Below are positions 1-64,000 of a DNA stretch of 64,000 nucleotides, in pieces. Source of the stretch: a bacterium. GTDB taxonomy: Bacteria; Patescibacteriota; Minisyncoccia; Phycocordibacterales; UBA918. Under the pieces are notes generated by a model. That model was not told where the DNA came from and searched no databases. It was given only the letters and a program-made list of their open reading frames with translations. The stretch lies in contig JAYSUD010000008.1 of assembly GCA_043719295.1 (NCBI GenBank), positions 8,216-72,215 of the forward strand, given 5' to 3'. Made by a program: the position numbers and the translations under genes. How positions within the stretch are numbered: position 1 is the stretch's first letter; each line of letters starts with the position of its first letter.

Positions 1-98
1 GTGCTGGGTTAACACAAAGTGATTTAGCAAAAAAGATTAAAACAACTCAAAGCGCCATAGCACGCATTGAAAGTGGTAAACAAAACATAAGCACCGAT

Positions 99-1460
99 AT
101 GATTAAAAAAATTAGTAAAGCACTCAATAAAAACCTTCTTACTCCAACTCCTGGTTCAATGAATCTTGAAATTCACGGTGGTAAAAAACTCGGCGGGATC
201 ATAGAGACAAACACCTCTAAAAATGGCGCAGTAGGACTTCTGTGTGCATCACTCCTTAACAAAGGAAAGACAACACTCTTGCACATGCCGAGGATTGAAG
301 AAGTCTACCGACTCATTGAGGTACTTGAGAGTATTGGTGTCAAAATTGAATGGAATGAGAACAATATCACCATCACTCCTCCGAAAGTCTATAACCTTAA
401 GAATATTGACGTTGAAGCTGCTCGAAAAACACGAAGTATTGTGATGTTTATTGGTCCGCTTATGCACCAGCTAAAAAAGTTTTCACTTCCGCAGTCAGGT
501 GGATGCAAACTTGGAAGTCGAACAGTGCGTCCACATTTCTATGCATTGGAACATTTTGGAGTACACATAGAAACAACAAACGATGCCTTTAAAGTAACCT
601 CAGAACCTGTATGTCCATCTGAAATCATATTGTACGAGTCAGGTGACACGGTCACTGAAAATGCACTCCTTGCTGCTTCGTTAACTAACGCTACAACAAC
701 CATCAAATACGCTTCTGCAAACTATATGGTTCAAGAGATGTGTGCATTCTTAATAGCTTGCGGAGTACAAATAGAAGGAGTTGGGACAACCACCCTTACC
801 GTGATAGGAGTTTCAAGTATCAATACCGACATTACCTACACACTAGCTGAAGATCCTACCGACAGTATGTTCTTTATCGCAGCTGCCATTGTCACGCACA
901 GTCCAATTACTATTACTCGTTGCCCAATTGAGTTTCTTGAACTTGAACTTCTCGTACTTGAAAAAATGGGGCTCCAATACTCAAAATCAAAAGTATATTT
1001 GTCACACAATGGCGTTACAAAACTTGTAGATCTTAAACTAAAACCAAGTAAGCTCACTGCGTCAGCTGAAAAAATCCACTCACGGCCCTACCCTGGTTTA
1101 AATGCTGACAACCTCCCTTTCTTTGCAGTTATCGCAACGCAAGCCACAGGTCAAACACTCATTCACGACTGGATGTATGAAAAGCGAGCAATTTACTTTA
1201 CCGAGCTAGACAAACTAGGTGCAGACACCGTCCTTGCAGATCCCCATCGAATTTATATCAACGGCCCAAGCAAACTGCGAGCAAATGAACTTGTCTGCCC
1301 TCCTGCGTTGCGCCCTGCTACGATACTTCTTATTGCAATGCTCGGAGCGTCAGGTCGCTCTGTCTTACGCAACATTTACAGCATCAACCGAGGCTACGAA
1401 AACCTAGTTGAACGCCTGACTTCATTAGGTGCTGAGGTACGATACTTAGAGGAGTTTTGA
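99..1460 (+). CDS. murA: UDP-N-acetylglucosamine 1-carboxyvinyltransferase (MurA). The reading frame is open from window position 3 and encodes an XRE-type HTH segment in frame upstream of the MurA domain.
   Basis: Product LEIHGGKKLGGIIETNTSKNGAVGLLCASLL... aligns with the MurA N-terminus and runs full length to YLEEF. Translation of positions 3-158 gives LTQSDLAKKIKTTQSAIARIESGKQNIS, a classic HTH_XRE, with no stop before the MurA domain. Confidence 0.9.
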   Translation: MIKKISKALNKNLLTPTPGSMNLEIHGGKKLGGIIETNTSKNGAVGLLCASLLNKGKTTLLHMPRIEEVYRLIEVLESIGVKIEWNENNITITPPKVYNLKNIDVEAARKTRSIVMFIGPLMHQLKKFSLPQSGGCKLGSRTVRPHFYALEHFGVHIETTNDAFKVTSEPVCPSEIILYESGDTVTENALLAASLTNATTTIKYASANYMVQEMCAFLIACGVQIEGVGTTTLTVIGVSSINTDITYTLAEDPTDSMFFIAAAIVTHSPITITRCPIEFLELELLVLEKMGLQYSKSKVYLSHNGVTKLVDLKLKPSKLTASAEKIHSRPYPGLNADNLPFFAVIATQATGQTLIHDWMYEKRAIYFTELDKLGADTVLADPHRIYINGPSKLRANELVCPPALRPATILLIAMLGASGRSVLRNIYSINRGYENLVERLTSLGAEVRYLEEF

Positions 1461-1470
1461 AGTGAGTAAA

Positions 1471-1600
1471 CGAGCGTAGCGACTATTACGAACTTCCGTC
1501 CAAGTTTCTGCTGCTGACCTAGAACATAACTGTCTGCCTCAGCGTTAGCTGTGCAGACAGTTATGTTCAGCAGAAACTTCTGGACGTCTCCAACGCTTAA
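1471..1600 (+). repeat. Intergenic hairpin repeat element, copy A (family also at 53631-53765 and, inverted, at 54301-54592).
   Basis: gagcgtagcgac...tttctgctgctgacctagaacataactgtctgc[ctcagcgttagctgt]gcagacagttatgttcagcagaaa: long imperfect hairpin with a conserved loop. Confidence 0.7.
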
Positions 1601-1681
1601 TTAACTCTACACTCTCGAAGTATGAGTCAATAAGAAGCTATCTTTTCTCGTTACGTAGCTATTTTGCTATACTGAACATCC

Positions 1682-3568
1682 ATGTTTGTTATTGAGGTTA
1701 TTCCCCTAAAACGAGGTATCGGTATTGAATCACTTTCCTACTATTCTGCGTTGTCATACAACGCGGGTACTATCATCTCTATTCCACTTCGAAATCAAGA
1801 GACAATGGCTGTAGTAATTGGATTTAAGCCAGTATCTGCTGCGAAAACTGCCCTTAAAACAGCAACGTTTTCACTCCGTAAACTGCAAGCACAACCTGAT
1901 GCACGAACACTTCCCCTTTCAATTATCAAAACAGCACAAAAACTTTGTCTTCAAAATCCTGCAAGTTTAGGTGCAATTTTATTTTCATTACTCCCGCCAC
2001 AGATCCGCAATGGTGAACGAATGTATCCTAAGGCAGAATCGAAGATAAATTCAGAAGATACTATTCCTAAAATATTAACGGCAATTGCATCGCATCGTTA
2101 CACTGAATACAAAAGCTGTATCCGACAAACCTTTGCCCATCGGGGGTCAGTTGTTTTTATTGTCCCTACTTCAATTGATGTGGAACACGCAAAGAAAAAA
2201 TTAGAAAGTGGGATTGAGAGTCGTGTCGTTACGTTTTCAAGTACCCATACAAAAAAGCAACTTGATGCATCATATGAGGCGTTTGAAGATTATCGACAAG
2301 CGAAGCTTTTTATTGTCACTCCAGCGTATTCGTTTTTAGACAGACACGACATTACCTCAATAATTATAGAAGGCGCTGGAAGTCAAAACTACATTATGCG
2401 AAGTCGTCCGTACTTAGACACTAAAGATGCATTAAAAATATTTGCAAAAGAAACAGGGCGTTCAATCCTACTTGCTGATGCGGTTGTTAAAACAGAAGAC
2501 GAAATCAAGCGAAGAGACGACATCTATACCACCTATAATGAACACACAATCCGTCTTGAACTCGGAGGTTTAGTCACCTTAGCTCACCATAAGAAACTTG
2601 AAGAGGGTGAGACGTTTTCACTCTGTACAGCTGAACTTAAAGAGACAATATCCCGAGTACTCTCAAACCGTGGACATGCTTTTTTGTATGCAGCGCGCAG
2701 GGGCTTGGCACCTGCAATTACGTGTTATGACTGCGGTCACGTGTTTCGCTGTCCTGATTCTGGTGCACCATACTCACTTCTTCGAACGTTTAAAGAAGAC
2801 GTAGAAGAGCGATGGTTTGTATCACACACCTCAGGCAAACGAGTACGGGCCGCTGACGTGTGCCCTAACTGTGGTGGATGGCGATTGCGGGAGCAAGGAA
2901 TTGGAATCCAGCAGGTATACGATGAGATTCGAAAAATCTTCCCAAAAATACAAATCTTCCTATTTGATCACCAAACAGCAACTACTAGTACGAAAGCAAA
3001 AAAAATCATAGCTGATTTCTATGATTCAAAAAAAGGAATCCTTATCGGTACGAATATGGTACTTCCGTATCTTCAGAAACAAGTTGATATTTCTGCAGTG
3101 ATCTCATACGAAGCAACCCGCACAGTTCCAACCTGGCGCGCTGATGAGACAATTTTTTCACTCCTTATTACACTCCGCGAACTGACGCTCAAGGATCTTG
3201 TGGTACAACTTCGAACTGAGGAAGACGAGTTACTCCAATTTGCATCAAAAGGACTTATTGATCAATTTTATTCAAACGAAATTGACGTGCGTAAAGCACT
3301 TTTGTATCCCCCGTATTCAGCATTTATTTTACTTTCCTTCAAAGGAACAAAAGATCAAACTGAAGAAATGGAAGACATGCTTGCGCATGTGCTTCAAGGC
3401 TATGAGGTTCAATTTTACAGTGCTCCCCTTTCAAATAAAAATGAAACATTACGATATGGACTCCTTCGCATTGAAGCCTCAAAATGGCCAAAAGCAGATC
3501 TTGTTGAGCGACTTCGGTCGTTACCGCCCTACATCAAAATTGAAGTCAATCCCGATCGCATAGTTTAA
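1682..3568 (+). CDS. priA: Primosomal protein N' (PriA)-like replication restart helicase with a degenerate Walker A region.
   Basis: 628 aa. PriA-like N-terminal 3' DNA-binding region and the Cys4 zinc ribbon CYDCGHVFRCPD...CPNCGG. Reads HRGSVVFIVPT where GSGKT is expected. Confidence 0.7.
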   Translation: MFVIEVIPLKRGIGIESLSYYSALSYNAGTIISIPLRNQETMAVVIGFKPVSAAKTALKTATFSLRKLQAQPDARTLPLSIIKTAQKLCLQNPASLGAILFSLLPPQIRNGERMYPKAESKINSEDTIPKILTAIASHRYTEYKSCIRQTFAHRGSVVFIVPTSIDVEHAKKKLESGIESRVVTFSSTHTKKQLDASYEAFEDYRQAKLFIVTPAYSFLDRHDITSIIIEGAGSQNYIMRSRPYLDTKDALKIFAKETGRSILLADAVVKTEDEIKRRDDIYTTYNEHTIRLELGGLVTLAHHKKLEEGETFSLCTAELKETISRVLSNRGHAFLYAARRGLAPAITCYDCGHVFRCPDSGAPYSLLRTFKEDVEERWFVSHTSGKRVRAADVCPNCGGWRLREQGIGIQQVYDEIRKIFPKIQIFLFDHQTATTSTKAKKIIADFYDSKKGILIGTNMVLPYLQKQVDISAVISYEATRTVPTWRADETIFSLLITLRELTLKDLVVQLRTEEDELLQFASKGLIDQFYSNEIDVRKALLYPPYSAFILLSFKGTKDQTEEMEDMLAHVLQGYEVQFYSAPLSNKNETLRYGLLRIEASKWPKADLVERLRSLPPYIKIEVNPDRIV

Positions 3569-3600
3569 TGAGCAAACGAGTGAGAAAGTCTAGTAGACTT

Positions 3601-3655
3601 TTGCAAGAGGTTGACTACTATTTTGAAGTATGAAAAATACTGACAACCTGAACAG
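3601..3655 (+). repeat. ~50-nt nested-hairpin module (TTGCAAGAGGTTG-[inner hairpin]-CAACCTGAACAG). Related copies at 26608-26656 and, inverted, 28254-28302.
   Basis: The outer stem AGGTTG/CAACCT and the flanks GCAAG...GAACAG are conserved. The inner hairpin differs between copies. Confidence 0.6.
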
Positions 3656-4089
3656 CTTCTGTAAGAAGTAAGCGACTTTTGCATTTAGCAGAAGCAGGAC
3701 GCTAAGCGTATAAGCTTCCTTGGAGGTCGCTTATACGAAGCGTCTACATAAGATACATATAGTCTCACTGTCGTGATACTTATGTATCTAAACTGCTGGA
3801 CGTCTCTTATATTAGGAGATTATGACTCATACGCATAAATATAAAAAGTAGTTTTTCCATAAAATTAGGTTATAGTACAACTATATCTATAGGACAAAGC
3901 TTGCACGAAAAAATCATAATGTCCTCAGGCTATTGCAGAAGAAGTGAGCTAAAATTAAAAAAACACATAAAACTGCCTTAAGAGGCGGTTTTAGTGCGAC
4001 AGAGCATCATCTGACATATACACAAGCAAAACGTTTAAAGCTGTAGGGTTGAAAATCATATTCCAACTGAGGTAATACGCTACGTTTTC

Positions 4090-4215
4090 TGGTGCAGTTA
4101 CGCAGGCTTCTTGTCTGACATCTTCTTTTTTTCTTCTTCACTCATACTTTTATTCTTATCATCGTGAGAGGCATTTTTTTGATTTGAATCCTTGTTTGAG
4201 TTTGAGTTTTTATTT
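4090..4215 (-). CDS. Possible small hydrophilic protein (41 aa, MEQNKNSNSNKDSNQKNASHDDKNKSMSEEEKKKMSDKKPA).
   Basis: Short ORF below the ORF-track cutoff, inside a 760-nt non-coding gap. Low-complexity and very uncertain. Confidence 0.15.
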
Positions 4216-4328
4216 TGTTCCATAATTTTCATATATTAATGTATGTGGTTAATGAACTATCGACCGTCTTATAGTGTTGCCGAGGCAGTGAGATTATTAT
4301 TGCAATTATAGCTTTCTACTAGGTGTTT

Positions 4329-4841
4329 TTATTCTTTATTGAACAACAACTTTAATTTCTCCAGACCCCGATGCGTTTTAACGGTAACCATATTTTTACT
4401 CTGCCCAGTTAGCAGTGCAACTTCAGCTACCGAAAGTTCCTGTACATAGCGCATGTGGACGATTGATTTGTATGATGGGGGTAATAACTCAATCATTTTA
4501 ACTGCAGACGCTCCATCGAGTTGATTTATCATTTTTGTAGATGAATCGACTCCAAGTTCAAGTCCTTTTTCAATAAGCTCTTCAAGCGAAACAGTTTTGC
4601 GCTTTCTATATTCATCAATAATCAAGCAATTTAAAATATGATACAGGAATGGTTTCATCAGATGAATTTTGCCCGTGTTGATCATATACTTCCAAGTTTT
4701 CATATACGCCTCTTGTACCAAATCATCACACAAAATATTGTCACCCACTTTAAAAAGCGCATATTTTTTGAGTTCCATCTCAAACTCGTTGTGAGCACTG
4801 ATCATGGTTAATTGTAGATCAGCTTTTTTTTGCGTATCCAT
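4329..4841 (-). CDS. RNA polymerase sigma-70 factor, ECF subfamily.
   Basis: 170 aa. Region 2 (DDLVQEAYMKTWKY) and a region 4 HTH (LSVAEVALLTGQSKNMVTVKTHRGLEKL). Confidence 0.75.
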   Translation of the reverse strand: MDTQKKADLQLTMISAHNEFEMELKKYALFKVGDNILCDDLVQEAYMKTWKYMINTGKIHLMKPFLYHILNCLIIDEYRKRKTVSLEELIEKGLELGVDSSTKMINQLDGASAVKMIELLPPSYKSIVHMRYVQELSVAEVALLTGQSKNMVTVKTHRGLEKLKLLFNKE

Positions 4842-5119
4842 TTACAATAGCCGTTTTATATAAGTTGATATTACAAAATTTTTTATAAGAATATGGATTA
4901 AAAATGGTATATGAAATATTTTTAATTCTTGTTCGGCACCTATATTGAACCCTCTCATATACAAACAAACACATCAGAAAAGATGTTGGAATGTTTTAAC
5001 GAGGTAGCTATGTGGTGAACAAAAAATGTCCCAACTTTTTATTTTGACTATTGTTGTCTACACATAGGTGCCCAAGTGATAGGAGTTGTACTAGGCTTAT
5101 TAACATAAAAAAACAACAT

Positions 5120-6205
5120 ATGACGTCAAAAATTGTAACGAAATCAACAAGTGCTATCGCCATCTTGGGTATGTTGGCGCTTGCTACTCCAACTGCTTTT
5201 GCGGGCACTATAACTGTAGAGACTAATAACACTGCTGAGGTGACAAATGACATCACGGTGATGGCTCATAGTGGTGGAAATACTTCACGTGGAAGTCGTG
5301 CTGCGCGAGGAGGTGATGGAGGAACTGTATCTACTGGAGCTAACGGTAGTTCTAATACCGCAGGCATGGGGGGTATAGGAGGCAATGGTGGTAACGGTGG
5401 CTCTATAACAACAGGTGATGCAATTGCTACAGCTGATATCAGCAACGATATCAATACTACCGAAACCAATGTTACTGAAGCACACATGACTGATACATTT
5501 AATGAAACACATCGTGTTCGGTCTTCTATTGGTATGGAATACGACGAATCAGCTACTATGAATTCAGATTATGGAGATAATTCATCTCATGAGTCTTCAC
5601 AAAGTGCATCAGAGGCATCAAGTGATTCAATGAGCGAATCTGGAGACAAAGATTCAAGTGCGAGTCAATCAGATTCAAGCACTGATGCTGCAACATCAAG
5701 CAATGATTCATCTGAAGAAAGTGCTTCAGAGAACAGTGCAAGTGAAAGTTATGCACTTGAATCAGACAGTGCACAGTCAAGCAGTAGTGAATCAGCTGAA
5801 TCACACACTAACGATATTTCTGATGTTCGAAGCACTTCATACGACAACACTGGAAGTGAATATGAAAACTATGAAATGGATTACACACGTACCTATGTTA
5901 ATACACAAGGTGACATTATGGTGACAAACACTAATGATGGCGCTGTTGGAAACACCGGTGCAGTTGATGCGCGAACAGGTGAAAACACATCAACAGGTGA
6001 CGAAGGTGCAATGGGATCAGATGGTGGTGATGTTACCCAAAGTGGAGCAGGTAGTACTACAACTACAGGTAGTAACACTGCAGGTAATGGTGCCAACGGT
6101 GGTGCTGGAGGTATGGGAGGAACCATACTCACTGGTATTTCTGACTCACTCCTTAAATTAGTGACGACTTCAGGTCGAACTATGACACGTATCGTTCGTA
6201 ATTAA
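5120..6205 (+). CDS. Secreted Gly/Ser/Asp-rich low-complexity protein.
   Basis: Signal peptide MTSKIVTKSTSAIAILGMLALATPTAFA, GGNGGNGG-type glycine repeats and a long acidic Ser/Asp-rich middle. Start taken at Met24 of the 5051 ORF. Followed by a hairpin terminator. Confidence 0.6.
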   Translation: MTSKIVTKSTSAIAILGMLALATPTAFAGTITVETNNTAEVTNDITVMAHSGGNTSRGSRAARGGDGGTVSTGANGSSNTAGMGGIGGNGGNGGSITTGDAIATADISNDINTTETNVTEAHMTDTFNETHRVRSSIGMEYDESATMNSDYGDNSSHESSQSASEASSDSMSESGDKDSSASQSDSSTDAATSSNDSSEESASENSASESYALESDSAQSSSSESAESHTNDISDVRSTSYDNTGSEYENYEMDYTRTYVNTQGDIMVTNTNDGAVGNTGAVDARTGENTSTGDEGAMGSDGGDVTQSGAGSTTTTGSNTAGNGANGGAGGMGGTILTGISDSLLKLVTTSGRTMTRIVRN

Positions 6206-6215
6206 ACAATACTCT

Positions 6216-6238
6216 AAAAACAGGCATCTCCTGTTTTT
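6216..6238 (+). terminator. Rho-independent terminator.
   Basis: aaaaacaggcatctcctgttttt: hairpin plus T-run after the Gly-rich gene. Confidence 0.6.
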
Positions 6239-6261
6239 AGATATCACTTTATACAGTTGAA

Positions 6262-8700
6262 GTGATGTCTAAAAACAGGAGCCCACACATCAATATGAAT
6301 TACAAAAATATAAAAAAGAGAGCATCACGCACAGCAAGTTTTATGCTTCTAGTAGTATCACTCATTGCACCACTAACTTCAATGAACGTAGTAATAGTAT
6401 CCGCAGAGGAGATAGAAGTGAGTGAAAATACTGCCATAGACGAATCTGCATCTGAAACGAATTTAAATACAGTGAATGTTGAGAGTTCTGAAATAGGAAG
6501 TGAGAAAACTACTACTACAACAACGGACGAAATCACTCCACACATACCAAATGCCACAAGTACAGAAATCGAGAGTTCTGAAACTACATTACAAAATGAT
6601 ACTGTAACTGCAAGTTCAACAGTTGCGATAACAACTGGAGACACCATTGCGTTAGCAAATATTCTCACAATTGCAAATACTAACTTAGTTAATTCAACCG
6701 GTACTATTATTTTTTCAAATCTAATTGAAGATCAAGTATCTCCAATTGATTTTCGAACAAACAATACAGCATCGACTTCTTGTGCGCTCGTGTACTGTGA
6801 AAAAAATTCAGGAGTTGAAGTTGCTGTTGTTAATGATGCCTACATACATAATATATTGATGATTGAAGCACAAAGTGGCGACAATAGTGTAGAGGGCACT
6901 CTGACAGAAACCTCAGGAGCAATTGTAACGGGCAATGCGTACGCAGGTCTAAACTTGGTTAATGTAGCTAATTCAAATTTTATCGATTCTCATTACCTAC
7001 TCATTACACTAAACGCGTTTGAAGATGTACATGGTGACATTATATTTCCAAGCTTAAGCAATCTTTTAAGCAATCAAGCGATGGCACTATCTCAAACAAC
7101 AGTGCAGACTAATGTAGCAACTGTTGAGAATTCAACAAACGTTACTGCAGAAACTGGTGCCAATACCTCAAACAGTTTGGTGACGGAGATTATTACAGGA
7201 CAAAGTATTGCAACAACCAATGTACTTAATTTGATTAACAGCACACTCTCAGGTGGCGAGAGTATCTCTATTTTGTTACGGGTTCATGGTACGTGGCTTG
7301 GAACAATTTTTGGAGGTGATCCGCGTCTAAACATAACCGACGCGGGTGATGGGTACTACTATATAACTTCAAATAACGTTGACACCTCAGGTCAAAATAA
7401 TTCGCTTGTAACCGGCACTAGTACTGCCTTAATACACAACGATATCAAAGTACTTGCGGGCACTGGAAATAACACACTATCCGACGTTGAGTCAGGGTTA
7501 ATTGAGACAGGAAATGCATTTTCTGGGGCAAATATTGTCAATATTGCTAACACCAATATCATCGGTAGAAATTGGACCTTAGCAATTATTAACATCTTTG
7601 GAGATTTTATTGGGAACCTTTCTTTTGGACAGCCTGATGTATGGATTGGAGAAAAAATTGCAGTACCAAAGGTTGTTCAAAAAGGTAGTGAAATCACCTA
7701 CACGTTCACGGTAACAAACAATGGTGACGCACCATCAACGCGTACACGAGTTAGTGACGCCTATGCAGCTTCAAATTTAAGCATACTTGAAAGTTCAAAT
7801 CCGTACTTACTCGACGCTGATAACAAATTGGTTTGGGAAATAGGAACTCTGCCTGCGGGAGCAACATCTTTAATTACGTACAAAGCCGTTGTAACTTCAG
7901 ATATTCCCGCAACTAACATCACAAATGTCGTTACCGTTACTTCATACGAAACGGACTTCAATGATAGCAATAACACAGATACAGGCACAGTTAAAACATC
8001 AGTGGTAGGAAATACAACTCAAGGGAGTACTGCAAAACGTGCACAGGTATCTTCTCTAACCGCGCCAGATGTTTTAGAGACAAGGGATTTCGTTCCTCCG
8101 ATGGTCACTCGACTAAACGCTATTTCACGTGTAGCCGAAAGTACTAGTGTCTCTACGCAGACACTTGTTATCAAAAATCAAAGTGAAAAAAGTATTCCAA
8201 ATATTGTCCTTCATGATTATGTAATAAGTCAAAGCGGTGCACAGATAGCAGACGAAGTCTGGTCTATTGGCACACTCCTTCCTTATGAGGAAATTACACT
8301 TAGTTATGATATTTCATTTACACCAGATGCACCCAATGGTCACTATACGCTTTCTACGGCACTTATTATGGAGGATGCCGATATATCGTTTTATGGTAAT
8401 GGTTCTATAGATGTACTCCGCAATTCCCTACCGCTTGCGGATGAAGATTCAGTTGTTTTCTTATCAACTGCAATGATAGAGAGTGTGACACCAAATGAGG
8501 ACACTATCACAGACGATGTTTTCGAGCCAACCTTTGCTTCAGCAATTGGACTTACACCAAATATTGCAGAAGCTGCAGATACAACACAATTGGCATCAGT
8601 TGCTGCATCAAAAACGAATATCCCTTTATCACTTATAATAATCTTTGGAGTAATTGGGTTTCTCGTTCTTATAAGTGCCTACCGTGAGCTTCGTGACTAA
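6262..8700 (+). CDS. Large surface protein with a DUF11-like repeat region and a C-terminal membrane anchor.
   Basis: 812 aa. N-terminal signal/TM, Thr/Ser/Asn-rich beta-type repeats, the segment ITYTFTVTNNGDAPSTRTRVSD typical of DUF11/'conserved repeat domain', and a C-terminal hydrophobic anchor IIIFGVIGFLVLISAY. Start may be Met12 at 6295. Confidence 0.6.
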   Translation: MMSKNRSPHINMNYKNIKKRASRTASFMLLVVSLIAPLTSMNVVIVSAEEIEVSENTAIDESASETNLNTVNVESSEIGSEKTTTTTTDEITPHIPNATSTEIESSETTLQNDTVTASSTVAITTGDTIALANILTIANTNLVNSTGTIIFSNLIEDQVSPIDFRTNNTASTSCALVYCEKNSGVEVAVVNDAYIHNILMIEAQSGDNSVEGTLTETSGAIVTGNAYAGLNLVNVANSNFIDSHYLLITLNAFEDVHGDIIFPSLSNLLSNQAMALSQTTVQTNVATVENSTNVTAETGANTSNSLVTEIITGQSIATTNVLNLINSTLSGGESISILLRVHGTWLGTIFGGDPRLNITDAGDGYYYITSNNVDTSGQNNSLVTGTSTALIHNDIKVLAGTGNNTLSDVESGLIETGNAFSGANIVNIANTNIIGRNWTLAIINIFGDFIGNLSFGQPDVWIGEKIAVPKVVQKGSEITYTFTVTNNGDAPSTRTRVSDAYAASNLSILESSNPYLLDADNKLVWEIGTLPAGATSLITYKAVVTSDIPATNITNVVTVTSYETDFNDSNNTDTGTVKTSVVGNTTQGSTAKRAQVSSLTAPDVLETRDFVPPMVTRLNAISRVAESTSVSTQTLVIKNQSEKSIPNIVLHDYVISQSGAQIADEVWSIGTLLPYEEITLSYDISFTPDAPNGHYTLSTALIMEDADISFYGNGSIDVLRNSLPLADEDSVVFLSTAMIESVTPNEDTITDDVFEPTFASAIGLTPNIAEAADTTQLASVAASKTNIPLSLIIIFGVIGFLVLISAYRELRD

Positions 8701-8764
8701 TCAAACAACTGTTTGTAATCTGTATATGTATGTAATACAAAACAACCTATTACGGCATACAGTC

Positions 8765-9334
8765 ATGATTAAATCAAAAGTGAAAGTCCAAAAACATGGT
8801 GCAGATTATTTTGAACAATTATGGGAAGAAAGTTGGACCTACATCAAAACCGTAGTTGATGTTGTGCGAGAGCCTGTAGTTATCTTAGATAAAAATCTCT
8901 GTGTTTTGGCAGCAAATGATCCGTTCTATAGCACTTTCCAAGTAGACCAAAAAGAAACAGAAAACACGCTTGTGTACAAACTAGGTAATGGACAGTGGGA
9001 CATTCCCGATTTGCGTCGACTCCTTGAAGATATCCTCCCAAAAAATACTTTTTTCAAAGGTTTTAAAGTGATGCACGAGTTTCCAGCTATCGGACGAAAA
9101 ATCATGATTCTTAATGCACGGCAAATTCATTATCGAGGTGATAGTAGCTCTGAAAAAGTCCCCCCAATTATCCTCCTTGCCATGGAAGACGTAACCGAGA
9201 TGATGGATGTAGCAGAATCGTTTGCAGGACACATAGAACAAGTAGAGAAAAAATTCTTTGAACGAGTTGATGGTTTTGAAACACAGTTGAAAACGCTTCA
9301 AGCTGAACTTGCACAGCTTAAGAGGAAGTCATAA
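8765..9334 (+). CDS. PAS-fold domain protein with a C-terminal coiled coil.
   Basis: PAS-like core VVREPVVILDKNLCVLAANDPFYSTFQV...GNGQWDIPDLRRLLEDIL. The start is uncertain because the ORF overlaps the previous gene; Met31 was chosen. Confidence 0.45.
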   Translation: MIKSKVKVQKHGADYFEQLWEESWTYIKTVVDVVREPVVILDKNLCVLAANDPFYSTFQVDQKETENTLVYKLGNGQWDIPDLRRLLEDILPKNTFFKGFKVMHEFPAIGRKIMILNARQIHYRGDSSSEKVPPIILLAMEDVTEMMDVAESFAGHIEQVEKKFFERVDGFETQLKTLQAELAQLKRKS

Positions 9335-9461
9335 TAAATACTAGTACTACTGTATATTGGCAAAATTAAATTGAAAAAGTTATTGCTGTAACTAAAAAAC
9401 AGAGTTCCGTATGGTTCATTTTTGGGCAGTTTTGTTGTATAGTTATTCTTAACTAGAGATT

Positions 9462-10013
9462 ATGGCAAAACTTGTACCAGAAAACCATCCTGTCTTACAC
9501 GCAATTGCAGAGGAAGTCACCCAAGATGAAATACAAAATGGCTTTGTTACAAAGCTGATTAAAGACATGAAAGGTGCCTTAAAAACCTATAGTGTTGATG
9601 GTTTTACTGCGGTTGCTATTGCAGCACCGCAAATTGGAGTTTCAAAGCGCCTTTTTATTATTGAGGATCAAAGTAAAGACCGCGATTCCCTTCCCTCACT
9701 TATTGCCATTAATCCCAAAATTATTAAGTCCTCTAAGAAAACGCACATCGTTGGAGAAGGTTGTTTATCACTTCCAGACTATTATGGTGAAGTAAAACGT
9801 CATACCAATGTCACTATGCGCGCTTTAGACGAACAAGGGAAACAGTACGAACGTGGCGCTGGAGGCTTATTAGCCCAAATCATCCAACATGAATACGACC
9901 ACCTTGATGGAATTTTATTTACCGACCGTGCAGAAAAAGTTTGGACAAAGAAGGAGTTAGACGCACTAAAAAAGAAAGAAGAAGCTGTGGCAAAAGAAGC
10001 ACACCATGAGTGA
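9462..10013 (+). CDS. def: Peptide deformylase.
   Basis: The three PDF motifs are present: GVSKRLF, EGCLSLP and QHEYDHLDG. Confidence 0.9.
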   Translation: MAKLVPENHPVLHAIAEEVTQDEIQNGFVTKLIKDMKGALKTYSVDGFTAVAIAAPQIGVSKRLFIIEDQSKDRDSLPSLIAINPKIIKSSKKTHIVGEGCLSLPDYYGEVKRHTNVTMRALDEQGKQYERGAGGLLAQIIQHEYDHLDGILFTDRAEKVWTKKELDALKKKEEAVAKEAHHE

Positions 10014-10863
10014 GAAAAAACTAAGAATTGCCTTTTTTGGAACGCCATACGTTGCGCGTGATACGTTCATGAAACTCGTTGCATCAGGTTTTGCACCCGA
10101 AGTTGTTATAACAAACAACGACACCAAACAAGGTCGAGGGCAGACACTCCAAATGTGTGTCACCAAAGTCTGGGCAACAGATGCGAAGATTCCTACCTTC
10201 TCGCCGTCTACAATTGACGATGTTGCAATTGAGGAAATCAAAAAATACAACTGTGATTATGCAGTTGTAGTAGCGTATGGAAAAATACTCCCGCAAGCAC
10301 TTATTGATACCTTCCCTAAGGGAATACTCAACATCCACTATTCCCTCTTACCAAAATACCGCGGTGCATCGCCTGTTGAAAGTGCTTTACTTAATGGAGA
10401 AACGGTAACAGGAGTTACCATACAAAAACTTGTACTTGCTATGGATGCAGGTGACATTATTGCTCAAAAAGAACTCACCATTGGTAAAGATGAAACAGCA
10501 CTACTTCTTAAAGAGCGTCTTATCACACTTGGTACAGAAATGCTTGTTGAAACACTTCCCCTCTTTGAAACAAACGAAGTAACATTCATCTCACAAAATC
10601 ATGAGAAAGCGACGTTTGCAAAGAAAATCAAAAAAGAAGAGCGGGAATTGAAAATTAGTGAAAACTCCCAAGAAAACTGGAATAAATACAGAGCATATGC
10701 TGAATCGCCAGGTACACACTTTTTTGTTCAAAAAAACGGTAAACCTACACGAGTAAAAATTGTTAGCGCTGAACTTACAGACGGAATCTTTACCCCTCTT
10801 CGAGTGATACCCGAAGGAAAGAAAGAAATGGACTTTACAGCATTCTTAAAGAGTTCTACTTAG
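10006..10863 (+). CDS. fmt: Methionyl-tRNA formyltransferase.
   Basis: 285 aa, overlaps def by 8 nt (conserved def-fmt pair). Formyltransferase core NIHYSLLPKYRGASP. Confidence 0.85.
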   Translation: MSEKKLRIAFFGTPYVARDTFMKLVASGFAPEVVITNNDTKQGRGQTLQMCVTKVWATDAKIPTFSPSTIDDVAIEEIKKYNCDYAVVVAYGKILPQALIDTFPKGILNIHYSLLPKYRGASPVESALLNGETVTGVTIQKLVLAMDAGDIIAQKELTIGKDETALLLKERLITLGTEMLVETLPLFETNEVTFISQNHEKATFAKKIKKEERELKISENSQENWNKYRAYAESPGTHFFVQKNGKPTRVKIVSAELTDGIFTPLRVIPEGKKEMDFTAFLKSST

Positions 10864-10864
10864 G

Positions 10865-11230
10865 TTATCTCCCAAAGCGCAACATTTCTTTGATTTTTCT
10901 ACTTCCTTTACGCATGAGGCTTTCACTTTTCTTATGCCGACGGAGTATCTCACTATCAAGCTCCCCTCGTACACGAGCTATTGCTTTTTCAAAAGAATCT
11001 TCCGTTGCTTCGGCCCTGTATAGTTTGCCCTTTAACCACACATTTGCTTCAAAGCGGAATACATTACCATGTTGATGTGGCGCTTCTTTCTCAAATTCAA
11101 CCTCAATTTTAACGTCAGTTGCATCGCCAAAATATTTCTGAAGTGTTCTAAACTTCTCTTCAACTTGATCTTTAAGATGATTTTTTAATTCAGTATTTGT
11201 AGCCTTGTATTTAATAGTTGGAAATGTCAT
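10865..11230 (-). CDS. hpf: Ribosome hibernation promoting factor / RaiA (S30AE family).
   Basis: TIKYKATNTELKNHLKDQVEEKFRTLQKYF...VEFEKE...FRFEANVWLKGK: typical short HPF. Confidence 0.8.
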   Translation of the reverse strand: MTFPTIKYKATNTELKNHLKDQVEEKFRTLQKYFGDATDVKIEVEFEKEAPHQHGNVFRFEANVWLKGKLYRAEATEDSFEKAIARVRGELDSEILRRHKKSESLMRKGSRKIKEMLRFGR

Positions 11231-11326
11231 AGAAATTTTCAATTAAACGATTAAATCCTATATACCGTCTAGAAATAAATTGAGTTTTGAGTGTTCTAAG
11301 AATGACGTAATTTCAAGATGGTATTT

Positions 11327-11635
11327 CTATTGGCAGGTATCACAGACTTCAGGACTTTGGTGGATCCTCAGTCCTCCAAATGAATTGCTAACTTGGGGAA
11401 TGTTACAGTGTTCATTGAGGTACGCAATAATGTCTTGGGATTCATACATTTTTTCCCCACGTTCTGTATCTACTAGATACGGCACCTGCTTCTTTCCACC
11501 CAGTTTTACAAGCTCGTCTATAAGGGCTGGATCAGCAGAAATATCTTTAAGAGTAACTTTAATAGATAACGCCTCAATTTCACCAAGCACCGCTTGGCAA
11601 TAGGGGCAACTGGGACGGTAATAGAGTGTAAGCAT
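11327..11635 (-). CDS. Glutaredoxin-like protein (CPYC active site) with a Cys-containing C-terminal tail.
   Basis: MLTLYYRPSCPYCQAVLGEIE...KKQVPYLVD: glutaredoxin fold. Confidence 0.7.
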   Translation of the reverse strand: MLTLYYRPSCPYCQAVLGEIEALSIKVTLKDISADPALIDELVKLGGKKQVPYLVDTERGEKMYESQDIIAYLNEHCNIPQVSNSFGGLRIHQSPEVCDTCQ

Positions 11636-11788
11636 GATAGATTTACTTATATCTTGTATGTATACAGTATACAACGTTTATTCAAACCTGTCAGACAGTG
11701 CTAAACCATAAACACCATAAGGTTGAAAACCCCACAGTTTTCTGTACAATAGCCCTACTTGAAGTAATTCAAGTATAGATTCTAAAGC

Positions 11789-12116
11789 TCCGGTGTAGCT
11801 CAGCGGTAGAGCAATCGACTGTAACATTGAACAATGTTCAAAATAGCAGCCTTATCGAGAAATTGATATTGCAAACAAGGTGAATTGCTGGAACCCCCAC
11901 GACACAAGTCAGGGCAATCAGCAGCCAAGCTTTTGGAGAAATCCAATTGAAGGTCCAGAGACTATCCCTTCGGGGAGTAGAATGCTCACAAATGCATTCG
12001 AAGCGCCTTGCACCGTCAGTGTAGTAATACAACCGGTGATGATATAGTCCACGCCATACAGTAACGTATGAATAAGTGTAATCGATTGGTCGCAGGTTCG
12101 AATCCTGCCGCCGGAG
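11789..12116 (+). tRNA. tRNA-Asn (anticodon GUU) interrupted by a group I intron in the anticodon loop. No CCA is encoded.
   Basis: Exons tccggtgtagctcagcggtagagcaatcgactgt + taatcgattggtcgcaggttcgaatcctgccgccggag fold into a 72-nt cloverleaf. Acceptor TCCGGTG/CGCCGGA, U8, T-loop TTCGAAT, G73, and a 5-nt variable loop that excludes Tyr. Confidence 0.75.
11823..12078 (+). ncRNA. Group I self-splicing intron (~256 nt) within tRNA-Asn.
   Basis: CCAAGCTTTTGG (P5-like), GTCCAGAGACTA (J6/7-P7) and ATATAGTCC (P7'/J8-7) match the group I consensus. The intron ends in G. Boundaries are good to about 2 nt. Confidence 0.7.
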
Positions 12117-12132
12117 CTTTAGAATTTAGAGA

Positions 12133-12153
12133 CCACCCGCAAGGGTGGTTTTT
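12133..12153 (+). terminator. Rho-independent terminator downstream of tRNA-Asn.
   Basis: ccacccgcaagggtgg followed by ttttt. Confidence 0.7.
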
Positions 12154-12162
12154 AAAATTCTT

Positions 12163-12184
12163 AGCTCCGGCGGCAGGATTCGAA
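12163..12184 (+). repeat. Perfect inverted copy (22 nt) of the tRNA-Asn 3' end.
   Basis: agctccggcggcaggattcgaa is the exact reverse complement of the tRNA 3' end ttcgaatcctgccgccggagct. Together with the tRNA it makes a ~35-bp inverted repeat enclosing the terminator. Confidence 0.85.
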
Positions 12185-12238
12185 GACCTTGCCTGATATC
12201 TTTTTGAGGTACGAAATAAAATAGTGACAAGGTGTACT

Positions 12239-12268
12239 GGTCGTGTAACGACCGAAATTCCTGCCGCC
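12239..12268 (+). repeat. tRNA-flanking module: hairpin with TGTAA loop, then GAAATTCC, then a direct copy of the tRNA 3' strand.
   Basis: ggtcgtgtaacgacc-gaaattcc-tgccgcc. The tail is complementary to 12170-12182. Homologous modules at 58386-58413, 62436-62462 and 63420-63456. Confidence 0.6.
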
Positions 12269-12282
12269 TAAACATCCATATT

Positions 12283-12291
12283 CGTGGTATA
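12283..12291 (+). promoter_or_regulatory. Extended -10 promoter element (TGGTATACT) upstream of the HNH gene.
   Basis: tggtatact lies ~16 nt before the ATG at 12307. Pattern only. Confidence 0.4.
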
Positions 12292-12306
12292 CTAAACAAA
12301 ACATAC

Positions 12307-12636
12307 CACATGACCCGTAAAGAAACACGCACCTACGCCGATCGAGCTGAGTATATGAAACTCGCTGTCATTAAACGTCGCAAAAAAGTGCGTGACATGG
12401 CACTTGAATACAAAGGTGGAGTCTGCCAAATCTGTAGATATAGTAAAAGTAAACGGGCACTCTCCTTTCATCACATCAATCCCAAAACAAAAGAATTTGG
12501 TATTTCATACAGAGGCTTTACTCGATCATGGGACAAGACAAAAGCAGAACTCGATAAATGCATTCTGCTTTGCATGAACTGTCATATGGAGATACACGAT
12601 GGAATTACAAAGTTACCAGAACTTTGCATTACCTGA
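12307..12636 (+). CDS. HNH endonuclease (zinc-finger HNH); likely a homing-type endonuclease tied to the adjacent intron-containing tRNA.
   Basis: MTRKETRTYADRAEY...CQICRY...SFHHINPK...CMNCHMEIHDG: HNH motif with CxxC pairs. Start taken at the internal Met after the promoter-like box. Confidence 0.7.
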   Translation, partial: HMTRKETRTYADRAEYMKLAVIKRRKKVRDMALEYKGGVCQICRYSKSKRALSFHHINPKTKEFGISYRGFTRSWDKTKAELDKCILLCMNCHMEIHDGITKLPELCIT

Positions 12637-12682
12637 ACACACCCCTTAACAATACATAAAAATACTATATACTACTCACTAT

Positions 12683-12817
12683 ATGACACGACAAATTGCA
12701 TTAAGCCCAAACAAGAACACTAAAACACGTCCTTATAAATCACCGAAGCGTTTAGAAGCAAAAAGAGTATTGCTTGCAAAGAAAACTAACAAGACAGGGG
12801 CAAAGAAAGCAAAGTAG
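12683..12817 (+). CDS. Small basic protein (44 aa, MTRQIALSPNKNTKTRPYKSPKRLEAKRVLLAKKTNKTGAKKAK); function unknown.
   Basis: Clean ATG..TAG ORF, pI >11, followed by the terminator at 12836-12861. Confidence 0.35.
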   Translation: MTRQIALSPNKNTKTRPYKSPKRLEAKRVLLAKKTNKTGAKKAK

Positions 12818-12835
12818 TAAGAATGAATAAAAAGT

Positions 12836-12861
12836 AAAAACCACCCACAAGGGTGGTTTTT
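12836..12861 (+). terminator. Rho-independent terminator.
   Basis: aaaaaccacccacaagggtggttttt. Confidence 0.7.
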
Positions 12862-13086
12862 ACTTTTTATTGATTTTCTAGTCTCTACAGTTTTGCTAAG
12901 GCAAGTTTATACGTATTACACCCACTGTCATAAAAGTAACGTACTCACGGCATTAGTATGTGGATAGAGAGCATCAAACATACTCACACACTACCTGCAA
13001 TATGCAGTGTGTATAAACAGGGAAACAAGCAGTTTACAAGCAATACTCCATTATAAAATAAACTATCGATTTAACCCTAAAACAAT

Positions 13087-13623
13087 ATGAAAAAGACAAT
13101 TTTTGCTTTATTCGACAATATTGATGTAGCTAATAATGCCATTAATAAATTACACAACCAATTCAACATTTTAAGTGATGATATTTCATATGTTTACAAA
13201 AATAAAGATGGACAGAAAGTTTCAGGTACAAACGACGATACAGAAGAAAGTACTGCCGCTGAAGGAGCGGTTACAGGTGCGACAACAGGAGGTATTATCG
13301 GTGCAACGGTAGGATTAATAGCTGTTGCTGGGCTACTTGGCCCACTTGGTCCTATTGTGGTTGCAGGACCACTTGCTACTTTTCTCGGTATTACAGGTGC
13401 TACTGGCGCCGTAATTGGAACAGGTATAGCTGGAGCAACCATTGGTGGACTTGTTGGAGCACTTATGTCAATGGGGGTAAGTGAACCGCAGGCACGTAAT
13501 TATGAAACACGCGTGGACGGAGGAGACGTGCTTGTGAGCATCACCGCTGAAAACACTGACGATGTAACTGCAATTTTGCGTGAATTTGATGCAAAAGAAA
13601 TAACGGTAGTTGAGAAAAATTAA
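13087..13623 (+). CDS. General stress protein 17M (YflT-like) with a glycine-zipper membrane segment.
   Basis: N-terminal YflT-like domain, long GxxxG repeats (TGGIIGATVGLIAVAGLLGPLGPIVVAG...), and a C-terminal small domain. Confidence 0.5.
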   Translation: MKKTIFALFDNIDVANNAINKLHNQFNILSDDISYVYKNKDGQKVSGTNDDTEESTAAEGAVTGATTGGIIGATVGLIAVAGLLGPLGPIVVAGPLATFLGITGATGAVIGTGIAGATIGGLVGALMSMGVSEPQARNYETRVDGGDVLVSITAENTDDVTAILREFDAKEITVVEKN

Positions 13624-13819
13624 TTGCAACACAATGAAGAAATACCATGACAAAGCCACTACTCTATAGTGGCTTTGTTAATTTATTTTTTAGGAAAGTT
13701 AATACTGAAAGGAATTGAAGTGCGGTAGAGAAGCAAATTCAGCAGTTGCATAGTTCATTCATGAAGAATAAAAACTTTCTGATATTCAATATGAGTCATA
13801 ACAAACCAACTATAAAACT

Positions 13820-14065
13820 TTACTTCGAAACTTTTTTTATTGGGTAGTCTTTATTTTCATGTGCAGCTTCCATATGCTCAATAGCAGCATCAATGTGCAC
13901 CTCAGCGGCTTCCTTGTGCACTTCAGCTGCTTCAATATGTATATCAGAAACAGTTTTGTGAGCTCCTTCCACTTTTCTCTCTACTTTCTCAGCTTTTATC
14001 TCAGAGACTTCAACGTCTTTATTATCAATTACTGGGCAAGACTGTTTTTTTGTATCGTTTGTCAT
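13820..14065 (-). CDS. Small His/Glu-rich protein with EAAEVH repeats.
   Basis: 81 aa: HIEAAEVHKEAAEVHIDAAIEHMEAAHE. Possible metal-binding function. Confidence 0.35.
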   Translation of the reverse strand: MTNDTKKQSCPVIDNKDVEVSEIKAEKVERKVEGAHKTVSDIHIEAAEVHKEAAEVHIDAAIEHMEAAHENKDYPIKKVSK

Positions 14066-14254
14066 AGTATTTGTTTAAAACTTTCATTAAAAATGTCCCT
14101 CCTGGGCTTGTTAGCACAAAAAACTATTTCCTATATGAGGGATAGTATCAAGCCGAACAGAACGAGGATCTATTACATACAAGAAAAACTACTATAAAAA
14201 TCTATGTTTACATCTCAGATTCGCATAAATATAAAATCTTTAATGTTTTTACAC

Positions 14255-14509
14255 TCAAGCCCGATGTGAACAACCTGCCCAACAACAGGGTCTTCGCTTC
14301 CCTTTTACAAGGTTCTCAGACATTATTCTTATTCGACGCTCTCTGGTTTCTTGTTGCTTTGCTGAAGTAATCCAACAAAGCCATTCATTGCGCGCAAGTG
14401 GAGTTATGTCTTCCCATACAGCCAATACAGCCTTTTTTGAAATAAGAAGTTTTCGCACATCAACCGGAACGTTGTGCACTACACCATTGGATATTCCTGC
14501 TTTACTCAT
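14255..14509 (-). CDS. YdeI/OmpD-associated (OmdA-like, bacteriocin-protection) family protein.
   Basis: LAVWEDITPLARNEWLCWITSAKQQETRERRIRIMSENL matches the OmdA-domain pattern (...REY..WI..AK..ETR..RI...). Confidence 0.45.
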   Translation of the reverse strand: MSKAGISNGVVHNVPVDVRKLLISKKAVLAVWEDITPLARNEWLCWITSAKQQETRERRIRIMSENLVKGKRRPCCWAGCSHRA

Positions 14510-14545
14510 AGCTACAGTATATCAAAACAATTGACCTGAGTATTT

Positions 14546-15076
14546 TTACCTTGTTTGCTGCTTAAGTTCTAGCAACTGTTGCAAAAGTCCCACTAACTCA
14601 GTGAGTAACTTTATCCGTAACTGTAGTTGCTGAATATTGGAACTTGCGACTTGTGGCAATACCGCAGGAATACACTCTTTCCATGGTGCTGTGCCTTGTT
14701 GTGTATATACATGCCGTGCATATCCCAAATTCCCTTCAACTGTCTTTAAGTCAAATCCGAGCTTTGCTGCTCCGTTACTATGGATACTTTCAAAGAATTG
14801 AAAAATCCCAACCATACCACCACCTGCTCCACCCCTTAAAACAGCACCACTGTCAGTAAACTGTCGAAACTTGGATTCACATTTTGCAATTTCTATCATC
14901 ACGGGAATATCGGCAAAGTACTCTCGGACCTGCTTTTCAATTGACTGTGCTGTTTGGGTTGTTGTAGCCAAACTCGAAGTAGCAACTACCTTTTTTTCAG
15001 CTGCAAAAGTAGCTTGTACCTGCACACAAAAAATACCAATAAAAAGCAACACTCCCCCTCCAATAAATTTATACAT
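14546..15076 (-). CDS. Secreted transglycosylase-like (Rpf-type) domain protein with a C-terminal coiled coil.
   Basis: Signal peptide MYKFIGGGVLLFIGIFCVQVQA, then IAKCESKFRQF...GGMVGIFQF...GTAPWKEC (the Rpf/transglycosylase-like CES...FQF...W pattern). Start taken at Met39 of the 15190 ORF. Confidence 0.55.
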   Translation of the reverse strand: MYKFIGGGVLLFIGIFCVQVQATFAAEKKVVATSSLATTTQTAQSIEKQVREYFADIPVMIEIAKCESKFRQFTDSGAVLRGGAGGGMVGIFQFFESIHSNGAAKLGFDLKTVEGNLGYARHVYTQQGTAPWKECIPAVLPQVASSNIQQLQLRIKLLTELVGLLQQLLELKQQTR

Positions 15077-15227
15077 AGTCCTCAGTATACCATTGTACGA
15101 ATCATGACTTGATACAGTAATATGTTTTTTACTATAGAAAATGGAGGCATGTGTAAGTGCCTCCATCATACCGTTTACACTCTCCGTCACTCCTTATCTA
15201 AAGGTAGAGAGTTATTTCAAATTTGGA

Positions 15228-15758
15228 TCAGGCCGCTTCAAGAAGACTGCCTTCGGCGGACGAGCCCAGCAAGGTCGCCATTGTCGCTTTGAGACCCTTA
15301 GATATAAAGATGCGATACGGAACCTTTGCTTCGATAGGAACCCGGTTGAGCACGCCGATGAAAAATTCGGCCAATTCCTTTGACTTATCGATATAGGCCG
15401 AGTAGTCCTGATAACGTGCTTTGTACACCTGCGCCAGTTCGTCGTCAAAGACTGACCACGTCTGTGCCGGTGTCATACTTCTGATTTCAGCAGATGTAAG
15501 CCCAGCCGACCGCAAAACAGCATTCACTTGACGTTGCCCAGATCCAACTGGCAGCACGGACTTAGCGTAATTGACACCACCTTTCATGACTGCGACAATC
15601 CAAGCAACTTGGCCCCAGCCACAACCACGAAAGCTGTAACCCTTACCAGTTTTGTCGATGCTTTCAACCCATTGGAATGGGACGAACTCACCAGCTTCAG
15701 CGGCTTGCCGCAAACCTTGGCTTGTGGCGTTCAAATGATTACGATTCCAGCTCATCAT
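15228..15758 (-). CDS. Hypothetical protein in a GC-rich segment, probably foreign.
   Basis: 176 aa with no recognised motif. Local GC is well above the window average. Confidence 0.4.
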   Translation of the reverse strand: MMSWNRNHLNATSQGLRQAAEAGEFVPFQWVESIDKTGKGYSFRGCGWGQVAWIVAVMKGGVNYAKSVLPVGSGQRQVNAVLRSAGLTSAEIRSMTPAQTWSVFDDELAQVYKARYQDYSAYIDKSKELAEFFIGVLNRVPIEAKVPYRIFISKGLKATMATLLGSSAEGSLLEAA

Positions 15759-15911
15759 CTAGCTCCAATCTGTTAATCTAAGAATCAGCGGATGCTGACC
15801 CTACATCCAAGTTTACACATTAAAATGTCTCTGTAAAGAAAATTTAGCTTTTAATCTTTTTTTAGAATTATCTACAATTACCCTGTTATACTTACCACAT
15901 ACAATACGCAT

Positions 15912-16449
15912 ATGGATTTTATTACTTCTCTTTCACTCTCACCATATGCCGTACTCACCCAAGTAATCGGTTTTCTTGCTTTTTTTTGTAGGAATATATG
16001 CGTTCACAAACAAAGACGACAAAAAACTACGTATTTGGCAAGCGGCTCAGTGTTTTTTACTTTCACTCCACTTTTTTCTTCTTGGCGCTCAGTCAGGAGC
16101 AGCAATAACCTTGCTAGCAGGTATACGTAATCTGATTTCGCTTCATAAACACACTACTCATGTAGGTGTTATATTTCTTGTACTTTACGTAGTTATTGGA
16201 ATAATTCGCTACGAAGTTCCACTTGATATTCTCCCTGTTTGCTCAGCACTCTTAGGCACTACTGCAATCTTTTACCTCTCTGGTATCAAAATGCGCATAT
16301 TCCTGATGGCAGGAACCTCGCTCTGGATAATTCATAACGCGCTCGTTTTTTCTATCGGCCCGTTTTTTATGGAATTCCTTATTCTCGGAGTTACACTCCA
16401 CACGACATACCAATTATGGAAAACCTCCCGTCTTAATCGTCATACTTGA
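15912..16449 (+). pseudogene. YgjV-like inner-membrane protein split by a frameshift in a T8 homopolymer.
   Basis: ORF 15912-16130 (MDFITSLSLSPYAVLTQVIGFLAFF...) and ORF 15976-16449 are adjacent frames of one membrane protein. They join if the T8 run at 15980-15987 were T7. Confidence 0.5.
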
Positions 16450-16525
16450 TTTTTTCATTGTATACGCGCACTATGGGCTCTGAAGACCTTGATCCTTCTA
16501 TAACACACAAGCGGGAGAACAGACC

Positions 16526-17662
16526 ATGTGTGCACATATTACCCCAACGAAGCCATGCGTTGCCAAAACGGTTATGAGTGTTGCAAGCATGACTCATCCT
16601 CATGCAAAAACAATCACGAATCGTGCAATCCCTCTTTCGGTGGATTTTGTACAAAAAATACTTTCCCTAACTCACTTTAGCTTTAGTGGTCGCAAACCAA
16701 GAAAGCAAAAAAACAAACGTGGAGAGAAGCGACCTACTGATATGGATCTCGCGTCCTTCTTGATCGGACTTTTGCAAAAGCCAACGATATTGGAATTGCC
16801 AGAGTACACGACTGCACTTCCGCGAACTGTCATTGCAGGCGAACGTCACCTAGACACCCGCCGGTATGGGCAACTCCTTAACCTTGTCTCACACAAAAGT
16901 CGACTTTCTTTTGGTGTCCGCATTCATGACGCAACTATAAAGCGACGTTCGTCTCTTGAAGAAGACAGGCTTGGAGCGCCACGAACCTTTATGATCATCA
17001 ATTACGAAGGCAAGTGGCACAGCGGATGGAAAGGTACATCATGGGACTTCAGAAAGGCCGAGCGGGGTTTCCGTGAACGGTATGACTTAAGTGCTGACAT
17101 ACACCATCTTGGATATAAGTATTTTGTACACCTTAACCGTCGACACAGCATTTTTAGCTACTCCCACTTGCTCTTGAAGCTTGTGTGGCAACGCATCGAA
17201 GATGAATTGGCATTCTACCGAGAGGAGCTGAAGCGTCTTGGCAATTACAACACCAATCCAAATAGCGATTACTTTAATGTGCTTGAAGTTGGTGCAAGCA
17301 CAAGTGTCATGGTTCCAAGCTTTGTCATGGCGCTTGAAGGCTATTCTTATACTGGTGAATATTCGCCAGTTGAAGCAAGTGAAGAAGGCTACAAAAAAGC
17401 CCAAGCACATGTTGATTTTCTTCAGTACCAACTTCGTCCACGCGTGCAATTTGTCGTTCGTGCAAACGAAGCCGCGTTTTATCATTACGGCAAACCTCAA
17501 GGGTATGTCGCAGGATGGATACGTGGTGTCTATTGGGAAAAAACTGGTGTGAATGATCAGTATCAGCAAGAGGCAACGTTTGCTTTCTCTGATTCGTTCA
17601 TCATGCGCTACAAATGCGATACCGTCTCGCAAGTGGTAGCACCTTCATACACAGGGGTCTAG
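16526..17662 (+). CDS. Hypothetical protein with elevated GC; no recognisable domain; start uncertain (possibly Met at 16742).
   Basis: 378-aa ORF with Trp/Tyr-rich composition, followed by a GC-rich terminator. Looks horizontally acquired. Confidence 0.4.
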   Translation: MCAHITPTKPCVAKTVMSVASMTHPHAKTITNRAIPLSVDFVQKILSLTHFSFSGRKPRKQKNKRGEKRPTDMDLASFLIGLLQKPTILELPEYTTALPRTVIAGERHLDTRRYGQLLNLVSHKSRLSFGVRIHDATIKRRSSLEEDRLGAPRTFMIINYEGKWHSGWKGTSWDFRKAERGFRERYDLSADIHHLGYKYFVHLNRRHSIFSYSHLLLKLVWQRIEDELAFYREELKRLGNYNTNPNSDYFNVLEVGASTSVMVPSFVMALEGYSYTGEYSPVEASEEGYKKAQAHVDFLQYQLRPRVQFVVRANEAAFYHYGKPQGYVAGWIRGVYWEKTGVNDQYQQEATFAFSDSFIMRYKCDTVSQVVAPSYTGV

Positions 17663-17672
17663 ATTGACCCCA

Positions 17673-17702
17673 AAAGCCGGCGTCACAACGCCGGCTTTTT
17701 TC
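17673..17702 (+). terminator. Rho-independent terminator.
   Basis: aaagccggcgtcacaacgccggcttttttt. Confidence 0.75.
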
Positions 17703-17740
17703 TGTAACAGAGTACAAATCAACTTTTTACTACGTTGCCT

Positions 17741-18208
17741 CTACCGCGTCAAACAATACGCGACACTTCCTGCAATGGGAGCTTCGGCATGTTTTGGTGC
17801 ACAGACGGTAAACCGTCCGAGCGTATCTTTTAATACGGTATAGAGTGTGTCGCCTGCTGTACCTCCATCGGGATCAAACGGTATTGCACTTGGGATGTAT
17901 GTTGGTACTAAACAAGAGAAATCGATGTTAGAACCCGCGATACCAATGTTGGTTGCAGTTCCAGAAACTGTTGTTCCGACACAGGTAAAAGTGCCTTTAT
18001 TATCTGCAATATTTTGTCCAATAGCATTAAGGAGTGTAGAGACGTTAGACTCGCGTTGTGTGTTTCGTGCTTGCGCAAATTGTCGCGAAGGGTTAATTGC
18101 AACAACGACAATGGAGGCCAGAATTGCAATTACGCCAATAACGATCAGTAGCTCTATGAGTGTAAAACCTTGGTCACGACGAACTTTTTTAATTGATGAG
18201 GTGGTCAT
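17741..18208 (-). CDS. Type IV pilin-like protein (prepilin N-terminal cleavage/methylation domain).
   Basis: Start at MTTSSIKKVRRDQ-GFTLIELLIVIGVIAILASIVV: canonical class III signal with Gly-1, Phe+1 and Glu+5. Confidence 0.8.
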   Translation of the reverse strand: MTTSSIKKVRRDQGFTLIELLIVIGVIAILASIVVVAINPSRQFAQARNTQRESNVSTLLNAIGQNIADNKGTFTCVGTTVSGTATNIGIAGSNIDFSCLVPTYIPSAIPFDPDGGTAGDTLYTVLKDTLGRFTVCAPKHAEAPIAGSVAYCLTR

Positions 18209-18315
18209 ACAAATTATGTGATGAACGTTACAACATTTAATAAGGACAGTGCGTTTATGGATAGCAGTATAAGTATATGCCTGTATAGAAAAAAAGAATT
18301 TTTTCTTGTGCACAT

Positions 18316-18804
18316 CTAAGGTAGTGACGGGAGTTCTTTCCAAGAAATAAGTTCACTCTCAAAAGAAGGTAATGGTGATAAAGGTGTATTAAGGGGAGGC
18401 GTTGCGATTTCATCAATTCGTATATCATGCATATCAAACTGCAGTTCAAGATTAGTAACAGAGTCACGAACCTTCCCTTGTACACGAAGTGTTACAAAAC
18501 CTGCTGTTGGAGTGTGCAGAGCTACTGGAAATACATAACACGTTCCCACGGCACTCGAGGTTGTGGCACCACCTTGGAATTCTGGATTTGCTATAAGCTC
18601 ACCAAGTGCCCTCTGTCCACACCCTTTCGCAAGTGTCTCTGACTGTTCTTTTGCTTCAACACCCAAGAGAGTGAATCGTGCTCGTGATCCAAACGTAGTA
18701 ATACTCACCGTCAGCACAAGCAAGACAGCGCCAATAACAATAGTTGCCATCAGTGCAATGTACCCATCAGAAACTTCCGGTGATTGTATATGTAAGTGTC
18801 GCAT
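18316..18804 (-). CDS. Pilus-associated protein (minor pilin or pseudopilin-like) with an N-terminal hydrophobic segment.
   Basis: 162 aa, SDGYIALMATIVIGAVLLVLTV... It overlaps both neighbours, so it lies in the same operon as the pilin and the giant protein. Confidence 0.4.
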   Translation of the reverse strand: MRHLHIQSPEVSDGYIALMATIVIGAVLLVLTVSITTFGSRARFTLLGVEAKEQSETLAKGCGQRALGELIANPEFQGGATTSSAVGTCYVFPVALHTPTAGFVTLRVQGKVRDSVTNLELQFDMHDIRIDEIATPPLNTPLSPLPSFESELISWKELPSLP

Positions 18805-21800
18805 TATAATTTCCAGCTTCAGTTAAGCTTTCTACATTTGCAATATAACGAAGGTCATACACAGAGACAGTCTCATCTCCTACTCCCGTTGCAACTAAAT
18901 CAGGAAACGACGCGCTGTCAAAGGCCCACAATAGTGAATTATAGGGTGACTGAGGAATACCATTACCTGAGGAGGTTGCAATTCGCATACCAAATTGCTC
19001 AGTACCGAGCAATGTTGCTGAAGGAGTGGCACCAATAGGAAGAAGCGTTGTATCAACGCACGCAGTACACGTGAGTGTATTTCCTGAAAGAGTGATGGTA
19101 TATCCGCCTGGCGCATTGGTAATTGCTGAAATAGTGTGAGCAACAGTTGTTGATGTTGTATTTCCAAGAGTATCTCCTGTTGCATATTTAGTAGTCACTG
19201 AAGATAATCCACCAAAACCAACAGTTGTATCTGAAATAGCCATAGTTATGTATTGTTCAGGTCTTTTTTTAAGATACCGCACACTCATCATTGCAAAATC
19301 CCACGCACGCGTGTCCCCTGCGGCTAATCGAGTTGAGGCTGAGCTACGAAGACGCAAGTTCATCAAATTATTAACCGTATCTACAAAATCATCAGGACCA
19401 TTTTGTTGTTCTACTATTCTAAAGGTATCGAAATACCCATACGTTGTTGCAGCGTTTACGTCAGTTCCGGGGGTACTTTGCCACCCTGCTCCTGTTGCCT
19501 CTCCACCTAAACCTGAAGTCCCTGCATAGTTTTTAAGCTGTACGTCACTTGTGATTGTGGTCACATTCGAACGAAACTTTGCTGCATAGTGGATACCCGT
19601 AATTGCTGTTGAAGATGGAACGGTAATAGGAAATGAAATGTTTGCCGAATGTGCGTACTCTGCATTTACCGCATCGTCGTCGTTATCAAGCGCATAGTAT
19701 GTGGAAGGATATTCAATGGCACTTGTTTGTTGCCAAGTTGCCGTTGATGAAGTTGCCGTAACTGCTTCACTCATTGTGCGCGTATTGGCACAATTAGCTG
19801 CTGTTCCCGTACCCCACGAAATTTCACATAAAGCACTGTTACTGTTTACTGATCCGAGCATTAAGTACATACGATCAAACTGAAGATTGTACACAACTCC
19901 TGGAGCATTAGTTAAAAAGCGAACGCGTACCTCCCCTGTTGAGGAAATGTGGTTAGCCATATTAAATCCACCTATAGAAGTATCGTTGAAGGTAAAGGCC
20001 ATATCTGCATCAGTTGCACAAGTAGCCCCGCCTATAGTCGTTGAGGCGTGTTGCGTCCAGGTTGTATTTTGAAAGTCATAGAGATATATGCCGAACGTCA
20101 AAGCAACGTTTGAGCGACAGATTTCAGCTGAGAATAAAATGGTATTCATGCCAGTGTATGTTTGCACATTTTTAAATGAGTAGTAGAAATCGGCTGCAGT
20201 TGAAATTGCAGTCATAGGGACCGTCATTTTGGTTGCATCACTTCCCGTGACGGTAGTATAGATACCTCCAAGTGTGTCAGAGATGAAGTTTGTCGTCACG
20301 CCGGCTGACGTTGTTGCAAAACCTGCGGGTTCGTAAATTGGATCGATAGCGACCTCTACTTGCGCGAAGTCAATACGGTGTTCAACGGTGTTGTTAACTG
20401 TTGAGTATGAACGGAGAATAATACGTCCACTTGTTGACGAAGCGAAGTTTGAAAGTGGTGTTGCAATGATTGTTCCAGGAGACGTCACACGCGTAGAGAA
20501 GTATCCGTCATATATTTCATAGACGCGTGTTATGTCAGTGGTATCAGTAAGGTTTGCGTCTTGTGGCTCGAGGTTGCGCCAACCACCTCCGGTACAACCT
20601 GCAGTTGCTGCGTTATCAACACCAGTATTGTCTACCCAATCACAAATTTGGTGTTGGTAGTTACTTCCAGTAGTAATATTGCCTGACTCTATTGTCAGCA
20701 AAAGCTTATTTGCACTATAGAGTTCAACATTGTCAAAATACAGCTGTGCGTCAAAACCAGTTGTTGTCCGTCTAAACGACCAATAGTTAGAATCGTTACC
20801 GAGTGTGCCTTTATAGTCTCCGGCGTTTACAAAAGAAGAAGACGAAGCGGTTCCAACTACAAGTGAACCACCTGTTGCAATATACTGACTCCGCAACGTT
20901 ACCCTACTTTGTTCATTGATAAAACGAACACTCATCATCGCAAAATCAATATCGCGAGTATCGCCTGACGCAACTCGAGTAGAGGCTGAGGTACGGATTC
21001 GCATGTTCATCACGTTGTTCTTAGTATCAACAAAATCATCAGAACCGTTTTGTTGTTCTACTATTCTAAATGAATCGAAATATCCATAGGTTGTAGATAA
21101 GTTAATATCGGCCCCTGGAGTACTTTGCCAGAATGACCCTGCTGCTTCGCCCGATACTCCTGAAGTCCCCGCGAAGTTCTTAATTTGAATGTCGTTGGTG
21201 ATAGTTGTCACGTTCGACCGGTGTTTTACTGCATAGTGAATACCCGTAATAGAGGTAGTTGAAGCAAGCGTAATTGGAAATGACAAGTTTGAAGAGTATG
21301 CATACTCAGCGTTGACCGCATCATCGTCATTATCAAGTGGATAGTATGTTGACGGATACTCAATGGCACTTGTTTGTTGCCACGTTGCGGTTGTCGGTGT
21401 GTCAGTAATTCCCTCTGCCATAGTGCGCGTATTTGAGCAATTGGCTGCCGTTCCCGTACCCCACGAAATTTCACACAAAGAACTATCAGTATTAACTGAT
21501 CCGAGCATCAAGTACAGTTGATCGAACTGCAAGTTATAGACGACTCCAGGGCCATTGGTTAAAAAACGCACACGTATTTCACCTGTAGAGGAAATATGGT
21601 CTTCCATATTAAAACCACTAACTGATGTATCGTTAAAGGTAAATACCATGTCTCTGTCAGTTGCACAGGTACTTGCACCAATAGTTGTTGATGCATGCTG
21701 CGTCCATGAAGTATTTTGAAAATCATACACATATATTCCAAACGTCAGCGCAGTGTTTGAGCGACAAATTTCTCCTGAGAACAAAATCGTATTCATCCCC

Positions 21801-22699
21801 GTATACGTTTTCACATTTTTAAATGAAAAGTAGAAGTCTGCTGGGGTTGAAACTGCAGTCATGGGCACAGTTAGTTTGTTAGCATCACTTGCCGTTAACA
21901 GGGTGTAGGTAGGAGGCCCAACCAAGTCAGAGATAAAGTTTGTCGTTACACCCGCTGACGTTGTTGCAAAGCCTGCGGGTTGATAGACCGGGTCAACAGC
22001 AACTTCTACCTGTGCGAAGTCAATACGATGCTCAACGGTGTTGTTAACTGTTGAGTACGAACGAAGAATAAATCGACTATTGTTTGAAGCATTGATAAAA
22101 TTTGACAACGGAGTACTTACGACAATTCCAGGCGACGTCACTCGTGTTGAAAAATAACCATCGTAAATTTCATAGACCCGAGTGTTGTCGGTTGTATCAA
22201 CAAAGTTTGTCCGTCTTGGTTGGAGTGTTCGCCATCCGCCTCCAGTACATTGTGCATCAACCGCGTTATCAACCCCTGTAGTTGAGACAAAGTCACAGAT
22301 TTGATGTACGTAGTTACTTCCTGTTGTGATGTTCGTTGATTCAATAGTGATAAGTATTTTATTGGCACTGTAGAGTTCTACATTGTCAAAATACAGTTGT
22401 GCATCAAAGCCAGTTGTAGTACGTCTAAACGACCAATAGTTAGAATCGTTACCAAGTGTTCCTTTATAATCGCCCGCGTTAACAAAAGATGAGGACGATG
22501 CGGTTCCGACAACAAGTAAACTTCCCGTTGCCCGATACTGTCCTGTTGCAAGTGCTGTTTCTGGAAGTAATGAATCGGCCGTTTGAGTACCTGACCCCAA
22601 ATCAAAAAAACTAAGTCCTCCAAAACCAACAAAAAGTGCCATAAGAAAAAAGAAAGTTCCTATAGACCACTGTACTTTTTTTTCAGAGGATATACTCAT
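18767..22699 (-). CDS. Giant (1310 aa) surface or pilus-associated adhesin-like protein made of two ~550-aa tandem repeat units.
   Basis: N-terminal signal-anchor. The blocks SLLVVGTASSSSFVNAGDYKGTLGNDSNYWSFRRTTTGFDAQLYFDNVELYSANK... and ...ILRSYSTVNNTVEHRIDFAQVEV... occur twice in the same order. Thr/Ser/Asn-rich beta-type composition. Confidence 0.7.
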   Translation of the reverse strand: MSISSEKKVQWSIGTFFFLMALFVGFGGLSFFDLGSGTQTADSLLPETALATGQYRATGSLLVVGTASSSSFVNAGDYKGTLGNDSNYWSFRRTTTGFDAQLYFDNVELYSANKILITIESTNITTGSNYVHQICDFVSTTGVDNAVDAQCTGGGWRTLQPRRTNFVDTTDNTRVYEIYDGYFSTRVTSPGIVVSTPLSNFINASNNSRFILRSYSTVNNTVEHRIDFAQVEVAVDPVYQPAGFATTSAGVTTNFISDLVGPPTYTLLTASDANKLTVPMTAVSTPADFYFSFKNVKTYTGMNTILFSGEICRSNTALTFGIYVYDFQNTSWTQHASTTIGASTCATDRDMVFTFNDTSVSGFNMEDHISSTGEIRVRFLTNGPGVVYNLQFDQLYLMLGSVNTDSSLCEISWGTGTAANCSNTRTMAEGITDTPTTATWQQTSAIEYPSTYYPLDNDDDAVNAEYAYSSNLSFPITLASTTSITGIHYAVKHRSNVTTITNDIQIKNFAGTSGVSGEAAGSFWQSTPGADINLSTTYGYFDSFRIVEQQNGSDDFVDTKNNVMNMRIRTSASTRVASGDTRDIDFAMMSVRFINEQSRVTLRSQYIATGGSLVVGTASSSSFVNAGDYKGTLGNDSNYWSFRRTTTGFDAQLYFDNVELYSANKLLLTIESGNITTGSNYQHQICDWVDNTGVDNAATAGCTGGGWRNLEPQDANLTDTTDITRVYEIYDGYFSTRVTSPGTIIATPLSNFASSTSGRIILRSYSTVNNTVEHRIDFAQVEVAIDPIYEPAGFATTSAGVTTNFISDTLGGIYTTVTGSDATKMTVPMTAISTAADFYYSFKNVQTYTGMNTILFSAEICRSNVALTFGIYLYDFQNTTWTQHASTTIGGATCATDADMAFTFNDTSIGGFNMANHISSTGEVRVRFLTNAPGVVYNLQFDRMYLMLGSVNSNSALCEISWGTGTAANCANTRTMSEAVTATSSTATWQQTSAIEYPSTYYALDNDDDAVNAEYAHSANISFPITVPSSTAITGIHYAAKFRSNVTTITSDVQLKNYAGTSGLGGEATGAGWQSTPGTDVNAATTYGYFDTFRIVEQQNGPDDFVDTVNNLMNLRLRSSASTRLAAGDTRAWDFAMMSVRYLKKRPEQYITMAISDTTVGFGGLSSVTTKYATGDTLGNTTSTTVAHTISAITNAPGGYTITLSGNTLTCTACVDTTLLPIGATPSATLLGTEQFGMRIATSSGNGIPQSPYNSLLWAFDSASFPDLVATGVGDETVSVYDLRYIANVESLTEAGNYNATLTYTITGSF
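19050..22540 (-). repeat. ~1.65-kb tandem duplication (2 units, ~70-75% nucleotide identity) inside the giant CDS.
   Basis: cactcatcatcgcaaaatc at ~20935 matches cactcatcattgcaaaatc at ~19274. gtaccccacgaaatttcaca(c/t)aaag occurs at ~21463 and ~19812. Period ~1.65 kb. Confidence 0.75.
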
Positions 22700-24255
22700 A
22701 TACGCATTCTTTCAGGTACAAAATCAATTTTGATTGTACTTGTATCGACACTAACCTCATATTCCCCTGTTTGGAGTTCTATAATATTCTCTTGTCTACT
22801 ATTAGTGTTAAGTGTCTGCGAAAATAACGATTTACTCACAATATCAAAGCCCATCACTGTATCACTTTGTGCTGTTGTCCAAAACAAAACTCCTGCTTTA
22901 AATTCAAGAATTGGATTTTTCATCATGACTGTTTCATCGGTAATTTTCTCAAAACTGCGGACGGTACCTGAGGCCATTTCTTGTAACCAGAGCGTCTGAA
23001 AACCTGAAGCGTCAGCAACTACTGTAGCAAAACTTGTTTGTGTCAGTGGTTTGAGACTGATAACCGTGCCGTCAATGGTAAAGATGTGGTACGAAACATA
23101 CTCTTGACCCTTAAAGATGATACGGAGTTCAAGTGCATGTTCTCCTACGTCAAATACACCTTGGGTAAAGGTAACTTGTAGCATACCAACTCCATCGTCA
23201 ACAAATTCTATCGGAGCTTTAGTTCCATCAACCAATGCAAAAGATGTAAGCACCACAGGGTTCGTTATTGCAATAATTTCTACTCCATCTTCTTCTGTTA
23301 CTACTGGAGAAAGCGCGATACTGACAGCTTCTATTTGATCATCCACAACAACATCACTACTTCCTTCTGAAGGATCGGTAGAAACTTGAGGGAGAGCATC
23401 AACTGGTATATCTACATCAATAGTTTCTTGGGTTCCCGAAGCTACTTCTTGAGGTTGCTCTACTACTTCAGATAGTTCTGTACTTGTTGCTTCTACATCT
23501 GAATTTTCTGGAGATACAACTTGCTCTGGTTCAGGTTCTGGTTTCGATTCAGATTCAGATTCAGAAACAACTGCAGGTGGAAGCTCCTGTCCTTCTGCTG
23601 TGGGAATGAGAAAATCAACTACATTTGAGAACGTTTCAGTCACGACATCAACCACAGCTTCAACAACACTCCCTTGATACGCATCAACAATAGCCTCCCC
23701 AATAGTATCAACAACCGTCTCTATAAACGTCGACAAAACTGTCCCCGTGGCCTGCTCTGCAGCTGTATACGAAAAAGTAAACGAGGGTATTTCATTAATT
23801 GCAAAGTTCATCTTTTCTGATCCAAGAATAAACGGAAGATCAACATTTGAAGTAGAAGAGGCCCTAGTGCGTTCAATAAGTGAATCCACAACAATAACTG
23901 GTTCAATTATTGGAGACCCAAGTGACTCATCCTCTTTGCTTGCGCTCTCACTTGTAGTTGAATTCTGAATATCTTCTTCGAACACAGGTGCCAAGATTTC
24001 ACCCTCAATAGGTGAAGAAGGCTCTATGGGCCCAATTAGCGGTAGAGTATCTCCTTCAGCATGATCACCTCCCTTACTGTCTGTTACTTCTATTTCTTGT
24101 TGTAAAGGCAGAGCAACTTCGGGTTCTGTAACCAGCACTTCACCTTGTTGTGCAAATGCAAAGGTATGCGGAATAACCGTTTCAACTACCAGTAGAAAAG
24201 CCAACAATACCTGCCCAATTTTGTACCTATATCCCATTGTTGTATCAGTATACAA
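22696..24255 (-). CDS. Secreted acidic protein (519 aa), first gene of the pilus/adhesin operon.
   Basis: Signal peptide, a SESESESKPEPEPEQ acidic linker and a C-terminal beta-rich region. Its stop overlaps the giant CDS start. Confidence 0.5.
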   Translation of the reverse strand: MYTDTTMGYRYKIGQVLLAFLLVVETVIPHTFAFAQQGEVLVTEPEVALPLQQEIEVTDSKGGDHAEGDTLPLIGPIEPSSPIEGEILAPVFEEDIQNSTTSESASKEDESLGSPIIEPVIVVDSLIERTRASSTSNVDLPFILGSEKMNFAINEIPSFTFSYTAAEQATGTVLSTFIETVVDTIGEAIVDAYQGSVVEAVVDVVTETFSNVVDFLIPTAEGQELPPAVVSESESESKPEPEPEQVVSPENSDVEATSTELSEVVEQPQEVASGTQETIDVDIPVDALPQVSTDPSEGSSDVVVDDQIEAVSIALSPVVTEEDGVEIIAITNPVVLTSFALVDGTKAPIEFVDDGVGMLQVTFTQGVFDVGEHALELRIIFKGQEYVSYHIFTIDGTVISLKPLTQTSFATVVADASGFQTLWLQEMASGTVRSFEKITDETVMMKNPILEFKAGVLFWTTAQSDTVMGFDIVSKSLFSQTLNTNSRQENIIELQTGEYEVSVDTSTIKIDFVPERMRI

Positions 24256-24290
24256 GAGAGGAGAAGCTAAAAACGTAACTTACTCACTAA

Positions 24291-25040
24291 CTATTCTAAG
24301 CCTAAAACCCTTTTCCGCTCTACAAGTGCTTTTACAATCTCTGCATCTGTCTCTTCATAGGCACCCTCACCAATATGGTCGTACACAATATTTCCATGTA
24401 TATCAATCAAATATTTTCTAGGCCAAAATCGGTTGCCATATGCATTCCATGTCGCATATTCATTATCCATAATAACGGGATACGTAATGCCGAACTTAAG
24501 CATTGCTTCTTCGACATTATCCTTATCTTTTTCAAACGCAAACTCAGGAGTATGAAGCCCAATAACAATCAATCCATCATCTTTATATGCTTCATACCAT
24601 GTATTCACATACGGAAATGTCGCCTGACAGTTACTACACGAATAGGTCATCACGTTAAGTACGATTACTTTTTTACCCACATATTCACCAATTGTAATAG
24701 GTTGATTATTACTGTTCACAAATCCTGATGGACGGACAATCTCAATATACTTTTTAAAATTGTTTGTACCTGTTTTTGGTAGTGCATTTTCTGTGACAAC
24801 AGAATCGGTTTGAGGAAGACCAGTACGTTCATTTGAATCTTTTTGAATACACACGGAACTTGTAGATGAGGTACTGCAACTTACGGAAGACTCTTCTTTC
24901 AAGTCCTTGGTATTTGGACTCATATCAGATAGAGAGACAATGTCTTGTTCGTTGTTTTTGATAGTAAATGCACCTGTAGCAACAAGACCTATAGAGGCGA
25001 GCCCAATTAGAAAGAGTGTAATACCAAGAACATACCGCAT
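24291..25040 (-). CDS. TlpA/ResA-like thiol-disulfide oxidoreductase (redoxin fold, membrane-anchored).
   Basis: N-terminal TM, CxxC site in VLNVMTYSCSNCQATFPYVNTWYEAYKDDGLIVIGLHTPEFAF: AhpC/TSA-redoxin pattern. Confidence 0.7.
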   Translation of the reverse strand: MRYVLGITLFLIGLASIGLVATGAFTIKNNEQDIVSLSDMSPNTKDLKEESSVSCSTSSTSSVCIQKDSNERTGLPQTDSVVTENALPKTGTNNFKKYIEIVRPSGFVNSNNQPITIGEYVGKKVIVLNVMTYSCSNCQATFPYVNTWYEAYKDDGLIVIGLHTPEFAFEKDKDNVEEAMLKFGITYPVIMDNEYATWNAYGNRFWPRKYLIDIHGNIVYDHIGEGAYEETDAEIVKALVERKRVLGLE

Positions 25041-25041
25041 A

Positions 25042-25764
25042 CTAAATTTTTTCTAATAGCTTGTGTTCAATTTTAGTAACGTCAAAGTAACCACGTTCAA
25101 TTAAGTTCGTTTCAAACTTTTTTTCAAGTCCTAACATAATTGAAAGACCAAGAAGAATAAAGAGCACCCCAAGTGAACGCTTAAACCAACCTCGTCCATC
25201 TGAGACGTTTGTCAGTTTTGCGGTAAATTTTTCACCTAACAATGCAATGAGTAAAAGGACTAACGATAAGCCCAATGTGTAAGCGAGCAAATACGTTGTA
25301 CCGAGCAAGAAACTTGCAGGCAGTACAGACGCTAAGATGACAAAGTACGTTGGTGAACAAGTAGAGAAAATTGGACCTAACGATGCTCCAACAATTACGT
25401 CACCCCAAACAGTTTTTTTAAGATGCCCTTTGCCAAGTAATTTATTTGAGCCAATAGAAAGTTTTGAAATGTACGGTATACGCTCCCACAAAGAAGGAAA
25501 CGAAAGTACCAGCCCAAACACGAAGATGATGCCTCCTGAAAGATACGTCCAGAATTCTTGTGGCACCGTAATAAACACTGTGGAGACTTTTAGGATAAAC
25601 GTAAACGCAATAATTGAAAGCGCTAACGATCCGACAACAATGTATGGTGTGTATGGACTTCTCCCTTGTGAAGACGTACCAATAACAACAGGTAATAACG
25701 GCAAAATACACGGTGCCAAGACCGTGAGAATGCCTGCTAAAAACGATACTATGAGTAACGTCAT
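25042..25764 (-). CDS. ccdA: Cytochrome c-type biogenesis protein CcdA (DsbD-family membrane thiol-disulfide transporter).
   Basis: LAGILTVLAPCILPLLPVVIG and a second conserved Cys (IFSTCSPTYF); six TM helices. Confidence 0.8.
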   Translation of the reverse strand: MTLLIVSFLAGILTVLAPCILPLLPVVIGTSSQGRSPYTPYIVVGSLALSIIAFTFILKVSTVFITVPQEFWTYLSGGIIFVFGLVLSFPSLWERIPYISKLSIGSNKLLGKGHLKKTVWGDVIVGASLGPIFSTCSPTYFVILASVLPASFLLGTTYLLAYTLGLSLVLLLIALLGEKFTAKLTNVSDGRGWFKRSLGVLFILLGLSIMLGLEKKFETNLIERGYFDVTKIEHKLLEKI

Positions 25765-25771
25765 ACTACTA

Positions 25772-26401
25772 TTATTTTACACTTGTCATCAAAGAAGCCA
25801 ATGTTGGTGAACCACTCCATTTAGCAATCTGTGTCCCGTTACTATCAACTTGCACAAACGTGTGTTGGTAGGTTACGCCATACTTTGTTTTAAGTGCCTG
25901 TGAGTTGTCGTAGTCAACTTCTAAAATAGTGAGACCGTCTTTGATTGAAGTTCTATTTGCCTTGATGTCTGCGTCAACTGCTTTACATGAAGGACACCAT
26001 GACGCTTTAAAAAATAGCACAACGTCACCTTTCTCTGCACGCGCAAGCTTACTTGCATCATAGGTCTCATAACTTCCCTTCTCCATCATTGTAGCTTCTG
26101 CTGGCTTAGCCATTGCATCTGTCTTCATCATAGAGTCATCTTTTTTCATCATTGCATCATCTTTCATCATAGAGTCTGCGTCTTTTGACATTGAGGTGTC
26201 ATCTTTTTTCATTGCCTCTGCTTCCATAATTGACTTTTCCTCCATAGCTTTTTTCTCCATCATCGCTTTTTCTTCCATCTCTAGCTTTTCTTGCATCACC
26301 TTTTGTTCTTGTGCCTTTGTATCAGTAGCGTTGTTTTGTAGTAAAAAATACCCAACTCCCCCGAGTACCACAACTCCCCCAATAAGTAACAAATTTTTCA
26401 T
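25772..26401 (-). CDS. Membrane-anchored thioredoxin-fold protein (WCPSCK) with a Met-rich repeat region.
   Basis: TM anchor, then MMEKKAMEEKSIMEAEAMKKDDTSMSKDADSMMKDDAMMKKDDSMMKTDAM, then a thioredoxin fold with the WCPSCKA active site. Confidence 0.7.
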   Translation of the reverse strand: MKNLLLIGGVVVLGGVGYFLLQNNATDTKAQEQKVMQEKLEMEEKAMMEKKAMEEKSIMEAEAMKKDDTSMSKDADSMMKDDAMMKKDDSMMKTDAMAKPAEATMMEKGSYETYDASKLARAEKGDVVLFFKASWCPSCKAVDADIKANRTSIKDGLTILEVDYDNSQALKTKYGVTYQHTFVQVDSNGTQIAKWSGSPTLASLMTSVK

Positions 26402-26607
26402 GTGTTTTGTATATATAATTGACAATACAAAAAGCATATACCATCGTATACAAAATGTAAAGTTAACTTTACATTTTATCTGTGGAAAAACTTAGGGGTG
26501 ATAAAATCAGAGGATTTATGAAAACGAGTGAGAAGTGATACAAAATCCACCACAAGAGTATTTCCATTTTTATAGTCGTCTTACGACTCCATAAAAATTA
26601 GGTCACT

Positions 26608-26656
26608 TCGCAAGAGGTTTCCTACTCTTTTGGAAAAAGAGTGAGAACCTGTACAG
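26608..26656 (+). repeat. Nested-hairpin module (same family as 3601-3655 and 28254-28302).
   Basis: tcgcaagAGGTTtcctaCTCTTTTggaAAAAGAGtgagAACCTgtacag. Confidence 0.6.
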
Positions 26657-26708
26657 TTCCTGTAAGGAACAAGAGAGATTAAGAAGTGTGCCGTTTCCAT
26701 AAAACCTG

Positions 26709-27068
26709 CTAATTGTAGGTGTCGGCAAACAACCTCGCACACAACTTTGAAATAACCATCACACCTAAGGTTACTGCAATCCATGGGTCAATTGCGTGAG
26801 AAAGTCCTTGAATAATAAGAGCGAGGGTCAATGTACCAATACCAGACAAGTACGCTACCCTTCCCGCATTCATACGATGCTGTAGTTCGCGTTCATCTCC
26901 ACTTTTTTCATACATGACAAAACCAGCCCAAATCAACAGTAATGAACACGCACCAAGCAATGCGAGCATTTGCGCCATGTCAGGCATCCAAAATGGAATC
27001 AGATCTGCAAGTGCAAGAAGTAATACTACTAAAACTAAAGCTACGACAATTTCAATTGTGTTATTTTT
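26709..27068 (-). CDS. Small membrane protein (DUF2178-like) paired with an XRE regulator.
   Basis: Three or four TM helices. Overlaps the upstream HTH gene by 8 nt, the typical HTH_XRE + membrane-protein pair. Confidence 0.45.
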   Translation of the reverse strand, partial: KNNTIEIVVALVLVVLLLALADLIPFWMPDMAQMLALLGACSLLLIWAGFVMYEKSGDERELQHRMNAGRVAYLSGIGTLTLALIIQGLSHAIDPWIAVTLGVMVISKLCARLFADTYN

Positions 27069-27273
27069 CATAAGCAATTTTAAAAACTTCTTCAACAGTA
27101 ACACCAAAAACCCGCGCAATCTTTATTGCGAGCAATACTGACGGCGTGTAATTCCCTTTCTCGATAGCAATTACCGTCTGCCGGCTAACGCCAATTTTTT
27201 GTGCAAACTCTTCTTGAGTAAAGCTTTTTTTACTACGGAGTGCGTGCACGTTATTTTTAATATATTCTGTCAT
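27061..27273 (-). CDS. XRE-family HTH transcriptional regulator.
   Basis: KSFTQEEFAQKIGVSRQTVIAIEKGNYTPSVLLAIKIARVFGV: Cro/C1-type HTH. Confidence 0.85.
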   Translation of the reverse strand: MTEYIKNNVHALRSKKSFTQEEFAQKIGVSRQTVIAIEKGNYTPSVLLAIKIARVFGVTVEEVFKIAYEK

Positions 27274-27324
27274 ATAAGACTTCCTCAGTATACTATGTGT
27301 TCAAACAAAGATGTCAAGTCAACT

Positions 27325-27696
27325 TCACACTGCTTGTTTTTTCTTCTTTGGCTTCGGTTTTGGTAATGAAGCAGAGAGTAACTGTAGAATTTCTGACAAA
27401 TTTTTAATCGAACGTATCTGTTCCTCTTCAACAACGTAATGTAATTTTGCACCAGTATAGGGAGAATCTTTTTCGCACATACTTTCAAGTTCAGAACTTG
27501 AAGGTACAATTTTTACATACAACAAATCATCACAGATAAGCGCCACAACTTTCCCGTCACAATACAAAGCATACTCCCCAAACATCGCTCTTGCTGTAAA
27601 AATGTGTGGTTTACGAGACCCCACATCGAAGACACCACCTTGTTGCCCTTCAAGAGTTTCAAGAATATGCGCAACAGTTTCTTTGTGGGTACTCAT
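27325..27696 (-). CDS. TfoX N-terminal domain protein.
   Basis: HILETLEG...ARAMFGEYALYCDGKVVALICDDLLYVKI matches the TfoX_N consensus. Confidence 0.65.
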   Translation of the reverse strand: MSTHKETVAHILETLEGQQGGVFDVGSRKPHIFTARAMFGEYALYCDGKVVALICDDLLYVKIVPSSSELESMCEKDSPYTGAKLHYVVEEEQIRSIKNLSEILQLLSASLPKPKPKKKKQAV

Positions 27697-27705
27697 TATA
27701 AGTAT

Positions 27706-28191
27706 CTATAAATAACTATCAAAATAGATTGCATGGCAAGTATAGCCACCCACATTCTTCTGCAAATAGTCCTGATGGTAACTTTCAGCAGGCCAAAAAC
27801 GTGTATACGGTTCAAGTGATGTAACAACAGGATTGTCCCAACGTTCACTCTCATTCACTACCTCAATCATCTCCTCTCCAATTTCTTTTTCTTTCTCATC
27901 TTTGTAGAAAATTGCAGAACGATACGAAGTGCCTTTGTCATTTCCCTGTTGATTTAAGGTTGTCGGGTTATGAACCTGGAAAAAGAAATCAAGAATTTGT
28001 TTGTATGAAATTACATTCTCATCATAGGTAACAAGAAGTGCTTCGGCGTGACCTTCATGTGATTCATACGTTGGATTTTCACCTTTGCCACCACTGTATC
28101 CAGCTTCAGTATCAAGAACACCTTTAAGATCACGAAAGAGTTCTTCCAATCCCCAGAAACACCCGCCAGCTATGATTGCTTCTTTTTGCAT
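27706..28191 (-). CDS. msrA: Peptide methionine sulfoxide reductase MsrA.
   Basis: MQKEAIIAGGCFWGLEELF... GCFWG active site. 161 aa. Confidence 0.9.
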   Translation of the reverse strand: MQKEAIIAGGCFWGLEELFRDLKGVLDTEAGYSGGKGENPTYESHEGHAEALLVTYDENVISYKQILDFFFQVHNPTTLNQQGNDKGTSYRSAIFYKDEKEKEIGEEMIEVVNESERWDNPVVTSLEPYTRFWPAESYHQDYLQKNVGGYTCHAIYFDSYL

Positions 28192-28250
28192 AGTTATTAT
28201 TATATTAAGAATTAACTTCTATTCTTTACTATCACCAGATAGCGACTCAG
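28151..28250 (-). repeat. Promoter/5'-CDS unit of msrA (copy 1, functional). Duplicated at 28487-28590 and, diverged, at 28321-28405.
   Basis: ~100 nt (ccccagaaacacccgccagctatgattgcttctttttgcatagttattattatattaagaattaacttctattctttactatca) recur nearly identically 336 nt upstream. Confidence 0.85.
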
Positions 28251-28320
28251 AATCTGTTCAGGTTGTCGCTCTTTTTCCAAAAGAGCAGGCAACCTCTTGC
28301 GAAGTGACATTTAGTCACTT

Positions 28321-28405
28321 CTCACCCCAGAAACATCCCCCTGCAAGTAAGGCTTCTTTTTGCATATAGTCTGATATATAAATTATGTACTTCTATTCTT
28401 ACAGA
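28321..28405 (-). pseudogene. Diverged decoy copy of the msrA start (would encode MQKEALLAGGCFWGEK*).
   Basis: On the minus strand reads ATGCAAAAAGAAGCCTTACTTGCAGGGGGATGTTTCTGGGGTGAGAAGTGA, then a hairpin and the nested-hairpin module. Confidence 0.6.
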
Positions 28406-28486
28406 ATCTGTCCACTCATTGGATTTTTTATTTCACTTCGTTCATAAAAACTCACAATGAGTCTTGCGACAGTCCCCCGGACTGTC

Positions 28487-28590
28487 TCACCCCAGAAACA
28501 CCCGCCAGCTATGATTGCTTCTTTTTGCATAGTTATTATTATATTAAGAATTAACTTCTATTCTTTACTATCAGTAGATAATGACTCAGG
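28487..28590 (-). pseudogene. Near-identical decoy copy of the msrA promoter plus first 14 codons, followed immediately by a hairpin and a U-run terminator.
   Basis: Minus-strand RNA: ...ATGCAAAAAGAAGCAATCATAGCTGGCGGGTGTTTCTGGGGTGAGACAGTCCGGGGGACTGTCGCAAGACTCATTGTGAGTTTTTAT. Confidence 0.7.
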
Positions 28591-28633
28591 ACCTGTCAAT
28601 TTGTCACTATTTTTAAAATAAAGTCACCTGACT

Positions 28634-29248
28634 TTATTTAATTTCTACTTGTACTTCATTACGATTCATCCAAGGTGGTGTCCATGGTGCATTGTATCCT
28701 GCGTACGAAGGTGTACCCACAATCACAACGCCATCTTTTGAAAGTGCATCTTGCAATAGTCTTTGTTTTTCAATTACACGTGATTCAGAACGAAACCAAG
28801 AAAAACGAAGTACCGCTATTTTTTGTGCTGGCACTTCTTTTAGGCTCACTCGTGCATCATTTGGAACAGGGAGTGTTGCCAATGTATATGAAGCTGGCAT
28901 CACAAATGAAATAACACGAGACGATCCTTCTAAACTCGCAACAACAGGGGCTGTCATTGCAATTTTTTCAGATGTCTTTTGAGTAACAGGAGCCGTCATT
29001 GCAATTTTTTCTTGAGCAGTATTGTCTCCAAAAATATATCCTGCAATAATACTAAATCCTTTGTTTAACGATTCGTCGTACGAACCTTCAACAGTGGTCT
29101 CTGCCACAATTCGAGCTTTATATTCCCGCACTTCATACATGCCTTCTTTTTTAAGAACCCCGTACTGTGCCTGTTCAACATTTGACCCAAAGTAACCCCA
29201 CACAGACCAAAGTACTAAAACAAGTACAACAATAATTAAAAATTTCAT
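28634..29248 (-). CDS. SOUL/HBP heme-binding family protein with an N-terminal membrane anchor.
   Basis: YEVREYKARIVAETTVEGSYDESLNKGFSIIAGYIFGDNTAQEKIAMTAPV... is SOUL-domain-like. A second IAMTAPV repeat is present. Confidence 0.5.
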   Translation of the reverse strand: MKFLIIVVLVLVLWSVWGYFGSNVEQAQYGVLKKEGMYEVREYKARIVAETTVEGSYDESLNKGFSIIAGYIFGDNTAQEKIAMTAPVTQKTSEKIAMTAPVVASLEGSSRVISFVMPASYTLATLPVPNDARVSLKEVPAQKIAVLRFSWFRSESRVIEKQRLLQDALSKDGVVIVGTPSYAGYNAPWTPPWMNRNEVQVEIK

Positions 29249-29405
29249 TGTTTTACTATAGCATTTTTTGCTTAACAGGTGGTGCGATTTTGTAACTGTA
29301 ATAATAAGGCAACCTATACGTCTATACTAAAGAGACTCCAACTTTTACTGTGTCTGTATAAATACAGCTCCACATCTCTATCATCTAATATATTTTAACT
29401 ACATT

Positions 29406-30332
29406 ATGGAAGACCCACAAAACCACAAAGAAGATACAACACATGATGGTCTTATATCGCCTGTAACATCACTCCAAACTGTCCCCAAGACTGCTACACA
29501 GAGCTCTTTATATCGTTATATTTTCTACGCAATTGTTGGATTAGTGCTTATTGGCACCGCATTTGTTGCATTTGCAATGCAAAGTATCCCTGGTGACACG
29601 CTCTATAGTGCAAAAACTTCAGTAGTTGAAAATGTTGCAGAGAAACTGTACCTTAGTAACAAAAGTAAAGCATCATACCAATTAACACTACTGCAACATC
29701 GACTCGCTGAAATCAAAGAACTATCAAAAAAAGAAACGGTACCTGAAGCTGATACACTCATTTTATCATCTCATATTGATACCCACACGGCGTCGCTTGA
29801 GTCGTTAATTGGAGCATCAATTGATAGTGCGTTCCCGAAAACAGAGGTTCTTAATTTACTGAACGAATTTGCAAGTGTTGCAGGCGCAATTGAGACCATT
29901 GGTGAAGGGACGCCAAAGCTTCAATCTGTTGGTGATACTGCAGAAAATGCACGAAGTGCATCTGTTTCACTCTACAAAAAACGAGCACTGAGTTTTGTGC
30001 AAACTGAAGCACCAACTGATGTGTATGCGTATATTGCTCTACAACTTAAAACCGTTAAAGACGATTTAAGCGAAAATGCAGTAAGTGAGGATGCTGCCGA
30101 AAAAGTTGATACCTATTTAGACAGAGTTGATCCTGCAATTGCCAAAAGTGACCTAACTAAAGTAATTGTATCAATTGCCGAAGCATACCGATTTATTGCT
30201 ATGGAAGTCTACAGTGGTGTCGTTCCTACAGAGGAACAAACTGTTCAGGACAGCACACAAGCAACATCAACAGAAACGGATACGAACGCTTCAACATCAG
30301 ACTCTAAAGTTAATGATGTTGTTGTTCCATAA
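29406..30332 (+). CDS. Hypothetical membrane-anchored protein (one TM, alpha-helical ectodomain, Thr/Ser-rich C-terminus).
   Basis: 308 aa with TM at residues ~40-62. No recognised motif. Confidence 0.4.
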   Translation: MEDPQNHKEDTTHDGLISPVTSLQTVPKTATQSSLYRYIFYAIVGLVLIGTAFVAFAMQSIPGDTLYSAKTSVVENVAEKLYLSNKSKASYQLTLLQHRLAEIKELSKKETVPEADTLILSSHIDTHTASLESLIGASIDSAFPKTEVLNLLNEFASVAGAIETIGEGTPKLQSVGDTAENARSASVSLYKKRALSFVQTEAPTDVYAYIALQLKTVKDDLSENAVSEDAAEKVDTYLDRVDPAIAKSDLTKVIVSIAEAYRFIAMEVYSGVVPTEEQTVQDSTQATSTETDTNASTSDSKVNDVVVP

Positions 30333-30531
30333 AATATGTTCGCAGAAAAATGACTCATAATTGAGTCATTTTTCTACACATTTTAATCACTTGTACAAAA
30401 TCCTATATAACCTAGACAAATGAGTGCAATTCGAGACGCACAAACAAAAAAGGACGAGTCGTACGCATAGTACGGTGAGGAGTATTTTCGTGCAGTGCAA
30501 CGAAGAAGTGTGCCATTTGTGTAGGTTATGT

Positions 30532-31134
30532 TTACTTCCCTTCAACCAAATACCTATACACCTGGAATCCAAGTATTGCGCCGATAATCGGCGCAAACAA
30601 ATACACAAAAGTAAGTGAATTGAGCGCAAATGCTACTGCGGGGTTTAATATTCCCGAAGCGCCTAAAAATGAAGCAATTAAAATTCCGAACAGAAGTGAT
30701 CCTCCTACCACCATTCCTGACATTTGTTCTTTGGCTTTCCCGTATACAACCGATGCAATCCCAAAGTTAAAGAAAAATGCTCCAAGCATCTCAGCTAAAA
30801 AAACCGTCACTTCAAACGGTGCAACTATAGCCGGAGTGACCGTGAAAAAAACTTTTGCAACAACTATTGCGCCAACTGCTCCAATGATTTGTGCAACAAT
30901 GTACCGAATTCCCTCAATACGTGAAATTTTTCGAACTGACATAAGTCCAAGTGTCACTGACGGATTAATGTGACAACCTGATACTGCTCCAATTGTGTAA
31001 ACAAAAAGACCAAGGGTAAAACCTGCGATAAGTGGTACCGCCATTGGAAGTGTTCCTGTAAATGAAACTGCTCCTAACACAACGGTTGCAAGTGCAAATG
31101 TTCCAACTGCTTCAGCAATATATTTTTGATACAT
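30532..31134 (-). CDS. Aquaporin / MIP-family channel.
   Basis: Two half-helix motifs HINPSVTLG and ILNPAVAFA (NPS/NPA), six TM helices. 200 aa. Confidence 0.8.
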   Translation of the reverse strand: MYQKYIAEAVGTFALATVVLGAVSFTGTLPMAVPLIAGFTLGLFVYTIGAVSGCHINPSVTLGLMSVRKISRIEGIRYIVAQIIGAVGAIVVAKVFFTVTPAIVAPFEVTVFLAEMLGAFFFNFGIASVVYGKAKEQMSGMVVGGSLLFGILIASFLGASGILNPAVAFALNSLTFVYLFAPIIGAILGFQVYRYLVEGK

Positions 31135-31196
31135 GAATTTAACTGTTTGTTATTAATACCTATAATGGTAGCACTCTTTATTTTGCAATTTAGAGC

Positions 31197-31430
31197 TTAT
31201 TTGATTTTTGAAGCGGTACGCATGCGATGCAGATAGAGCTTTTCAACTTTTTCCCGTGCCCAGGGGGTTTTACGTAAAAAAGTAAGACTTGAAGCTATGC
31301 TTGGGGTATCAGTAAAACACTTTATACGTATCTTTCTTCCAAGCTCTTCAAACCCAAGGTCATTAACAAGATACTCAAGTATCGCCTTGAGCATAATTCC
31401 ATGTAATGGGTTTTTAGGTTGTATTACCAT
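31197..31430 (-). CDS. Small conserved protein (DUF2132/VF530-like).
   Basis: NPLHGIMLKAILEYLVNDLGFEELGRKIRIKCF...LRKTPWAREKVEKLYL. Confidence 0.4.
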   Translation of the reverse strand: MVIQPKNPLHGIMLKAILEYLVNDLGFEELGRKIRIKCFTDTPSIASSLTFLRKTPWAREKVEKLYLHRMRTASKIK

Positions 31431-31446
31431 AGGTATATCAAAGTAT

Positions 31447-32295
31447 TTATTTAGAAGATGCGCTACGGTATGTAAGTGGAGCCTGCATCGACGGAGCTAC
31501 TCGAGCCCAAGTTATTTTACCATCAGAGATGTACGCATCAGAGACAACTTCATCAACCTCAATAGTTCGCTCTTCAACAATTGCGTTACATCGTCGCAAT
31601 GCTTCAAGAATAAAATCTCGCTCATCATCAACATCTACATCAATTCTATGTGAGGCTCTATACGTAAGCGGTGTAAAACCAAAACCAATATCTCGTGAAG
31701 CAGCTCCAACCCACGTAATTGGTTTCGTTAAATCAACTGAGTGTCGCGTAATCCAGTATCTGAAATCGCGTAAACCTATTCGAGGGTCTACGTTTGCTGC
31801 CCAAAAGCGTACATGGTGACGTTTACGAGGACTGTTGCCAATAGCGCGCTCAAACCCGTAATCCTGTTTACGACCAAAAAGAAATAATGGACTAAACGGA
31901 GCTTGGGGATAGGGTTTATTAAGCGCAAAGCAAACTACCAATTTAAAACCTGTTTTAATTGTTAACGGATCAGTTTCATACCATCCTGCATTTCTAAATG
32001 CATGAATAAGCTCAGGTGCAGTTGCTTCAAACAATAAGTTAACCGGGTCTGCAACAAGTCCGTCACCGGCTCTGGTCATTCGAGGAATACGTCCGCGACG
32101 TAGAAGTGTCACACCGATATTGATAAAAAGTGGAAGAACTACATAGAGCGGTACCATGTACGCAAGCAAAAGTGCAACAAACATTGGCAACTGTTCATCT
32201 AACGTTGCAAAAACACGCGTGACAAAAAACCAGACAATGCCGATCCCAAGCACAAACCAAATTGAACGTTGAAATACTCGACTGAGAAAATGCAT
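31447..32295 (-). CDS. Hypothetical membrane protein (N-terminal TM pair plus soluble domain; possibly LssY-C-like).
   Basis: 282 aa with hydrophobic N-terminus. Family assignment is weak. Confidence 0.35.
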   Translation of the reverse strand: MHFLSRVFQRSIWFVLGIGIVWFFVTRVFATLDEQLPMFVALLLAYMVPLYVVLPLFINIGVTLLRRGRIPRMTRAGDGLVADPVNLLFEATAPELIHAFRNAGWYETDPLTIKTGFKLVVCFALNKPYPQAPFSPLFLFGRKQDYGFERAIGNSPRKRHHVRFWAANVDPRIGLRDFRYWITRHSVDLTKPITWVGAASRDIGFGFTPLTYRASHRIDVDVDDERDFILEALRRCNAIVEERTIEVDEVVSDAYISDGKITWARVAPSMQAPLTYRSASSK

Positions 32296-32339
32296 AGTAT
32301 GCCAAGTATACCATTACTACAATATGCTAGAACAAATGT

Positions 32340-32744
32340 TTACCAATTCAAATACGTAATAGTCAGTTGCAATATAGTCGCAAAGGAAACCCAGAGTGTA
32401 TAGGGAATGTTTATGTAAGAAACCCATTTTATGTATGGATAAATTGCGATAAGCCCCCACACCAACGTTACCAAGACCAATAGAATATCAATTGATGCAA
32501 GCAAGTTATTTTGTAAGCCAAACTGAAGTGGAGTAAAAAGCGCATTGAAAATCAAGTTTAATGCAAATGGAACCGCAACCTTTTGTGGTATCTCTTTTTT
32601 ATATACTTTGTAAAAAACGGCAAAAAAAGAAACGGCGATGATTGCGTACAACACTGCCCACACAGGACCAAATAACCATGCTGGAGGTGCCCATTCTGGC
32701 TTAACCAATTCTGTGTACCAGTTATATGTTGTATTCATAATCAT
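32340..32744 (-). CDS. tspO: TspO/MBR family tryptophan-rich sensory protein.
   Basis: LVKPEWAPPAWLFGPVWAVLYAIIA..., five TM, many Trp. Confidence 0.8.
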   Translation of the reverse strand: MIMNTTYNWYTELVKPEWAPPAWLFGPVWAVLYAIIAVSFFAVFYKVYKKEIPQKVAVPFALNLIFNALFTPLQFGLQNNLLASIDILLVLVTLVWGLIAIYPYIKWVSYINIPYTLWVSFATILQLTITYLNW

Positions 32745-32835
32745 AGTATATCACTTTAAAGTACAAGAAATTGAAAAAGGGTGCGTCCGCAGATAGCGAT
32801 CGCACCCCTTCGTACTGGCATAATCCCAGCACTAG

Positions 32836-33090
32836 TCATAGCGACACCTGCCCGAACTCAGCGAGCAACAATGCCTCGGCTTCAGTATGAGAAAGTCCAG
32901 GTGTATGAACCCACAACAACATGAGGTGCATCACAACCTGTTTAGTCACCCCCTCAAAGCGCTCACGGAGCACTGATTCAGCATGGTGTGGGCGAAGACG
33001 GTAGCACCGCTTTGCCAACACCAATGCATTTTCTCTGAAGGTGGGGTGCTCCTTCGCGTATTCATGCAGACATTTTTCCCTAACTTTCAT
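32836..33090 (-). CDS. Hypothetical protein in a GC-rich (~55%) patch.
   Basis: 84 aa. The surrounding 32.8-33.6 kb has overlapping short ORFs on both strands, typical of degraded GC-rich DNA. Confidence 0.25.
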   Translation of the reverse strand: MKVREKCLHEYAKEHPTFRENALVLAKRCYRLRPHHAESVLRERFEGVTKQVVMHLMLLWVHTPGLSHTEAEALLLAEFGQVSL

Positions 33091-33496
33091 TCTTACACCC
33101 TTTCATGCAAGCCGGCGTATCCCAACAACTTGGAAAACTTCTCCCGGAATTGGTATTTGTACAATACTGTACCAATAGCAATTCCGAGGGGCGATGTTTT
33201 TAGCATCGCCCAGGGAAATAGTTTTGCTCTACCAGTGCCTTGTTCCTGTGGAGAGGTCGAGACGTCCTTTCCCACGCGGGTTTTTTGGATTATCCACGAA
33301 CGTCACTCTCTCCATTACTTTTGATGCAACAGGAAGATCCCCGTCTTCTCCGCATTGCATCAACCCAAACGTCCGAAGCGCTGGGTCAGATGAACAATCA
33401 TCTGACGGCACTCCGTCAGATCCAAAATCATGTTCTCTTGGCATTTTTCATCTTTCTTGAATTATGTACGTATCCCATACACGCACACCCGAGCCT

Positions 33497-33558
33497 CCCT
33501 GTAGCGACTCGGTGTACAGAGCTTTACTTGAAAGCTTCATACACCGAGTCGCTACAAC
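33497..33558 (+). repeat. Perfect 17-bp inverted repeat with a 28-nt spacer.
   Basis: tgtagcgactcggtgta...tacaccgagtcgctaca. Confidence 0.7.
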
Positions 33559-33855
33559 TATTTCCTATTCTTTTAAATGAACACGTACGTCATCTCTAAA
33601 CAAAAAACAAGTTCTACGCTTAGGTAGAACTTGTTTTTGTTTAGAGCACTTGTGCAAACTCATCGTAAAACAGTTCTATCTAGGTAGGTAAGACAGACAT
33701 GAGAAGCACGATTGAACGTGAACCCTGTGTCAAACTGTTTTTATTACGACGTTGCATACCTTCAGAATATACCCTTTCATAAAAAATCTGTCAAATAGAA
33801 AGACAAGTACGGCAAAACACTCACTACATTAATCTTTCTAGCTTCCCTTTTCGTT

Positions 33856-34212
33856 TCACAATGTTTTTATAGTCCCACTGGATTTCTTTTGATTTTTAAG
33901 CCACCGTCGTACGTCTTTAGAGTGGACCTCATCAAGCTTCGTATACCGTGCATCAGCAGCCTTAAAACTCCCTTCGTTTTGTAACCCCTCTTCTTCAAAC
34001 GATTGCCCGCTCCAAAACAGTAATCGGACAGAATCTTTTAACTTGCCATACCCAACAATTGGATTCCCTTTCAAAAACCAAACTGGGTGTCCATGCCACA
34101 CTTTACTTTCAGCGTTCTTAAGCACTCCTTCGATAAGTGACAATAATAAATCGCATATTGCTCTGTCCTCTTTTTTGAGTGCTTTGTTATACATACTAAT
34201 ATCTTTTGTCAT
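33856..34212 (-). CDS. DUF1801 (YdhG-like) domain protein.
   Basis: AESKVWHGHPVWFLKGNPIVGYGKLKDSVRLLFWSG. Confidence 0.45.
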   Translation of the reverse strand: MTKDISMYNKALKKEDRAICDLLLSLIEGVLKNAESKVWHGHPVWFLKGNPIVGYGKLKDSVRLLFWSGQSFEEEGLQNEGSFKAADARYTKLDEVHSKDVRRWLKNQKKSSGTIKTL

Positions 34213-34238
34213 GTATATTTTTTGCTTCGTTAAAGTTT

Positions 34239-34493
34239 TTAGAGTTTTTCAATTTCTTTAAGATCGTGATCAGGGATATATAAAAGAAGAACTCCGATTA
34301 TAATTCCAGCAAGTCCTGTCCAAAATAAATCCCCACCAAAGTAGAGTGCCTCAACAACATCAAGCACATGCCAAATACCCCGCCAAATCATCACAAGTCC
34401 AACTACAATAGAAAGTGTACGGACAAAGTATCTAAAGTCTTTATGTTTTTCCTTTCGCATATTTAGTATTGTATCACGCAGATACATACACAA
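34239..34493 (-). CDS. Small membrane protein.
   Basis: 84 aa, two TM. Confidence 0.35.
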   Translation of the reverse strand: MCMYLRDTILNMRKEKHKDFRYFVRTLSIVVGLVMIWRGIWHVLDVVEALYFGGDLFWTGLAGIIIGVLLLYIPDHDLKEIEKL

Positions 34494-34505
34494 GATGAAG
34501 AATAT

Positions 34506-35522
34506 CTATGTACGGGCAAGAAGTTCCACTTTTTGTTCTTGCGTTAAATTGGTATCAAGCATCTTGGATGCGCCGTATGTTTTAAGTGTGTATACAAATG
34601 CGTTATCTCCGTAATTTTTATCAGTTGCCGCTTGAAACGCTGTGTGTGCAAGCATGTAGTACACATCAAACCCTGTTAAGAGCTCCGATTGAGAGAGTGA
34701 TTCAATGGTGTCACTTTTTGTCCTAAATTCCCCATCAAACCACTCCAATACATTAGCCATAGTCCCCATCCCCGCAAAATAGGCATTGATAAAAAATGGT
34801 ACATAAAACTCTTTCTCAAAACGAACTGTATCACCATCAAAGAAGTTTAGTCTAATCCGTTCTAGAGCCTCACCACAGCGTGATTGAAAATAACTATTAA
34901 TTTGCGACAGGTATTTGTTAATCACAAACATTTGATCAGTAAGCGACTGTGGGTTCATTCCTGCATCTTTATGTTCGTTCCACACAAAAGACATAATCTG
35001 CATTAAGCTACGAGCACCATCTTCACTCACCTCCCCTGCATCATAGCCAGACTCAACAATCGGAAGTGCCTGAAATAACTTCTTAAGTTCTGTTTGTACC
35101 ACAAACGACACACCGTTAACTACAAGTGTCTCGCCTATATACTGCATTCGAGATCTATTATGTACATCATTTTTTGTGATCTCTGATGCAAAGGGTAAAA
35201 CATGTGGTAACTCTCTTTTATATACAATTGCATACGCATCAACGTCAGTATTAAACCAAATCGATTTTGATTCTTCATGAACAACTTCATGAGTATCTTC
35301 AAGATGACCTGAAAGTGACTCATCTTCTTCCTCAGCTACATCAAGTTTTGGTTCTGGTACGTCCACATCTTCATTTATATTTTCAATAGGCTGATTTAAA
35401 AGTGCAAATCCCCCAACCGCACCAACCGCCGCATTAGCTCCTAGTGCTCCCATAAACCATCTTCTTGTGACGTTTGGTGTCTCCTTTTTTGTACCACTCA
35501 CACGTTGTGGTTTTTCTGACAT
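34506..35522 (-). CDS. Secreted protein with a twin-arginine (Tat) signal peptide.
   Basis: N-terminus ...TRRWFMGALGANAAVGAVGGFALL: S/T-R-R-x-F-hydrophobic Tat motif. Confidence 0.5.
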   Translation of the reverse strand: MSEKPQRVSGTKKETPNVTRRWFMGALGANAAVGAVGGFALLNQPIENINEDVDVPEPKLDVAEEEDESLSGHLEDTHEVVHEESKSIWFNTDVDAYAIVYKRELPHVLPFASEITKNDVHNRSRMQYIGETLVVNGVSFVVQTELKKLFQALPIVESGYDAGEVSEDGARSLMQIMSFVWNEHKDAGMNPQSLTDQMFVINKYLSQINSYFQSRCGEALERIRLNFFDGDTVRFEKEFYVPFFINAYFAGMGTMANVLEWFDGEFRTKSDTIESLSQSELLTGFDVYYMLAHTAFQAATDKNYGDNAFVYTLKTYGASKMLDTNLTQEQKVELLART

Positions 35523-35715
35523 ACCTCTATTCTACCTAAAAAGTTTATTAACTGTAAATGTCATCACCAATATGGAAAATTTGATAGCTACAACTGGAAT
35601 CAGTGTAGCTATCAAAACCAAAAAAATCAAGACTGGAGGGGAGATTTTTTTGCCTATTTACTATGATTGATGCTTATAAAGCATTATTTTCACCAGTTGC
35701 TGCTGCTGTCAAAAA

Positions 35716-36900
35716 TTATTGGTACTGTATAAAAATTGGCTTCGGATTCAGTTGTAGAGCTTCAGAAGGTGTAAAAATACCAGTACTTGGTGCTTTAAGG
35801 TCATTTTTATAGAAAATCTTGAGCCCTGCAAACTGTACTGGTTCAGGTTGAATTACTTGTGCATAGGTCCCTCGTTTAAGATCCTTTGGGCCCCAACCAT
35901 CCATTACGATAATCACCTGCACTTCGGGTGTCGGCGTAATCAAAGCAGAGTCTTTCACCATATTTTGGGTAAACCGGTGGACCAAGAGTACCTTTGGCGA
36001 TAATTTATTGGTGCGAACAATTTCTGACATGTAGTTGATCACGTAGTTGATATCAGCAGCATTATGCGAGCCAATGACTGTACCAGGCTTATCCCCTGTT
36101 TTCATCGAAAACTCTGGGTCGAGTGCTAAATGAACTTCCGGACGTTCTAAATAGGTTTTAAATTTGGGCAACTCTCGCTCAATAGGACTAAGGCCAATTT
36201 GCATATCCAAAATGAGTATTGCATCTGCCTTCAGAGCCAAGGCATATGCTTTTTCGATTTCAGTTGCAGGCATCATTGCCCGATACATCCCATCCCTTCC
36301 GCCATCGGCCTGCGCTACCATCGCAATATATTCAATTGCCAATTGTACGGGAGTATTTGGATCAGCCGCTTCCCATAAGGCTTTAGTAGCATTGAGACGA
36401 CGCAAAACTTCATCCGGTTCATACTCACCTAAAATCCCCATGTGCCGTGAGTAGAAATTTCCATAGTAAGAAAGGATTCTTTTAAATGGCAAAATCGCCC
36501 CACCATGGGGATACAAAGCCGAAGCTGGCCAACGCTTCCCTTCAATAGTGACATTACTGCTACTACTGTACGTTGGAAGAATGGCTTTAAATACCGGTAC
36601 TGTAGTAGAACTTGATGTCCCTGAAGTAGTAAGAGGCTTTGGGGCAACGTAGTTTGCAAGTACAAGTAATCGCTTATCGTAATCTTCCGTATCAAGGGGT
36701 AATGGCCACGAAGGAGCCGCCACTTCTGTAACTACTTCAGAATCAGTTCTTGAGAGCGCTGAACTTGTGCCACTTTGTACAGCACTTTTATCATAACTGA
36801 CTTTACTCACACTCAAAGCTTGCACCCCAAACGCCCCCGCAAACAAAACCGGAATGGCAAGCGCAAACAACAACTTATATTTTTTAGCATCTTCAATCAT
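35716..36900 (-). CDS. Hypothetical exported protein (signal anchor; glycosyl-hydrolase-like C-terminal region uncertain).
   Basis: ~395 aa, TM KLLFALAIPVLFAGAFGV, Ser/Thr-rich linker. Confidence 0.4.
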   Translation of the reverse strand: MIEDAKKYKLLFALAIPVLFAGAFGVQALSVSKVSYDKSAVQSGTSSALSRTDSEVVTEVAAPSWPLPLDTEDYDKRLLVLANYVAPKPLTTSGTSSSTTVPVFKAILPTYSSSSNVTIEGKRWPASALYPHGGAILPFKRILSYYGNFYSRHMGILGEYEPDEVLRRLNATKALWEAADPNTPVQLAIEYIAMVAQADGGRDGMYRAMMPATEIEKAYALALKADAILILDMQIGLSPIERELPKFKTYLERPEVHLALDPEFSMKTGDKPGTVIGSHNAADINYVINYMSEIVRTNKLSPKVLLVHRFTQNMVKDSALITPTPEVQVIIVMDGWGPKDLKRGTYAQVIQPEPVQFAGLKIFYKNDLKAPSTGIFTPSEALQLNPKPIFIQYQ

Positions 36901-36953
36901 ATATGTGATGATATCACAGTACCAAAGCATATGTACAAAATACAGGTACTGCT

Positions 36954-38384
36954 TTAGATGTGTATAGATGAATCAGTAACACTAAAGGTAATTTTTGAAT
37001 TCTTCTTAAGAATATGAGATGAGAGAATCCGATAGGTATCAAAGTCAAACGGCTGATTGATCTCCTCTTCTACGTACCCTTCTGCAGTATATTCATATTT
37101 TTTAATAATCTTCCATTGATTAATTACATACGCAGTACCCTCTGTAGCCTCCTGGTCTTCTGGTACAACTATTGAGCCCTTAAATGGCCACGAACGAAGA
37201 CGCATCTTATTAAACGCTTCTTCAAAACGTTTATTATACAAACTGACATCTTCTTTCCCAATACAGGCACCTTTACACTTTCCTAACTGATATTGAAAGC
37301 AAGCACCGCTACCTGTTTCAAGTCCAGATAGCTTAGGACAAAGTTGGTGTGTAGCTAGTAACTGATGAATTACCGCCTTTCCACTTGAGAGTGTGCGGAA
37401 TATCCCTTCGATGTTGGTAAGCTCAACGATATCCGATTTGTTTTGATACAAGAGAGTACTTGTTTTATAACCGAGTGTATTGAAACTACTTTTATGAACC
37501 GCGAGCTTTGAAGCTGACCTTAATCGCCGATTAAAGACCGGCTGTAATTCTTTAATAAGAGCTGACTCTTTAAGTAACGCTGAAAGTTCCCCTGAGGTAG
37601 TCTCACAATCAATATGCGTAACCTGGTTAGTAAGCATACGTTCTTTAGCACTCATGTAGTCTTGACCAAAGTGTGAACGAACTCTGTTTTTTATATCAAC
37701 ACTTTTGCCGATGTACAAAAGAGTATCGTCTTTGTCATAAAAGAAATACACTCCAGGAGCATGGGGTAATTGCTCAATGATTTTAGGATCCATAGTCGAC
37801 GGTAATGTGTACGTCAAAAGACATTTTGTTACACACTCCTTAACTACTTCAGGTGTTAGTTTGCGCTCCGCTACACGTAAAAAATCGACCATTGCTTCTG
37901 CATCTGCCAACGCTCGATGTCGATTTTTAACCTTGATACCGTGGGATTCTATAATTGATTGAAGGCTGTGACTTTTTTGCTCACTAAAAAGTTGACGTGA
38001 CATTTTTACTGTGCAGAGTGTTTTTGCATTCCATACGATACCTAAACGCATAAACTCATTTTTGATAAAGCCATAATCAAAGCGGACATTGTGTGCAACA
38101 AACACAGCTCCCGCTAAAAGCTCTTGTATGTGTAACGCGACTTCATCAAACCGAGGCTTCCCCTCCAGATCACTATCTTTAATGCCCGTTATATCAGTTA
38201 TAAATGAAGGTAAGATTCTATCTGGCTGGATTAAGGTCTCAAATGTTTCAACAATTTCCCCATCTTCAACACGAATAATACCAACCTCAATTATTTGTCC
38301 GTATCGTGAATTAGCTCCTGTTGTTTCAACATCAACAAAAGCATATGAAGCGCCTTTTAAAGATTGAAGTATTACTGAAACCAT
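36954..38384 (-). CDS. Fusion of a DnaQ-like 3'-5' exonuclease (DEDDh) with a GIY-YIG nuclease domain (Cho/UvrC-N-like).
   Basis: N-terminus FVDVETTG...IIEVGIIRV and HNVRFD (exo motifs I-III). Middle PGVYFFYDKDDTLLYIGKSVDIKNRVRSHF (GIY-YIG). Confidence 0.7.
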   Translation of the reverse strand: MVSVILQSLKGASYAFVDVETTGANSRYGQIIEVGIIRVEDGEIVETFETLIQPDRILPSFITDITGIKDSDLEGKPRFDEVALHIQELLAGAVFVAHNVRFDYGFIKNEFMRLGIVWNAKTLCTVKMSRQLFSEQKSHSLQSIIESHGIKVKNRHRALADAEAMVDFLRVAERKLTPEVVKECVTKCLLTYTLPSTMDPKIIEQLPHAPGVYFFYDKDDTLLYIGKSVDIKNRVRSHFGQDYMSAKERMLTNQVTHIDCETTSGELSALLKESALIKELQPVFNRRLRSASKLAVHKSSFNTLGYKTSTLLYQNKSDIVELTNIEGIFRTLSSGKAVIHQLLATHQLCPKLSGLETGSGACFQYQLGKCKGACIGKEDVSLYNKRFEEAFNKMRLRSWPFKGSIVVPEDQEATEGTAYVINQWKIIKKYEYTAEGYVEEEINQPFDFDTYRILSSHILKKNSKITFSVTDSSIHI

Positions 38385-38584
38385 ACAAATGAACTAGTAA
38401 TTGTAATTGAATTTACCAATTGAGTACAGTTTGGCCACGTACCTCGTGGAAGTGTCCTGTTCTAGCAGAAACAAAAGTTATTTTTGAATAAAGATATTAA
38501 TTTTTAATTGCTTAATAAGTTCGTGAAGATACGCATCAAAGCACCACAAGCAACCAAAACTCTCACTACAAAGTTATAAAGAGT

Positions 38585-38884
38585 ATGAAATGGAATCCAC
38601 TTGTACATGCACTCGCTGCATCTTTATACATTGGCCTTGTAGCCCTATTTATGCGTTTTATTGAATCTATTCGTCACGATACTCCTGATACCTTTGTTGA
38701 TGGACTCGGCTTTTTATCACTTTTTGTTTGTTCTGTTGCAATAATGGCATTTCTTTTTTTCTACCAACCCGTAGCATTACTCATTGAGGGAAAAAAGAAA
38801 GAAGCACTAGTGTATTTTATAAAAACCATTGGTAGCTTTGCACTTATTACGGTTTGCATCTTAATACTTACAAGCCTTCAGTGA
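38585..38884 (+). CDS. Small membrane protein (3 TM).
   Basis: 99 aa, hydrophobic. Confidence 0.4.
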   Translation: MKWNPLVHALAASLYIGLVALFMRFIESIRHDTPDTFVDGLGFLSLFVCSVAIMAFLFFYQPVALLIEGKKKEALVYFIKTIGSFALITVCILILTSLQ

Positions 38885-39033
38885 GTAGTTGTTACGGCTA
38901 CCTGTGATAATGCCAGAAAAGTAAAAATCCCCTCTTCGGGGATTTTGTGCTAAGAGCTGGCTGTATGGGAGGATGTTAGAACCTATTTACATAAAATTCA
39001 TCAAGATTTCTGATATCTCAAAAAAATAAGAAA

Positions 39034-39864
39034 CTACTCACTAAAAACAATTGGAACTTTTTGTTGTACTTTATTTAAGTAATCAATCAAAGATACACTG
39101 CTATTCTTGTATTCATTTAGCCAGCTATATTCTTCTGGTAAAGGTTTAGAAAAATCTGTAGAAAAGATATCGAGGCCTACATCACTGTAATAGTCAAACC
39201 TTAGTGCGCCTGAGTCGCTAACTCGTATAATTCTTTCATCGCTTCCAGAAGAAAAGACTAAGAATTGGTAATTAATACCAGCACTTTGCAAAAGTTGTTG
39301 TAACTGTAGTCCATCAACATGTACTAGAGCAGTTAATTTAGGAGCACTTGCGACAATGGTTGCTCTATCTCTAATACCACTAGGTAAACTTGAGGGCAGT
39401 GTGGCAAATATAGTGTTTAAGCCATCAATATTTTTTTGCAAACATGAATCTAGATATTCAAATTCTGCTTGCGAAAACTTATACTTAATATCATTGTGTG
39501 ATGCTAGTTTTTCATTTGGCATAAAAAGCACCAAATCATTATTTGTGTTTGAAGATGTATAGGTTGATATATTTATATCTGTATTTATAGGTAGAATATA
39601 ATTCCACTCACTCGAATTAATCAAAGGTCCTCCGCCCAGAGTGATATTTTTTATTGCACTTGTACTGTACTGAATTTTATATGAGGCACCATCTCCTTCT
39701 AGCGCATTTGGTCTCAAATCCAAACGGACATCAATTTTTGAAAGATTACAATCAATCGTACCAATCAATTTTGTGTTTTGCTGCTTTTCAAAATAATTGA
39801 AACCGACCCAAATTAAAATAACAAATCCTATTAAAGTAAATACTACAATCCTATTTTTTGACAT
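39034..39864 (-). CDS. Hypothetical membrane-anchored extracellular protein.
   Basis: 276 aa, N-terminal TM IVVFTLIGFVILIWVGF. Confidence 0.4.
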   Translation of the reverse strand: MSKNRIVVFTLIGFVILIWVGFNYFEKQQNTKLIGTIDCNLSKIDVRLDLRPNALEGDGASYKIQYSTSAIKNITLGGGPLINSSEWNYILPINTDINISTYTSSNTNNDLVLFMPNEKLASHNDIKYKFSQAEFEYLDSCLQKNIDGLNTIFATLPSSLPSGIRDRATIVASAPKLTALVHVDGLQLQQLLQSAGINYQFLVFSSGSDERIIRVSDSGALRFDYYSDVGLDIFSTDFSKPLPEEYSWLNEYKNSSVSLIDYLNKVQQKVPIVFSE

Positions 39865-40016
39865 ACCTATACTATATCACCCTTGACTTTGTTGTAGCTT
39901 CGATGTCTGGGATGAGGTTAAAACTTTTTTATTAGAAAAACACTCTACCTAAACCAGTTGATTATTACTGGAATTGCAAAGACCTAAAATAGCAAGACGA
40001 GTGTTCGCGGGGACTT

Positions 40017-40238
40017 TTAGAGTGTAACTGAAACCTCACTCGAACTTTCTGTACGCAAAATACGCTTTGGAAGGAGCCGATTAAAGAAAGCTAAACGAAT
40101 GCCCAAAAATTCAAGTCCGAGCACAGCGAACAAGGCTCCGGGCAAAATGGGAAGAATGAGGCCAATTATGCCCAAAATAATAAGGAGTATCCCTATTGTT
40201 TTGCGTAACCAGTTTCTTGAATAGATATATGTTTTCAT
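40017..40238 (-). CDS. YbaN/DUF454-family inner membrane protein.
   Basis: TIGILLIILGIIGLILPILPGALFAVLGLEFLG. Confidence 0.5.
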   Translation of the reverse strand: MKTYIYSRNWLRKTIGILLIILGIIGLILPILPGALFAVLGLEFLGIRLAFFNRLLPKRILRTESSSEVSVTL

Positions 40239-40383
40239 ACCTGCCTCTATACTCCTTCTGACGTGTATAATCTTTATTTCTTACAGAGAATGCAGATTTT
40301 TCCCGTGATTCGGCAAGCAACGGCAAACGCCGTAAACAAATACTTGTTTACGGCGTGCCGATTGCTGACTGTCTGGGATGAGG

Positions 40384-40620
40384 TTAGAACTTTTTGTAGA
40401 GATACAAACCTCCAGAAACCAACAATAATGCAATTCCCGCTTTAAAAAATAAACTCGCGTAAGCTGGTGAAGTGAGGAGTATAAATCTACCAAAATCAGT
40501 TGCTGATGAAACTACGGATAAAATTCCAAAGGGCTTTAAGTTTGTCCATAGAAAACTTAATAGAAAAAGAAATAAACCTACACTGAAAGTGATTTTAACT
40601 AATTTAAATTTTTCAATCAT
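40384..40620 (-). CDS. Small membrane protein.
   Basis: 78 aa, two or three TM. Confidence 0.35.
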   Translation of the reverse strand: MIEKFKLVKITFSVGLFLFLLSFLWTNLKPFGILSVVSSATDFGRFILLTSPAYASLFFKAGIALLLVSGGLYLYKKF

Positions 40621-40656
40621 AGAAATTCATTGTAACACCTTTAGCTCAACCGTTTG

Positions 40657-40709
40657 CTGCCAGACTTGGACTCGAACCAAGATAACATCCTCCAGAGGGA
40701 TGTGTCCTA
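40657..40709 (-). pseudogene. Partial copy of tRNA-Gln (anticodon arm through 3' end, lacking acceptor 5' and D arm) ~55 nt downstream of the intact gene.
   Basis: Minus strand: ...gtaggacacatccctctggaggatgttatcttggttcgagtccaagtctggcag matches the intact tRNA from the D-loop end to the 3' end. Confidence 0.65.
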
Positions 40710-40767
40710 CAGTCAAATGAGTGAGCGAAACGAGGAAATGGATATTTCTTATTATTTACGTGCTTTG

Positions 40768-40838
40768 CTGCCAGACTTGGACTCGAACCAAGATGATATC
40801 CTCCAGAGGGATACATCCTACCATTAGATGATCTGGCA
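40768..40838 (-). tRNA. tRNA-Gln (anticodon CUG); no encoded CCA.
   Basis: Minus strand tgccagatcatctaatggtaggatgtatccctctggaggatatcatcttggttcgagtccaagtctggcag. Acceptor TGCCAGA/TCTGGCA, anticodon loop CUCUGGA, T-loop TTCGAGT. Confidence 0.7.
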
Positions 40839-40908
40839 GCACAGCACACAAATTATGAAATATTCATTTACTCATTTCCGAACGAAAGCAGATTGTATGG
40901 TTTCCATA

Positions 40909-40926
40909 CCATTAGACGATCTAGCA
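40909..40926 (-). repeat. Short imperfect copy of the tRNA-Gln 5' end, upstream of the intact gene.
   Basis: ccattagacgatctagca versus ccattagatgatctggca (2 mismatches). Confidence 0.35.
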
Positions 40927-41114
40927 ATGTGTGTGTCTGTTTGTTTGTTTCTTATTTGTCTTTAACCTACCAATACAGCTTCATGTGAAGCGCTACTTTT
41001 CATGAAGCCTGTTTGGTACATTTCTTGCGTTTTTGACGTAAGCAACACTATAGTGCCAAAATTCCTCGATAAATCAAGCTTTGTATGTCCTTAAGTCCTC
41101 AACTCTTCATACAC

Positions 41115-41744
41115 TCATTCCGCAAAGTGCGCGTGGTCGTTCCACATTTCTAGATGCCATGAGCTCTTATCGAAGGTAAAAGTGCTGATACTTGTATTAC
41201 TCATAGAAGAAATTGCATTTTTAAAATCAATATTTTCTGAAGGTGTTTGTGCTCCATGATGCAGTATGAAAATTAGAATTGATTTAATCAACGATTCATG
41301 ACTTACTACTAAAATGTGTTCTTCAGGATGACTTGCTAATTTGGCAAGCCCTAACTCTATTCTCTTATGTAGATCAGTGTAATTTTCTGCATCCTCATAC
41401 CTGGCACCTGTAACTTCATAGCACTGCTTTAGGTTTTCAAAGTATTCTTTTGCTTCAGGTCCGTTTTTTGGCTTGCCATGCATTGATGAAGCAAATTTAA
41501 TGCCACTAAAACAGTCTTCTATCTCAATCGGCAAACCAGTTACATTACTAATATATTCTGCAGTCTGGATTGTTCGTTTTAGTGATCCTGCTAGGAGTGT
41601 GGTTATGGGTAGCGATTGAATACGTTCTGCAATAAACTTTGATTGCTGATGTCCAAGTTCAGTCAATACAGCTGTCGGAAGTTTGAAAATCTTTTCTAAG
41701 TTTCCTTCAGCTTGACCATGCCGGATAAAGTAAATTGTTTTCAT
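41115..41744 (-). CDS. Histidine phosphatase family protein (phosphoglycerate mutase-like), paralog 1.
   Basis: MKTIYFIRHGQAEGN... (RHG catalytic motif) ...SHESLIKS. Ends WNDHAHFAE, the same as its neighbour. Confidence 0.75.
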   Translation of the reverse strand: MKTIYFIRHGQAEGNLEKIFKLPTAVLTELGHQQSKFIAERIQSLPITTLLAGSLKRTIQTAEYISNVTGLPIEIEDCFSGIKFASSMHGKPKNGPEAKEYFENLKQCYEVTGARYEDAENYTDLHKRIELGLAKLASHPEEHILVVSHESLIKSILIFILHHGAQTPSENIDFKNAISSMSNTSISTFTFDKSSWHLEMWNDHAHFAE

Positions 41745-41748
41745 ACAC

Positions 41749-42384
41749 TCATTCCGCAAAGTGCGCGTGGTCGTTCCAGAGGACCAATCGCCATCCCCTA
41801 TCTTCACTGTACTCAAATAAGGTAATGCCTGTGTTACTAATTTTAAAAGTAGAAGCAAGGTTGTGCCATACGTGAGTAGTTGATTCTGCTTTAAGTAGTA
41901 CAGCTGACGCAAAACACATCATAAAGAAACTATGGGAAACAACTAAAATTGTTTCTGCGTCATCTGTTTCAAGAAGTGATTTTGCTTGTTGTACACGAGC
42001 AAAAATGTCTTCGAAGTTCTCTCCGTCTTCTTGTCGCCACGTTGGGTTTTCTACATTTGCATTTCTGTTTTTACGGTGCGACAGAACTCGCTCATCTTCT
42101 TCAGATATATTGAACAATGAAGATGGTTCAATTACCTCTCCAAAGACTGGAGCGGTATTTGGAACAATGTTTTTCAATAGAGCAATTGGCTCTGTTGTCT
42201 GCTCAGCTCGGAGAAAATCACTTACGTATATTTTCTTAATTTCTAAATCTTTCACACGCGATGCAACAAGTTCTGCTTGTGCGAATCCATTAAGATTTAG
42301 CGGTTCAGCTTTACTCGGCACGTACCGCTCTACATTCGAATCAGTCTCTCCATGTCGTACAAAATATATTCGTTTGGTTGTCAT
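41749..42384 (-). CDS. Histidine phosphatase family protein, paralog 2 (tandem).
   Basis: MTTKRIYFVRHGETDSN... ...VSHSFFM. The last ~32 nt (cactcattccgcaaagtgcgcgtggtcgttcca) are identical to paralog 1. Confidence 0.75.
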   Translation of the reverse strand: MTTKRIYFVRHGETDSNVERYVPSKAEPLNLNGFAQAELVASRVKDLEIKKIYVSDFLRAEQTTEPIALLKNIVPNTAPVFGEVIEPSSLFNISEEDERVLSHRKNRNANVENPTWRQEDGENFEDIFARVQQAKSLLETDDAETILVVSHSFFMMCFASAVLLKAESTTHVWHNLASTFKISNTGITLFEYSEDRGWRLVLWNDHAHFAE

Positions 42385-42395
42385 ATGTATTTAAA

Positions 42396-43430
42396 TTATT
42401 TGGTACAACTCTCGATAATTGCTAACTCGAGCGGTAACTGGGGTAATACTGTTTTTCCTATTTGTTCGGACGCACCAAGAAGTGCCACAAGGAGATGTGA
42501 ATTTAAGTTTGATGGAGTAGCTTTTGCAAGTGTTTTTAAAAGTTCAGCATCTGCAACGCTAAATGCTGAAAGCAACTTTGCTTCGCTTTGTGGTGCATTT
42601 CGTAACAACATCACCGCACGTACACGCTCAAGCAACAAACACATGAAAAGTTTCATGTCAGCGTTTGCTTCAATCGCCTCCCCAACTTCGTTCAAAGCGG
42701 ATTCAACGTCTTTTTCATGAAGTGCCTGTAACAAGTTCTGCAGCGTCTTTGCTTTTGGTGCACCAATAATTCCTGCTACTTCGTCAGCATTTCCAATAGT
42801 GTCCCCCGACGCCATAATCACCTTTTGCGTTACACCAATTGCGTCACGAAACGAACCATCAGCAGCAATTGCAATTAAGTCTGCAGCATCGGGTGAAAGT
42901 TCAAAACCTTCTTTTTTTGCAATGTCAGTTACAGTTTTTGCAAGTACTTCCCGTGAAGGCGAATGCATACGGAATACCTGACAACGTGACAAAATTGTAT
43001 CGAGCAACTTTTCTTCTTCAGTTGTTGCTAAGATAAACACCACGTGCGACGGAGGTTCTTCAAGCGTTTTTAAAAGCGCATTAAAAGCTTCTTTAGTGAG
43101 CATGTGAACCTCGTCAATGATGTACACCTTTCGTTCACTTTCATACGGTAGTGTATAAACTGCTTCGCGAAGTTCACGAATGTCATCAATACCGCGGTTA
43201 CTAGCAGCATCAATTTCATAGAGATCAACATCACTTACACCAATTGCTTTTGCAAAAATGCGCGCAAGGGTTGTCTTCCCTGTTCCTCTGGTACCTGAAA
43301 ACAAAATCGCATGAGGAATAGTCTTTTTTGCAATTGCACCTTTAAGAACTGACACAATGTGATCTTGATCACGAACATCGTCAAAAGAAAGTGGCCGGTA
43401 TTTTCGATAGAGCGCAAGATTTTCTGACAT
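42396..43430 (-). CDS. dnaX: DNA polymerase III gamma/tau subunit, short form (344 aa).
   Basis: AILFSGTRGTGKTTLARIFAKAI (Walker A), DEVHML, and the SRC sensor motif (LSRCQVF). Confidence 0.85.
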   Translation of the reverse strand: MSENLALYRKYRPLSFDDVRDQDHIVSVLKGAIAKKTIPHAILFSGTRGTGKTTLARIFAKAIGVSDVDLYEIDAASNRGIDDIRELREAVYTLPYESERKVYIIDEVHMLTKEAFNALLKTLEEPPSHVVFILATTEEEKLLDTILSRCQVFRMHSPSREVLAKTVTDIAKKEGFELSPDAADLIAIAADGSFRDAIGVTQKVIMASGDTIGNADEVAGIIGAPKAKTLQNLLQALHEKDVESALNEVGEAIEANADMKLFMCLLLERVRAVMLLRNAPQSEAKLLSAFSVADAELLKTLAKATPSNLNSHLLVALLGASEQIGKTVLPQLPLELAIIESCTK

Positions 43431-43591
43431 ATTTTTTTAAATTTTCATTAGTATAGAACTTTCACAAATGGATGCAATTCGAGACGTACAAATAAAATAT
43501 GACGAAACGTACTTGATGTACGTTGAGGATTATTTTTTGCAGTACAACGAAGAAGTGCGCCGTTTGTGTAGGTTCTATATAGTATAACAGA

Positions 43592-44449
43592 TTACTCTAA
43601 TCTGACCTTTTGCTGTACTTCCGCTCGCAAAAGCTGTATATCGCTTTTTATGTGTTCGCTTTTAAGAATCACGTAACACACAAGTATCTTCTGTCCTGTA
43701 GCTAGTGTTTCTTCAAAAATTGCTACATCGGTACGTCCTGCTTCTTTTGTAAACCCATGTTTACCCCCTTTGTACCCATCCTCTTGAACTAGAGGGTTAT
43801 TGTTACGCCAACCGGTGTTGCTCCCAATAAACTGCGTCAGACGGGTGATGTCAAAAATGTGTGGATACGTGTCATACAAATGCATACTCAATAATCCAAG
43901 CTCTTGTGCAGATGAGGTGTCTAGAGCAGATAAGCCTGAAGTGTCGGAAAAAGTCGTATCTGTAAGACCTTTTTCTTGTACATACGCATTCATTTTTATG
44001 ACAATATCTGGTGACACTCGATCAACCACAAACGCTGCATCGTTTGACGATTCAAGAAGTAATGGGTACATGAGTTCTCGATATGTATAGACATCACCAT
44101 ACCCAAGTCTGCCTGCCTCTCCTTCGTTTGCAATGTCAGCCCACGTAATGGACGTTGTTGCTTTAAGGTTTACATCACGATAAAAAAGTGCCGCTGACAG
44201 TAGTTTTGTTATCGAGGCTATTGGCAAGACTACGTTTTCATTCTTTGTGGCGATAACTTCCCCTGTCTCAACTCTGATCACATACAATGAAGTAGCGGAA
44301 ACTAAAGAGGTATCAAATTGATGCGAAGTCAATGTTGGCGTGTATGTTACCGCATCTTCAACACTCCATACTGCAATGGAAAAAAGTCCGATACCAAGTG
44401 TCGCAAACAATACGGTAAAGACAGTAATTCTGCCAAGAGTTTTTCGCAT
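43592..44449 (-). CDS. D-alanyl-D-alanine carboxypeptidase (peptidase S11, PBP5-like).
   Basis: SxxK (ASITKLLSA), SxN (LLESSNDAAF) and KTG-like (KGGKHGFT) motifs; signal anchor. Confidence 0.8.
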   Translation of the reverse strand: MRKTLGRITVFTVLFATLGIGLFSIAVWSVEDAVTYTPTLTSHQFDTSLVSATSLYVIRVETGEVIATKNENVVLPIASITKLLSAALFYRDVNLKATTSITWADIANEGEAGRLGYGDVYTYRELMYPLLLESSNDAAFVVDRVSPDIVIKMNAYVQEKGLTDTTFSDTSGLSALDTSSAQELGLLSMHLYDTYPHIFDITRLTQFIGSNTGWRNNNPLVQEDGYKGGKHGFTKEAGRTDVAIFEETLATGQKILVCYVILKSEHIKSDIQLLRAEVQQKVRLE

Positions 44450-44517
44450 TAGTTAATAATACAGCGTTGATCTCTAAACGAGACCAACGCTGTATTATCT
44501 TCTGTGTATAGAGAAAA

Positions 44518-45000
44518 TTAGTTCTTTGCTACAACTTTCTTAGCTGGAGCTTTTGCTACAGCCTTCTTAACAGCTGGTGCAACTTTCTTTGCAACCGTTG
44601 TTGCCTTTTTAACTACTTTCTTTGCAGGTGTAGCTGCTTTCTTTGCCTTGTTTACCTTAGCCATTCCCATCTTAGCTAATCCTCTCCAGTTTTCACTCAT
44701 TTCATTTTTGAAGTCACTGAGTTCATTTCGAGAAATCTTTTGTGCATTGCTGTATGTAGCTACAACAGTACTTACTAAGTTGTTAAACTCTTCTTCAGTA
44801 ATTTTTTCTGCCTTTTCAATTGCTTCAAGTACTTCACCTTTAGCTTTAATAGCCCAACTTTTTACCACTTTTCGATTTTTTGCAGCCCCCTTACTTCCGT
44901 ATAAAAAGTATGCTCCTGCAGCAGCAACTGCGGCGGTAGTAAGTCCTACACCAATACCGAGTTTTTGTGCGTTTGAAATTGCTGGTTGTTTCTTTACCAT
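44518..45000 (-). CDS. Histone H1-like Lys/Ala-rich DNA-binding protein.
   Basis: C-terminal KKAATPAKKVVKKATTVAKKVAPAVKKAVAKAPAKKVVAKN repeats. Confidence 0.6.
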   Translation of the reverse strand: MVKKQPAISNAQKLGIGVGLTTAAVAAAGAYFLYGSKGAAKNRKVVKSWAIKAKGEVLEAIEKAEKITEEEFNNLVSTVVATYSNAQKISRNELSDFKNEMSENWRGLAKMGMAKVNKAKKAATPAKKVVKKATTVAKKVAPAVKKAVAKAPAKKVVAKN

Positions 45001-45028
45001 ATTGTAGTCTTAGTTACGTATAATTAAA

Positions 45029-45304
45029 TTACTCTTTTTTCTTGCGTGTCGCCTTTCGTGCTTTTGTCCCCATGACAAAACTCAACACTTGTGAGACGAG
45101 ACTTCCTTCGGTTACATACGCACGTAATTGTGATACATCTTCGGCAATCACCTCACTTCCTTCATCTATCCGAGCGACAATGCGTCGAATCGACTTGAGA
45201 ATTTTGATTACCTGATATATCGCAACGCATAGTAACACTGTAAACAGTACTACAGACGCACTTGTTATTGCGAAGAAAATATTTGTTTGTAATATCTCAC
45301 TCAT
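45029..45304 (-). CDS. DUF948-like small membrane-anchored protein.
   Basis: N-terminal TM then a coiled coil. 91 aa. Confidence 0.35.
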   Translation of the reverse strand: MSEILQTNIFFAITSASVVLFTVLLCVAIYQVIKILKSIRRIVARIDEGSEVIAEDVSQLRAYVTEGSLVSQVLSFVMGTKARKATRKKKE

Positions 45305-45470
45305 AAGTACAGTATACCTTACAGGTACTGTCTACTCACTTGTTTTTTATCCACTCCGTTCCCAAAAGACTCAGTGAGTCTTGCGAAATGCTTCAAGCAT
45401 TTCTCACCATGCACCAGTAGCGAACATGTTGCTATGTGTGGATGAATACTCTGAAAGTGATACAGAATAA

Positions 45471-46601
45471 TCACTTCATTGAAGCCGTATGAAGTTCCAA
45501 TATATTTCCAACTTCACTCGCATTTTCTGCAACCATTAATAAAGCACGTAGTTCCACCGCACCCTCAAATCCATTGATATACGCTTTGTAGTGTTTTTTC
45601 ATCAGTGCAAAGCTTTTGTGTGGCAAGAGTTCCTCAAAAAGCTGTGTGTGTTCTATTACTGCTTCAAATCGTTCTGTAAGAGTAACTAACTCAATTTCAG
45701 ATTGCAATATACTCAAAGCGTTTTCCTGAGGTGAAGAGCGAGGAAGAGCAAAGTTGTGAAGTGAGTCGTACGTTGTAGTACGGCGATCGAGCAACAAAGA
45801 CTCTGACGAAGTTATTCGCTCAGGTAAACGCTTTGAGGGATGGAACAACCACGGGTTGCCAAATATGGCTCTCCCAAGCATCACTCCATCAGCTCCTGTT
45901 GCTGTTATTTTCTCTTTTGCATCCTCAAGTGATAGCACATCGCCATTACCAATAATTAATGTCTCACTTTTAAGTTCATCTCGAATCTCTACCGCACGCT
46001 TCACGCGTTCCCATCGCGCAGGAACTTTACTCATTTCTTTTCGGGTGCGTGCGTGGACCGTAATTGCCGCTGGATTTGCCTTAAGTAAAAACGGAAGCCA
46101 CGTTTCAAGTTCGTCAGTGTTATATCCTAACCGTGTTTTAACTGATACCGGTAATCCATTACTACCTTTCTTAGCTGCCTCAATAACCGCTTCTGCAATC
46201 TGTGGAGTTTTAATCATCGCCGACCCACACCCTTGCTTTTCAATCCCTTTATCAGGGCACCCCATGTTGATATCAATTCCATCAAAACCAAGTTCGCGAC
46301 ACAGTCGTGCAGCTTTCTCCATGTATTCTGGATGACTTGAAAACAGTTGTGCAACAATTGGTCGTTCTTCTTCGGCATAGAGCAAGTCAGCCATAAGCTT
46401 TTTCTTCCCTTCTTCGGTTGCACGAATGAGTCCATCAGCAGACACGAACTCTGTCCACATAACGTCAGGCCCTCCAACAGTTCCGTCCTTTCGCTCATGA
46501 GCCGAGCACTTTGCAATCATGCGTCGAAACGACACATCAGTAACATCCGCCATAGGCGCAAGTACAAAAAACGGTTTTGGGAGATCTTGCCAGAAGTTCA
46601 T
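45471..46601 (-). CDS. dus: tRNA-dihydrouridine synthase (Dus family).
   Basis: LAPMADVTDVSFRRMIAKCS...INMGCP...VKTRLG: FMN TIM-barrel Dus motifs; extended C-terminus. Confidence 0.8.
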   Translation of the reverse strand: MNFWQDLPKPFFVLAPMADVTDVSFRRMIAKCSAHERKDGTVGGPDVMWTEFVSADGLIRATEEGKKKLMADLLYAEEERPIVAQLFSSHPEYMEKAARLCRELGFDGIDINMGCPDKGIEKQGCGSAMIKTPQIAEAVIEAAKKGSNGLPVSVKTRLGYNTDELETWLPFLLKANPAAITVHARTRKEMSKVPARWERVKRAVEIRDELKSETLIIGNGDVLSLEDAKEKITATGADGVMLGRAIFGNPWLFHPSKRLPERITSSESLLLDRRTTTYDSLHNFALPRSSPQENALSILQSEIELVTLTERFEAVIEHTQLFEELLPHKSFALMKKHYKAYINGFEGAVELRALLMVAENASEVGNILELHTASMK

Positions 46602-46652
46602 AAGAATAGTACTGTACTCGCCGGGTTCAAAAAAGCAAGAGGGGCTATATCA

Positions 46653-46895
46653 ATGACAGAAAATTCCAAAGGACCGATTGTATTCGTTATGATTGCATTG
46701 TTTCTTCTATCGTTAATACTGCCAGTGGTATTAACCCCAATAGCAGTTTACACGAATCAAATCCTGATTTGGCAAACAGCAAATGTTGCGTCGCTCATAT
46801 TAGAAATTTTGGCTCTATTGGGAGCAATCGCTTTAGCAGGCGGAATCACAAAAGAACAATACTTCAGAGTTGTAAGGCTACTGCCCTTACTCTGA
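46653..46895 (+). CDS. Small membrane protein (2 TM).
   Basis: MTENSKGPIVFVMIALFLLSLILPVVL... Start at the internal Met of the long 46347 ORF, which otherwise runs antisense to dus. Confidence 0.4.
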   Translation: MTENSKGPIVFVMIALFLLSLILPVVLTPIAVYTNQILIWQTANVASLILEILALLGAIALAGGITKEQYFRVVRLLPLL

Positions 46896-47012
46896 CAAAC
46901 CGCCATCTGGCGCTCGGGGAGTCCGCGCGTTTGTGGCGGTCTTTTCATTTAATTTTAGTACGATATATCGTACTAAATAAAAACCGTTTTTAAGTCCTAA
47001 AAACAGAATAGT

Positions 47013-47912
47013 CTATTCTGTCACAGAGTTTTCTTCACTTATTTCTACTGAACTTGTTGCTGTTACTTCTTTTGCTTCATTTACAAAAACCTTATCACCA
47101 AACCGTAAGTCAATGTATTGAAACGATCCTGGTTCTGTATCAACAAATTCCTTTGAGTTTAGAATTGTTTCTAAGTTTTCAAATGTTTTCTCCATGGGAA
47201 TAGTCTGTGAAACTTTAATAATCGCCCCACCAGAGATAGTATATTCAACATCATAATTCCCCACTTTTGTGACGTGTGTTACATACAGAGACAACTTCTC
47301 TTTGAGGTTTTCTATAAAAGTATTGGTTTGTTTAATATATTCTCCATCAAAAGAAGCATTCTTAATTTGAGGAGTAACTCCATTTTCTACATATCTAACA
47401 AAAGCACTTCCTTCTAGGGAAGGTGCGGGGGAAAATGCATAGCCAACGCTATCAATAAACAAACAAGATTCAGTGTCTTTATGTTCGCACCACAGAGCAT
47501 AAGGAGTGTACTCTTCAAAGACTACTGCAAGTGTTTGATTATCACTTCTTTCAATTGCAACATTCTTTACACGATTAAATGCGAACACACTTTCAACCAA
47601 CGCATCGTGCGGATAAAATGGAATAAACCGCTTAGGTACTAATTTAAAATACGAACCTTCAATCCCGCCTTCTACCACCTTCACAATTGCATCATGTGGA
47701 ATTGTTTGACCACCAACAACCTCAACCGTGCGTAATTGAAATGACTCAACGCGCGTAATGAAATACACAAGTGTAAAAAGGATTGTAACAACTACTACAA
47801 TCGAGCATCCAGTGAGGATTTGCAGTTGCAGTTGTGTGAGTCTTCGCTTTGCAACTTTTTTACGCAATACAACCGGTTGTGTATTCCGTTTAAATTTTTG
47901 AAAAAAGGCGCG
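47013..47912 (-). CDS. ftsQ: Cell division protein FtsQ/DivIB-like (POTRA domain).
   Basis: Basic N-terminus, one TM, then FQLRTVEVVGGQTIPHDAIVKVVEG...: POTRA_FtsQ pattern. Confidence 0.6.
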   Translation of the reverse strand, partial: RAFFQKFKRNTQPVVLRKKVAKRRLTQLQLQILTGCSIVVVVTILFTLVYFITRVESFQLRTVEVVGGQTIPHDAIVKVVEGGIEGSYFKLVPKRFIPFYPHDALVESVFAFNRVKNVAIERSDNQTLAVVFEEYTPYALWCEHKDTESCLFIDSVGYAFSPAPSLEGSAFVRYVENGVTPQIKNASFDGEYIKQTNTFIENLKEKLSLYVTHVTKVGNYDVEYTISGGAIIKVSQTIPMEKTFENLETILNSKEFVDTEPGSFQYIDLRFGDKVFVNEAKEVTATSSVEISEENSVTE

Positions 47913-48088
47913 CATCGAAGTATGGTAGCACACGGAAAATACCTTTTTTGAAACTATCACTAAACTACAACACAATAAAAGTCCTCAGATACGCGAAGCA
48001 CAAAGAAATTTTTGCGAGCCCTACTTGATGTAGGGTAAGAAAAAATTTCTGCAGTGCGACAAAGTAGCTGATACTTTTAGTGAGTTAT

Positions 48089-49354
48089 CTATGCTATTTC
48101 TGTACGGCCGGCCATGTACTTCTGCAATGGCTCTGGAATTCTAATGCTACCATCTTCTTGCTGGAAGTTTTCAATCATTGATACGAGAATCCGTGGGGTC
48201 GGAATTGCAGTACAGTTAAGTGAGTGTGCATAGCGCATTTTTCCCTCTGCATCTTTATACCGAATGTTGAATCGTCGTGTTTGGAAATCGTGGAAGTAAG
48301 ACGCACTACTAATTTCACGATACTTTCCTTCAAGTGGCACCCACAATTCAACGTCATACTTCTTTACCTGACCTTGTCCAATGTCGCCTCCACAGTTTAA
48401 AACAGTATGGTATGGAATCCCGAGTGACTCAATAAACTCTTCAGTGTTTCGATTGATTTCTTCGTGCAATCGTACAGACTCAACGTGTGACGCTTCACAA
48501 ATAACTACCTGCTCTACTTTATAAAATTCATGTACCCGAATGAGTCCTTTAGTATCCTTTCCATGACTTCCTGCTTCACGTCTAAAACATGGGGAGAATG
48601 CTAAGTGCTTAATTGGAAACAAGCTTTGTTCAAGTACCTCGTCGGCATAGTACCCCATAGTTGATACTTCACTCGTGCCAATTAAGTAATCTTCGTCTTG
48701 AGTGTTGTATACATCCTCCGCATCGTTTGGTAAGTGTCCTGTTCCATACAAGTTACTCTTTCGGACAATTGCGGGGACCAACATTGGATCAAATCCTTTT
48801 GCTCCAAAAAAATCATTTGCGTAATTCCATATTGCCCATGACAGTCGCGCTCCGTCGCCAAGTAGATAGTAGCCTCGAAATCCATGCACCTTTGTTCCTC
48901 GTTCAAAATCAACCATTTTGAGTTTGGTCATTATTTCCACATGGTCTTTTGGAGTAAACCCAAACTTCGGTTTTTCTCCCCACGCTTTAACTTCAACGTT
49001 ATCAGCGTCACTGTCTCCATCGGGAACTGACATGTCGGGGACATTAGGTACCTGCAACATCAATGCCTGCCACTCTTGCATCACTGGTTTTAACTTTTCT
49101 TCATCTACCCCAATCTCTGCCTTAAGTGCTTGCATCTCTCCAATAAGTTGCTGTTTAATCACTGGTTCTTGCGCGCCTACAATGTCAACAGAAACACGAT
49201 TCTGTTCTGCCTTTTTTGTTTCGATAGTTTGCATCAATTCTTTACGGGAATCGTCAACAGCAATCAATCTGTCTAAGTCAATTTTGATATGCTTCTTTGT
49301 TGCCGCCATCTTAACGATGTCGAGATTCTCCCTGATGAATTTAATGTCTAGCAT
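48089..49354 (-). CDS. serS: Seryl-tRNA synthetase.
   Basis: 421 aa, N-terminal coiled coil, class II motifs (FRREAGSHGKDTKGLIRVHEF, GIPYHTVLNCGGDIG). Confidence 0.9.
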   Translation of the reverse strand: MLDIKFIRENLDIVKMAATKKHIKIDLDRLIAVDDSRKELMQTIETKKAEQNRVSVDIVGAQEPVIKQQLIGEMQALKAEIGVDEEKLKPVMQEWQALMLQVPNVPDMSVPDGDSDADNVEVKAWGEKPKFGFTPKDHVEIMTKLKMVDFERGTKVHGFRGYYLLGDGARLSWAIWNYANDFFGAKGFDPMLVPAIVRKSNLYGTGHLPNDAEDVYNTQDEDYLIGTSEVSTMGYYADEVLEQSLFPIKHLAFSPCFRREAGSHGKDTKGLIRVHEFYKVEQVVICEASHVESVRLHEEINRNTEEFIESLGIPYHTVLNCGGDIGQGQVKKYDVELWVPLEGKYREISSASYFHDFQTRRFNIRYKDAEGKMRYAHSLNCTAIPTPRILVSMIENFQQEDGSIRIPEPLQKYMAGRTEIA

Positions 49355-49451
49355 AAATATGTAATGAAATTACACTCTACTATATCTAGAGACAAACGAA
49401 AAGGCCACACAAGTGATGCAGCCTTCGCGCAACACTGCATGGCCTGTAGAT

Positions 49452-50222
49452 CTAGAACACCAACTTGAGACCTCCTTTAAGGATCCACTCATCAGCGTTT
49501 ACTTCGCCGACAAGTGTCTTACCCCAAATATCAACACTCTCTTTCATGCCGAATTCTGGAAAAGAAATCCCCACGTCGTAACTTAGGCTCAAACGCCCTC
49601 GCCCTCGATTTGGACCTCTGTGCTCAAAACTAAGTCCAGGCACAAACATGTCCATACCCCAGCCGTCGTGACAACCCATAACTTGGAAACTTGGGGAATT
49701 TCCAAATACACATAGTGACATCTCTTTTCCGACAAGTCCTGCAGTGGCAAAAAGTGCATCGTTTGGAGTAAGGAGTACTCCACCACGAATACTCAATTCT
49801 GCAGCGGCCGTCTGACTGTATCTGACACCAATAGTGTATTCATCGTAGGTCCAGGAAGTTGAACCTCGGACACTTCCCTTTCGATACGTTCCTTCAGCAC
49901 CCAAAATAAATGGTGAGTTTGGAATCTGCCAAAGCAAAACAGCTGTGCCTCCTGACATAGAGCCACTGTACGAGAGCTTATAGAGCTCCGCACCAAGGCC
50001 GTATTCAGGAAGAGCAAGTGACGTCGTCTGCTCTCCTTGAGTATAATCAGCAGACACCCCAATGCTAAGACCATTCCAGTTTGGCGCATCTTGAGGAAAC
50101 ACTCGCGTCGCGAAGACGCAAGAACCCAAAACTGCCGCAATCAGGAACCCAATCGCCGAAGCAATGAATCCACCTAAATTAGACGGAACTTCCTTCACAC
50201 TGTTTCTACCATCACGCATCAT
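49452..50222 (-). CDS. Putative beta-barrel outer-membrane-like protein (signal peptide; C-terminal aromatic residue).
   Basis: Signal peptide, alternating amphipathic beta-strand pattern, ends ...GGLKLVF (terminal Phe, the OMP assembly signature). Confidence 0.4.
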   Translation of the reverse strand: MMRDGRNSVKEVPSNLGGFIASAIGFLIAAVLGSCVFATRVFPQDAPNWNGLSIGVSADYTQGEQTTSLALPEYGLGAELYKLSYSGSMSGGTAVLLWQIPNSPFILGAEGTYRKGSVRGSTSWTYDEYTIGVRYSQTAAAELSIRGGVLLTPNDALFATAGLVGKEMSLCVFGNSPSFQVMGCHDGWGMDMFVPGLSFEHRGPNRGRGRLSLSYDVGISFPEFGMKESVDIWGKTLVGEVNADEWILKGGLKLVF

Positions 50223-50331
50223 CCTGCCCCTTTTCAAATTGCTGCGTTGCACTATTGCGAACGCTTGTGTATACTATACTACATTTTTAGCTAAAAGTCA
50301 ATCTACACCTCTCCGTGCTACCATTTTATAT

Positions 50332-51207
50332 ATGTCCTTTCCTATATATGAAGTGAAAGAAAATGAGTTTCCACCACTGTTACGTGAGATTCCTCAGGTA
50401 CCGAAATCACTTAATTACCGAGGGATACTTCCCTCTTCCTCTATGAAACTCCTCGCTGTTGTAGGGTCACGAAAACATACCACCTATGGCAAACAAGTTG
50501 TTGAGCACCTCCTTGCAGGATTAGAAGGATACGATGTCGGCATTGTTTCGGGTCTGGCACTCGGCATTGATTCGCTCGCACACGAGAGTGCACTTACTCA
50601 CCATCTCTATACGCTTGCTGTTCCTGGTTCAGGAATAGACGACAGTGTCATCTACCCAGCTTCACACAAACCGCTTGCACGAAAAATTCTTGAGGGTGGT
50701 GGTGGACTTCTTTCAGAATTTGATCCTACCTTTACCGCGACGAAGTGGTCGTTCACGCAACGTAACCGCATCATGGCAGGAATCGCACATGCAACCTTGC
50801 TTATTGAAGCAGGCGAGAAATCGGGGACGTTAATCACCGCACGCATGGCAACCGACTACAACCGCGAACTTTTAGTAGTACCAGGAAACATTTTTTCTCA
50901 AAACAGTATCGGGACGCATCAATTTTTAAAATTAGGAGCAACGCCGGTTACAGACGCTTCTGATATTTTATACGCACTCGGTTTTAGTCAAGAAGAAGTG
51001 GAACAAAAACAAAAAACTTTTACACCACATACAGACCTAACTTCAGATGAACAGAGAGTACTTACTCTTCTTCGTGAACCAACTGATAAAGACTCACTCA
51101 TACGCGGACTCATGCTTCCCTCCCACACTGCAAATGCACTTTTAATGCAGATGGAAATGAAAGGTTTGATTCATGAAGACAACAACCAGTATAAAGCTGT
51201 GAGTTGA
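50332..51207 (+). CDS. dprA: DNA processing protein DprA (Smf).
   Basis: LAVVGSRKHTTYGKQVVEHL...VSGLALGIDSLAHESAL...: Rossmann DprA core plus C-terminal winged helix. Start at the internal Met (MSFPIYEVK). Confidence 0.8.
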   Translation: MSFPIYEVKENEFPPLLREIPQVPKSLNYRGILPSSSMKLLAVVGSRKHTTYGKQVVEHLLAGLEGYDVGIVSGLALGIDSLAHESALTHHLYTLAVPGSGIDDSVIYPASHKPLARKILEGGGGLLSEFDPTFTATKWSFTQRNRIMAGIAHATLLIEAGEKSGTLITARMATDYNRELLVVPGNIFSQNSIGTHQFLKLGATPVTDASDILYALGFSQEEVEQKQKTFTPHTDLTSDEQRVLTLLREPTDKDSLIRGLMLPSHTANALLMQMEMKGLIHEDNNQYKAVS

Positions 51208-51255
51208 CATACATTGACATATATTAGTAAGGGTAGTATTTGTTATCCAATATAT

Positions 51256-53619
51256 ATGGCAAAAACAGCGACAAAGACAACATTGGTGATTGTTGAATCC
51301 CCTGCAAAGGCAAAAACTATCGAGAAATATCTAGGACCTGGATTTAAGGTGCGTTCTTCTATTGGTCACGTACGTGATTTACCTAAAAGCAACAAAGACG
51401 CCGTTGACATTGAAGCAGGGTTTGTTCCTCGCTATATCATTTCTCCAGGAAAAGAAAAGGTTATTGCTGAACTTCAAAGAGAGGCTAAAAATGCTGACTT
51501 GGTACTGTTGGCATCTGACCCCGACCGTGAAGGAGAAGCTATTGCGTGGCATGTAGCTGAACTCATAAAAAAAGAAAACAAAAATCAGAAGCGAATTGTA
51601 TTTCATGAAATCACCGAAGACGCGGTTAAAGAAGCCCTCCTCCATCCCCGTGCAATTGATGTAAACCTTAAAGAGGCACAAGAGGCACGTCGGGTGCTTG
51701 ATAGACTCGTGGGGTATGACCTTTCGGGACTCATATGGAAAAAAGTTCGGTATGGACTTTCTGCCGGAAGAGTACAGTCCCCCGCGTTACGAATCTTGAT
51801 GGAACGTGAACGAGAAATACGTGCATTTAACCCTGAAGCTTTTTTCGTACTCACCGCACATACAGAGAAAGCAAAAATGCAGATTCCTTTTACCTGTGCT
51901 GAAGAACCAAAGGTACAGAAGGAGGCTGACCGCATTAAAACTGTCGGAGAAAAAAATAATTGGGAGGTTACTTCTATTAAAGAGACCGAAGCAAAGCGAT
52001 CTCCAAAACCTCCTTTTACTACTTCAACCTTACAGCAAGCTGCATCAACTCGACTTGGTTTTTCTCCATCACGCACCATGGGTGCTGCTCAAAAGCTCTA
52101 TGAAGCGGGACACATTACCTACATGCGAACAGACAGTACAACCATGAGCAAAGTTGCGCTTACACAAATTCTTGCACTTATAAGCAAGGACTATGGGAAA
52201 GAATATCTCCAACCACGAACCTTTAAAACTAAAAGTAAGTCGGCCCAAGAAGCGCACGAAGCGGTACGTCCAACAAACTTCAAACATCGATCTTCAGGAT
52301 TAACCGGTGATCAAAAAGCACTCTATGAACTTATTTGGAAACGTTCTGTCTCTTCTCAGATGGCAGATGCTCGGCTATTGCGCACGAAAATATTAACCAA
52401 CATCACAAATGACAAGGAGCCAATTCCTGATTTTAGTGTGAACGGATCACGAGTAATCTTTGACGGATGGCTCAAGGCTGACGTTGGTGCACGTGGCGAA
52501 GATACAGAAGTCCCAAAGCTAACCATAGGCGACACGCTTACGCTCAAAGAAATTGAGATTGAAGCAAAACACACACAACCTCCAAGTCGCTATTCCGAAG
52601 CAGGACTTATTAAAGAACTTGAAAAGCGAGGTATTGGTCGTCCTTCAACCTATGCTTCAATCATGAAGACTATTATTGATCGGGGATATACTATCAAAGA
52701 GGGACGCACACTTATTCCAACCGACACCGGAGACGTTGTCTCATCATTCCTTGAAGAGCACTTTAGTGAATACATTGGGGACGACTTTACAAGTGGAATG
52801 GAAGACAAACTCGACTTAATTGCAGAAGGCAAAGCACAGTATAAAAAAGTGTTAACCGATTTTTATAAACCTTTCTCGAAAGCAGTTGAAGCAAAAGAAG
52901 ATATTCCAAAACTCACCAATCTAGGTGATGGACCAAAAGAATTTCCTTGTCCAAAGTGTGGCAAACCTATGGTCATAAAGTTAGGGCGTGGTGGAAAGTT
53001 TCTCTCATGTGGCACCTTCCCCGATTGTGATGGAGCGCGCACCCTTGAAGGTGGAGAAGTTGGAGAAAGTGAATCACTTGGAAATCACCCAGAAACAGGT
53101 GAAGCAATATTTGTACTTGATGGTCGTTTTGGACCCTATGTACAACTAGGATCAACTCCTGATAAAAAAGACAAGAAAGCTCCGAAGCCAAAACGCGCAT
53201 CGTTGCCTGACGGGAAACTCCCCGCTTTAGTCACACTTGAAGAAGCAGTTCATTATTTAATTCTGCCGCGTGAACTCGGGATACATCAAGCAACGGGAGA
53301 ACCAATCCAAGCGAACACCGGAAAGTTTGGTCCCTATGTAGTACATGCAGGTGACTACCGTTCACTTAAGGGTGCAGATAACCCATACGACATTACGCTC
53401 GAACGGGCACTCAAAATCTTCGCAGAACCAAAACAAGGACGTAAAGGTGAAAAGCTTGTAAAAGAACTCGGACTAAACCCTAAAACAAAAAAGATGGTAA
53501 ATGTGTACGAATCAAAATCAGGAAGGTATTTACGCAAAGGTTTCAAACGATTGTCACTACCTGATGATGTAGATCTAGAAAAGTTTACTATTGAAGATGC
53601 GTTACTTATTTTAAAATGA
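51256..53619 (+). CDS. topA: DNA topoisomerase I.
   Basis: MAKTATKTTLVIVESPAKAKTIEKYLG (Toprim), active-site Tyr region, C-terminal zinc ribbon CPKCGKPMVIKLGRGGKFLSCGTFPDC. Confidence 0.9.
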   Translation: MAKTATKTTLVIVESPAKAKTIEKYLGPGFKVRSSIGHVRDLPKSNKDAVDIEAGFVPRYIISPGKEKVIAELQREAKNADLVLLASDPDREGEAIAWHVAELIKKENKNQKRIVFHEITEDAVKEALLHPRAIDVNLKEAQEARRVLDRLVGYDLSGLIWKKVRYGLSAGRVQSPALRILMEREREIRAFNPEAFFVLTAHTEKAKMQIPFTCAEEPKVQKEADRIKTVGEKNNWEVTSIKETEAKRSPKPPFTTSTLQQAASTRLGFSPSRTMGAAQKLYEAGHITYMRTDSTTMSKVALTQILALISKDYGKEYLQPRTFKTKSKSAQEAHEAVRPTNFKHRSSGLTGDQKALYELIWKRSVSSQMADARLLRTKILTNITNDKEPIPDFSVNGSRVIFDGWLKADVGARGEDTEVPKLTIGDTLTLKEIEIEAKHTQPPSRYSEAGLIKELEKRGIGRPSTYASIMKTIIDRGYTIKEGRTLIPTDTGDVVSSFLEEHFSEYIGDDFTSGMEDKLDLIAEGKAQYKKVLTDFYKPFSKAVEAKEDIPKLTNLGDGPKEFPCPKCGKPMVIKLGRGGKFLSCGTFPDCDGARTLEGGEVGESESLGNHPETGEAIFVLDGRFGPYVQLGSTPDKKDKKAPKPKRASLPDGKLPALVTLEEAVHYLILPRELGIHQATGEPIQANTGKFGPYVVHAGDYRSLKGADNPYDITLERALKIFAEPKQGRKGEKLVKELGLNPKTKKMVNVYESKSGRYLRKGFKRLSLPDDVDLEKFTIEDALLILK

Positions 53620-53630
53620 ACTGAGCTACA

Positions 53631-53765
53631 GAGCGTAGCGACAATAGCGAAGTTCGTTCCTAATTTTCTGCTGCTGACCTAGAACATACTGTAGAACCTC
53701 GGCGCTAGCCGTGTTCTACAGTATGTTCAGCAGAAAATAGGAACACCCCAACGCTCAGATATCTC
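53631..53765 (+). repeat. Intergenic hairpin repeat element, copy B.
   Basis: gagcgtagcgacaatagcgaagttcgttcctaattttctgctgctgacctagaacatactgtagaac[ctcggcgctagccgt]gttctacagtatgttcagcagaaaataggaac. Confidence 0.7.
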
Positions 53766-53870
53766 CGCCACTTACAACAACTAATTATTTCGAGTTTATC
53801 CTAATTTTGAATTAACAAAGGGCACACATGACGTGCGCCCTTTTGGCATCTGCTCGATGCCCTCATATTA

Positions 53871-54227
53871 TCAGAAAACCGTGCCACAAGCTCCGATTTT
53901 CTTAGGCCCTAAAGAAGTCGTAGTCGCAAGAATTTTCCCTTGCCAACCGTTTCGCTCCGTATTAGCGCGATTGATTGCGTCAATGGCTTGACGCGTCTGA
54001 CCTGCAAAAGGCTTCCGCACAACCAACAGTGTTTGAACAGGAGCAACAGGCTCTGCTACAATCCGCACCGGTGCCAAAGCAACTTTTTTCTTAGGCTTTT
54101 TTGGCACCTTTGATGCATCCAAGGCAGGCAAAATTGAATTTTCGCCAAAATATTTAAGCTCTTGCCTTGCTGGTATACGTGGACTTCCTTTAGGCATTTT
54201 GCCCCTCACTTTCTTTTGTTTAAACAA
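53871..54227 (-). CDS. Hypothetical basic protein.
   Basis: 118 aa, Lys/Pro-rich, no recognised motif. Confidence 0.3.
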   Translation of the reverse strand: MFKQKKVRGKMPKGSPRIPARQELKYFGENSILPALDASKVPKKPKKKVALAPVRIVAEPVAPVQTLLVVRKPFAGQTRQAIDAINRANTERNGWQGKILATTTSLGPKKIGACGTVF

Positions 54228-54300
54228 ACTGGTCTTTCCAGCAAGTGCTATTTAACCATACTAACTGTTTTTGTCAACTTTTTGCATCATTGTATATGTG

Positions 54301-54592
54301 TATGCGGAGGTCTATTGTTATTGGAGAGTTCCAGCAGTTTCTGCTGAGCCTAGTGTAGGACACTGCTAACGCTGAGGTCCTACACTTGTCTCTAGGTCAG
54401 CAGCAGAAACTGTAAACAAAGTTCGCCATTGTCGCTTGCGTATATGCGGAGTCATATTGTTGTTGGAGAGTTCCAGCAGTTTTCGCTGAGTAACATTCAA
54501 AGCACAGCTAACGCTGAGGCTTTGAATGTTACTCTGGGTCAGCGCAAAAACTGGGTGAAAAGCGAATACTTGGAGCTTCGCAAGACTCATTG
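54301..54592 (-). repeat. Two tandem copies (C 54301-54440, D 54441-54592) of the hairpin repeat element in inverted orientation; a third partial unit at ~54640-54675.
   Basis: Both units share the tatatgcggag...gagagttccagcag leader and the ctcagcgttagc(a/t)gt loop (rc). Their stems differ but stay complementary (covariation). Confidence 0.7.
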
Positions 54593-54724
54593 AGGTTCTA
54601 TGGAACGAAGTGGAGTAGAATCCAATGAGTGGACAGCTTCTGTAAGAAGAGGAGTTCGCCATTCTCGCTTGCGCTCTGTGGCTCACTCCTTGCTAACAAA
54701 CCGTTACGGCCATACAATGAATTT

Positions 54725-56275
54725 ATGCGAACGGTTAAAGAAATACTGGTTGAACTTAACTCTCCTACCGAGGCTGATACGGTCCTTATTAATAAGGCCT
54801 ATGCACTCACCTCTTTGGCTTTTAGAGACATTAAACGCTACTCAGGTGAACCGTACATGTCACACATTTCTGAGGTGGGCTACAAGCTTGCAAAAATGGG
54901 TATGGGGCCACGTACTATCGCGGCTGGTTTGCTTCACGATATCATTGAGGATACCCCAACTACAGCTGACGACATCAAAGAACAGTTTGGAGAAGAAATA
55001 CTCTTTTTGGTTGAAGGGGTTACTAAACTAAGTTCTGTACGCTACTACGGAACGGATCGCCACAACGAAAGTCTCCGAAAACTTTTTGTCGCTACTTCTC
55101 AAGATATCCGTGTGTTAATCATTAAGCTTAATGACCGGCTCCACAACATGGAAACGTTACAGTTCGTTCCCAAAGAAAAGCAAATGCGTATCGCACGCGA
55201 GACCCTAGAAATCTACGTACCAGTTGCCCACCGTCTTGGAATGGGGCGAATTCGTAAGGAACTTGAGGACCTTGCCTTTCCCTATGTGTATCCAGAAGAA
55301 TATAAAAAAGTATGTGACCTTCTTGCAAAGAGCACTGAGAAGTCACTTCTCATGCTTGAGCGTGAGCGTAAATCAATGCAAAAACGTCTTGCTGATTCTG
55401 GACTCCTTAAGTTTAATACCTCATATCGAGTAAAAGGTCTCTATAGCCTCTTTCACAAACTCAAGCGAAAAGATTGGGATATTCATGACGTATACGACCT
55501 CCTTGCGATGCGGGTTGTAGTTAACTCTGTTGAGGATTGTTACAAGGCACTTGGTGTCATTCACGAAATGTGGCGACCATTGCCAAAACGAATGAAAGAC
55601 TACATTGCATTTCCAAAACCAAACGGCTATAAATCAATTCACACAACAGTTACGACACCTCACGGGACAATTCTTGAAATTCAAATTCGTACTCAACAGA
55701 TGCATCACGAATCAGAGTACGGAGTTGCATCACACTTGATCTATAAACAACAGGCAGTGCAAGGTGACCAAATAGCTTCAACAAGTTCTTGGTTTAGTAA
55801 CCTTATTCCATCACTGTTTAAACCATTCGCATGGAAAGAAAGTAAAAATTCTGTTCCGATTAAAAGTGCGAAAGATGTGCCCCATACAGAAAAAATTCCC
55901 TATTGGATAAACCAGATTGGTGAAATGTACGCGTCGGAAAAAACTACTGGTGAAGAGTTCATGTCCGACATGCGTAAGGATTTCTTCAGTAACAGAATCT
56001 TCGTTTTTACTCCAAATGGCGACGTTGTTGATTTACCCATGGGTGCAAACCCTATCGACTTTGCATACGCCATCCACTCAGAAATTGGTGACCATATTGC
56101 GGGGGTTCATGTAAACAACAAACTCGTGCAGTTTGATACAGAACTTAAAAATGGTGACATCGTGCGCGTTGAAACAAAGAAGTCTGCACACCCAACTGCA
56201 AAGTGGATTTTGATGGCACAGACGTCGATTGCAAAACGGAAGATTAGAGCGTACCTTGCTGAACATTCAGTGTAG
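54725..56275 (+). CDS. Small bifunctional (p)ppGpp synthetase/hydrolase (HD + RelA/SpoT synthetase + TGS, no ACT domain).
   Basis: HD motif (LLHDIIEDT), synthetase region (DLLAMRVVV...YKSIHTTV), TGS (VFTPNGDVVDLPMGANPIDFAYAIHSEIG). Start at MRTVKEIL, after the repeats. Confidence 0.8.
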   Translation: MRTVKEILVELNSPTEADTVLINKAYALTSLAFRDIKRYSGEPYMSHISEVGYKLAKMGMGPRTIAAGLLHDIIEDTPTTADDIKEQFGEEILFLVEGVTKLSSVRYYGTDRHNESLRKLFVATSQDIRVLIIKLNDRLHNMETLQFVPKEKQMRIARETLEIYVPVAHRLGMGRIRKELEDLAFPYVYPEEYKKVCDLLAKSTEKSLLMLERERKSMQKRLADSGLLKFNTSYRVKGLYSLFHKLKRKDWDIHDVYDLLAMRVVVNSVEDCYKALGVIHEMWRPLPKRMKDYIAFPKPNGYKSIHTTVTTPHGTILEIQIRTQQMHHESEYGVASHLIYKQQAVQGDQIASTSSWFSNLIPSLFKPFAWKESKNSVPIKSAKDVPHTEKIPYWINQIGEMYASEKTTGEEFMSDMRKDFFSNRIFVFTPNGDVVDLPMGANPIDFAYAIHSEIGDHIAGVHVNNKLVQFDTELKNGDIVRVETKKSAHPTAKWILMAQTSIAKRKIRAYLAEHSV

Positions 56276-56339
56276 AAAAAATATGGATATAAAAAATGGA
56301 AGGCAAAGCCTTCCATTTTTTATATCCATATACCTACTC

Positions 56340-57920
56340 CTACAACCCAAAGTTCTTCATTGAATACAAGTCATCGTCATCATCTTTTTTTGCTGGAGTT
56401 GGTTCTTTAGTTTCTGTGACAACAGCTTGTTGTATAGGTTCACTTTGCACAACTTCTTGCATAACGATTACGGGTTCAATTTTTTGTTCGAAGTTTGTAG
56501 CACGTGGTGTTAAGAAATCAGTGCCTTCAAAAGAAGGAGCTTCTGCTTTCGCTTCATTGTTCAATTTTTGCATATTTGCCTTTAGAGCATCTTGCATACC
56601 ATCTCCGTTTTGATCTGTCCCGTTTGAGCTTTGAGGTTGCATAACTGCATTTGAAACAACGGGATACGTTGTATACGAAGTACCGTACGCCTCTTCTTCA
56701 ACAACAGGACGTTCATAGGCTACATACCCACTTGGTGGTACTTTCATATCTTCTCGTTCTTGCATCTGTGCCTGTGTCTCACTTCCTTCTTGGTAACTGG
56801 TATGAACTTCATTTGTATCAAGTGCATGGCGTTGTGTACCATCTCTTGATGGTTCTTGTGTGGCGTTAGAAAGTCCTGCAAATTCTGCATTCTCTGCAAT
56901 CACATTCTCAAGCTCCTCCCTAACTGCTTGCTCTGCCTCAAGTGCGTCTTCAACCCGAATCTCATCTTCTACGCGCTCAGGCTGTGGTTCTACCAACTCA
57001 AGTACGGTAGCATCTGTAATCTTTTCAAGTTCTTGGATATGGGTAGTGCTACTTTCTTCTTCACCTCCCGCCATATGGAAATCAGTAATCTTTCCTTGCG
57101 ACTTCATAATTGCCAACAGTTTCTGAAGGTCTTCATCAGAGAAGTAATCAATAGTGAGCTTTCCCCCAAAGTCAGTTTTAAGAATTTGCACACGCGTGCC
57201 TAATGTATCGGTAAACTCTCGTTCAATCTCAATCAAGACTGCATCCGTGTTTGCCCAGTTCTTCTTTCGCACTTTGTCTGATGCAATTTTTCGAACAATG
57301 CGTTCAACTTCACGTACTGAAAGTTTTTTCAAAAGAATCTCACGGAAGATAACGTCCTGCTCTTCAGGTTTATCATTAAGCATCAACAGCGTCCGCGCGT
57401 GACCCTCGCTAATGTCAGCAGTTCGAAGCGATGAGAGCATATAGTCAGGCAATCCCAAAAGACGAATGGTATTTGAAACGTACTCACGACTTCGTCCTAC
57501 TTTTTTTGCAACAGCTGCATGCGGAAGATTAAACACGTCAGCTAACTGTCGAAACGCAAGAGCTCTGTCAACAGCGTTTAAGTCCTCTCGCTGTAAGTTT
57601 TCAATAATAGCAAGTTCAAGTTTTTCCTGCTCAGAGTTTTCACCCGTTCGGATAATAACAGGGACTTGCTCCATGCCTGCAAGGCGTGATGCACGTAACC
57701 GACGTTCACCAGCGATAAGTTCGTATTGTGTGAAAAAAGCACCGTCTTTGGTTTGTATTTCTTTTCGTGTAACGGTCAGAGGTTGCAGAATCCCGTACAT
57801 GCGGATAGACTCCGACAATTCTTTGAGTTTTGATTCATCAAATTCCCGCCGTGGTTGAAACGGATTGGGAACGATTTTTTCTACCTCCACCCAAAAAATT
57901 GAATCTCCTTGAAAAGCCAT
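56340..57920 (-). CDS. parB: ParB-like partition protein with a long low-complexity acidic C-terminal extension.
   Basis: ParB/Srx box GILQPLTVT...YELIAGERRLRASRLAG...VPVII, HTH region, then ~250 aa of E/Q/T-rich disordered sequence. Confidence 0.7.
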   Translation of the reverse strand: MAFQGDSIFWVEVEKIVPNPFQPRREFDESKLKELSESIRMYGILQPLTVTRKEIQTKDGAFFTQYELIAGERRLRASRLAGMEQVPVIIRTGENSEQEKLELAIIENLQREDLNAVDRALAFRQLADVFNLPHAAVAKKVGRSREYVSNTIRLLGLPDYMLSSLRTADISEGHARTLLMLNDKPEEQDVIFREILLKKLSVREVERIVRKIASDKVRKKNWANTDAVLIEIEREFTDTLGTRVQILKTDFGGKLTIDYFSDEDLQKLLAIMKSQGKITDFHMAGGEEESSTTHIQELEKITDATVLELVEPQPERVEDEIRVEDALEAEQAVREELENVIAENAEFAGLSNATQEPSRDGTQRHALDTNEVHTSYQEGSETQAQMQEREDMKVPPSGYVAYERPVVEEEAYGTSYTTYPVVSNAVMQPQSSNGTDQNGDGMQDALKANMQKLNNEAKAEAPSFEGTDFLTPRATNFEQKIEPVIVMQEVVQSEPIQQAVVTETKEPTPAKKDDDDDLYSMKNFGL

Positions 57921-58054
57921 AACAAAAACACATAACCACGAAAAAATGCCTCTCATTTCTTCGCTTTTCCTCCTAACTCCCCCATTCTACCACAGCAAAG
58001 TTTTTGAGTGGCTGTTTATAACTTTCAAAGAATCTGTTACACTTGCCCTTGCCT

Positions 58055-58136
58055 GCCTCGGTGGCGGAATTGGTATACGCGCACGACTCAAAATCGTGTG
58101 CCGCAAGGCTTGAGGGTTCGACCCCCTCCCGAGGCA
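58055..58136 (+). tRNA. tRNA-Leu (anticodon CAA), type II with a long variable arm; no CCA.
   Basis: gcctcggtggcggaattggtatacgcgcacgactcaaaatcgtgtgccgcaaggcttgagggttcgaccccctcccgaggca. Acceptor GCCTCGG/CCGAGGC, loop CUCAAAA. Confidence 0.75.
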
Positions 58137-58145
58137 CAATAAAAC

Positions 58146-58167
58146 AGCACCTTTTGGTGCTTTTTTA
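58146..58167 (+). terminator. Rho-independent terminator after tRNA-Leu.
   Basis: agcaccttttggtgcttttttat. Confidence 0.7.
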
Positions 58168-58317
58168 TGTGACGAGGAGAAAGCAAACTTCTTTGCTTTT
58201 GTGAGGGTGTCGAAAGACGGAACGATGCCGAAGGCAAGTGAGCCGGGGTCGCAGAAATTTCTGAAAGAAATTATCTGTGACCGCCCACCGAGGAACAAGT
58301 GACTGAATGTCACTTGT

Positions 58318-58413
58318 GGGAGGGGGTCGAAAAGGTTGCCTGATATTTTGTGACGTAAGGAAACAAAATATCGATAACCTGTACTGAACATGTAATGTTC
58401 GATTCCCCTCGAC
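58318..58413 (+). repeat. tRNA-Leu flanking modules: inverted copy of the tRNA T-loop/acceptor (58318-58331) followed by the TGTAA-hairpin module (58386-58413).
   Basis: gggagggggtcgaa = rc of ttcgaccccctccc. Then gaacatgtaatgttc-gattcc-cctcgac. Confidence 0.55.
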
Positions 58414-58500
58414 TTTCCCCAATTTTTCTATAAGCTACTGTACAGACCAGTCCTTTGTAAGCAGGAGCTGGTTTCCTCACAATTTAACCGAGCACTGGAG

Positions 58501-59256
58501 GTGCAAATGCCCATATTCCTTACTTCCAAAGACCTAGGTTGTGGTATCTGGCTCGCATTGGACATGGACAACTTCGAGGAAGCTCTCGACTTGACCGGTC
58601 AAACCGGCGAATATATTGATGGTGTCAAAGTTCATGGCATCGTTGAAGACGCTATGAAGGAAAAACTTGGCAAGCTCCGTAAAGTTGGTGCAAAAAAAAT
58701 TTGGCTCGACCGAAAGGTCGATGACACCCCAGGGACCGTCAAGATCGTTTCGAGGAACGCTCACGACTGTGGTGCCGACAGAATGACCGTCATGGCATCT
58801 GCTGGCATTGAGGCAATGATGACTGCCATCAATCATGGTCCTGCCGAAATTGTCGCCGTCACCGACCTCACTTCACTTTCAAAAGCCGAAATTGGAATGT
58901 CGCGTGGAATGCCGGCCGACGCCTCTGTGCTTCAAAAAGCACAATGGGCAAAGCTTGCTGGAGTTAAGCTTGTTGTCTGTTCAGTTGAGGAGGTGGCTGA
59001 ACTGGACAAACGCCGAGGATATTCCAGACTGGCAGATTGCCATCTGGAACTGAATGGAATGAAGTTTACAGTCCCAGGCAGCAGAACCATCACGGACATT
59101 CTGAAAGGACAAGTGCGGAGCAACACCGCAATGGCGACCCTTGCTGCCGGAGCCGATGAACTGGTGCTCGGGAGCGAAGTTTGGGAAGCCAGACAGCCCT
59201 TCGATGCACTTCAACAGGTCTATCATTCAATTCTAGAATACATGAACAAACAATAA
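58501..59256 (+). CDS. Orotidine 5'-phosphate decarboxylase-family (PyrF/KGPDC-like) protein, in a GC-rich island.
   Basis: IWLALDMDNFEEALDLTGQ...KIWLDRKVDDTPGTV resembles the OMPDC-family (ALD..., D-K-D-P-T) motifs. GC ~55% versus ~40% for the window. Confidence 0.45.
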   Translation: MQMPIFLTSKDLGCGIWLALDMDNFEEALDLTGQTGEYIDGVKVHGIVEDAMKEKLGKLRKVGAKKIWLDRKVDDTPGTVKIVSRNAHDCGADRMTVMASAGIEAMMTAINHGPAEIVAVTDLTSLSKAEIGMSRGMPADASVLQKAQWAKLAGVKLVVCSVEEVAELDKRRGYSRLADCHLELNGMKFTVPGSRTITDILKGQVRSNTAMATLAAGADELVLGSEVWEARQPFDALQQVYHSILEYMNKQ

Positions 59257-59487
59257 AACCCTCCGGCGAGATTCTGCATACATTCACGAAGCTGAATGTA
59301 TCCAAAATCTCGCCGGACACCTCAAACCGTCGGTTTTGGAAAGTATACACATCGTATATTTCCCCAAGCCGACGGTTTTTTCTTTTCTTGTATTTTTTAT
59401 ATTTTAGAGTAGTCTACAATTCATCACCAAACCGTCACACATGTGACTTTATCGGGAGGATTGTACCTTGAGAGCACTTACAGAAGT

Positions 59488-60160
59488 TATGGCTGAGGCT
59501 CATACCGTCGCTGAAGTTTTTACCGACAAACACTTTATCTACACGGGAGGAGATCACGGCGATGGATACGTGAACTACAGACCACTTGGGGCTGTGGGGT
59601 CTGAGTTCCTTCTTCGCGAGGTATGTGTGCATCTGGTCCGCAATATGCTCATTGGAGTTCCTGTTGAGAAATACAGAAACATTGTCATCATTGGCCCAGA
59701 AACGATGGGTGCAAAAATGGTAAAGCAAATCGGTTGCACCTTGGAAGATGAGCTTCCTTATATCATCCATACGAGGACTTTTGTCAAAGACCCCAACAAG
59801 GCAAAAAGCTTTTTGTGGAATGCTGATCCGGAAAAACTGCTCGATGAAGATTCTCTGGTTTTGTGGATTGACGATCTCCTGAACGGAGGGACGACGTTTG
59901 AAGCAACCGCACCGATGATTCACTACTACGATGCACAGGTGTACGGCATCGGGGTTATCGGCGACCGCAGTGGACTTACTCCAGAAAAGCTTAGCGTTCG
60001 CCGTATCACATCGCTTGAGCAGTTTAGCCTCAAGAGATACCCTGAGGCAGAGTGCCCTTCTTGCCGCGACCACATCCCAATTGTTGATAATCTTGGACAC
60101 GGTGCGAAGTTCAAGGCAACTCATCCAAGCTATCAAGGTGGATTCATTCCTGCCAGATAG
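59488..60160 (+). CDS. Type I phosphoribosyltransferase (orotate PRTase-like), in the GC-rich island.
   Basis: PRPP-binding motif LVLWIDDLLNGGTTF. Start may be TTG at 59468. Confidence 0.5.
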
Positions 60161-60239
60161 CATGCATGACCTTCAACGGGCGGACTATACACTCTCAGAT
60201 GAGAATACATTGTCAGCCCGTTGGAGAAATACGACGCCG

Positions 60240-60285
60240 TTACCCTTCATCGGATACGGCGTTTCTTTTTTTCTAAAATTCAACA
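60240..60285 (+). terminator. Rho-independent terminator closing the GC-rich island.
   Basis: acgacgccgttacccttcatcggatacggcgtttcttttttt. Confidence 0.6.
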
Positions 60286-60525
60286 ACGAGAATTTATAAT
60301 AACAATACCAGTAAGGAAATTAGATTCTTCACGTCATCACGAATAACATGTACATACGCACACAAAATTATTGGATGATGAAGACCTTTACCTCACGTAC
60401 GCCTTTTTGGCGACTGGTTTTGTTTCGGTATATCATCTAACTCCCCTTTTTTTGAAATAACACAACAGAACCAGTCTCTAAGACTGGTTCTGTTCTTTTT
60501 GGTTCTTTAAATAAGGAGGAAGCCT

Positions 60526-60828
60526 ATGTCCGAAATTTGTTTTGTTCCTGTAATTGGGTATGTTCCAAGTATGCATCCAAATCAACAACTTGGATATGAA
60601 ATCTGGGTAAGTAATCCACAACGTGCAGTACCGTACATCTTCAAAACAACACTGCAAGAATATAACAAACAACAAGGTGGTAATCTGTTTGGACAAGAGT
60701 GCATGATATATGGTTTATATCTTCATGTATCTCCCTTAGCTTTGTACGCAACAAAGGAACAGGCCTTGTTTGCACTCGGGGTTTTTATTCCTACAAAAAC
60801 AATGTACGATCTTGATGCCGCGCGTTAG
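60526..60828 (+). CDS. Hypothetical small protein.
   Basis: 100 aa, no motif. Preceded by a hairpin/T-run at 60465-60500. Confidence 0.35.
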   Translation: MSEICFVPVIGYVPSMHPNQQLGYEIWVSNPQRAVPYIFKTTLQEYNKQQGGNLFGQECMIYGLYLHVSPLALYATKEQALFALGVFIPTKTMYDLDAAR

Positions 60829-60870
60829 CGCGGCATTTCTTTTTCCTGTTTCTTTGCTACACTTCCCAAA

Positions 60871-61797
60871 ATGGAATCACACAAAAAACCTAAAGTTATC
60901 GTTATAGTCGGCCCAACCGCTTCCGGAAAAACGGCGCTTTCTTTAATGCTTGCAAAACAATTAAAGGGCGAAGTGATTAACGCTGATTCACGCCAAGTAT
61001 ACAAAAGACTTGATGTTGGTACCGAGAAAATTACGTATGAAGAAATGGAAGGAATCCCTCACCACTTGTTAAGTATCGTCGACATCAACACAGTCTACAC
61101 CGCCATGGATTTTAAAAAAGATGCAGAAACTGCAATTACAGAAATTACAGAACGTGGCAATATCCCCATTATTGCAGGGGGTACTTTTTTCTACATTGAT
61201 ACGTTGTTAGGAAAGATGGGTACTTCTCCTGTAGAACCAAATTGGGAACTTCGGGAAGAACTGGAAAAATATTCGACAGAAGAATTGTTCACGTTATTAC
61301 AGAAAAAAGATCCACGGCGTGGAGATACCATTGAAAAGGATAATAAACGACGTCTCATTCGTGCACTTGAAATTGTCGATAAGCTTCAAAGTGTCCCCGC
61401 ACAAAACCCAAATGCAGAATGCCCATACGATGTCCTTACAATCGGTATTTCTGTTGAAAAAGAAGTCCTCAAAGAACGTCTTCGCATACGTGCGCAAGAC
61501 GCACTCACAAGAGGACTCATTGAAGAAACACAATCGCTCCTAGCCTGTGGAGTTTCAAAGGAACGGCTTTTAGAAATCGGCCTGCAGTACAAAGTTGTCA
61601 TGGAATACATTGACGGGATAATCACCGATACAGAACTAATCCAAAAACTTGGAGAAAAGAACTGGCAGTACGCAAAGCGCCAACTGCTCTGGTTAAAACG
61701 AAATGAGGATATTGTCTGGTTTAAACGCGAAGACACAGATGCTCTATCTGGAGTTGTATCAGAATTTCTCAAAAACTATCCAAAATCAATTCGTTGA
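60871..61797 (+). CDS. miaA: tRNA dimethylallyltransferase.
   Basis: VIVIVGPTASGKTALS...DSRQVYK...GGTFFY: MiaA P-loop and conserved blocks. Confidence 0.9.
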   Translation: MESHKKPKVIVIVGPTASGKTALSLMLAKQLKGEVINADSRQVYKRLDVGTEKITYEEMEGIPHHLLSIVDINTVYTAMDFKKDAETAITEITERGNIPIIAGGTFFYIDTLLGKMGTSPVEPNWELREELEKYSTEELFTLLQKKDPRRGDTIEKDNKRRLIRALEIVDKLQSVPAQNPNAECPYDVLTIGISVEKEVLKERLRIRAQDALTRGLIEETQSLLACGVSKERLLEIGLQYKVVMEYIDGIITDTELIQKLGEKNWQYAKRQLLWLKRNEDIVWFKREDTDALSGVVSEFLKNYPKSIR

Positions 61798-61855
61798 TTT
61801 TTAACCTATTTTCACATACACTGTTGAACACCAAGAAATTGGTACAAAGAACTAC

Positions 61856-61987
61856 GGGCCTATAGTTCTATGGAAAGAAATCAAAGATTTCTTCCTTCCA
61901 GCACTCACTCGGAAATGTAAGCGAGCTTCCATTTCTCTCGTGTCGTTTGGAAGGAGAATTTCCGGTTTCCAAAACCGTAGATCGAGG
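61856..61987 (+). pseudogene. Partial tandem copy of tRNA-Trp (5' end through T-stem 5' strand) carrying an ~83-nt structured insertion in the D-loop; lacks T-loop and 3' acceptor.
   Basis: gggcctatagttctatgg + [aaagaaatcaaagatttcttcc...ggaagg] + agaatttccggtttccaaaaccgtagatcgagg. The intact gene follows 18 nt later. Confidence 0.6.
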
Positions 61988-62004
61988 ACTTGTAGAAAAT
62001 ATTG

Positions 62005-62075
62005 GGGCCTATAGTTCAATGGTAGAATTCCGGTTTCCAAAACCGTAGATCGAGGTTCGAATCCTCGTGGGCTCG
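62005..62075 (+). tRNA. tRNA-Trp (anticodon CCA); no CCA.
   Basis: gggcctatagttcaatggtagaattccggtttccaaaaccgtagatcgaggttcgaatcctcgtgggctcg. Acceptor with two G-U pairs, loop UUCCAAA. Confidence 0.7.
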
Positions 62076-62462
62076 CTCGAGTAAAGAAAAAACATAATGC
62101 TGAAGCATTATGTTTTTTCTTTAGAACCTGACCTGCGTCAGGTTCGTGCTCGAGCGAGAGACGGAGACATGTCGCCTGCGACAGTCGAGTCGGGGTCGAG
62201 AGTACTTATGATTTGAGGAGGTACGACGATAATCATTAGTAACTCGTGACCGCAGTGAGCCCACGAGGCATAGCTTTTTGAAAAAATGCGTAGTGCGATT
62301 CGAAGCCCGATTGAGATAATTTTGGAGCGAAGCGAACAAAATTATCCAATTGGGATACTGGTCGTGTAAGCAAAGCTTTCTTTCACTGCATTCCTATTAC
62401 AAATAAAAATGAACTTTTCTTTGAATACTCATTTGTGAAAGTAACGACCGAAATTCCTCGTT
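62076..62462 (+). repeat. Highly structured tRNA-Trp 3' flank: nested stems pairing with the tRNA 3' end, then the TGTAA-hairpin/GAAATTCC module.
   Basis: gctcgctcgag (62071-81) pairs ctcgagcgag (62151-60). gagcccacgagg (62257-68) is the exact complement of the tRNA 3' cctcgtgggctc. Module gtgaaagtaacgaccgaaattcctcg at 62436-62462. Confidence 0.55.
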
Positions 62463-62466
62463 GTCT

Positions 62467-62859
62467 CTAACACTCACCAATCTCATTCCACTGTCCAAAT
62501 CCAGATTCAGCACTCACCAGTCCTTTCATAACAGTATCAATAATCAACCAACCTGCAATAATGATTACAAACCCAATAATGATATTACTTACCATCCCTT
62601 TTGCTTTCTCCATTGCTCCACTATTGCCTTGAGAGATAACTAACTGAAATCCGGCATACATCACCATCATCACCGCTGCTAAAGTCAGAAGTACAAACAA
62701 AAAATCAAAAACACGATCAACCATCTGTACGAGAGTACAAAAATCACAATTAGGTTGACCTGCGTTGCCACAGGTAACCAGTCCGTCAGCGGCAAACGTA
62801 ACGTGAGCCAAAAGACTTGTGACAAAAAATATCAAGGAAAATAGCAATACAAACTTCAT
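62467..62859 (-). CDS. Small secreted/membrane protein resembling TrbC/VirB2-type (type IV secretion) pilins.
   Basis: Signal peptide, Cys-containing segment, then ...MMVMYAGFQLVISQGNSGAMEKAKGMVSNIIIGFVIIIAGWLIID...: hydrophobic helix - polar loop - hydrophobic helix layout typical of VirB2/TrbC/PrgF pilins. Confidence 0.35.
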   Translation of the reverse strand: MKFVLLFSLIFFVTSLLAHVTFAADGLVTCGNAGQPNCDFCTLVQMVDRVFDFLFVLLTLAAVMMVMYAGFQLVISQGNSGAMEKAKGMVSNIIIGFVIIIAGWLIIDTVMKGLVSAESGFGQWNEIGEC

Positions 62860-62981
62860 ACGTAATACAATAATACTAGCACAGCACTACTTCAAATTTG
62901 ACACCCCTTTCCTATCCCCTCCTAATATGATAGTTTATAAGCCTTGTGGTCTCACTAAAATTTGACTCAAGAGTTGCTAAA

Positions 62982-62996
62982 TACAACTATGCGTCG
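62982..62996 (+). repeat. 15-nt copy of the tRNA-Tyr 5' end, ~170 nt upstream of the intact gene.
   Basis: gcgtcggtggcagag is identical to the first 15 nt of the tRNA, followed by the hairpin gatgaaaagtgaatagtttcacttttcatc. Confidence 0.55.
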
Positions 62997-63165
62997 GTGG
63001 CAGAGCGGATGAAAAGTGAATAGTTTCACTTTTCATCTGGTCTACGAGCGAATGCGAGTAGATTGGTCGCTGTGAGTAATTGCGAAGCTTTTATGAACAG
63101 ACCAAAGGAGGAAGACGAGTCCAACGCTCAGAAACATAAAAACGTTCTTGAGCAAGCATAACATT

Positions 63166-63248
63166 GCGTCGGTGGCAGAGTGGTCAATTGCAAGAGACTG
63201 TAAATCTCTCGGCTTCGGCCTACGAAGGTTCAAATCCCTCCCGGCGCA
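63166..63248 (+). tRNA. tRNA-Tyr (anticodon GUA), type II with a long variable arm; no CCA.
   Basis: gcgtcggtggcagagtggtcaattgcaagagactgtaaatctctcggcttcggcctacgaaggttcaaatccctcccggcgca. Acceptor GCGTCGG/CCGGCGC, loop CUGUAAA, A73. Confidence 0.75.
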
Positions 63249-63260
63249 CAAAATACCAAA

Positions 63261-63285
63261 ACCCAAAGCGGATGCTTTGGGTTTT
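63261..63285 (+). terminator. Rho-independent terminator after tRNA-Tyr.
   Basis: acccaaagcggatgctttgggttttgtt. Confidence 0.7.
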
Positions 63286-63295
63286 GTTGTATTTT

Positions 63296-63456
63296 GGCGT
63301 CGGGAGGGATTTGCACCACAAGAGTATTTCCATTTTTATATTCCCTTCAGTCATTAAAAATTAAGTCAAGACCTTTTGAGATAGATTTGACTGAAAGGAA
63401 AATATACCCAAAAGGTGTACCGGTCATGTAATGACCAAAATTCCCTCCCGGCGCAC
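63296..63456 (+). repeat. tRNA-Tyr flanking modules: inverted 3'-end copy (63296-63313), a 27-nt block shared with 26546-26572, and the TGTAA-hairpin module ending in a direct copy of the tRNA 3' strand (63420-63456).
   Basis: ggcgtcgggagggatttg is close to rc of caaatccctcccggcgc. caccacaagagtatttccatttttata is repeated at 26546. ccggtcatgtaatgacc-aaaattcc-ctcccggcgcac. Confidence 0.6.
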
Positions 63457-63497
63457 TTTTTAAAAACGAGCGTCTACTTTTGTAGGTGCCGTTTTTA

Positions 63498-63878
63498 TTA
63501 GTGTTTAATTAATTCCCAAGTATTGTATAAAACTGGATATGATCCATCTATAAACCAAGCAAGCAAAACTATACTAACTAAAACTAGCGAAATGCCAAAT
63601 ACCATCTTATCTACTTCTCTAGGTGAATTTTTAAGAGATTTGAAACTTAAAATAAAAGCCAGAAGATAACTCGCGTGGATAATAAATATTCCAAAATTAA
63701 CAGATAACTGCATCCATGCTAAATGGGCAGTAGTTGGAACAGAAAAGAATGTCAGTATTTTTGAAAATACACCATTAAAAGTATCTATTGACGCCAATCC
63801 GGAAATTGTCACTATGATTCCAGCGAAAAACAAAACAAACGATAATTTATATTTTTTCATGCAATAAAATTTTAGCAC
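63498..63878 (-). CDS. Hypothetical membrane protein (4 TM).
   Basis: 126 aa, hydrophobic, no motif. Confidence 0.4.
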   Translation of the reverse strand: MLKFYCMKKYKLSFVLFFAGIIVTISGLASIDTFNGVFSKILTFFSVPTTAHLAWMQLSVNFGIFIIHASYLLAFILSFKSLKNSPREVDKMVFGISLVLVSIVLLAWFIDGSYPVLYNTWELIKH

Positions 63879-64000
63879 AAAGTTGTCTAATCAACTCCAG
63901 CTCGGCGCACAAGTCCCACCACTTGACCATCTCTCATTAAACGTTAAGCTTAGTTGGTTAACTGCACAGCTGTCACAAGGGAGGACCCCAGCATGCGTTT

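Follow-up and report, generated by a model that had tools for sequence, protein, structure and literature searches.

The two consecutive steps from orotate to UMP are carried out by an orotate phosphoribosyltransferase (OPRT), which gives OMP from orotate and PRPP, and an OMP decarboxylase (OMPDC). In the OMPDCs that have been studied, the arginine of the GR motif is a heavy contributor to catalysis. Reduced and host-dependent bacteria of the CPR/Patescibacteria type are generally considered to be without nucleotide synthesis. Genes of both families lie behind a tRNA-Leu gene in the window described here, which is the whole stretch of DNA that was analysed (64,000 nucleotides). The locus is probably composed of a tRNA gene with its own terminator, two modules trailing it and an old, exchangeable orotate-to-UMP gene pair placed in a variable slot, rather than being one recent island.

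The decarboxylase

The first gene of the pair (58507..59256, plus strand) codes for a protein of 249 amino acids that belongs to the OMP-decarboxylase family, as predicted from the sequence; its match to PF00215 (E 5e-23, 82.6 bits) passes the domain cut-off of 27. Translation starts at the ATG at 58507 behind GGAGGT and not at the GTG at 58501, and the database also calls the ATG. The stretch before it (58414..58506, plus strand) is conserved in the related loci L002, L003 and L012, unlike the sequence left of 58414, and probably comprises the promoter and the 5'-UTR. It contains a conserved hairpin (ACCAG...CTGGT) as well as GGAGGT, the ribosome-binding site.

The AlphaFold model of the protein has a pLDDT of 90.9 and its top Foldseek matches in the PDB are all OMPDCs (8cso, 1eix and 1dbt; TM 0.77-0.84). 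The best 50 PDB matches listed are essentially all deposited as OMP decarboxylase or sequence-identical to it, with TM values of 0.70-0.88, and the modelled enzyme can be assigned the OMPDC-type TIM-barrel fold with confidence. It shares with the bacterial PyrF (PF00215, TIGR01740; 1EIX of E. coli and 1DBT of B. subtilis) the TIM barrel, at a TM of about 0.8, together with the Lys, the Asp-x-Lys-x-x-Asp motif, the LTS motif, PG.R and the Gln. The catalytic Lys41 and Asp68-x-Lys70-x-x-Asp73, which line up with their canonical counterparts, do not vary within the family, and neither does Gln202.

It differs from PyrF in having Ser and then Glu at the position of the GR arginine, in an insertion of about 11 residues ahead of VPGSR, and in scores that fall below the pyrF equivalog cut-offs (82.9 vs 92.3 for TIGR01740 and 88.5 vs 193 for NF001273). 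The arginine, which makes up the phosphate gripper together with the Gln, is replaced by Ser223 (LVLGSEV), followed by Glu224; the Ser is present in 9 of 10 family members, and the GR motif is retained in the canonical relatives P0009 and L005. Lacking this arginine, the variant is a natural test case for the OMPDC mechanism. Of 1.84 billion representatives at 50% clustering, just one cluster stands for the subfamily of the window, with a score of 407 bits and the next match at 251.

The phosphoribosyltransferase

The second gene (59468..60160, plus strand) starts with TTG behind GGGAGGA and codes for a type I phosphoribosyltransferase (PRTase) of 230 amino acids, assigned by profiles and by its model and referred to as type A. 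The sequence VLWIDDLLNGGTT that had been noticed was confirmed in this reading frame and is the PRPP-binding acidic motif. The family scores are below threshold, with 22.7 bits against a cut-off of 26.3 for PF00156 and, for the best NCBIfam match, TIGR01367 (pyrE_Therm), 26.2 bits against 150.25. The model has a pLDDT of 92.7; its top PDB match is 4paw (HP1257) and OPRTs and APRTs come next, though the fold match is modest, with a TM of about 0.6 and 15% identity, and APRTs score nearly equal. When the PRTase profile was compared with the PDB, 4paw was matched with an E of 7e-4, in an alignment that covers the N-terminal HF.Y.SG.H and the C-terminal CPxC (CPLC) blocks.

Hence, on sequence and model, the protein appears closest to the orotate PRTases of the Thermus/Helicobacter type (TIGR01367; HP1257, 4PAW), of which it would be a divergent member. 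It has in common with them the type I fold, the acidic PRPP motif, HF.Y.SG.H..Y, GDRS and CPxC, and the adjacency of a decarboxylase gene adds to the likeness. Unlike the TIGR01367 enzymes, to which it is about 15% identical, it has the PRPP loop DDLLNGGTT instead of D(D/E)V.TTG and an additional C-terminal GHG...GGF.

Each of the two genes is followed by a pair of tandem hairpins on the plus strand, recognized from inverted repeats and folding, of which the second runs into a U-run and is a predicted terminator. Behind the decarboxylase gene (59262..59385), the hairpins are long and lie at 59262-59317 and 59324-59378, folding with -62.9 kcal/mol (z -11.8); behind the PRTase gene (60171..60272), they lie at 60171-60226 and 60233-60263, with -41.7 kcal/mol (z -5.4). 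The strong terminators originally predicted to close both genes are in agreement with this.

Function of the pair

Judged by sequences and models, the pair most likely acts as a split UMP synthase that would take orotate and PRPP to OMP and further to UMP. The decarboxylase and PRTase families are adjacent in the window, in L001-L004, L012-L014 and L016, and in the Saccharibacteria locus L005 (L015 is cut at this point). Among the relatives, decarboxylase–OPRT fusions were found in P0037, P0051 and P0065, and fusions of the decarboxylase with a second PRTase type (type B) also occur, P0071 having the same Ser variant as the window. Since related proteins are fused in this manner, the orotate-to-UMP pair is considered the best reading.

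It is unlikely that the two enzymes act on a substrate other than orotate and OMP, such as a different base or nucleotide that is carboxylated or modified. The GR-to-GS change and the insertion in the decarboxylase would fit such a shift, as would the sub-threshold family scores of the two proteins, but all the remaining catalytic and ligand-binding residues of OMPDCs are kept. Moreover, P0071 combines a GS-type decarboxylase and a PRTase in one fusion protein, which argues that a nucleoside 5'-monophosphate should still be the substrate, and in L001 the GS decarboxylase is paired with a pyrE-like protein (TIGR00336, 57 bits vs a cut-off of 106.8). The PRTase itself is far from the characterised OPRTs, and because APRT structures score nearly as high as OPRTs, orotate is a putative substrate; however, this type A PRTase is paired with a canonical, above-threshold pyrF in L013 and L016. 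That a type B PRTase is present without a decarboxylase in L017 also speaks for another substrate.

Seven Patescibacteria genomes were inspected for a pyr operon around the homologues, and the 5 kb to either side contained no further pyr gene. A literature search gave no account of orotate salvage in these bacteria. A retained two-step route from orotate to UMP, if true, would imply that a specific metabolite is obtained from the host or the community.

The tRNA-Leu gene and its trailing modules

The tRNA-Leu(CAA) gene (58055..58137, plus strand) was identified by ARAGORN and scored 56.4 bits with the Rfam tRNA model; the CCA end is not encoded. Its intrinsic terminator (58146..58167, plus strand), found by terminator scan and folding, consists of a 6-bp GC-rich hairpin at 58146-58161 and a U-run, with a folding energy of -13.4 kcal/mol (z -4.0). 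The gene and the terminator directly 3' of it are thus as originally predicted. In L002, L003, L013 and L014, a tRNA-Leu is present on the opposite strand.

Two modules follow on the plus strand. Module 1 (58196..58296), recognized by sequence comparison, is a variant without the 20-mer that marks module 2. The 5' strand of this module, GAGGGTGTCGAA, complements the T-loop/T-stem of the tRNA-Leu, and its 3' tail (58279-58296) copies the 3' end of the tRNA at 15 of 18 positions. The sequence blocks of this module are common to L001 6285-6411, which terminates in an exact 19-nt copy of the 3' end of the tRNA-Leu of L001 itself. Module 2 (58296..58421), the TGTAA module, was located by covariance model, motif search and folding; the covariance model matches at 58320-58409 with 81.3 bits (E 3e-19), and the fold has a z of -5.2. 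A hairpin, Pa (58296-58318), is succeeded by the 5' strand of P1 (GGGAGGGGGTCGAA, 58318-58331) and the P2/P3 arm, the 20-mer GTACTGAACATGTAATGTTC with the TGTAA motif lies at 58381-58400, and the module ends in a degenerate tail resembling a T-loop/acceptor. Both inverted fragments of the tRNA 3' region that had been noticed together with the TGTAA module were recovered as partial T-loop/T-stem copies, one of 14 nt and exact (58318-58331) and one of 12 nt with one mismatch (58203-58214); the 12-mer has three matches, against 0.1 expected by chance.

A reading of these features as traces of an integration did not hold, as they are parts of a generic element. In a survey that found the element on at least 120 metagenome contigs, the 20-mer occurred in 129 instances. 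In 97 of them a tRNA precedes it on the same strand, mostly by about 90-150 nt, and 31 different anticodons are represented among these tRNAs. Within the window, more copies stand behind tRNA-Trp, tRNA-Tyr and one intron-containing tRNA. In this genome and in many others, most tRNA genes are trailed by the module, which is the most novel item at the locus. It accounts for the TGTAA motif as well as for the inverted tRNA copies, and neither feature is informative about the arrival of the genes.

Compensatory changes were seen in 19 of the 26 predicted base pairs of the module family, and 94.9% of the cells are paired, compared with 71.6% in shuffles, the observed value being reached in none of 500 shuffles. 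The sequence varies with the local tRNA, the 5' strand complementing and the 3' tail copying the final ~20 nt of the preceding tRNA. From these comparisons, the module may be a three-way junction of 90-140 nt, closed by a helix made of the complement and the copy of the upstream tRNA end, with an invariant predicted core, GUACUGAAC-N-UGUAA-N-GUUC. The module is also found beside a protein gene whose 5' end is duplicated, and in the window such a duplication, resembling that of an insertion element, is observed at an msrA-like gene.

An Rfam search of the module region at E<=10 gave no relevant match, and at the gathering threshold the window and nine other loci gave solely tRNAs and group I introns. 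The 20-mer had no match in a viral contig collection, which leaves an origin of the module from a phage attP unsupported, and the literature search found the module undescribed. A hammerhead-like junction and a PyrR-binding site, both checked for by eye, were rejected because neither agrees with the unpaired strands in order and sequence. An inversion scar or a decayed opposite-strand tRNA-Leu, to which the tRNA-Leu orientation in L002, L003, L013 and L014 had pointed, was dropped likewise as the main source of the fragments, since these form the 5' strands of a conserved module; copies of it stand behind many tRNAs, and its sequence tracks each local tRNA.

The module is tentatively proposed as a candidate for an undescribed and widespread class of tRNA-tied elements in Patescibacteria-like genomes, which could be either a small RNA mimicking the tRNA end or a miniature insertion element. 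As a small RNA, it would imitate the end of a tRNA and be processed as tRNAs are; as DNA, it would be a miniature insertion element with an RNA structure, and its insertion would duplicate the end of the target gene.

A variable slot between conserved genes

The order of the locus is TopA–RelA–ParB–tRNA-Leu–slot–miaA–tRNA-Trp–pilin–tRNA-Tyr, in which the slot is variable and the rest of the block conserved. Between ParB and miaA, ORF and Pfam scans of the window gave the decarboxylase, the PRTase and one protein of 100 amino acids without a family match. The series RelA–ParB–tRNA-Leu–decarboxylase–PRTase–miaA–tRNA-Trp is found again in relatives whose proteins are as little as 50% identical. 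L001 (50% identity), L013/L014 and L016 have this same gene order, with the PRTase of L001 on the opposite strand.

The contents of the slot are of different kinds. L001-L004 have, like the window, a decarboxylase of the GS type, and L013 and L016 have a canonical pyrF at only 20-23% identity. Three unrelated PRTase types (20-24% identity) are distributed over the loci, and between window/L002 and L003 the PRTase is swapped though the decarboxylases are 77% identical. In L017, the slot contains other genes along with its PRTase, and the flanks are conserved. A search of the relatives for an empty tRNA-Leu site, as had been suggested, gave L132, in which conserved flanks enclose a methyltransferase alone and no remnants of a decarboxylase or PRTase were detected at E<=0.1.

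The GC content of the genes is 50.0% (decarboxylase) and 48.3% (PRTase), lower than the ~55% first estimated for both. Their distinct composition was upheld at third codon positions, with GC3 values of 0.50 and 0.49, respectively, against a window mean of 0.35 (sd 0.08). The 1-kb GC windows spanning the genes (0.484 and 0.471) are the top two of 64, the next ones having 0.460, 0.459 and 0.452. Three other ORFs of the window reach a GC3 of 0.52-0.53; a Pfam search of these other GC3-high ORFs gave no family, so the GC heterogeneity is neither explained nor removed by them. The cassette is enriched over its flanks in L013 (0.57-0.68 vs about 0.40) and L016 (0.50-0.62 vs 0.47), and GC3 enrichment is seen in most relatives that have it, but not in L001, whose pair has an ordinary GC3 of 0.25-0.30.

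Origin of the pair

Horizontal acquisition had been proposed from the position and composition of the genes. Gene flux is supported by the variable slot, the non-orthologous swaps and the GC3, but a recent insertion targeted to the tRNA is not. The nearest genome homologues are all from Patescibacteria and synteny is conserved at 50% identity, a pattern which the original prediction itself had set against a recent foreign origin.

A recent island integrated site-specifically at the tRNA-Leu by an integrase, with the tRNA fragments as att scars, is very unlikely and is largely refuted. The genes do adjoin a tRNA and fragments of it are present, but these precede the genes and are part of the module that accompanies tRNAs of 31 anticodons, among them three other tRNAs of the window. 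An integrase is absent between ParB and miaA, and the tRNA 3' end is not repeated on the distal side of the genes; a search with its 20 nt, allowing up to 3 mismatches, found the tRNA itself alone, and degenerate copies are inside the modules, upstream of the genes. The att-site model was ruled out by the absence of distal repeat and integrase. The raised GC3, the missing cassette at the L132 site and the PRTase standing alone in L017 would suit an island, but relatives with 50% protein identity have the pair at this very site and the nearest homologues are those named above.

Strictly vertical descent of an ancestral pyrE/pyrF pair with some losses is also improbable. Under it, the GC3 would be due to local GC-biased repair or to selection, for which codon usage, mRNA structure and amino-acid content were suggested as targets. 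The synteny kept in all relatives that have the pair would be expected from such descent, but decarboxylases in the same position are only 20-23% identical, as against 45-76% for the flanking RelA, ParB and miaA between sublineages. Three unrelated PRTase types, including the swap between window/L002 and L003, and the reversed PRTase of L001 also argue against it; the ordinary GC3 of the L001 pair and the other GC3-high ORFs of the window are in its favor.

Because the content of the slot is variable and the cassette is GC3-enriched in most relatives, exchange of the cassette among related lineages appears likely. The slot would have been repeatedly refilled with non-orthologous versions of the decarboxylase and PRTase, or emptied, within a Patescibacteria-like lineage, and the GC3 rise would follow from this history, although it could have causes other than transfer. 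The locus shows a function that is kept while its genes are swapped, with at least two decarboxylase and at least three PRTase lineages in one slot.

Comparison with known systems

The locus resembles tRNA-gene-targeted islands in its tRNA adjacency, the partial tRNA copies, the presence and absence among relatives and the compositional shift. Unlike such islands, it has neither an integrase nor a distal direct repeat, and its tRNA copies belong to a generic module.

That module may be likened to tRNA-mimicking or tRNA-linked RNAs and small insertion elements, such as the tRNA-like domain of tmRNA, the bacterial Y RNA YrlA and MITEs, being short, repeated and reusing the acceptor/T-stem strand set, and its UGUAA is presumably a pentaloop of the U-G-N-R-A type. 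It differs from these in that it matches no Rfam family, has ends fitted to the tRNA upstream and is also met beside a gene with a duplicated 5' end. The strongly covarying module could be relevant to tRNA processing or to a new kind of small mobile element.

The gene pair is like UMP synthase and the decarboxylase–OPRT fusions in that two consecutive steps are encoded together, and its clade has fused relatives (P0037, P0051, P0065, P0071 and P0078). Unlike in these fusions, the genes of the window are separate, each having its own ribosome-binding site and terminator.

Genes beside tRNA-Leu and their composition

The tRNA-Leu(CAA) gene lies at 58055-58137, on which ARAGORN and Rfam agree, and a GC-rich short hairpin with a U-run was found 3' of it at 58146-58167 by a terminator scan and by folding. 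The decarboxylase ORF (58507-59256, 249 amino acids) begins with an ATG 7 nt past a GGAGGT, a start backed by a 249-residue database protein with 96% identity, and the phosphoribosyltransferase (PRTase) ORF (59468-60160, 230 amino acids) begins with a TTG behind GGGAGGA; its product is identical to the database protein P0010. Because each ORF is trailed by a pair of long hairpins, the second with a terminal U-run, the two look like separately terminated genes. Apart from the GC figure, the features beside tRNA-Leu were present as originally described. An ORF of 100 amino acids further on (60526-60828) gave no match in a family search.

The original prediction held the genes to be compositionally distinct, with about 55% GC. 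The distinctness was borne out at third codon positions, with GC3 values of 0.50 and 0.49 where the ORFs of the window average 0.35 (sd 0.08), but the GC content is only 50.0% for the decarboxylase gene and 48.3% for the PRTase gene (window average 40.9%). The 1-kb windows across the pair were the top two of 64 for GC by a margin of just 1-2 points; third codon positions are the clearer compositional signal. Cassette GC3 exceeded that of the flanks in the window and in the compared loci L002, L003, L013 and L016, and not in L001. Further ORFs with GC3 of 0.52-0.53, at 15228-15758 (-), 49793-50140 (-) and 13859-14197 (+), matched no Pfam family and are either spurious or more compositionally odd genes.

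A probable old cassette in a variable slot

The cassette had been read as a recent island, acquired horizontally and inserted at tRNA-Leu. That reading was partly right, in that the cassette differs in composition and occurs patchily among relatives; as to recency it was wrong. The block TopA–RelA–ParB(-)–tRNA-Leu(CAA)–decarboxylase–PRTase–miaA–tRNA-Trp–pilin–tRNA-Tyr is common to the window and L001, which has a decarboxylase 50% identical to the window's, and it recurs in the marine contigs L013 and L014 and in part in L016. No integrase was found among the ORFs between ParB and miaA, nor any copy of the tRNA-Leu 3' end distal to the gene pair, and all seven matches in the genome collection (31-35% identity) were Patescibacteria. 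Nearest taxa and synteny thus told against recent insertion.

The best reading of the sequences is that the cassette is old and exchangeable and occupies a variable slot between tRNA-Leu(CAA) and miaA. The decarboxylases of L013 and L016 are 20-23% identical to that of the window, as against 45-76% for the flanking RelA, ParB and miaA. Three PRTase types with a mutual identity of 20-24% occur at the slot: type A in the window, L002 and L012-L016, type B in L003 and L004, and a pyrE-like protein, on the opposite strand, in L001. In L003, a decarboxylase 77% identical to the window's stands beside a PRTase of another type. L132 retains the flanks (RelA 71% identical, tRNA-Leu near-identical) and has neither gene, with no remnants of either at E<=0.1, but a SAM methyltransferase alone fills its slot. 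The slot of L016 holds a methyltransferase of the L132 type, pyrF, a type A PRTase and a third gene, and that of L017 an M23 peptidase, an acyltransferase and a type B PRTase without a decarboxylase. Cassette versions would have been replaced from related genomes somewhat richer in GC.

The third gene, present in L013 (7249-7824) and L016 (2589-3179), resembles a DEDDh 3'-5' exonuclease (PDB 7t2s, E 2e-9); the window has in its stead the 100-residue ORF at 60526-60828, to which it is unrelated. The tRNA-Leu(CAA) gene is oriented in L001 as in the window, and lies on the strand opposite the decarboxylase gene in L002 (1-36) and L003 (1-75), whose decarboxylases are 96% and 77% identical to the window's, and in the marine L013 (6154-6238) and L014 (1610-1694). 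As its orientation differs among close relatives and marine contigs, it has therefore flipped more than once. The ParB homologue (56340-57956, -) carries a C-terminal extension of about 250 residues past the ParB domains, and its length varies from 418 to 538 amino acids among relatives.

A structured module behind tRNA genes

The inverted tRNA copies are statistically real (14 nt exact, 58318-58331; 12 nt, 58203-58214). The core 20-mer of the TGTAA module, GTACTGAAC-N-TGTAA-N-GTTC, lies at 58381-58400 and is exact in L001, where its small hairpin shows a compensatory change. It was found in at least 120 metagenome contigs by a contig scan and was not found in a viral contig collection. Among the matches listed, a same-strand tRNA lies upstream in 97 of 129 instances, mostly about 90-150 nt off, and these tRNAs cover 31 anticodons; for some 45 instances, the stretch of 20 or more bases that starts at the closing GTTC duplicates exactly the upstream tRNA from T-loop to 3' end. 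The reverse complement of this tail precedes the motif with at most 2 mismatches per 10 nt in 70/113 instances (8/113 shuffles), and is itself often preceded by a hairpin and a copy of the tRNA 5' acceptor strand (20/46; 1/46 controls). The inverted copies and the module are therefore a property of this lineage's tRNA genes rather than the arrival footprint of the gene pair, and the view that tRNA-linked features bear on cassette acquisition was not upheld.

RNAalifold of 44 instances predicted 26 pairs in a three-way junction, with compensatory changes at 19. Module cells were paired in 94.9% against 71.6% when shuffled, with 0/500 shuffles as high as observed, and pairing dropped to 34-57% when helix partners were slid. 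All these figures carry a caveat: as instances were picked by the 20-mer and closing-helix complementarity, selection bias spares the middle helix alone, in which 13/13 pairs covary. No Rfam family fits the module. The window copy (58320-58409) scored 81 bits with the covariance model, and its closing helix is maintained via two G·U pairs, which favours RNA-level constraint. Six further window copies scored 24-61 bits with model R1: after tRNA-Tyr (63363-63445, +), truncated after tRNA-Trp (62293-62380, +), after an intron-containing tRNA (12173-12264, +), diverged near an msrA-like gene (28385-28477, -) and as putative partial copies at 26612-26670 (+) and 45314-45382 (-). The last 14 nt of the tRNA-Tyr module match the tRNA-Tyr 3' end exactly, and its P4 stem covaries (GGTCA-TGTAA-TGACC). 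The intron-containing tRNA is followed by a terminator, an exact 22-nt complement of its own 3' end and then the module. That tRNA gene (11790-12117, +), with a group I intron at 11828-12071 (Rfam, 80 bits), was not called by ARAGORN. L001 carries module copies at all three of its tRNAs, and a second variant without the 20-mer (58196-58296) has sequence blocks in common with L001 6285-6411.

The module might be a small RNA that mimics the end of a tRNA: it includes helices resembling an acceptor stem and a T-stem as well as a U-G-N-R-A pentaloop, and its own terminator often trails it. It might instead be a miniature insertion element, one that takes along or duplicates a target-gene end. It occurs in arrays, namely four identical units of 88-nt period after tRNA-Arg (L022 4657-5000, -) and two units in L099 (6738-7013) and L065 (4435-4691). 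The diverged copy is flanked, at 28366-28530 (-), by repeats of the first 14 codons of the msrA-like gene; this 5' end (MQKEAIIAGGCFWG) and its upstream sequence occur twice, with a degenerate third copy, within 28190-28530 (-), which suggests that the module may insert with, or bring about, duplication of a target-gene end. The module is more surprising than the gene pair and merits separate follow-up.

The enzyme pair

The decarboxylase matched Pfam OMPdecase (E 5e-23) and fell under the NCBI pyrF equivalog cut-offs (82.9 vs 92.3 bits). Ten family members went into its AlphaFold model, which was confident (pLDDT 90.9) and whose top PDB matches were the OMP decarboxylases of Klebsiella, E. 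coli and B. subtilis (TM 0.77-0.84). The family shows no variation at Lys41 (catalytic), Asp68-x-Lys70-x-x-Asp73, the LTS motif, PG.R or Gln202. Among 1.84 billion cluster representatives, 255 proteins matched at E<=1e-30, and the window subfamily forms one 50% cluster in this set (407 bits; runner-up, 251 bits).

Sequence evidence for the PRTase is weaker: it scored 22.7 bits against PF00156, under the cut-off, and its best NCBIfam match was the Thermus-type pyrE model (26 bits). A profile of 16 family members reached H. pylori HP1257 (4paw, E 7e-4), deposited in the PDB as an orotate PRTase. The structural model (pLDDT 92.7) also matched 4paw first, then OPRTs and APRTs (TM ~0.6), and the type I PRTase fold can thus be taken as established, with orotate as the predicted substrate.

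Genes of the two families adjoin each other in the window and likewise in L001-L004, L012-L014 and L016, L015 being truncated on that side; they do so too in a Saccharibacteria genome, L005. The partner of the type A PRTase in L013 and L016 is a canonical pyrF above the TIGR01740 cut-off, and that of the L001 decarboxylase, which like the window's has Ser in the C-terminal phosphate-binding motif (G-S), is the pyrE-like protein (TIGR00336, 57 bits, under the 106.8 cut-off). Relatives of the decarboxylase are fused to canonical OPRT in the database proteins P0037, P0051 and P0065, and to type B PRTase in P0071, a G-S variant, and P0078. These interchangeable partners and natural fusions argue, by gene association, that the decarboxylase would use the nucleotide made by the PRTase, as UMP synthase does, and on this reading the pair would probably lead from orotate to UMP. 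A type B PRTase adjoins miaA in L017 (10785-11420; 36% identical to that of L003), in a slot without decarboxylase; its role may be independent of the decarboxylase, or the latter may lie elsewhere in the genome.

The gene pair represents a novel version of enzymes already known. The HP1257 protein and the window PRTase family align over the N-terminal HF..SG.H and C-terminal CPxC blocks. Canonical OMP decarboxylase has Arg in the C-terminal phosphate-binding motif (G-R), whereas the window enzyme has Ser223, then Glu, and carries about 11 extra residues ahead of VPGSR. The closest outgroups of the subfamily, P0029 and P0030, have this insertion and retain the Arg; G-S occurs in a few other branches of the decarboxylase family (P0031, P0038, P0071).

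Follow-up and report, generated by a model that had tools for sequence, protein, structure and literature searches.

A tRNA-Trp gene nested within the halves of an older copy of itself, and its possible rebuilding by small hairpin elements in Patescibacteria

Why should a tRNA gene be preceded by a broken copy of itself and followed by stems that pair with its own 3′ end? This question is raised by a tRNA-Trp locus in a 64,000-nt stretch of patescibacterial DNA, which was analysed as a whole and is called the window here. Our analysis establishes that the tRNA-Trp gene is intact and is enclosed by the remains of an older copy, broken in two, and that this older copy is split by hairpin-rich modules, designated A, B and C. 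The gene and the remains of the older copy are arranged as follows.

61856..61873, plus strand: displaced 5′ fragment, nt 1–18 of the older tRNA-Trp (17/18 identical to 62005–62022)
61874..61954, plus strand: module C, structured insert of 81 nt that interrupts the D loop of the older gene (from its fold and its homology to locus L026)
61955..61987, plus strand: continuation of the old copy, nt 21–53 (from identity to the intact gene)
61988..62004, plus strand: spacer or leader of 17 nt separating the intact tRNA from the old copy; the inserted segment begins here on its left side (from reading of the sequence)
62005..62075, plus strand: intact tRNA-Trp, anticodon CCA, no encoded CCA end (ARAGORN; Rfam RF00005)
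62450..62467, plus strand: tail, displaced 3′ fragment with nt 57–72 of the old tRNA-Trp (GAA-AT-TCCTCGTTGTCTC; compared with 62061–62075)

ARAGORN places the 3′ end of the intact gene at 62075/76, and Rfam family RF00005 recognizes 62005–62075 as a tRNA (63.4 bits, E = 2e-11, threshold 29). The upstream copy (61856–61987) is called as a tRNA by neither ARAGORN nor Rfam, and no second tRNA-Trp was called. This self-copy, reported in a preliminary description of the locus, is real. Its first part spans the acceptor 5′ strand, the D-stem 5′ strand and the D loop as far as GG; its second part contains the D-stem 3′ strand, the anticodon arm, the variable region and the T-stem 5′ strand, with 28 nt (61960–61987 against 62028–62055) 100% identical to the intact gene and an additional T at 61960. 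As had been described, the T loop is not reached: nt 53 is the last nucleotide copied. A fragment of nt 1–18 is also located 5′ of tRNA-Trp in L026, L034, L041 and L074, and the old copy is shorter in relatives, ending at nt 33 in L026 and at nt 29 in L074. A promoter-like sequence, TTGGTA-16-TATAGT (61839–61866), uses nt 6–11 of the pseudo-copy.

The tail at 62450–62467 repeats tRNA nt 57–72, with the AT typical of the family inserted after nt 59 and two G-to-T changes. On comparison of their sequences, 61856–61987 (nt 1–53) and 62450–62467 (nt 57–72) are shown to be the parts of one older tRNA-Trp gene, interrupted at the T loop. The interrupting segment, 61988–62449, is 462 nt long; in it, a short leader precedes the complete tRNA-Trp, and a terminator-like hairpin, module B and module A come after. 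The same final layout could be obtained by tandem duplication, then insertion.

The preliminary description had offered three readings of the locus: an intron-containing or permuted tRNA remnant, a ribozyme-like processing element, or an att-site scar. The first two found no support. If the upstream copy were a tRNA-Trp gene with an intron, or a split or permuted one, and were still expressed, or if the modules were self-cleaving ribozymes processing its precursor, an insert that is structured and closed by the D stem would be in keeping, and the tRNA-Asn gene in the window does carry a genuine group I intron (80 bits in Rfam). However, the complete 5′ and 3′ exons that should flank an intron are absent; the T loop and 3′ end lie 462 nt off, beyond another tRNA, and after the insert the two relatives keep even less of the gene. 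An intact tRNA-Trp begins 17 nt downstream of the copy, and the order of the parts (5′ fragment, intact gene, 3′ fragment) is not that of a permuted or split tRNA. No intron, ribozyme or riboswitch family of Rfam matched at E ≤ 1 (Rfam 15 was used for the covariance-model searches), and inspection revealed no hammerhead, twister or HDV-type core, the junctions being TCGAAGA, TGTAC and TGTAA. In Nanoarchaeum, Thermoproteales and red-alga nucleomorphs, and in bacterial tRNAs with group I introns in the anticodon loop, tRNA pieces are likewise parted by structured inserts with break points in loops; here, in contrast, the gene exists in complete form, the tRNA can be made without the pieces, and the D-loop and T-loop positions and the sizes of the inserts fit no bacterial intron class. 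We know of no bacterial class of self-splicing intron in a tRNA D loop. We give this explanation hardly any credence.

The D-loop insert had been described as an 83-nt structured element; the structure is present, but its length is 81 nt (61874–61954). Module C is composed of hairpin 1, a closing helix and an inner GGAAATG/CATTTC hairpin, and it is closed by a helix of tRNA sequence, namely the D stem. The pseudo-tRNA and its insert fold with z = −2.6 to −2.7 against shuffled controls, and 61874–61954 has no Rfam match even at E ≤ 1, so that no self-splicing intron model recognizes it. In L026 module C is 91.6% identical, and it recurs 5′ of tRNA-Trp in five lineages, with compensatory changes at 10 of the 29 predicted pairs. 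Downstream of the intact gene, the following features lead to the tail.

62072..62081, plus strand: last 4 nt of the tRNA and CTCGAG trailer, 5′ strand of the helix tying module B to the tRNA end (10/10 complementary to 62149–62158)
62082..62123, plus strand: perfect 20-bp hairpin, A/T-flanked, terminator-like (inverted repeat I1, 100%; in every fold)
62124..62145, plus strand: second small hairpin (GAACCTGAC...GTCAGGTTC; from folds)
62149..62158, plus strand: module B left arm, antisense of tRNA nt 70–73 and trailer (inverted repeat)
62159..62251, plus strand: module B core (AGACGGAG...GTCGAGTCGGGGTCGAGAG-hairpin-CTCGTGACC; homologous cores elsewhere)
62254..62268, plus strand: module A outer left arm, antisense of tRNA nt 61–72, the T-stem 3′ and acceptor 3′ strands (14/15 complementary to 62063–62077)
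62269..62296, plus strand: 28-nt spacer or imperfect hairpin splitting the left arm (homologous spacer in L038)
62297..62304, plus strand: module A inner left arm GATTCGAA, antisense of T-loop nt 54–61 (inverted repeat I3)
62305..62354, plus strand: module A long hairpin Pa/Pb (covariance-model match 62293–62382, 39 bits, E = 3e-7)
62355..62369, plus strand: junction (A)TAC, then Pc 5′ strand (TGGTCG) and TGTAA loop (from sequence)
62370..62444, plus strand: 75-nt insertion within the Pc loop (CTTTCAC/GTGAAAG inverted ends; flanks TGTAA and AGTAA)
62445..62450, plus strand: Pc hairpin 3′ strand (CGACCG; from folds and sequence)

The helix reported earlier as gctcgctcgag/ctcgagcgag is confirmed by the perfect pairing of 62072–62081 with 62149–62158, and it is kept with different trailer sequences in L007, L026, L038 and L041. 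The terminator-like hairpin (62082–62123) was missed by a simple terminator scan, because its stem has too few G-C pairs for the scan. Homologues of the module B core are found 3′ of tRNA-Trp in L007, L026, L038, L041, L061 and L074, and also 3′ of tRNA-Leu at 58215 in the window. In module A, a 12-nt helix noted earlier is contained within the longer pairing of the outer arm; in L038 an orthologous outer arm is likewise followed by the 28-nt spacer. Inverted repeat I3 (62049–62063 against 62297–62311, 13/15) had not been listed, and an inner arm antisense to the T loop is a general feature of module A. The long hairpin Pa covaries across 102 module A copies. The TGTAA hairpin of the preliminary description exists, with its 5′ strand and loop at 62359–62369, but it is not intact: the 75-nt insertion, which folds independently inside Pc and has no further copy in the window or in 74 loci, splits it.

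The helices that close modules A and B consist of tRNA 3′-end sequence, copied in inverted or direct orientation. Folding is much better than in shuffled controls for 62054–62160 (z = −9.2) and 62005–62465 (z = −8.3); with z = −2.7 for the upstream copy, all three folds are better than their shuffles, and the outcome that had been named as refuting the structures, folding no better than in controls, did not occur. In the minimum-energy fold of 62005–62465, the T arm and the acceptor 3′ strand of the tRNA are predicted to be drawn into the downstream helices, as had been proposed.

The main rival to the explanation that we favour below starts from such folds. The modules would be host-functional parts of the pre-tRNA, C as a 5′ leader and B and A as 3′ trailers pairing with the tRNA 3′ end, with a part to play in the processing of tRNAs, their quality control or the regulation of their maturation where the set of RNases is reduced; tail and tRNA would compete for pairing with the antisense arm in the manner of an attenuator. 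The stability of the read-through RNA fold, the promoter-like sequence overlapping the pseudo-copy, the compensatory changes in module C and the maintenance of the module B helix with different sequences all argue for this, whereas the strong terminator-like hairpin standing between the tRNA and the arms argues against it. Structured external spacers of pre-tRNAs, such as the leuZ 3′ ETS that acts as an sRNA sponge, are likewise conserved sequences directly 3′ of a tRNA and in the same direction; the modules differ in lying after a terminator-like hairpin, in being complementary to the tRNA itself and in occurring also away from tRNAs. Orthologous modules C and B at tRNA-Trp in at least five lineages, with their compensatory changes, look like the result of long-term constraint rather than of recent mobility.

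Comparison with the Tyr, Leu and Asn loci of the window, recommended earlier as a route to a common model, proved correct and decisive. Sister elements are present at all three.

12165..12268, plus strand: element after tRNA-Asn, with a 20-nt antisense arm, module A core and tail (covariance model, 92 bits)
58203..58413, plus strand: elements after tRNA-Leu, module B, then module A and tail (covariance model; sequence comparison)
63297..63455, plus strand: element after tRNA-Tyr, with an antisense arm, module A core and tail (covariance model; sequence comparison)

The tail of the tRNA-Tyr element is identical to tRNA nt 57–73 save for the AT insertion. The 64-kb window contains 9–10 module A matches in total, and partial copies of tRNA-Gln, tRNA-Tyr and the protein gene msrA (5′ copies, flanked by the same cores) are bounded by related modules. 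In the window, the genes beside the copies are miaA, pyrF, one for a T4SS pilin and others of that sort.

Module A matched 72 loci of Patescibacteria, with 102 covariance-model matches in 550 kb. The core is about 92 nt long and lies beside at least 12 tRNA identities in the 72 loci. In 42 of the 72 a same-strand tRNA is located 90–665 nt 5′ of it and has its nt 57–73 repeated by the tail, which ends at the discriminator. Of the 102 matches, 59 lie 3′ of a tRNA on their own strand; in no case is the only nearby tRNA on the opposite strand. The junction motifs TCGAAGA, TGTAC and the TGTAA loop are invariant at dozens of unrelated loci and genomes. After nt 59 the tail carries a conserved AT bulge or a 14-nt mini-hairpin, which suggests that it is part of a functional structure and not only a remnant. 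The core phylogeny suggests that the cores share common descent and may move between loci. A short-read contig breaks at the modules. Keyword searches of the literature found no description of these elements, and no Rfam family matched any module (at gathering thresholds in the window and nine loci; at E ≤ 1 in 57500–64000); only tRNAs, the one group I intron and chance miRNA-type matches on long hairpins were recovered.

The helices of module A covary. Pairs occupy 96% of their cells, double changes occur at 13 of 13 pairs, compensatory cells number 247 compared with 58 in shuffles, and G-U pairs make up about 1.2% of cells in a tally from the covariation table. Tests for selection at the RNA level found no asymmetry between G-U and A-C mismatches or between the stabilities of the plus and minus strands. 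The low G-U content and the equal folding of both strands point to palindromes at the DNA level. The arms mirror the adjacent tRNA: acceptor arms form 279 of 300 Watson-Crick pairs, and the antisense copies, near-perfect by Watson-Crick pairing, run 2 nt into the trailer. Among the 93 tRNAs in loci that were chosen for having a module, 55 carry an antisense arm, and the arm is still complementary to the working tRNA in 13 of 17 loci where the tail is truncated. On the 5′ side, 19 of 91 tRNAs have a copy of their own nt 1–16 within 400 nt upstream (that in L032 is probably a separate neighbouring tRNA-Arg); most of these copies end in the D loop, with a structured insert next.

The counts for the arms, together with the strict orientation and position relative to tRNAs, add to the case for a host function in tRNA maturation. 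However, G-U enrichment and strand asymmetry are absent, the cores are also present inside partial msrA copies and in arrays away from tRNAs, and module copies are nested, truncated, reordered and interrupted, with fragments that come from different alleles; moreover, module B of L038 pairs with a displaced tail instead of the working tRNA. We regard a host function as the origin of this arrangement as rather unlikely.

Template switching is known to create and maintain hairpins, and the arms might have arisen without any mobile element if template-switch mutations at the terminator hairpin, extending the stem by copying the opposite flank, made the inverted copies and tandem duplication made the direct ones. 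Near-perfect Watson-Crick arms that show no G-U bias and reach 2 nt into the trailer, in palindromes centred on terminator hairpins, fit this, but it leaves unexplained why homologous cores carry invariant junction motifs in dozens of loci and genomes that are unrelated, and why fragments come from foreign alleles, and we consider it very improbable. The arm contains no complement of CCA except where the gene encodes CCA (L028 and L032). It therefore copies the gene and not the mature tRNA, and a primer-binding site of retroviral type was rejected.

Three loci outside the window reveal how modules sit in tRNA genes. L038 is a natural filled site, in which module A and a new copy of nt 54–73 separate the tRNA body from an older 3′ end, which retains its own trailer, terminator and module B, whereas the order in the window is B, then A. 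In L061 the tRNA 3′ end is followed by a minimal element of 50 nt and then by 21 nt copied from nt 54–74, which differ at three acceptor positions and represent another allele. L007 has a pseudo-tRNA-Leu with module A directly in its T loop, then a duplicated leader and an intact tRNA-Leu. Displaced fragments are of other alleles than the intact gene for tRNA-Gln, the L061 tail, the L007 5′ fragment and msrA copy G2.

Our preferred explanation, held with slightly less than even confidence, is that the modules are insertion elements of ancient origin, non-coding and hairpin-forming, which restore the gene they target and are moved by an enzyme acting in trans. With the same reserve, we suggest that the present locus is a tRNA-Trp gene rebuilt by insertions of such small hairpin elements specific to Patescibacteria. 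By site-specific recombination the elements would be inserted into the D loop or T loop of tRNA genes, each bringing a replacement for the displaced gene end and a spacer bearing a promoter or terminator, so that one working tRNA would always remain. The enzyme would probably recognize folded hairpin DNA, and both strands retain the helices as strict Watson-Crick palindromes. Once inserted, the elements may persist for long periods, their stems and tRNA complementarity being kept by selection or by palindrome correction during replication. We count in favour of insertion the presence of both halves of the old gene with break points at nt 53 and nt 57, the general layout at module A loci, the upstream copies of tRNA nt 1–16, the filled site and the arrangements in L061 and L007, the foreign-allele fragments, the msrA copies, the high copy number, and the covarying helices with their scarcity of G-U pairs and equal folding on both strands. 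Against it we count that no recombinase or transposase adjoins any copy; moreover, a simple hopping element does not account for arms whose match to the adjacent tRNA extends over about 20 nt. The signs of long-term constraint at tRNA-Trp, the conserved bulge or mini-hairpin in the tail, and the alternative route by tandem duplication also weigh against it.

Among ORFs within 1.5 kb of the 72 loci no recombinase recurs, and clustering of the neighbouring ORFs gave only syntenic housekeeping genes. Strain variants, sought by exact protein, yielded one 4-kb contig identical to the window and none for the pilin or msrA, and close relatives yielded neither circular nor empty-site sequences. These searches bear also on the third earlier reading, the att-site scar, which is the closest of the three. 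P4-type integrases and tRNA-linked repeats have as their classic attL/attR signature a direct repeat of the tRNA 3′ end located 3′ of the gene, and the displaced 5′ and 3′ pieces here do flank inserted DNA, with a repeat that begins in the T loop and ends at the discriminator. Phages or integrative islands would have integrated at the T loop and D loop of tRNA-Trp and later been deleted, leaving att-type direct repeats and element-end sequence beside attR. What fits poorly is that the scars would be passive. No integrase, phage or island genes are located nearby, the module A pattern has no match in 2.9 million viral contigs (IMG/VR), which leaves a phage origin unsupported, and one integrase specificity does not explain a core beside at least 12 tRNA identities. 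The core helices covary, and the arms match each tRNA and are inverted as well as direct copies. Passive scars are quite improbable.

Unlikely, but in keeping with the arms, is an undescribed system of Patescibacteria beside many tRNA genes, in which the tRNA-matched arms are a built-in address. In one version, self-templated, hairpin-guided recombination would find its target in any tRNA gene through the universal sequences of the D loop and T loop, and would duplicate the paired 17–21 nt; in the other, RNA domains would pair with their own tRNA 3′ end and control maturation in reduced genomes.

Transfer RNA genes are classic landing sites of mobile DNA, and here the landing is miniaturized and generalized: one core of about 92 nt accompanies a dozen or more tRNA identities across many Patescibacteria, and the working gene is always preserved. 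The origin of the target-matched arm is a testable question, with guide-like recognition, template switching and gene conversion as candidates, and the distribution of the modules offers a route to the trans-acting enzyme through phylogenetic profiling. In practice, the modules break short-read assemblies of CPR genomes and create pseudo-tRNA fragments and the spurious miRNA-type matches on long hairpins. If transcribed and functional, they would add to tRNA biology a layer shared across the whole lineage, a bacterial radiation of very large size.

Several known systems resemble the modules in part. Insertion in the T arm is shared with P4-type tyrosine-integrase elements that target tRNA genes (T-loop sublocation), their non-autonomous derivatives and the 178-bp repeats after E. 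coli tyrT; such integrative elements also supply a new tRNA 3′ end, leave the old one downstream as a direct repeat, and build arrays by repeated events with the newest unit nearest the tRNA. The modules, however, are only 50–460 nt long and lack an integrase, use one core for at least 12 tRNA identities, add an inverted copy of the tRNA 3′ end, have a mirror-image D-loop class and possess covarying core helices. Integron attC sites and the attP(+) hairpin of CTX phage are likewise imperfect hairpins with a variable apical part that conserve structure over sequence, have a conserved extrahelical bulge (AT after nt 59 in the modules), depend on a recombinase in trans, as the modules would, and form ordered arrays beside a fixed target. 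In contrast to these, the 'cargo' of a module is a tRNA end and a terminator, and its arm sequence is copied from the target gene; the GTTRRRY/RYYYAAC core of attC is replaced by the three junction motifs, no intI-type integrase was seen among ORFs around the 72 loci, and the modules do not qualify as attC sites.

REP and REPIN sequences, PATEs derived from IS200/IS605, and MITEs such as Correia elements share with the modules a high copy number, a non-coding, hairpin-forming nature, a position at gene ends, strict Watson-Crick stems and broken short-read assemblies. The ends of the modules, however, are not constant, their arms follow the local tRNA, and they sit inside gene-fragment duplications that restore the target; no TnpA gene was seen, nor any RAYT-like ORF in 8-kb loci. 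We rejected a MITE, since the terminal inverted repeats vary between copies and the flanking repeats are 14–21 nt of tRNA sequence, and also a TnpB/IscB (IS605) omega RNA with the tail as guide, since no tnpB- or iscB-like ORF is adjacent and the tail is interrupted after nt 59 by AT or the 14-nt hairpin. TIGR-Tas arrays consist of alternating 8–12-nt repeats and spacers of about 9 nt beside a Nop-domain gene (PMC12045711), an architecture different from the present unit with its long hairpins. A kink-turn at the Pa/Pb junction, recognized only in some variants, was discarded. By eye, TGTAC-N-GGTCATGTAATGACC resembles Xer/dif sites.

An old tRNA-Trp gene lies in two halves around the intact one, with nucleotides 1-53 at 61856-61987 and nucleotides 57-72 at 62450-62467. 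The sequence between them (61988-62449) is inserted DNA, consisting of a leader, the intact tRNA, hairpins and two conserved hairpin-forming cores (module B, then module A), and a third core, module C, forms an insert of its own, also structured, within the D loop of the old 5' half. The 3' half, or tail, carries the usual AT insertion and two G-to-T changes relative to tRNA nt 57-72. The features of the locus are:

61856-61873, plus strand: old copy, tRNA nt 1-18 (identity 17/18)
61874-61954, plus strand: insert between the old-copy pieces (module C), 81 nt
61955-61987, plus strand: old copy, tRNA nt 21-53 (28 nt at 100% identity, with an extra T upstream of the identical block)
62005-62075, plus strand: intact tRNA-Trp(CCA) (ARAGORN; Rfam 63.4 bits)
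62082-62123, plus strand: perfect 20-bp hairpin downstream of tRNA-Trp
62072-62081 with 62149-62158: inverted repeat pair (10/10)
62063-62077 with 62254-62268: inverted repeat pair (14/15)
62049-62063 with 62297-62311: inverted repeat pair (13/15)
62370-62444, plus strand: 75-nt insertion inside the TGTAA loop of module A, with CTTTCAC/GTGAAAG inverted ends and TGTAA and AGTAA at its borders

The preliminary description of an old tRNA copy upstream, a structured insert and downstream pairing with the tRNA 3' end is confirmed apart from minor points: the insert measures 81 rather than 83 nt, the downstream helices are joined by a third (the 13/15 pair), and the TGTAA hairpin is present but split by the 75-nt insertion, of which no second copy was found in 74 loci or elsewhere in the window. 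Folding is far more stable than in shuffled controls, with z = -2.7 for the old copy plus insert, -9.2 for 62054-62160 and -8.3 for 62005-62465; in the last fold, the tRNA loses its T arm and acceptor 3' strand to the downstream antisense segments.

Module C and the 5' fragment also occur upstream of tRNA-Trp in L026/L075, L034, L041 and L074 (such handles denote loci of the comparison set, mostly from Patescibacteria and mostly matched by the module A pattern). Compensatory changes back all three helices of module C, at 10 of 29 predicted pairs. Module C is absent from L007, a locus with the same miaA-tRNA-Trp gene order as the window. A promoter-like TTGGTA-16-TATAGT lies at 61839-61866 (plus strand), its -10 hexamer being nt 6-11 of the displaced 5' fragment. 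This role could explain the retention of the fragment, but the corresponding -35 boxes look poor in L026 and L074.

Comparison with the tRNA-Asn, tRNA-Leu and tRNA-Tyr loci of the window, for which a common model had been considered, reveals a shared design: a terminator-like hairpin, an antisense arm (T loop, T stem and acceptor 3' strand of the same tRNA in reverse complement), a conserved core and a tail that directly copies this tRNA from nt 57 on. Module A consists of TCGAAGA, a long hairpin (Pa/Pb), TGTAC and a short hairpin (Pc) whose loop is TGTAA; module B, a second core downstream of tRNA-Leu and tRNA-Trp, reads AGACGGAG...GTCGGGGTCG...GTGACC. The 3' end of tRNA-Tyr and its downstream antisense copy form a long hairpin (63224-63321) that gives spurious sub-threshold matches to miRNA families in Rfam. 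Nucleotides 1-18 of tRNA-Tyr are also copied 175 nt upstream (62991-63008), followed by a hairpin-rich 157-nt spacer.

When the 21-nt pattern TGTACNGGTCRTGTAAYGACC was searched against species-representative genomes, 72 stretches matched, with about four expected by chance by our own estimate. Nearly all are in Patescibacteria MAGs (Paceibacteria, Kaiserbacteria, Nomurabacteria and MAGs labelled Saccharibacteria), and none was found among 2.9 million viral contigs. Of the 72 loci, 42 have a same-strand tRNA, of at least 12 identities in total, that ends 90-665 nt upstream (with one exception, no more than 320 nt away). The tail repeats nt 57-73 of this neighbour, up to the discriminator, and is usually interrupted after nt 59 by AT, AC or a 14-nt mini-hairpin. 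At several of the remaining loci ARAGORN missed the tRNA because it contains a group I intron. The tRNA-Asn gene of the window was likewise missed by ARAGORN:

11787-12117, plus strand: tRNA-Asn(GTT) with a group I intron in the anticodon loop (Rfam 80 bits at 11828-12071)
11787-11822 and 12079-12117, plus strand: its exons, which join to a clean tRNA-Asn(GTT)

In L004, L016 and L024, too, module A lies downstream of a tRNA with a similar intron. About 40 nt past the tail of the tRNA-Asn element, a 108-aa ORF (12310-12636, plus strand) encodes an HNH endonuclease domain (Pfam E = 3e-5); its product may be a free-standing homing endonuclease associated with the modules or with the intron.

A covariance model of module A, built from 43 cores and run on 550 kb, detected 102 copies, with a same-strand tRNA upstream in 59 and 14 at contig ends; none had only an opposite-strand tRNA nearby. 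It finds 9-10 copies in the window. No Rfam family matched any module, and a keyword literature search, incomplete in coverage and hence no proof of novelty, returned no description of these elements. L001, the only public contig with the exact miaA protein, is identical to window 58379-62454 (4076 nt), and both its ends lie inside module A copies. Module A repeats fragment short-read assemblies of such genomes.

The order of parts in other genomes points to insertion. In L038, module A follows tRNA-Trp; next come nt 54-73 copied in full, a trailer and terminator belonging to this copy, and finally module B, which pairs with the displaced copy and not with the working tRNA. Module A with a fresh 3' end therefore entered between the body of the tRNA and an earlier 3' end already bearing module B. 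The window has module B before module A, and the split left arm of its module A, including a 28-nt spacer, is orthologous to that of L038. In L061, a 50-nt minimal element separates the tRNA-Leu 3' end from a 21-nt copy of nt 54-74, which is another allele because three acceptor positions differ. L007 has a pseudo-tRNA-Leu with module A directly in its T loop, then a repeated leader and an intact tRNA-Leu; the 5' strand of the pseudo-tRNA represents the same old allele as implied by the L061 tail. A copy of nt 1-16 lies within 400 nt upstream of 19 of 91 tRNAs (one, in L032, is probably a separate neighbouring tRNA-Arg), and most such copies end in the D loop, where a structured insert follows. 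Nested or tandem arrangements also occur at tRNA-Gln and msrA in the window:

40907-40926, minus strand: tRNA-Gln 5' fragment, nt 1-20, of a different allele
40767-40838, minus strand: intact tRNA-Gln
40655-40710, minus strand: tRNA-Gln 3' fragment, nt 21-72, of a different allele
27706-28191, minus strand: intact msrA
28200-28640, minus strand: tandem units upstream of msrA, each a module, leader and the first 41 nt of msrA (MQKEAIIAGGCFWG)

The intact tRNA-Gln is nested between both fragments, whose allele has compensatory differences in the anticodon stem. The spacers, 66 and 55 nt long, are in part inverted repeats and have a GGAAATG/CATTTCC hairpin in common with module C. The msrA copies break between TTCTGGGG and TGAGA, and the middle one comes from another allele, differing at 8 of 41 positions. 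The recurring logic is that the displaced gene end adjoins the core, and a spacer with expression signals adjoins the restored gene.

Insertion elements are our first-ranked reading, held tentatively and at somewhat less than even confidence. No recombinase was found near any copy, and no close relative yielded an empty site. Ranked second, and rather improbable, are pre-tRNA domains functional for the host. Lower still come scars of ordinary integrases, an intron or split tRNA or ribozyme, and an origin by template switching alone. The antisense arms make 279 of 300 possible Watson-Crick pairs with tRNA nt 66-75, reaching 2 nt into the trailer, and where the tail is truncated or diverged (17 loci), the arm is still complementary in 13. 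Module B at tRNA-Trp pairs through its left arm with the trailer and the preceding nt 70-73. Each genome has a different trailer (CTCGAG, CAGAGGTAC, CCACCG, CAAATAAT...), and the arm varies to match. This tracking of the working tRNA, together with the fact that modules C and B have long been conserved at orthologous positions, fits either host-functional leader and trailer domains or persistent selfish DNA with stems kept by palindrome correction.

Helices Pa and Pc show strong covariation: they are paired in 96% of cells, with both-side changes in 13 of 13 pairs and 247 compensatory cells versus 58 in shuffles, in an alignment fitted to the model, which favours pairing. By our own tally, G-U pairs make up about 1.2% of cells and are rarer than other mismatches; both strands fold equally well (G-U pairs, 31 versus 30), and arm/tRNA mismatches are A-C (8) about as often as G-U (7). 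The low G-U content, strand symmetry and A-C frequency are marks of DNA-level palindromes and not of RNA selected on one strand. Recurrent loop motifs, CTGGGAG-type N-Y-GGG-R-N or AACTGCTT, occur in the variable hairpin that separates the two parts of the antisense arm, and GTAC is repeated in the TGTAC junction, mini-hairpin loops and several Pb loops (both in L006, L017, L028, L053, L058, L062 and others). These motifs may serve protein binding or loop-loop contacts.

A further kind of module, type N, is not associated with tRNAs, and has the order GGTGAGA, hairpin, CGCAAGA, Pa/Pb, TGNAC and Pc with TGTAA. Its copies in the window are:

54290-54700, plus strand: type N module
45304-45393, minus strand: type N module
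26500-26680, plus strand: type N module
3570-3690, plus strand: type N module

The array upstream of relA contains repeated GTTCGCCATTNTCGCTTGCG. Multi-module arrays of this kind, ending in AAATTCGCCATTGTCG, are found in L029, L033, L050, L056 and L066, and could represent a cluster of repeats or else a large non-coding RNA.

Follow-up and report, generated by a model that had tools for sequence, protein, structure and literature searches.

A small hairpin-structured DNA module, probably mobile, with arms re-made from the local tRNA at the tRNA-Tyr locus of a patescibacterium

On the sequence evidence assembled here, the tRNA-Tyr locus of this patescibacterium appears, on balance, to carry copies of a small (~100–250 nt), non-autonomous, hairpin-structured mobile DNA module that occurs throughout Patescibacteria (CPR), and not a device for tRNA expression. 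The locus lies in a 64-kb stretch of DNA (hereafter ‘the window’). The module is a CPR-wide hairpin-forming repeat and is apparently undescribed; literature searches covering the tRNA genes, repeats and mobile elements of CPR bacteria turned up nothing relevant. At gathering cut-offs, only tRNA and group I intron models of Rfam passed in the window, and at E ≤ 10 the elements matched only generic long-hairpin miRNA models, with scores far under the cut-offs.

Layout at tRNA-Tyr and at other tRNA genes

All pieces noted at tRNA-Tyr in a preliminary description were found where it had placed them (Table 1). The tRNA-Tyr gene does not encode CCA. Terminator 1 is the centre of a long palindrome (~43 bp, 63227–63317), in which the tRNA-Tyr 3′ end is partnered by its inverted copy and the terminator. 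Stem P1, which closes the element, has as its left arm the inverted copy (IR-L; the T-loop plus the 3′ strands of T-stem and acceptor of tRNA-Tyr) and as its right arm the direct copy (IR-R; the same two 3′ strands, then the discriminator and the bases following it). The conserved core of a structured element of ~100–150 nt accounts for what had been described as a shared 27-mer, and at tRNA-Tyr this core was matched by our covariance model R1 at 63355–63447 (38 bits, E = 7e-7). The upstream copy of the tRNA 5′ end proved real; it is no designed element, however, and marks the start of a decayed, insertion-riddled tRNA pseudo-copy. The ORFan between terminator 2 and the third 3′-end copy may be cargo lying between repeat copies. 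Exact-protein look-ups of the two ORFs adjoining tRNA-Tyr returned no match.

Table 1. Coordinates of features at the tRNA-Tyr locus (positions within the window)
Feature	Position	Strand	Details
Decayed tRNA-Tyr pseudo-copy	62991..63165	+	nt 1–18 at 62991–63008, 17/18 match
Hairpin insert in pseudo-copy	63009–63036		28 nt
D-arm-like fragments in pseudo-copy			CTGGTC, TAATTGCGAAG; after the hairpin insert, with more inserts in between
Intact tRNA-Tyr(GTA)	63166..63249	+	ARAGORN; Rfam RF00005, 53.9 bits
Terminator 1	63257..63296	.	13-bp stem-loop, T-runs on either strand
IR-L, inverted copy of tRNA-Tyr 3′ end	63297..63312	+	ggcgtcgggagggattt, 16/18
Nested insert	63314..63367	+	~54 nt; CACCACAAGAGTATTTCC...AAAAATTAAGTC; between ATTTG and AAGACC (core start)
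Conserved core	63368..63442	+	AAGACC, P2 hairpin, GGTGTAC (63414–63420), P3, linker AAAATT (63437–63442)
P3 hairpin of core	63422–63436		ggtca-tgtaa-tgacc
IR-R, direct 3′-end copy	63443..63458 (63437–63458 counting linker)	+	ccctcccggcgcac, 16/18
Terminator 2	63470..63499	+	homologous to the terminator directly 3′ of tRNA-Tyr in L092 and 3′ of IR-R in L049
ORFan	63498–63878	-	no Pfam family
Third, degenerate tRNA-Tyr 3′-end copy	63891..63912	+	TCAACTCCAGCTCGGCGCACAA; 82% match

The ordered layout reported for Asn, Leu, Trp and Tyr (terminator, inverted 3′ end, ~100 nt, module, direct 3′ end) was indeed common to all four loci and was also present in dozens of other Patescibacteria genomes. The earlier judgement that chance was unlikely was borne out as well: none of 5000 shuffles of the 300-nt flanks reached any of the three tRNA-Tyr matches. 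The motif GTACN4CRTGTAAYG, searched with 0 mismatches, matched three times in the window (Asn 12234, Leu 58381, Tyr 63417), each time downstream of a tRNA and on the same strand; the hairpin loop of the Trp copy carries an insertion of ~71 nt (62370–62440). At the Asn locus, ARAGORN missed the tRNA-Asn(GTT) gene, which is interrupted by a group I intron (Rfam match 11828–12071).

Rules of distance and orientation valid for every tRNA, which the preliminary description had set as a test, failed: tRNA-Gln in the window has no module, though partial copies lie on either side of it, and neither do most bystander tRNAs or the orthologous tRNA-Leu genes of two relatives (L102 and L103). Among 40 bystander CPR tRNAs that were not selected for the pattern, five had a direct 3′ copy downstream, six an inverted one and seven a 5′ copy upstream. 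Taken with tRNA-Gln, these counts indicate that the layout is frequent, directional and far from chance, yet no rule for every tRNA. A direct repeat of the tRNA 3′ part was found downstream of 38 of 91 CPR tRNAs versus upstream of one, and the arrangement of a 5′ part, a small insert, an AT-rich spacer and the intact tRNA was located upstream at 13 of the 91 and downstream at one. Alignments of the Trp upstream insert with the Gln flanks and the Tyr upstream region were weak (scores 19–32), too weak to support an ‘E2’ insert shared with Gln or Tyr.

Structure, arms and distribution of the element

Within a unit, the tRNA gene and its terminator hairpin precede the local tRNA 3′ part (nt 54–76 plus 1–3 trailer nt) in inverted form, usually split by a hairpin, Px. 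There follows the core, which reads AAGACC, hairpin P2, GGTGTAC, a 5-bp hairpin P3 with loop TGTAA, and RAAATT as linker (more generally RAA[AT]T), and then the direct tRNA 3′ copy, from about R57/C61 on. In an alignment of 42 cores, compensatory changes were present in 16 of 22 pairs, with covariation in P1b, P2 and P3, and the AT bulge of P1 (2 nt, alignment columns 92–93) was present in every core. Elements folded with z-scores of −4 to −6 and with equal stability on the two strands, and G-U was no commoner than A-C among 2255 pair cells (40 versus 50). The two ends of the core (AAGACC... and ...P3) do not form inverted repeats. Very deep CPR lineages have the unpaired motifs GGTGTAC, TGTAA, GAAATT and AAGACC in common; as a point against mobility, this conservation would also fit a selected RNA or protein-binding function. 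The element sits 3′ of an intrinsic terminator, and were it co-transcribed with the tRNA, a predicted hairpin of −84 kcal/mol would sequester the tRNA T-arm and acceptor strand.

The arms are re-made at each locus. In ~30 loci, covering 13 tRNA types, the 12 nt 3′ of AAATT were identical at all 12 positions to the 3′ end of the upstream tRNA, and in 15 of 27 loci the left arm was a 9/9 complement of the acceptor strand, discriminator and next base. The left arm at tRNA-Asn is complementary without mismatch over 22 nt, trailer bases included. Core identity at different tRNAs of one genome was 0.89–0.94 (Trp/Pro, Trp/Ala, Tyr/Ser), compared with a median of 0.68 at the same tRNA type in different genomes. 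Gene conversion could partly account for the high within-genome identity, which likewise counts against mobility. Direct-repeat length varied from 6 to 29 nt or more, a spread that also counts against the mobile reading. Most copies lack CCA; it follows the discriminator in copies at three loci (L003, L072, L092) whose tRNA gene does not encode it.

An exact-pattern search of contigs representing one genome per species gave 99 matches, ~87 in Patescibacteria and 12 in other phyla, the latter without P3 pairing; the same search of viral contigs gave no match. In the Patescibacteria loci, the element is located 3′ of at least 13 tRNA types. Model R1 matched 121 times in 642 kb of CPR loci and ten times in the window, six of these matches being at non-tRNA sites and the others downstream of tRNA-Asn, Leu, Trp and Tyr.

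Signs of copy turnover and the search for an enzyme

The tRNA-Leu locus that is empty in L102 and L103 is occupied in a further relative, L101, with a direct repeat of 31 nt, ~8 nt of which is flank beyond the tRNA. The segment of the window that comprises tRNA-Leu and its promoter is inverted. The only other assembly of this genome, an independent Logan assembly, was 100% identical over 58379–62454 and supplied no strain-level empty site. Tandem, 5′-truncated and nested copies were observed at six loci (L007, L045, L056, L063, L066, L075), and ORFan cargo of 1.2–1.7 kb separated tRNA and element at three (L001, L008, L089). The homology of terminator 2 (Table 1), whose type directly follows tRNA-Tyr in L092 and lies beyond IR-R in the window and L049, points to addition on the tRNA-proximal side. 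The nested 54-nt insert of the Tyr element occurs at the same junction in L049, and a second exact copy of its 18-mer lies at 26548, within the Px hairpin of another element. Away from tRNA 3′ ends, the core and Px hairpin adjoin repeats of the 5′-most 41 nt of msrA, a gene that restarts from its ATG 3′ of the element, and also lie upstream of relA and other genes; the core is also found within interrupted tRNA copies upstream of intact tRNAs.

In no copy examined, nor close to one, did we detect a gene for a transposase, integrase, reverse transcriptase or HUH protein, and we therefore infer mobility only from comparative patterns. No recurrent recombinase family was seen in ~87 loci of 8 kb, nor any recombinase among the scanned window ORFs, and no cargo ORF had a Pfam recombinase domain. 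All-versus-all clustering of 532 ORFs from CPR loci returned housekeeping families only. No RAYT was seen in the CPR loci and window DNA examined. An HNH homing endonuclease was considered as a driver, as an HNH ORF adjoins the Asn element, and was rejected: a homologue was present in just one of ~100 other loci.

Candidate mechanism, rival explanations and significance

If the modules are mobile, the core would insert into the T-loop at TTCG^AA, or into sites resembling a T-loop, and the local target would be copied during insertion in both direct and inverted orientation, with an enzyme possibly supplied in trans and either DNA or RNA as intermediate. The likeliest candidate route is fold-back at the terminator hairpin combined with a second template switch or a join at TTCGAA, itself a palindrome. 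Partial copies would remain alongside an intact tRNA gene, and new units would arrive beside it, displacing older ones outward, where they would decay. The upstream 5′ copy would be the mirror outcome, a decaying interrupted tRNA copy next to the intact tRNA, and the tRNA-like closing stem a by-product of target copying or a folded recombination site, and no functional mimic. A more specific proposal, which we put forward tentatively and consider rather doubtful, is a class of T-loop-homing mobile elements that rebuild their closing stem from the target tRNA as direct and inverted copy, perhaps through a single-stranded DNA or RNA intermediate. The stem might then be a folded site resembling the acceptor/T-stem duplex, in an integron- or CTX-like manner, with tRNAs as landing pads for a trans-acting CPR enzyme; or it might let RNase P and RNase Z release the core as a small RNA.

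Several narrower candidates were discarded. The inverted copy holds trailer bases of the gene and not CCA, unlike a retroviral-type primer-binding site or a copy of mature tRNA. Core motifs of small ribozymes (hammerhead and others) and the boundaries (GUGAGA...) and exon continuity of group II/III introns were absent. A guide-RNA model, in which the left arm would act on the right flank in the manner of a bridge RNA or an exon-binding site, was dropped since interrupted tRNA-Glu copies contain the core without such complementarity.

Among broader alternatives to a mobile module, we consider it unlikely that the element is a functional tRNA-like RNA, in which P1 would mimic the acceptor/T-stem minihelix of the neighbouring tRNA and RNase P, RNase Z and CCA-adding enzyme would excise and stabilise a core RNA from read-through transcripts as a decoy, processing signal or regulator. 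P1 does consist of a T-stem and acceptor 3′ strand followed by a terminator, like the tRNA itself; the covariation of P1b, P2 and P3 is strong, the junction nucleotides are highly conserved phylum-wide, the P3 loop UGUAA would suit a T-loop-like U-N-N-R-A motif, and the three CCA-bearing copies carry what their tRNA gene lacks. Yet G-U pairs are not enriched, both strands fold alike, a strong terminator stands ahead of the element with no room for a promoter, and the tRNA would misfold on co-transcription. No Rfam family was matched, truncated and nested copies are numerous, and neither most bystander tRNAs nor the orthologous loci of relatives have the element. The preliminary description's reading of a ‘3′-mimic module’, if taken as a functional tRNA mimic, is likewise not supported: the left arm extends pairing over the discriminator and the next base, CCA is not consistently encoded, no strand is favoured, ~80 nt take the place of the T-loop, and the same core occurs without tRNA-like arms at non-tRNA sites, beside copies of other local sequence such as msrA. 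Quite unlikely, too, are attL/attR scars of integrase-driven prophages, ICEs or islands that entered the tRNA T-loop or 3′ end with a replacement 3′ end and have since been deleted to a few hundred bases, in the manner of CIMEs. Direct repeats of the tRNA 3′ part beginning in the T-loop, which is reportedly a known integrase sublocation (Williams 2002), tandem unit arrays on the tRNA-distal side and ORFan cargo between tRNA and distal repeat at some loci would all suit such scars. Against them stand the lack of an integrase in the ~87 loci of 8 kb and the annotated part of the window, the absence of matches in viral contigs, units mostly of 150–250 nt that share a conserved covarying hairpin core, an inverted target copy foreign to att scars, the inconstant repeat length (6–29 nt), arms re-templated at different tRNAs while cores stay near-identical, and the same core beside 5′ gene fragments of msrA.

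The copies might also have arisen with no mobile element at all, by hairpin-driven template switching at strong terminators (quasi-palindrome correction, small DUP-TRP/INV-DUP events), the core being a host-selected intergenic module (terminator/insulator or protein-binding site) that stimulates such events. The direct-inverted-direct triplication with a terminator hairpin at its centre, the extension of the duplication into flank beyond the tRNA, the variable repeat lengths, the lack of a linked enzyme and the duplication of flanking genes wherever the core sits are all consistent with this. We nevertheless rate it as very unlikely, as it leaves unexplained the near-identical cores at different tRNAs of one genome, the inserts nested in hairpin loops or at the same TTCG^AA junction, and the presence of the core at a site that relatives have empty. 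Contigs of relatives end right after miaA, at the Trp repeats, which shows that these regions are hard to assemble and raises the question of an assembly artefact at a repeat-rich locus. With the identical Logan assembly, the shuffling results for each match and the same architecture in ~87 independent genomes, an artefact or chance similarity has negligible probability.

The modules, taken as mobile DNA, share features with several known systems. As with tRNA-targeted integrative elements (prophages, ICEs, islands, CIMEs), insertion is at the T-loop/3′ end with an intact gene kept, the distal direct repeat is a partial 3′ copy, and units accrete in tandem; in contrast to these, the modules have no integrase, measure 0.15–0.25 kb, have a conserved covarying hairpin core, an extra inverted target copy and a variable repeat, and place the core at protein-gene 5′ ends as well. 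Integron attC sites and the folded single-stranded attP of CTX phage are likewise imperfect palindromes whose structure is kept while sequence varies and which have invariant extrahelical bases, represented here by the P1 AT bulge; attC sites, moreover, mark the distal side of short cassettes, frequently ORFan ones, with new units added beside the primary site. Unlike attC, the modules have no R″/R′ cores (RYYYAAC / GTTRRRY) and no nearby integrase or evident link to IntI or Xer, their stem copies 12–22 nt of the local tRNA, and excised circles are not known.

REP/BIME/REPIN and MITE-like repeats (RPE, Correia, BOX) are equally short, abundant, intergenic, hairpin-forming, non-autonomous and often tandem or nested, and some of them, like the modules, insert in RNA genes. 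The conserved GTAC 5′ of the P3 foot resembles the GTAG of REP. Those repeats have fixed ends, whereas each target supplies the outer arms of the modules anew, in direct and inverted form; fixed terminal inverted repeats and a short target-site duplication of fixed length, as in MITEs, are also lacking. The acceptor and T-stem helix ending in tRNA 3′ sequence recalls tRNA-like structures (the tRNA-like domain of tmRNA, viral ones, mascRNA), but the module helix pairs through the discriminator, CCA is inconsistent, the T-loop is replaced by ~80 nt, strand asymmetry is absent and the module is facultative. Finally, fold-back and DUP-TRP/INV-DUP rearrangements share the direct-inverted-direct triplication, one junction of which falls on an inverted repeat (the terminator); they differ from the miniature scale (20–60 nt), recurrence and ever-present conserved core at the second junction of the modules.

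Patescibacteria have tiny genomes of about 1 Mb, and this 64-kb window contains at least ten module copies, with four of its five tRNA genes decorated. If mobile, the modules would be a major cause, as yet missing from annotations, of rearrangement, such as the inverted tRNA-Leu segment, and of local gene-fragment duplication, pseudo-tRNA pieces and metagenome contig breaks in the phylum. We know of no familiar transposition or integration mechanism that explains the remaking of both arms from each target in both orientations. Given mobility, this remaking would point to an enzyme or replication-linked process that recognises the universal T-loop sequence, and the R1 covariance model could be used to mask and annotate the repeats and to keep tRNA fragments from being called genes.

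Partial tRNA copies and hairpin modules in the window

The window has the appearance of a Patescibacteria (CPR) chromosome, with genes for RelA/SpoT, ParB, MiaA, a type IV secretion (T4SS) pilin, MsrA and Dus, and its relatives are metagenome-assembled Kaiserbacteria- or Paceibacteria-type genomes. The partial copies that the preliminary description placed around tRNA-Tyr (5' end upstream, inverted and direct 3' ends downstream) were confirmed and their coordinates checked; when the flanks were shuffled 5000 times, no shuffle matched as well as any of the three. The region upstream of the gene is a decayed tRNA pseudo-copy with at least two small inserts.

Each downstream unit folds into a closing stem P1, formed by the inverted and direct copies of the local tRNA 3' end (the arms), around a long hairpin P2 and a short hairpin P3 (z-scores −4 to −6). 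In fuller copies from other genomes the order is tRNA 3' end and terminator, P1a, a hairpin Px, TCGY, P1b, ATTCG-AAGACC, P2, GGTGTAC, P3, RAA[AT]T, the T-stem and acceptor 3' strands and, often, another terminator. P1a is the complement of the acceptor 3' strand, discriminator and next base, P1b equals the T-stem 5' strand, and P3 has 5 bp and a TGTAA loop. Of the 22 consensus pairs in an alignment of 42 cores, 16 have compensatory changes, and the unpaired AAGACC, GGTGTAC, TGTAA and GAAATT and a 2-nt AT bulge are (nearly) invariant. One pair is C:G or U:A depending on whether the T-loop of the local tRNA reads TTCGAAT or TTCAAAT, and therefore both sides track the local tRNA. No Rfam family matched the elements. 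The apex of P2 in many cores, including loci L012, L041 and L056 of the CPR genomes fetched for comparison, is often GGAGC-GAA-GCGAG, with covarying variants (GC/GC to AC/GT); this tip is similar to d(GCGAAGC), a very stable DNA mini-hairpin.

Allowing no mismatches, GTACN4CRTGTAAYG occurs at only three sites in the 64 kb, all 3' of a tRNA (Asn, Leu and Tyr) and on its strand, and the Trp copy carries a loop insertion; the shared layout proposed for these tRNAs was borne out. The inverted Asn copy includes two trailer bases and was therefore copied from the gene, not from mature tRNA. Intron-split tRNA-Asn was absent from ARAGORN output; a Kaiserbacteria locus (L055) has the same intron-containing gene. 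The Trp insert (~71 nt) splits the P3 loop, is flanked by GTAA and is bounded by a 7-bp inverted repeat (CTTTCAC/GTGAAAG), and module hairpin loops themselves appear to serve as insertion sites. Leu and Trp additionally have a second conserved structured core, here called Y-type (AGACGG...GAGYCGGGGTCG...GTGACCGC), between the terminator and the first element; it had no match in Rfam, and was likewise framed by inverted and direct tRNA 3' copies, also in other CPR genomes (L012, L049, L061). No module accompanies tRNA-Gln. Upstream of it lie a hairpin and a diverged repeat of its first ~22 nt, and ~58 nt downstream is a ~50-nt 3' copy (nt ~20–72). This intact gene may be surrounded by an interrupted older copy, and its flanks align only weakly with the tRNA-Trp insert.

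Features of the window discussed in this section and below (window positions)
Feature	Position	Strand	Remarks
Core copy (R1)	3605–3669	+	intergenic
tRNA-Asn(GTT)	11791–12117	+	anticodon loop split by group I intron, 11828–12071 (Rfam RF00028, 80 bits)
Asn inverted copy	12164–12185		perfect 22-nt complement of tRNA 3' end
GTACN4CRTGTAAYG	12234; 58381; 63417		Asn; Leu; Tyr
HNH endonuclease ORF, 108 aa	12310–12636	+	Pfam HNH; free-standing, directly 3' of Asn element
Nested ~54-nt insert	26548–26600	+	within Px hairpin
Core copy (R1)	26612–26670	+	intergenic
msrA (PMSR)	27706–28191	−	
msrA 5' repeats	28150–28560	−	starts 28530, 28365, 28191
Core copies (R1) near msrA	28215; 28394	−	
tRNA-Gln	40640–40935 (gene with partial copies on both sides)	−	
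Core copy (R1)	45314–45382	−	intergenic
Core copy (R1)	54571–54661	+	intergenic
Inverted tRNA-Leu segment	57985–58137		tRNA and ~28 nt upstream
Y-type core	58203–58284 (Leu); 62151–62253 (Trp)	+	AGACGG...GAGYCGGGGTCG-hairpin-YGTGACCGC
Interrupted Trp copy	61856–62004	+	upstream of tRNA-Trp
GGAGC-GAA-GCGAG tip	62325–62338		apical P2
Trp P3 loop insert	62370–62440	+	
tRNA-Tyr pseudo-copy	62991–63165		
tRNA-Tyr 5'-end copy	62991–63008		nt 1–18, 17/18 match
tRNA-Tyr(GTA)	63166–63249		ARAGORN and Rfam
Intrinsic terminator	63257–63286		T-runs on both strands
Tyr inverted copy	63297–63312		T-loop, T-stem 3' and acceptor 3' strands, 16/18
Nested ~54-nt insert	63314–63367	+	in Tyr element
GGTGTAC and hairpin	63414–63436		ggtca-tgtaa-tgacc
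Tyr direct copy	63443–63458		last 14–16 nt of tRNA
Second terminator	63470–63489		

Distribution and directionality

Searching a collection of one genome per species with the exact pattern GTGTACN6TGTAAN6AAATTCC gave 99 loci, ~87 of them in Patescibacteria (Saccharibacteria, Paceibacteria, Kaiser-, Nomura-, Lloyd- and Taylorbacteria, Minisyncoccia, plus a small number of contigs that are evidently mis-binned). P3 does not pair in any of the 12 matches from other phyla, which represent the background expected by chance; viral contigs contained no match. In the CPR loci the closest same-strand tRNA typically ends 80–230 nt 5' of the element, and in ~30 loci the 12 nt following AAATT are identical (12/12) to the upstream tRNA 3' end, these being tRNAs for Tyr, Trp, Gln, Asn, His, Ile, Lys, Arg, Ser, Ala, Pro, Glu and Val. 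R1, a covariance model of the core built here, found 121 copies over 642 kb of CPR loci; four copies in the window are tRNA-linked and six are not.

When 16-mers were scored at ≥13/16 in the 400-nt flanks of 91 tRNAs, copies fell almost wholly on the expected side: direct 5' copies upstream (13, against 1 downstream), direct 3' copies downstream (38 against 1 upstream) and inverted 3' copies downstream (7 against 0). A distance and orientation rule covering all tRNAs, as raised in the preliminary description, nevertheless fails, since most of the 40 bystander tRNAs (those that were not the reason for fetching their locus) are without copies: a direct 3' copy lies downstream of 5, a 5' copy upstream of 7 and, at the looser threshold of ≥12/16, an inverted 3' copy downstream of 6. 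The pattern is strongly directional yet facultative, which speaks against its being required for tRNA expression.

Copies away from tRNAs, interrupted copies and signs of turnover

GTGAGA-Px-TCGC-AAGAC is the left end common to the non-tRNA copies; direct repeats of ~10 nt (GACTTTTGCA; GGAG(C)TTCGC) flank those at 3605 and 54571. The first ~41 nt of msrA (ATGCAAAAAGAAGC...TTCTGGGG) are present three times, both truncated copies running straight into an element with the same hairpin core; the frame of the first stops at the TAA of the P3 loop TGTAA. The upstream 5' copies of tRNAs belong to the same phenomenon and are interrupted tRNA copies. These run from nt 1 to ~20–43, through a small insert and sometimes more tRNA-derived bases, to an AT-rich spacer and the intact gene; in L069 14 nt upstream of the tRNA are also duplicated. 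The inserts of L026, L030, L069 and L093 belong to the same core family, and that at tRNA-Trp (window, L050, L058, L103/L104) is a different, conserved ~86-nt element at GGTA^GAAT, between nt 1–18/20 and nt 20/24–34/51, kept in relatives whose MiaA is merely 65% identical. A ~54-nt nested insert (CACCACAAGAGTATTTCC-ATTTTTATA-hairpin-AAAAATTAgGTC) lies exactly at the ATT(T/C)G/core junction in the Tyr element and in L049 (599–652), and within a Px hairpin at its third site. The same T-loop-derived junction, or hairpin loops, are thus shared as sites by several kinds of small insert.

Several lines of evidence point to turnover of the modules at the level of DNA. Relatives for presence/absence comparison were obtained via MiaA homologues. 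In L102 and L103, tRNA-Leu is on the opposite strand with no element behind it. In L101 it is followed by a terminator, an inverted copy, a core variant and a 31-nt direct repeat, which extends ~8 nt into the flank past the tRNA and shows that local DNA was duplicated. Set against the ParB and OMP-decarboxylase flanks, tRNA-Leu and its promoter segment in the window have the opposite orientation to that in all three relatives; the inversion abuts inserted modules, first a Y-type core and behind it a main-core (GGTGTAC) unit. The contigs of these relatives end 20–310 nt after miaA, at repeated tRNA-Trp pieces, and modules probably cause assembly breaks in metagenome-assembled CPR genomes.

Tandem units (L063, L066, L027, L012), truncated copies keeping the 3' part (L007, L045, L056) and nested copies (L075, L004) were also present, as was a Tyr-armed array with no intact tRNA within 8 kb (L049). 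A terminator type (CACTTTTTAAAAA...TTTTTATTAGTG) that directly follows tRNA-Tyr in L092 comes instead after the direct copy in the window and L049; it follows that the window unit joined the locus on the side nearer the tRNA. Within a single genome, cores beside different tRNAs (Trp/Pro, Trp/Ala, Tyr/Ser) are 0.89–0.94 identical, compared with a median of 0.68 for cores that share a tRNA type but come from different genomes. Even so, the arms always fit the local tRNA, with P1a complementing it perfectly (9/9) in 15 of 27 loci, and are re-made at each tRNA.

Candidate mechanism and competing explanations

Among the window ORFs scanned there was no recombinase, transposase, reverse transcriptase or HUH protein, and none recurred in the 8-kb loci, where the most recurrent ORF families were ClpB-like, YraN-like nuclease and housekeeping genes; cargo ORFs between tRNA and element are ORFans. 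Lacking a linked enzyme, the modules are therefore non-autonomous, or products of a host process. The YraN/UPF0102-like predicted nuclease (~120–170 aa) was the second most recurrent family (six loci, L085 and five other CPR), which may be mere synteny with particular tRNAs. A homologue of the HNH endonuclease (69% identical) was found only in L086, between tRNA and element, and in none of the other ~100 loci.

On the best-supported reading, to which we give somewhat better than even credence, the elements are small, non-autonomous DNA modules with hairpin structure that form one family across the Patescibacteria. A module would insert at the T-loop sequence TTCG^AA and similar sites, and insertion would copy the local target in direct and inverted form, keeping the tRNA gene intact and leaving partial copies alongside. 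The triplication runs direct-inverted-direct, is centred on the terminator hairpin and has the core at its second junction, an arrangement suggestive of fold-back synthesis and a second join at palindromic TTCGAA. The closing stem resembles an integron attC or CTX-type folded att site in its conserved structure and invariant bulge, and the two are alike in distal position on cassettes and proximal addition, but the defining features of integrons are absent.

A processed tRNA-like RNA is an unlikely alternative to such DNA modules; a strong terminator precedes the unit and leaves no space for a promoter, and RNA spanning the tRNA and inverted copy is predicted to form a −84 kcal/mol hairpin engulfing the T-arm and acceptor strand. 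The elements show no strand signature: pair cells comprise 40 G-U and 50 A-C among 2255 (105 distinct cores), the arms contain four G>A and three C>T mismatches, and the folding energy of the Tyr element is −56.7 kcal/mol for the plus strand and −58.0 kcal/mol for the minus strand (z = −5.3 as DNA). Scars left by ordinary integrase-borne islands we consider less probable than an RNA, and less probable again are pure template-switch products around a host-selected module. Artefact or chance is scarcely credible; the copies first described at tRNA-Tyr are real, and the pattern proved more general, extending to ~87 Patescibacteria loci and to non-tRNA sites.

The repeat family has no entry in Rfam 15, and nothing on it was found in searches of the literature on CPR tRNA genes, repeats and mobile elements. 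The Tyr-locus copies are one manifestation of this apparently undescribed repeat family. We class it with tRNA-targeted insertions and with small mobile or repeat elements that are non-autonomous. Unusually, the arms of its modules are re-derived from each target in both orientations.
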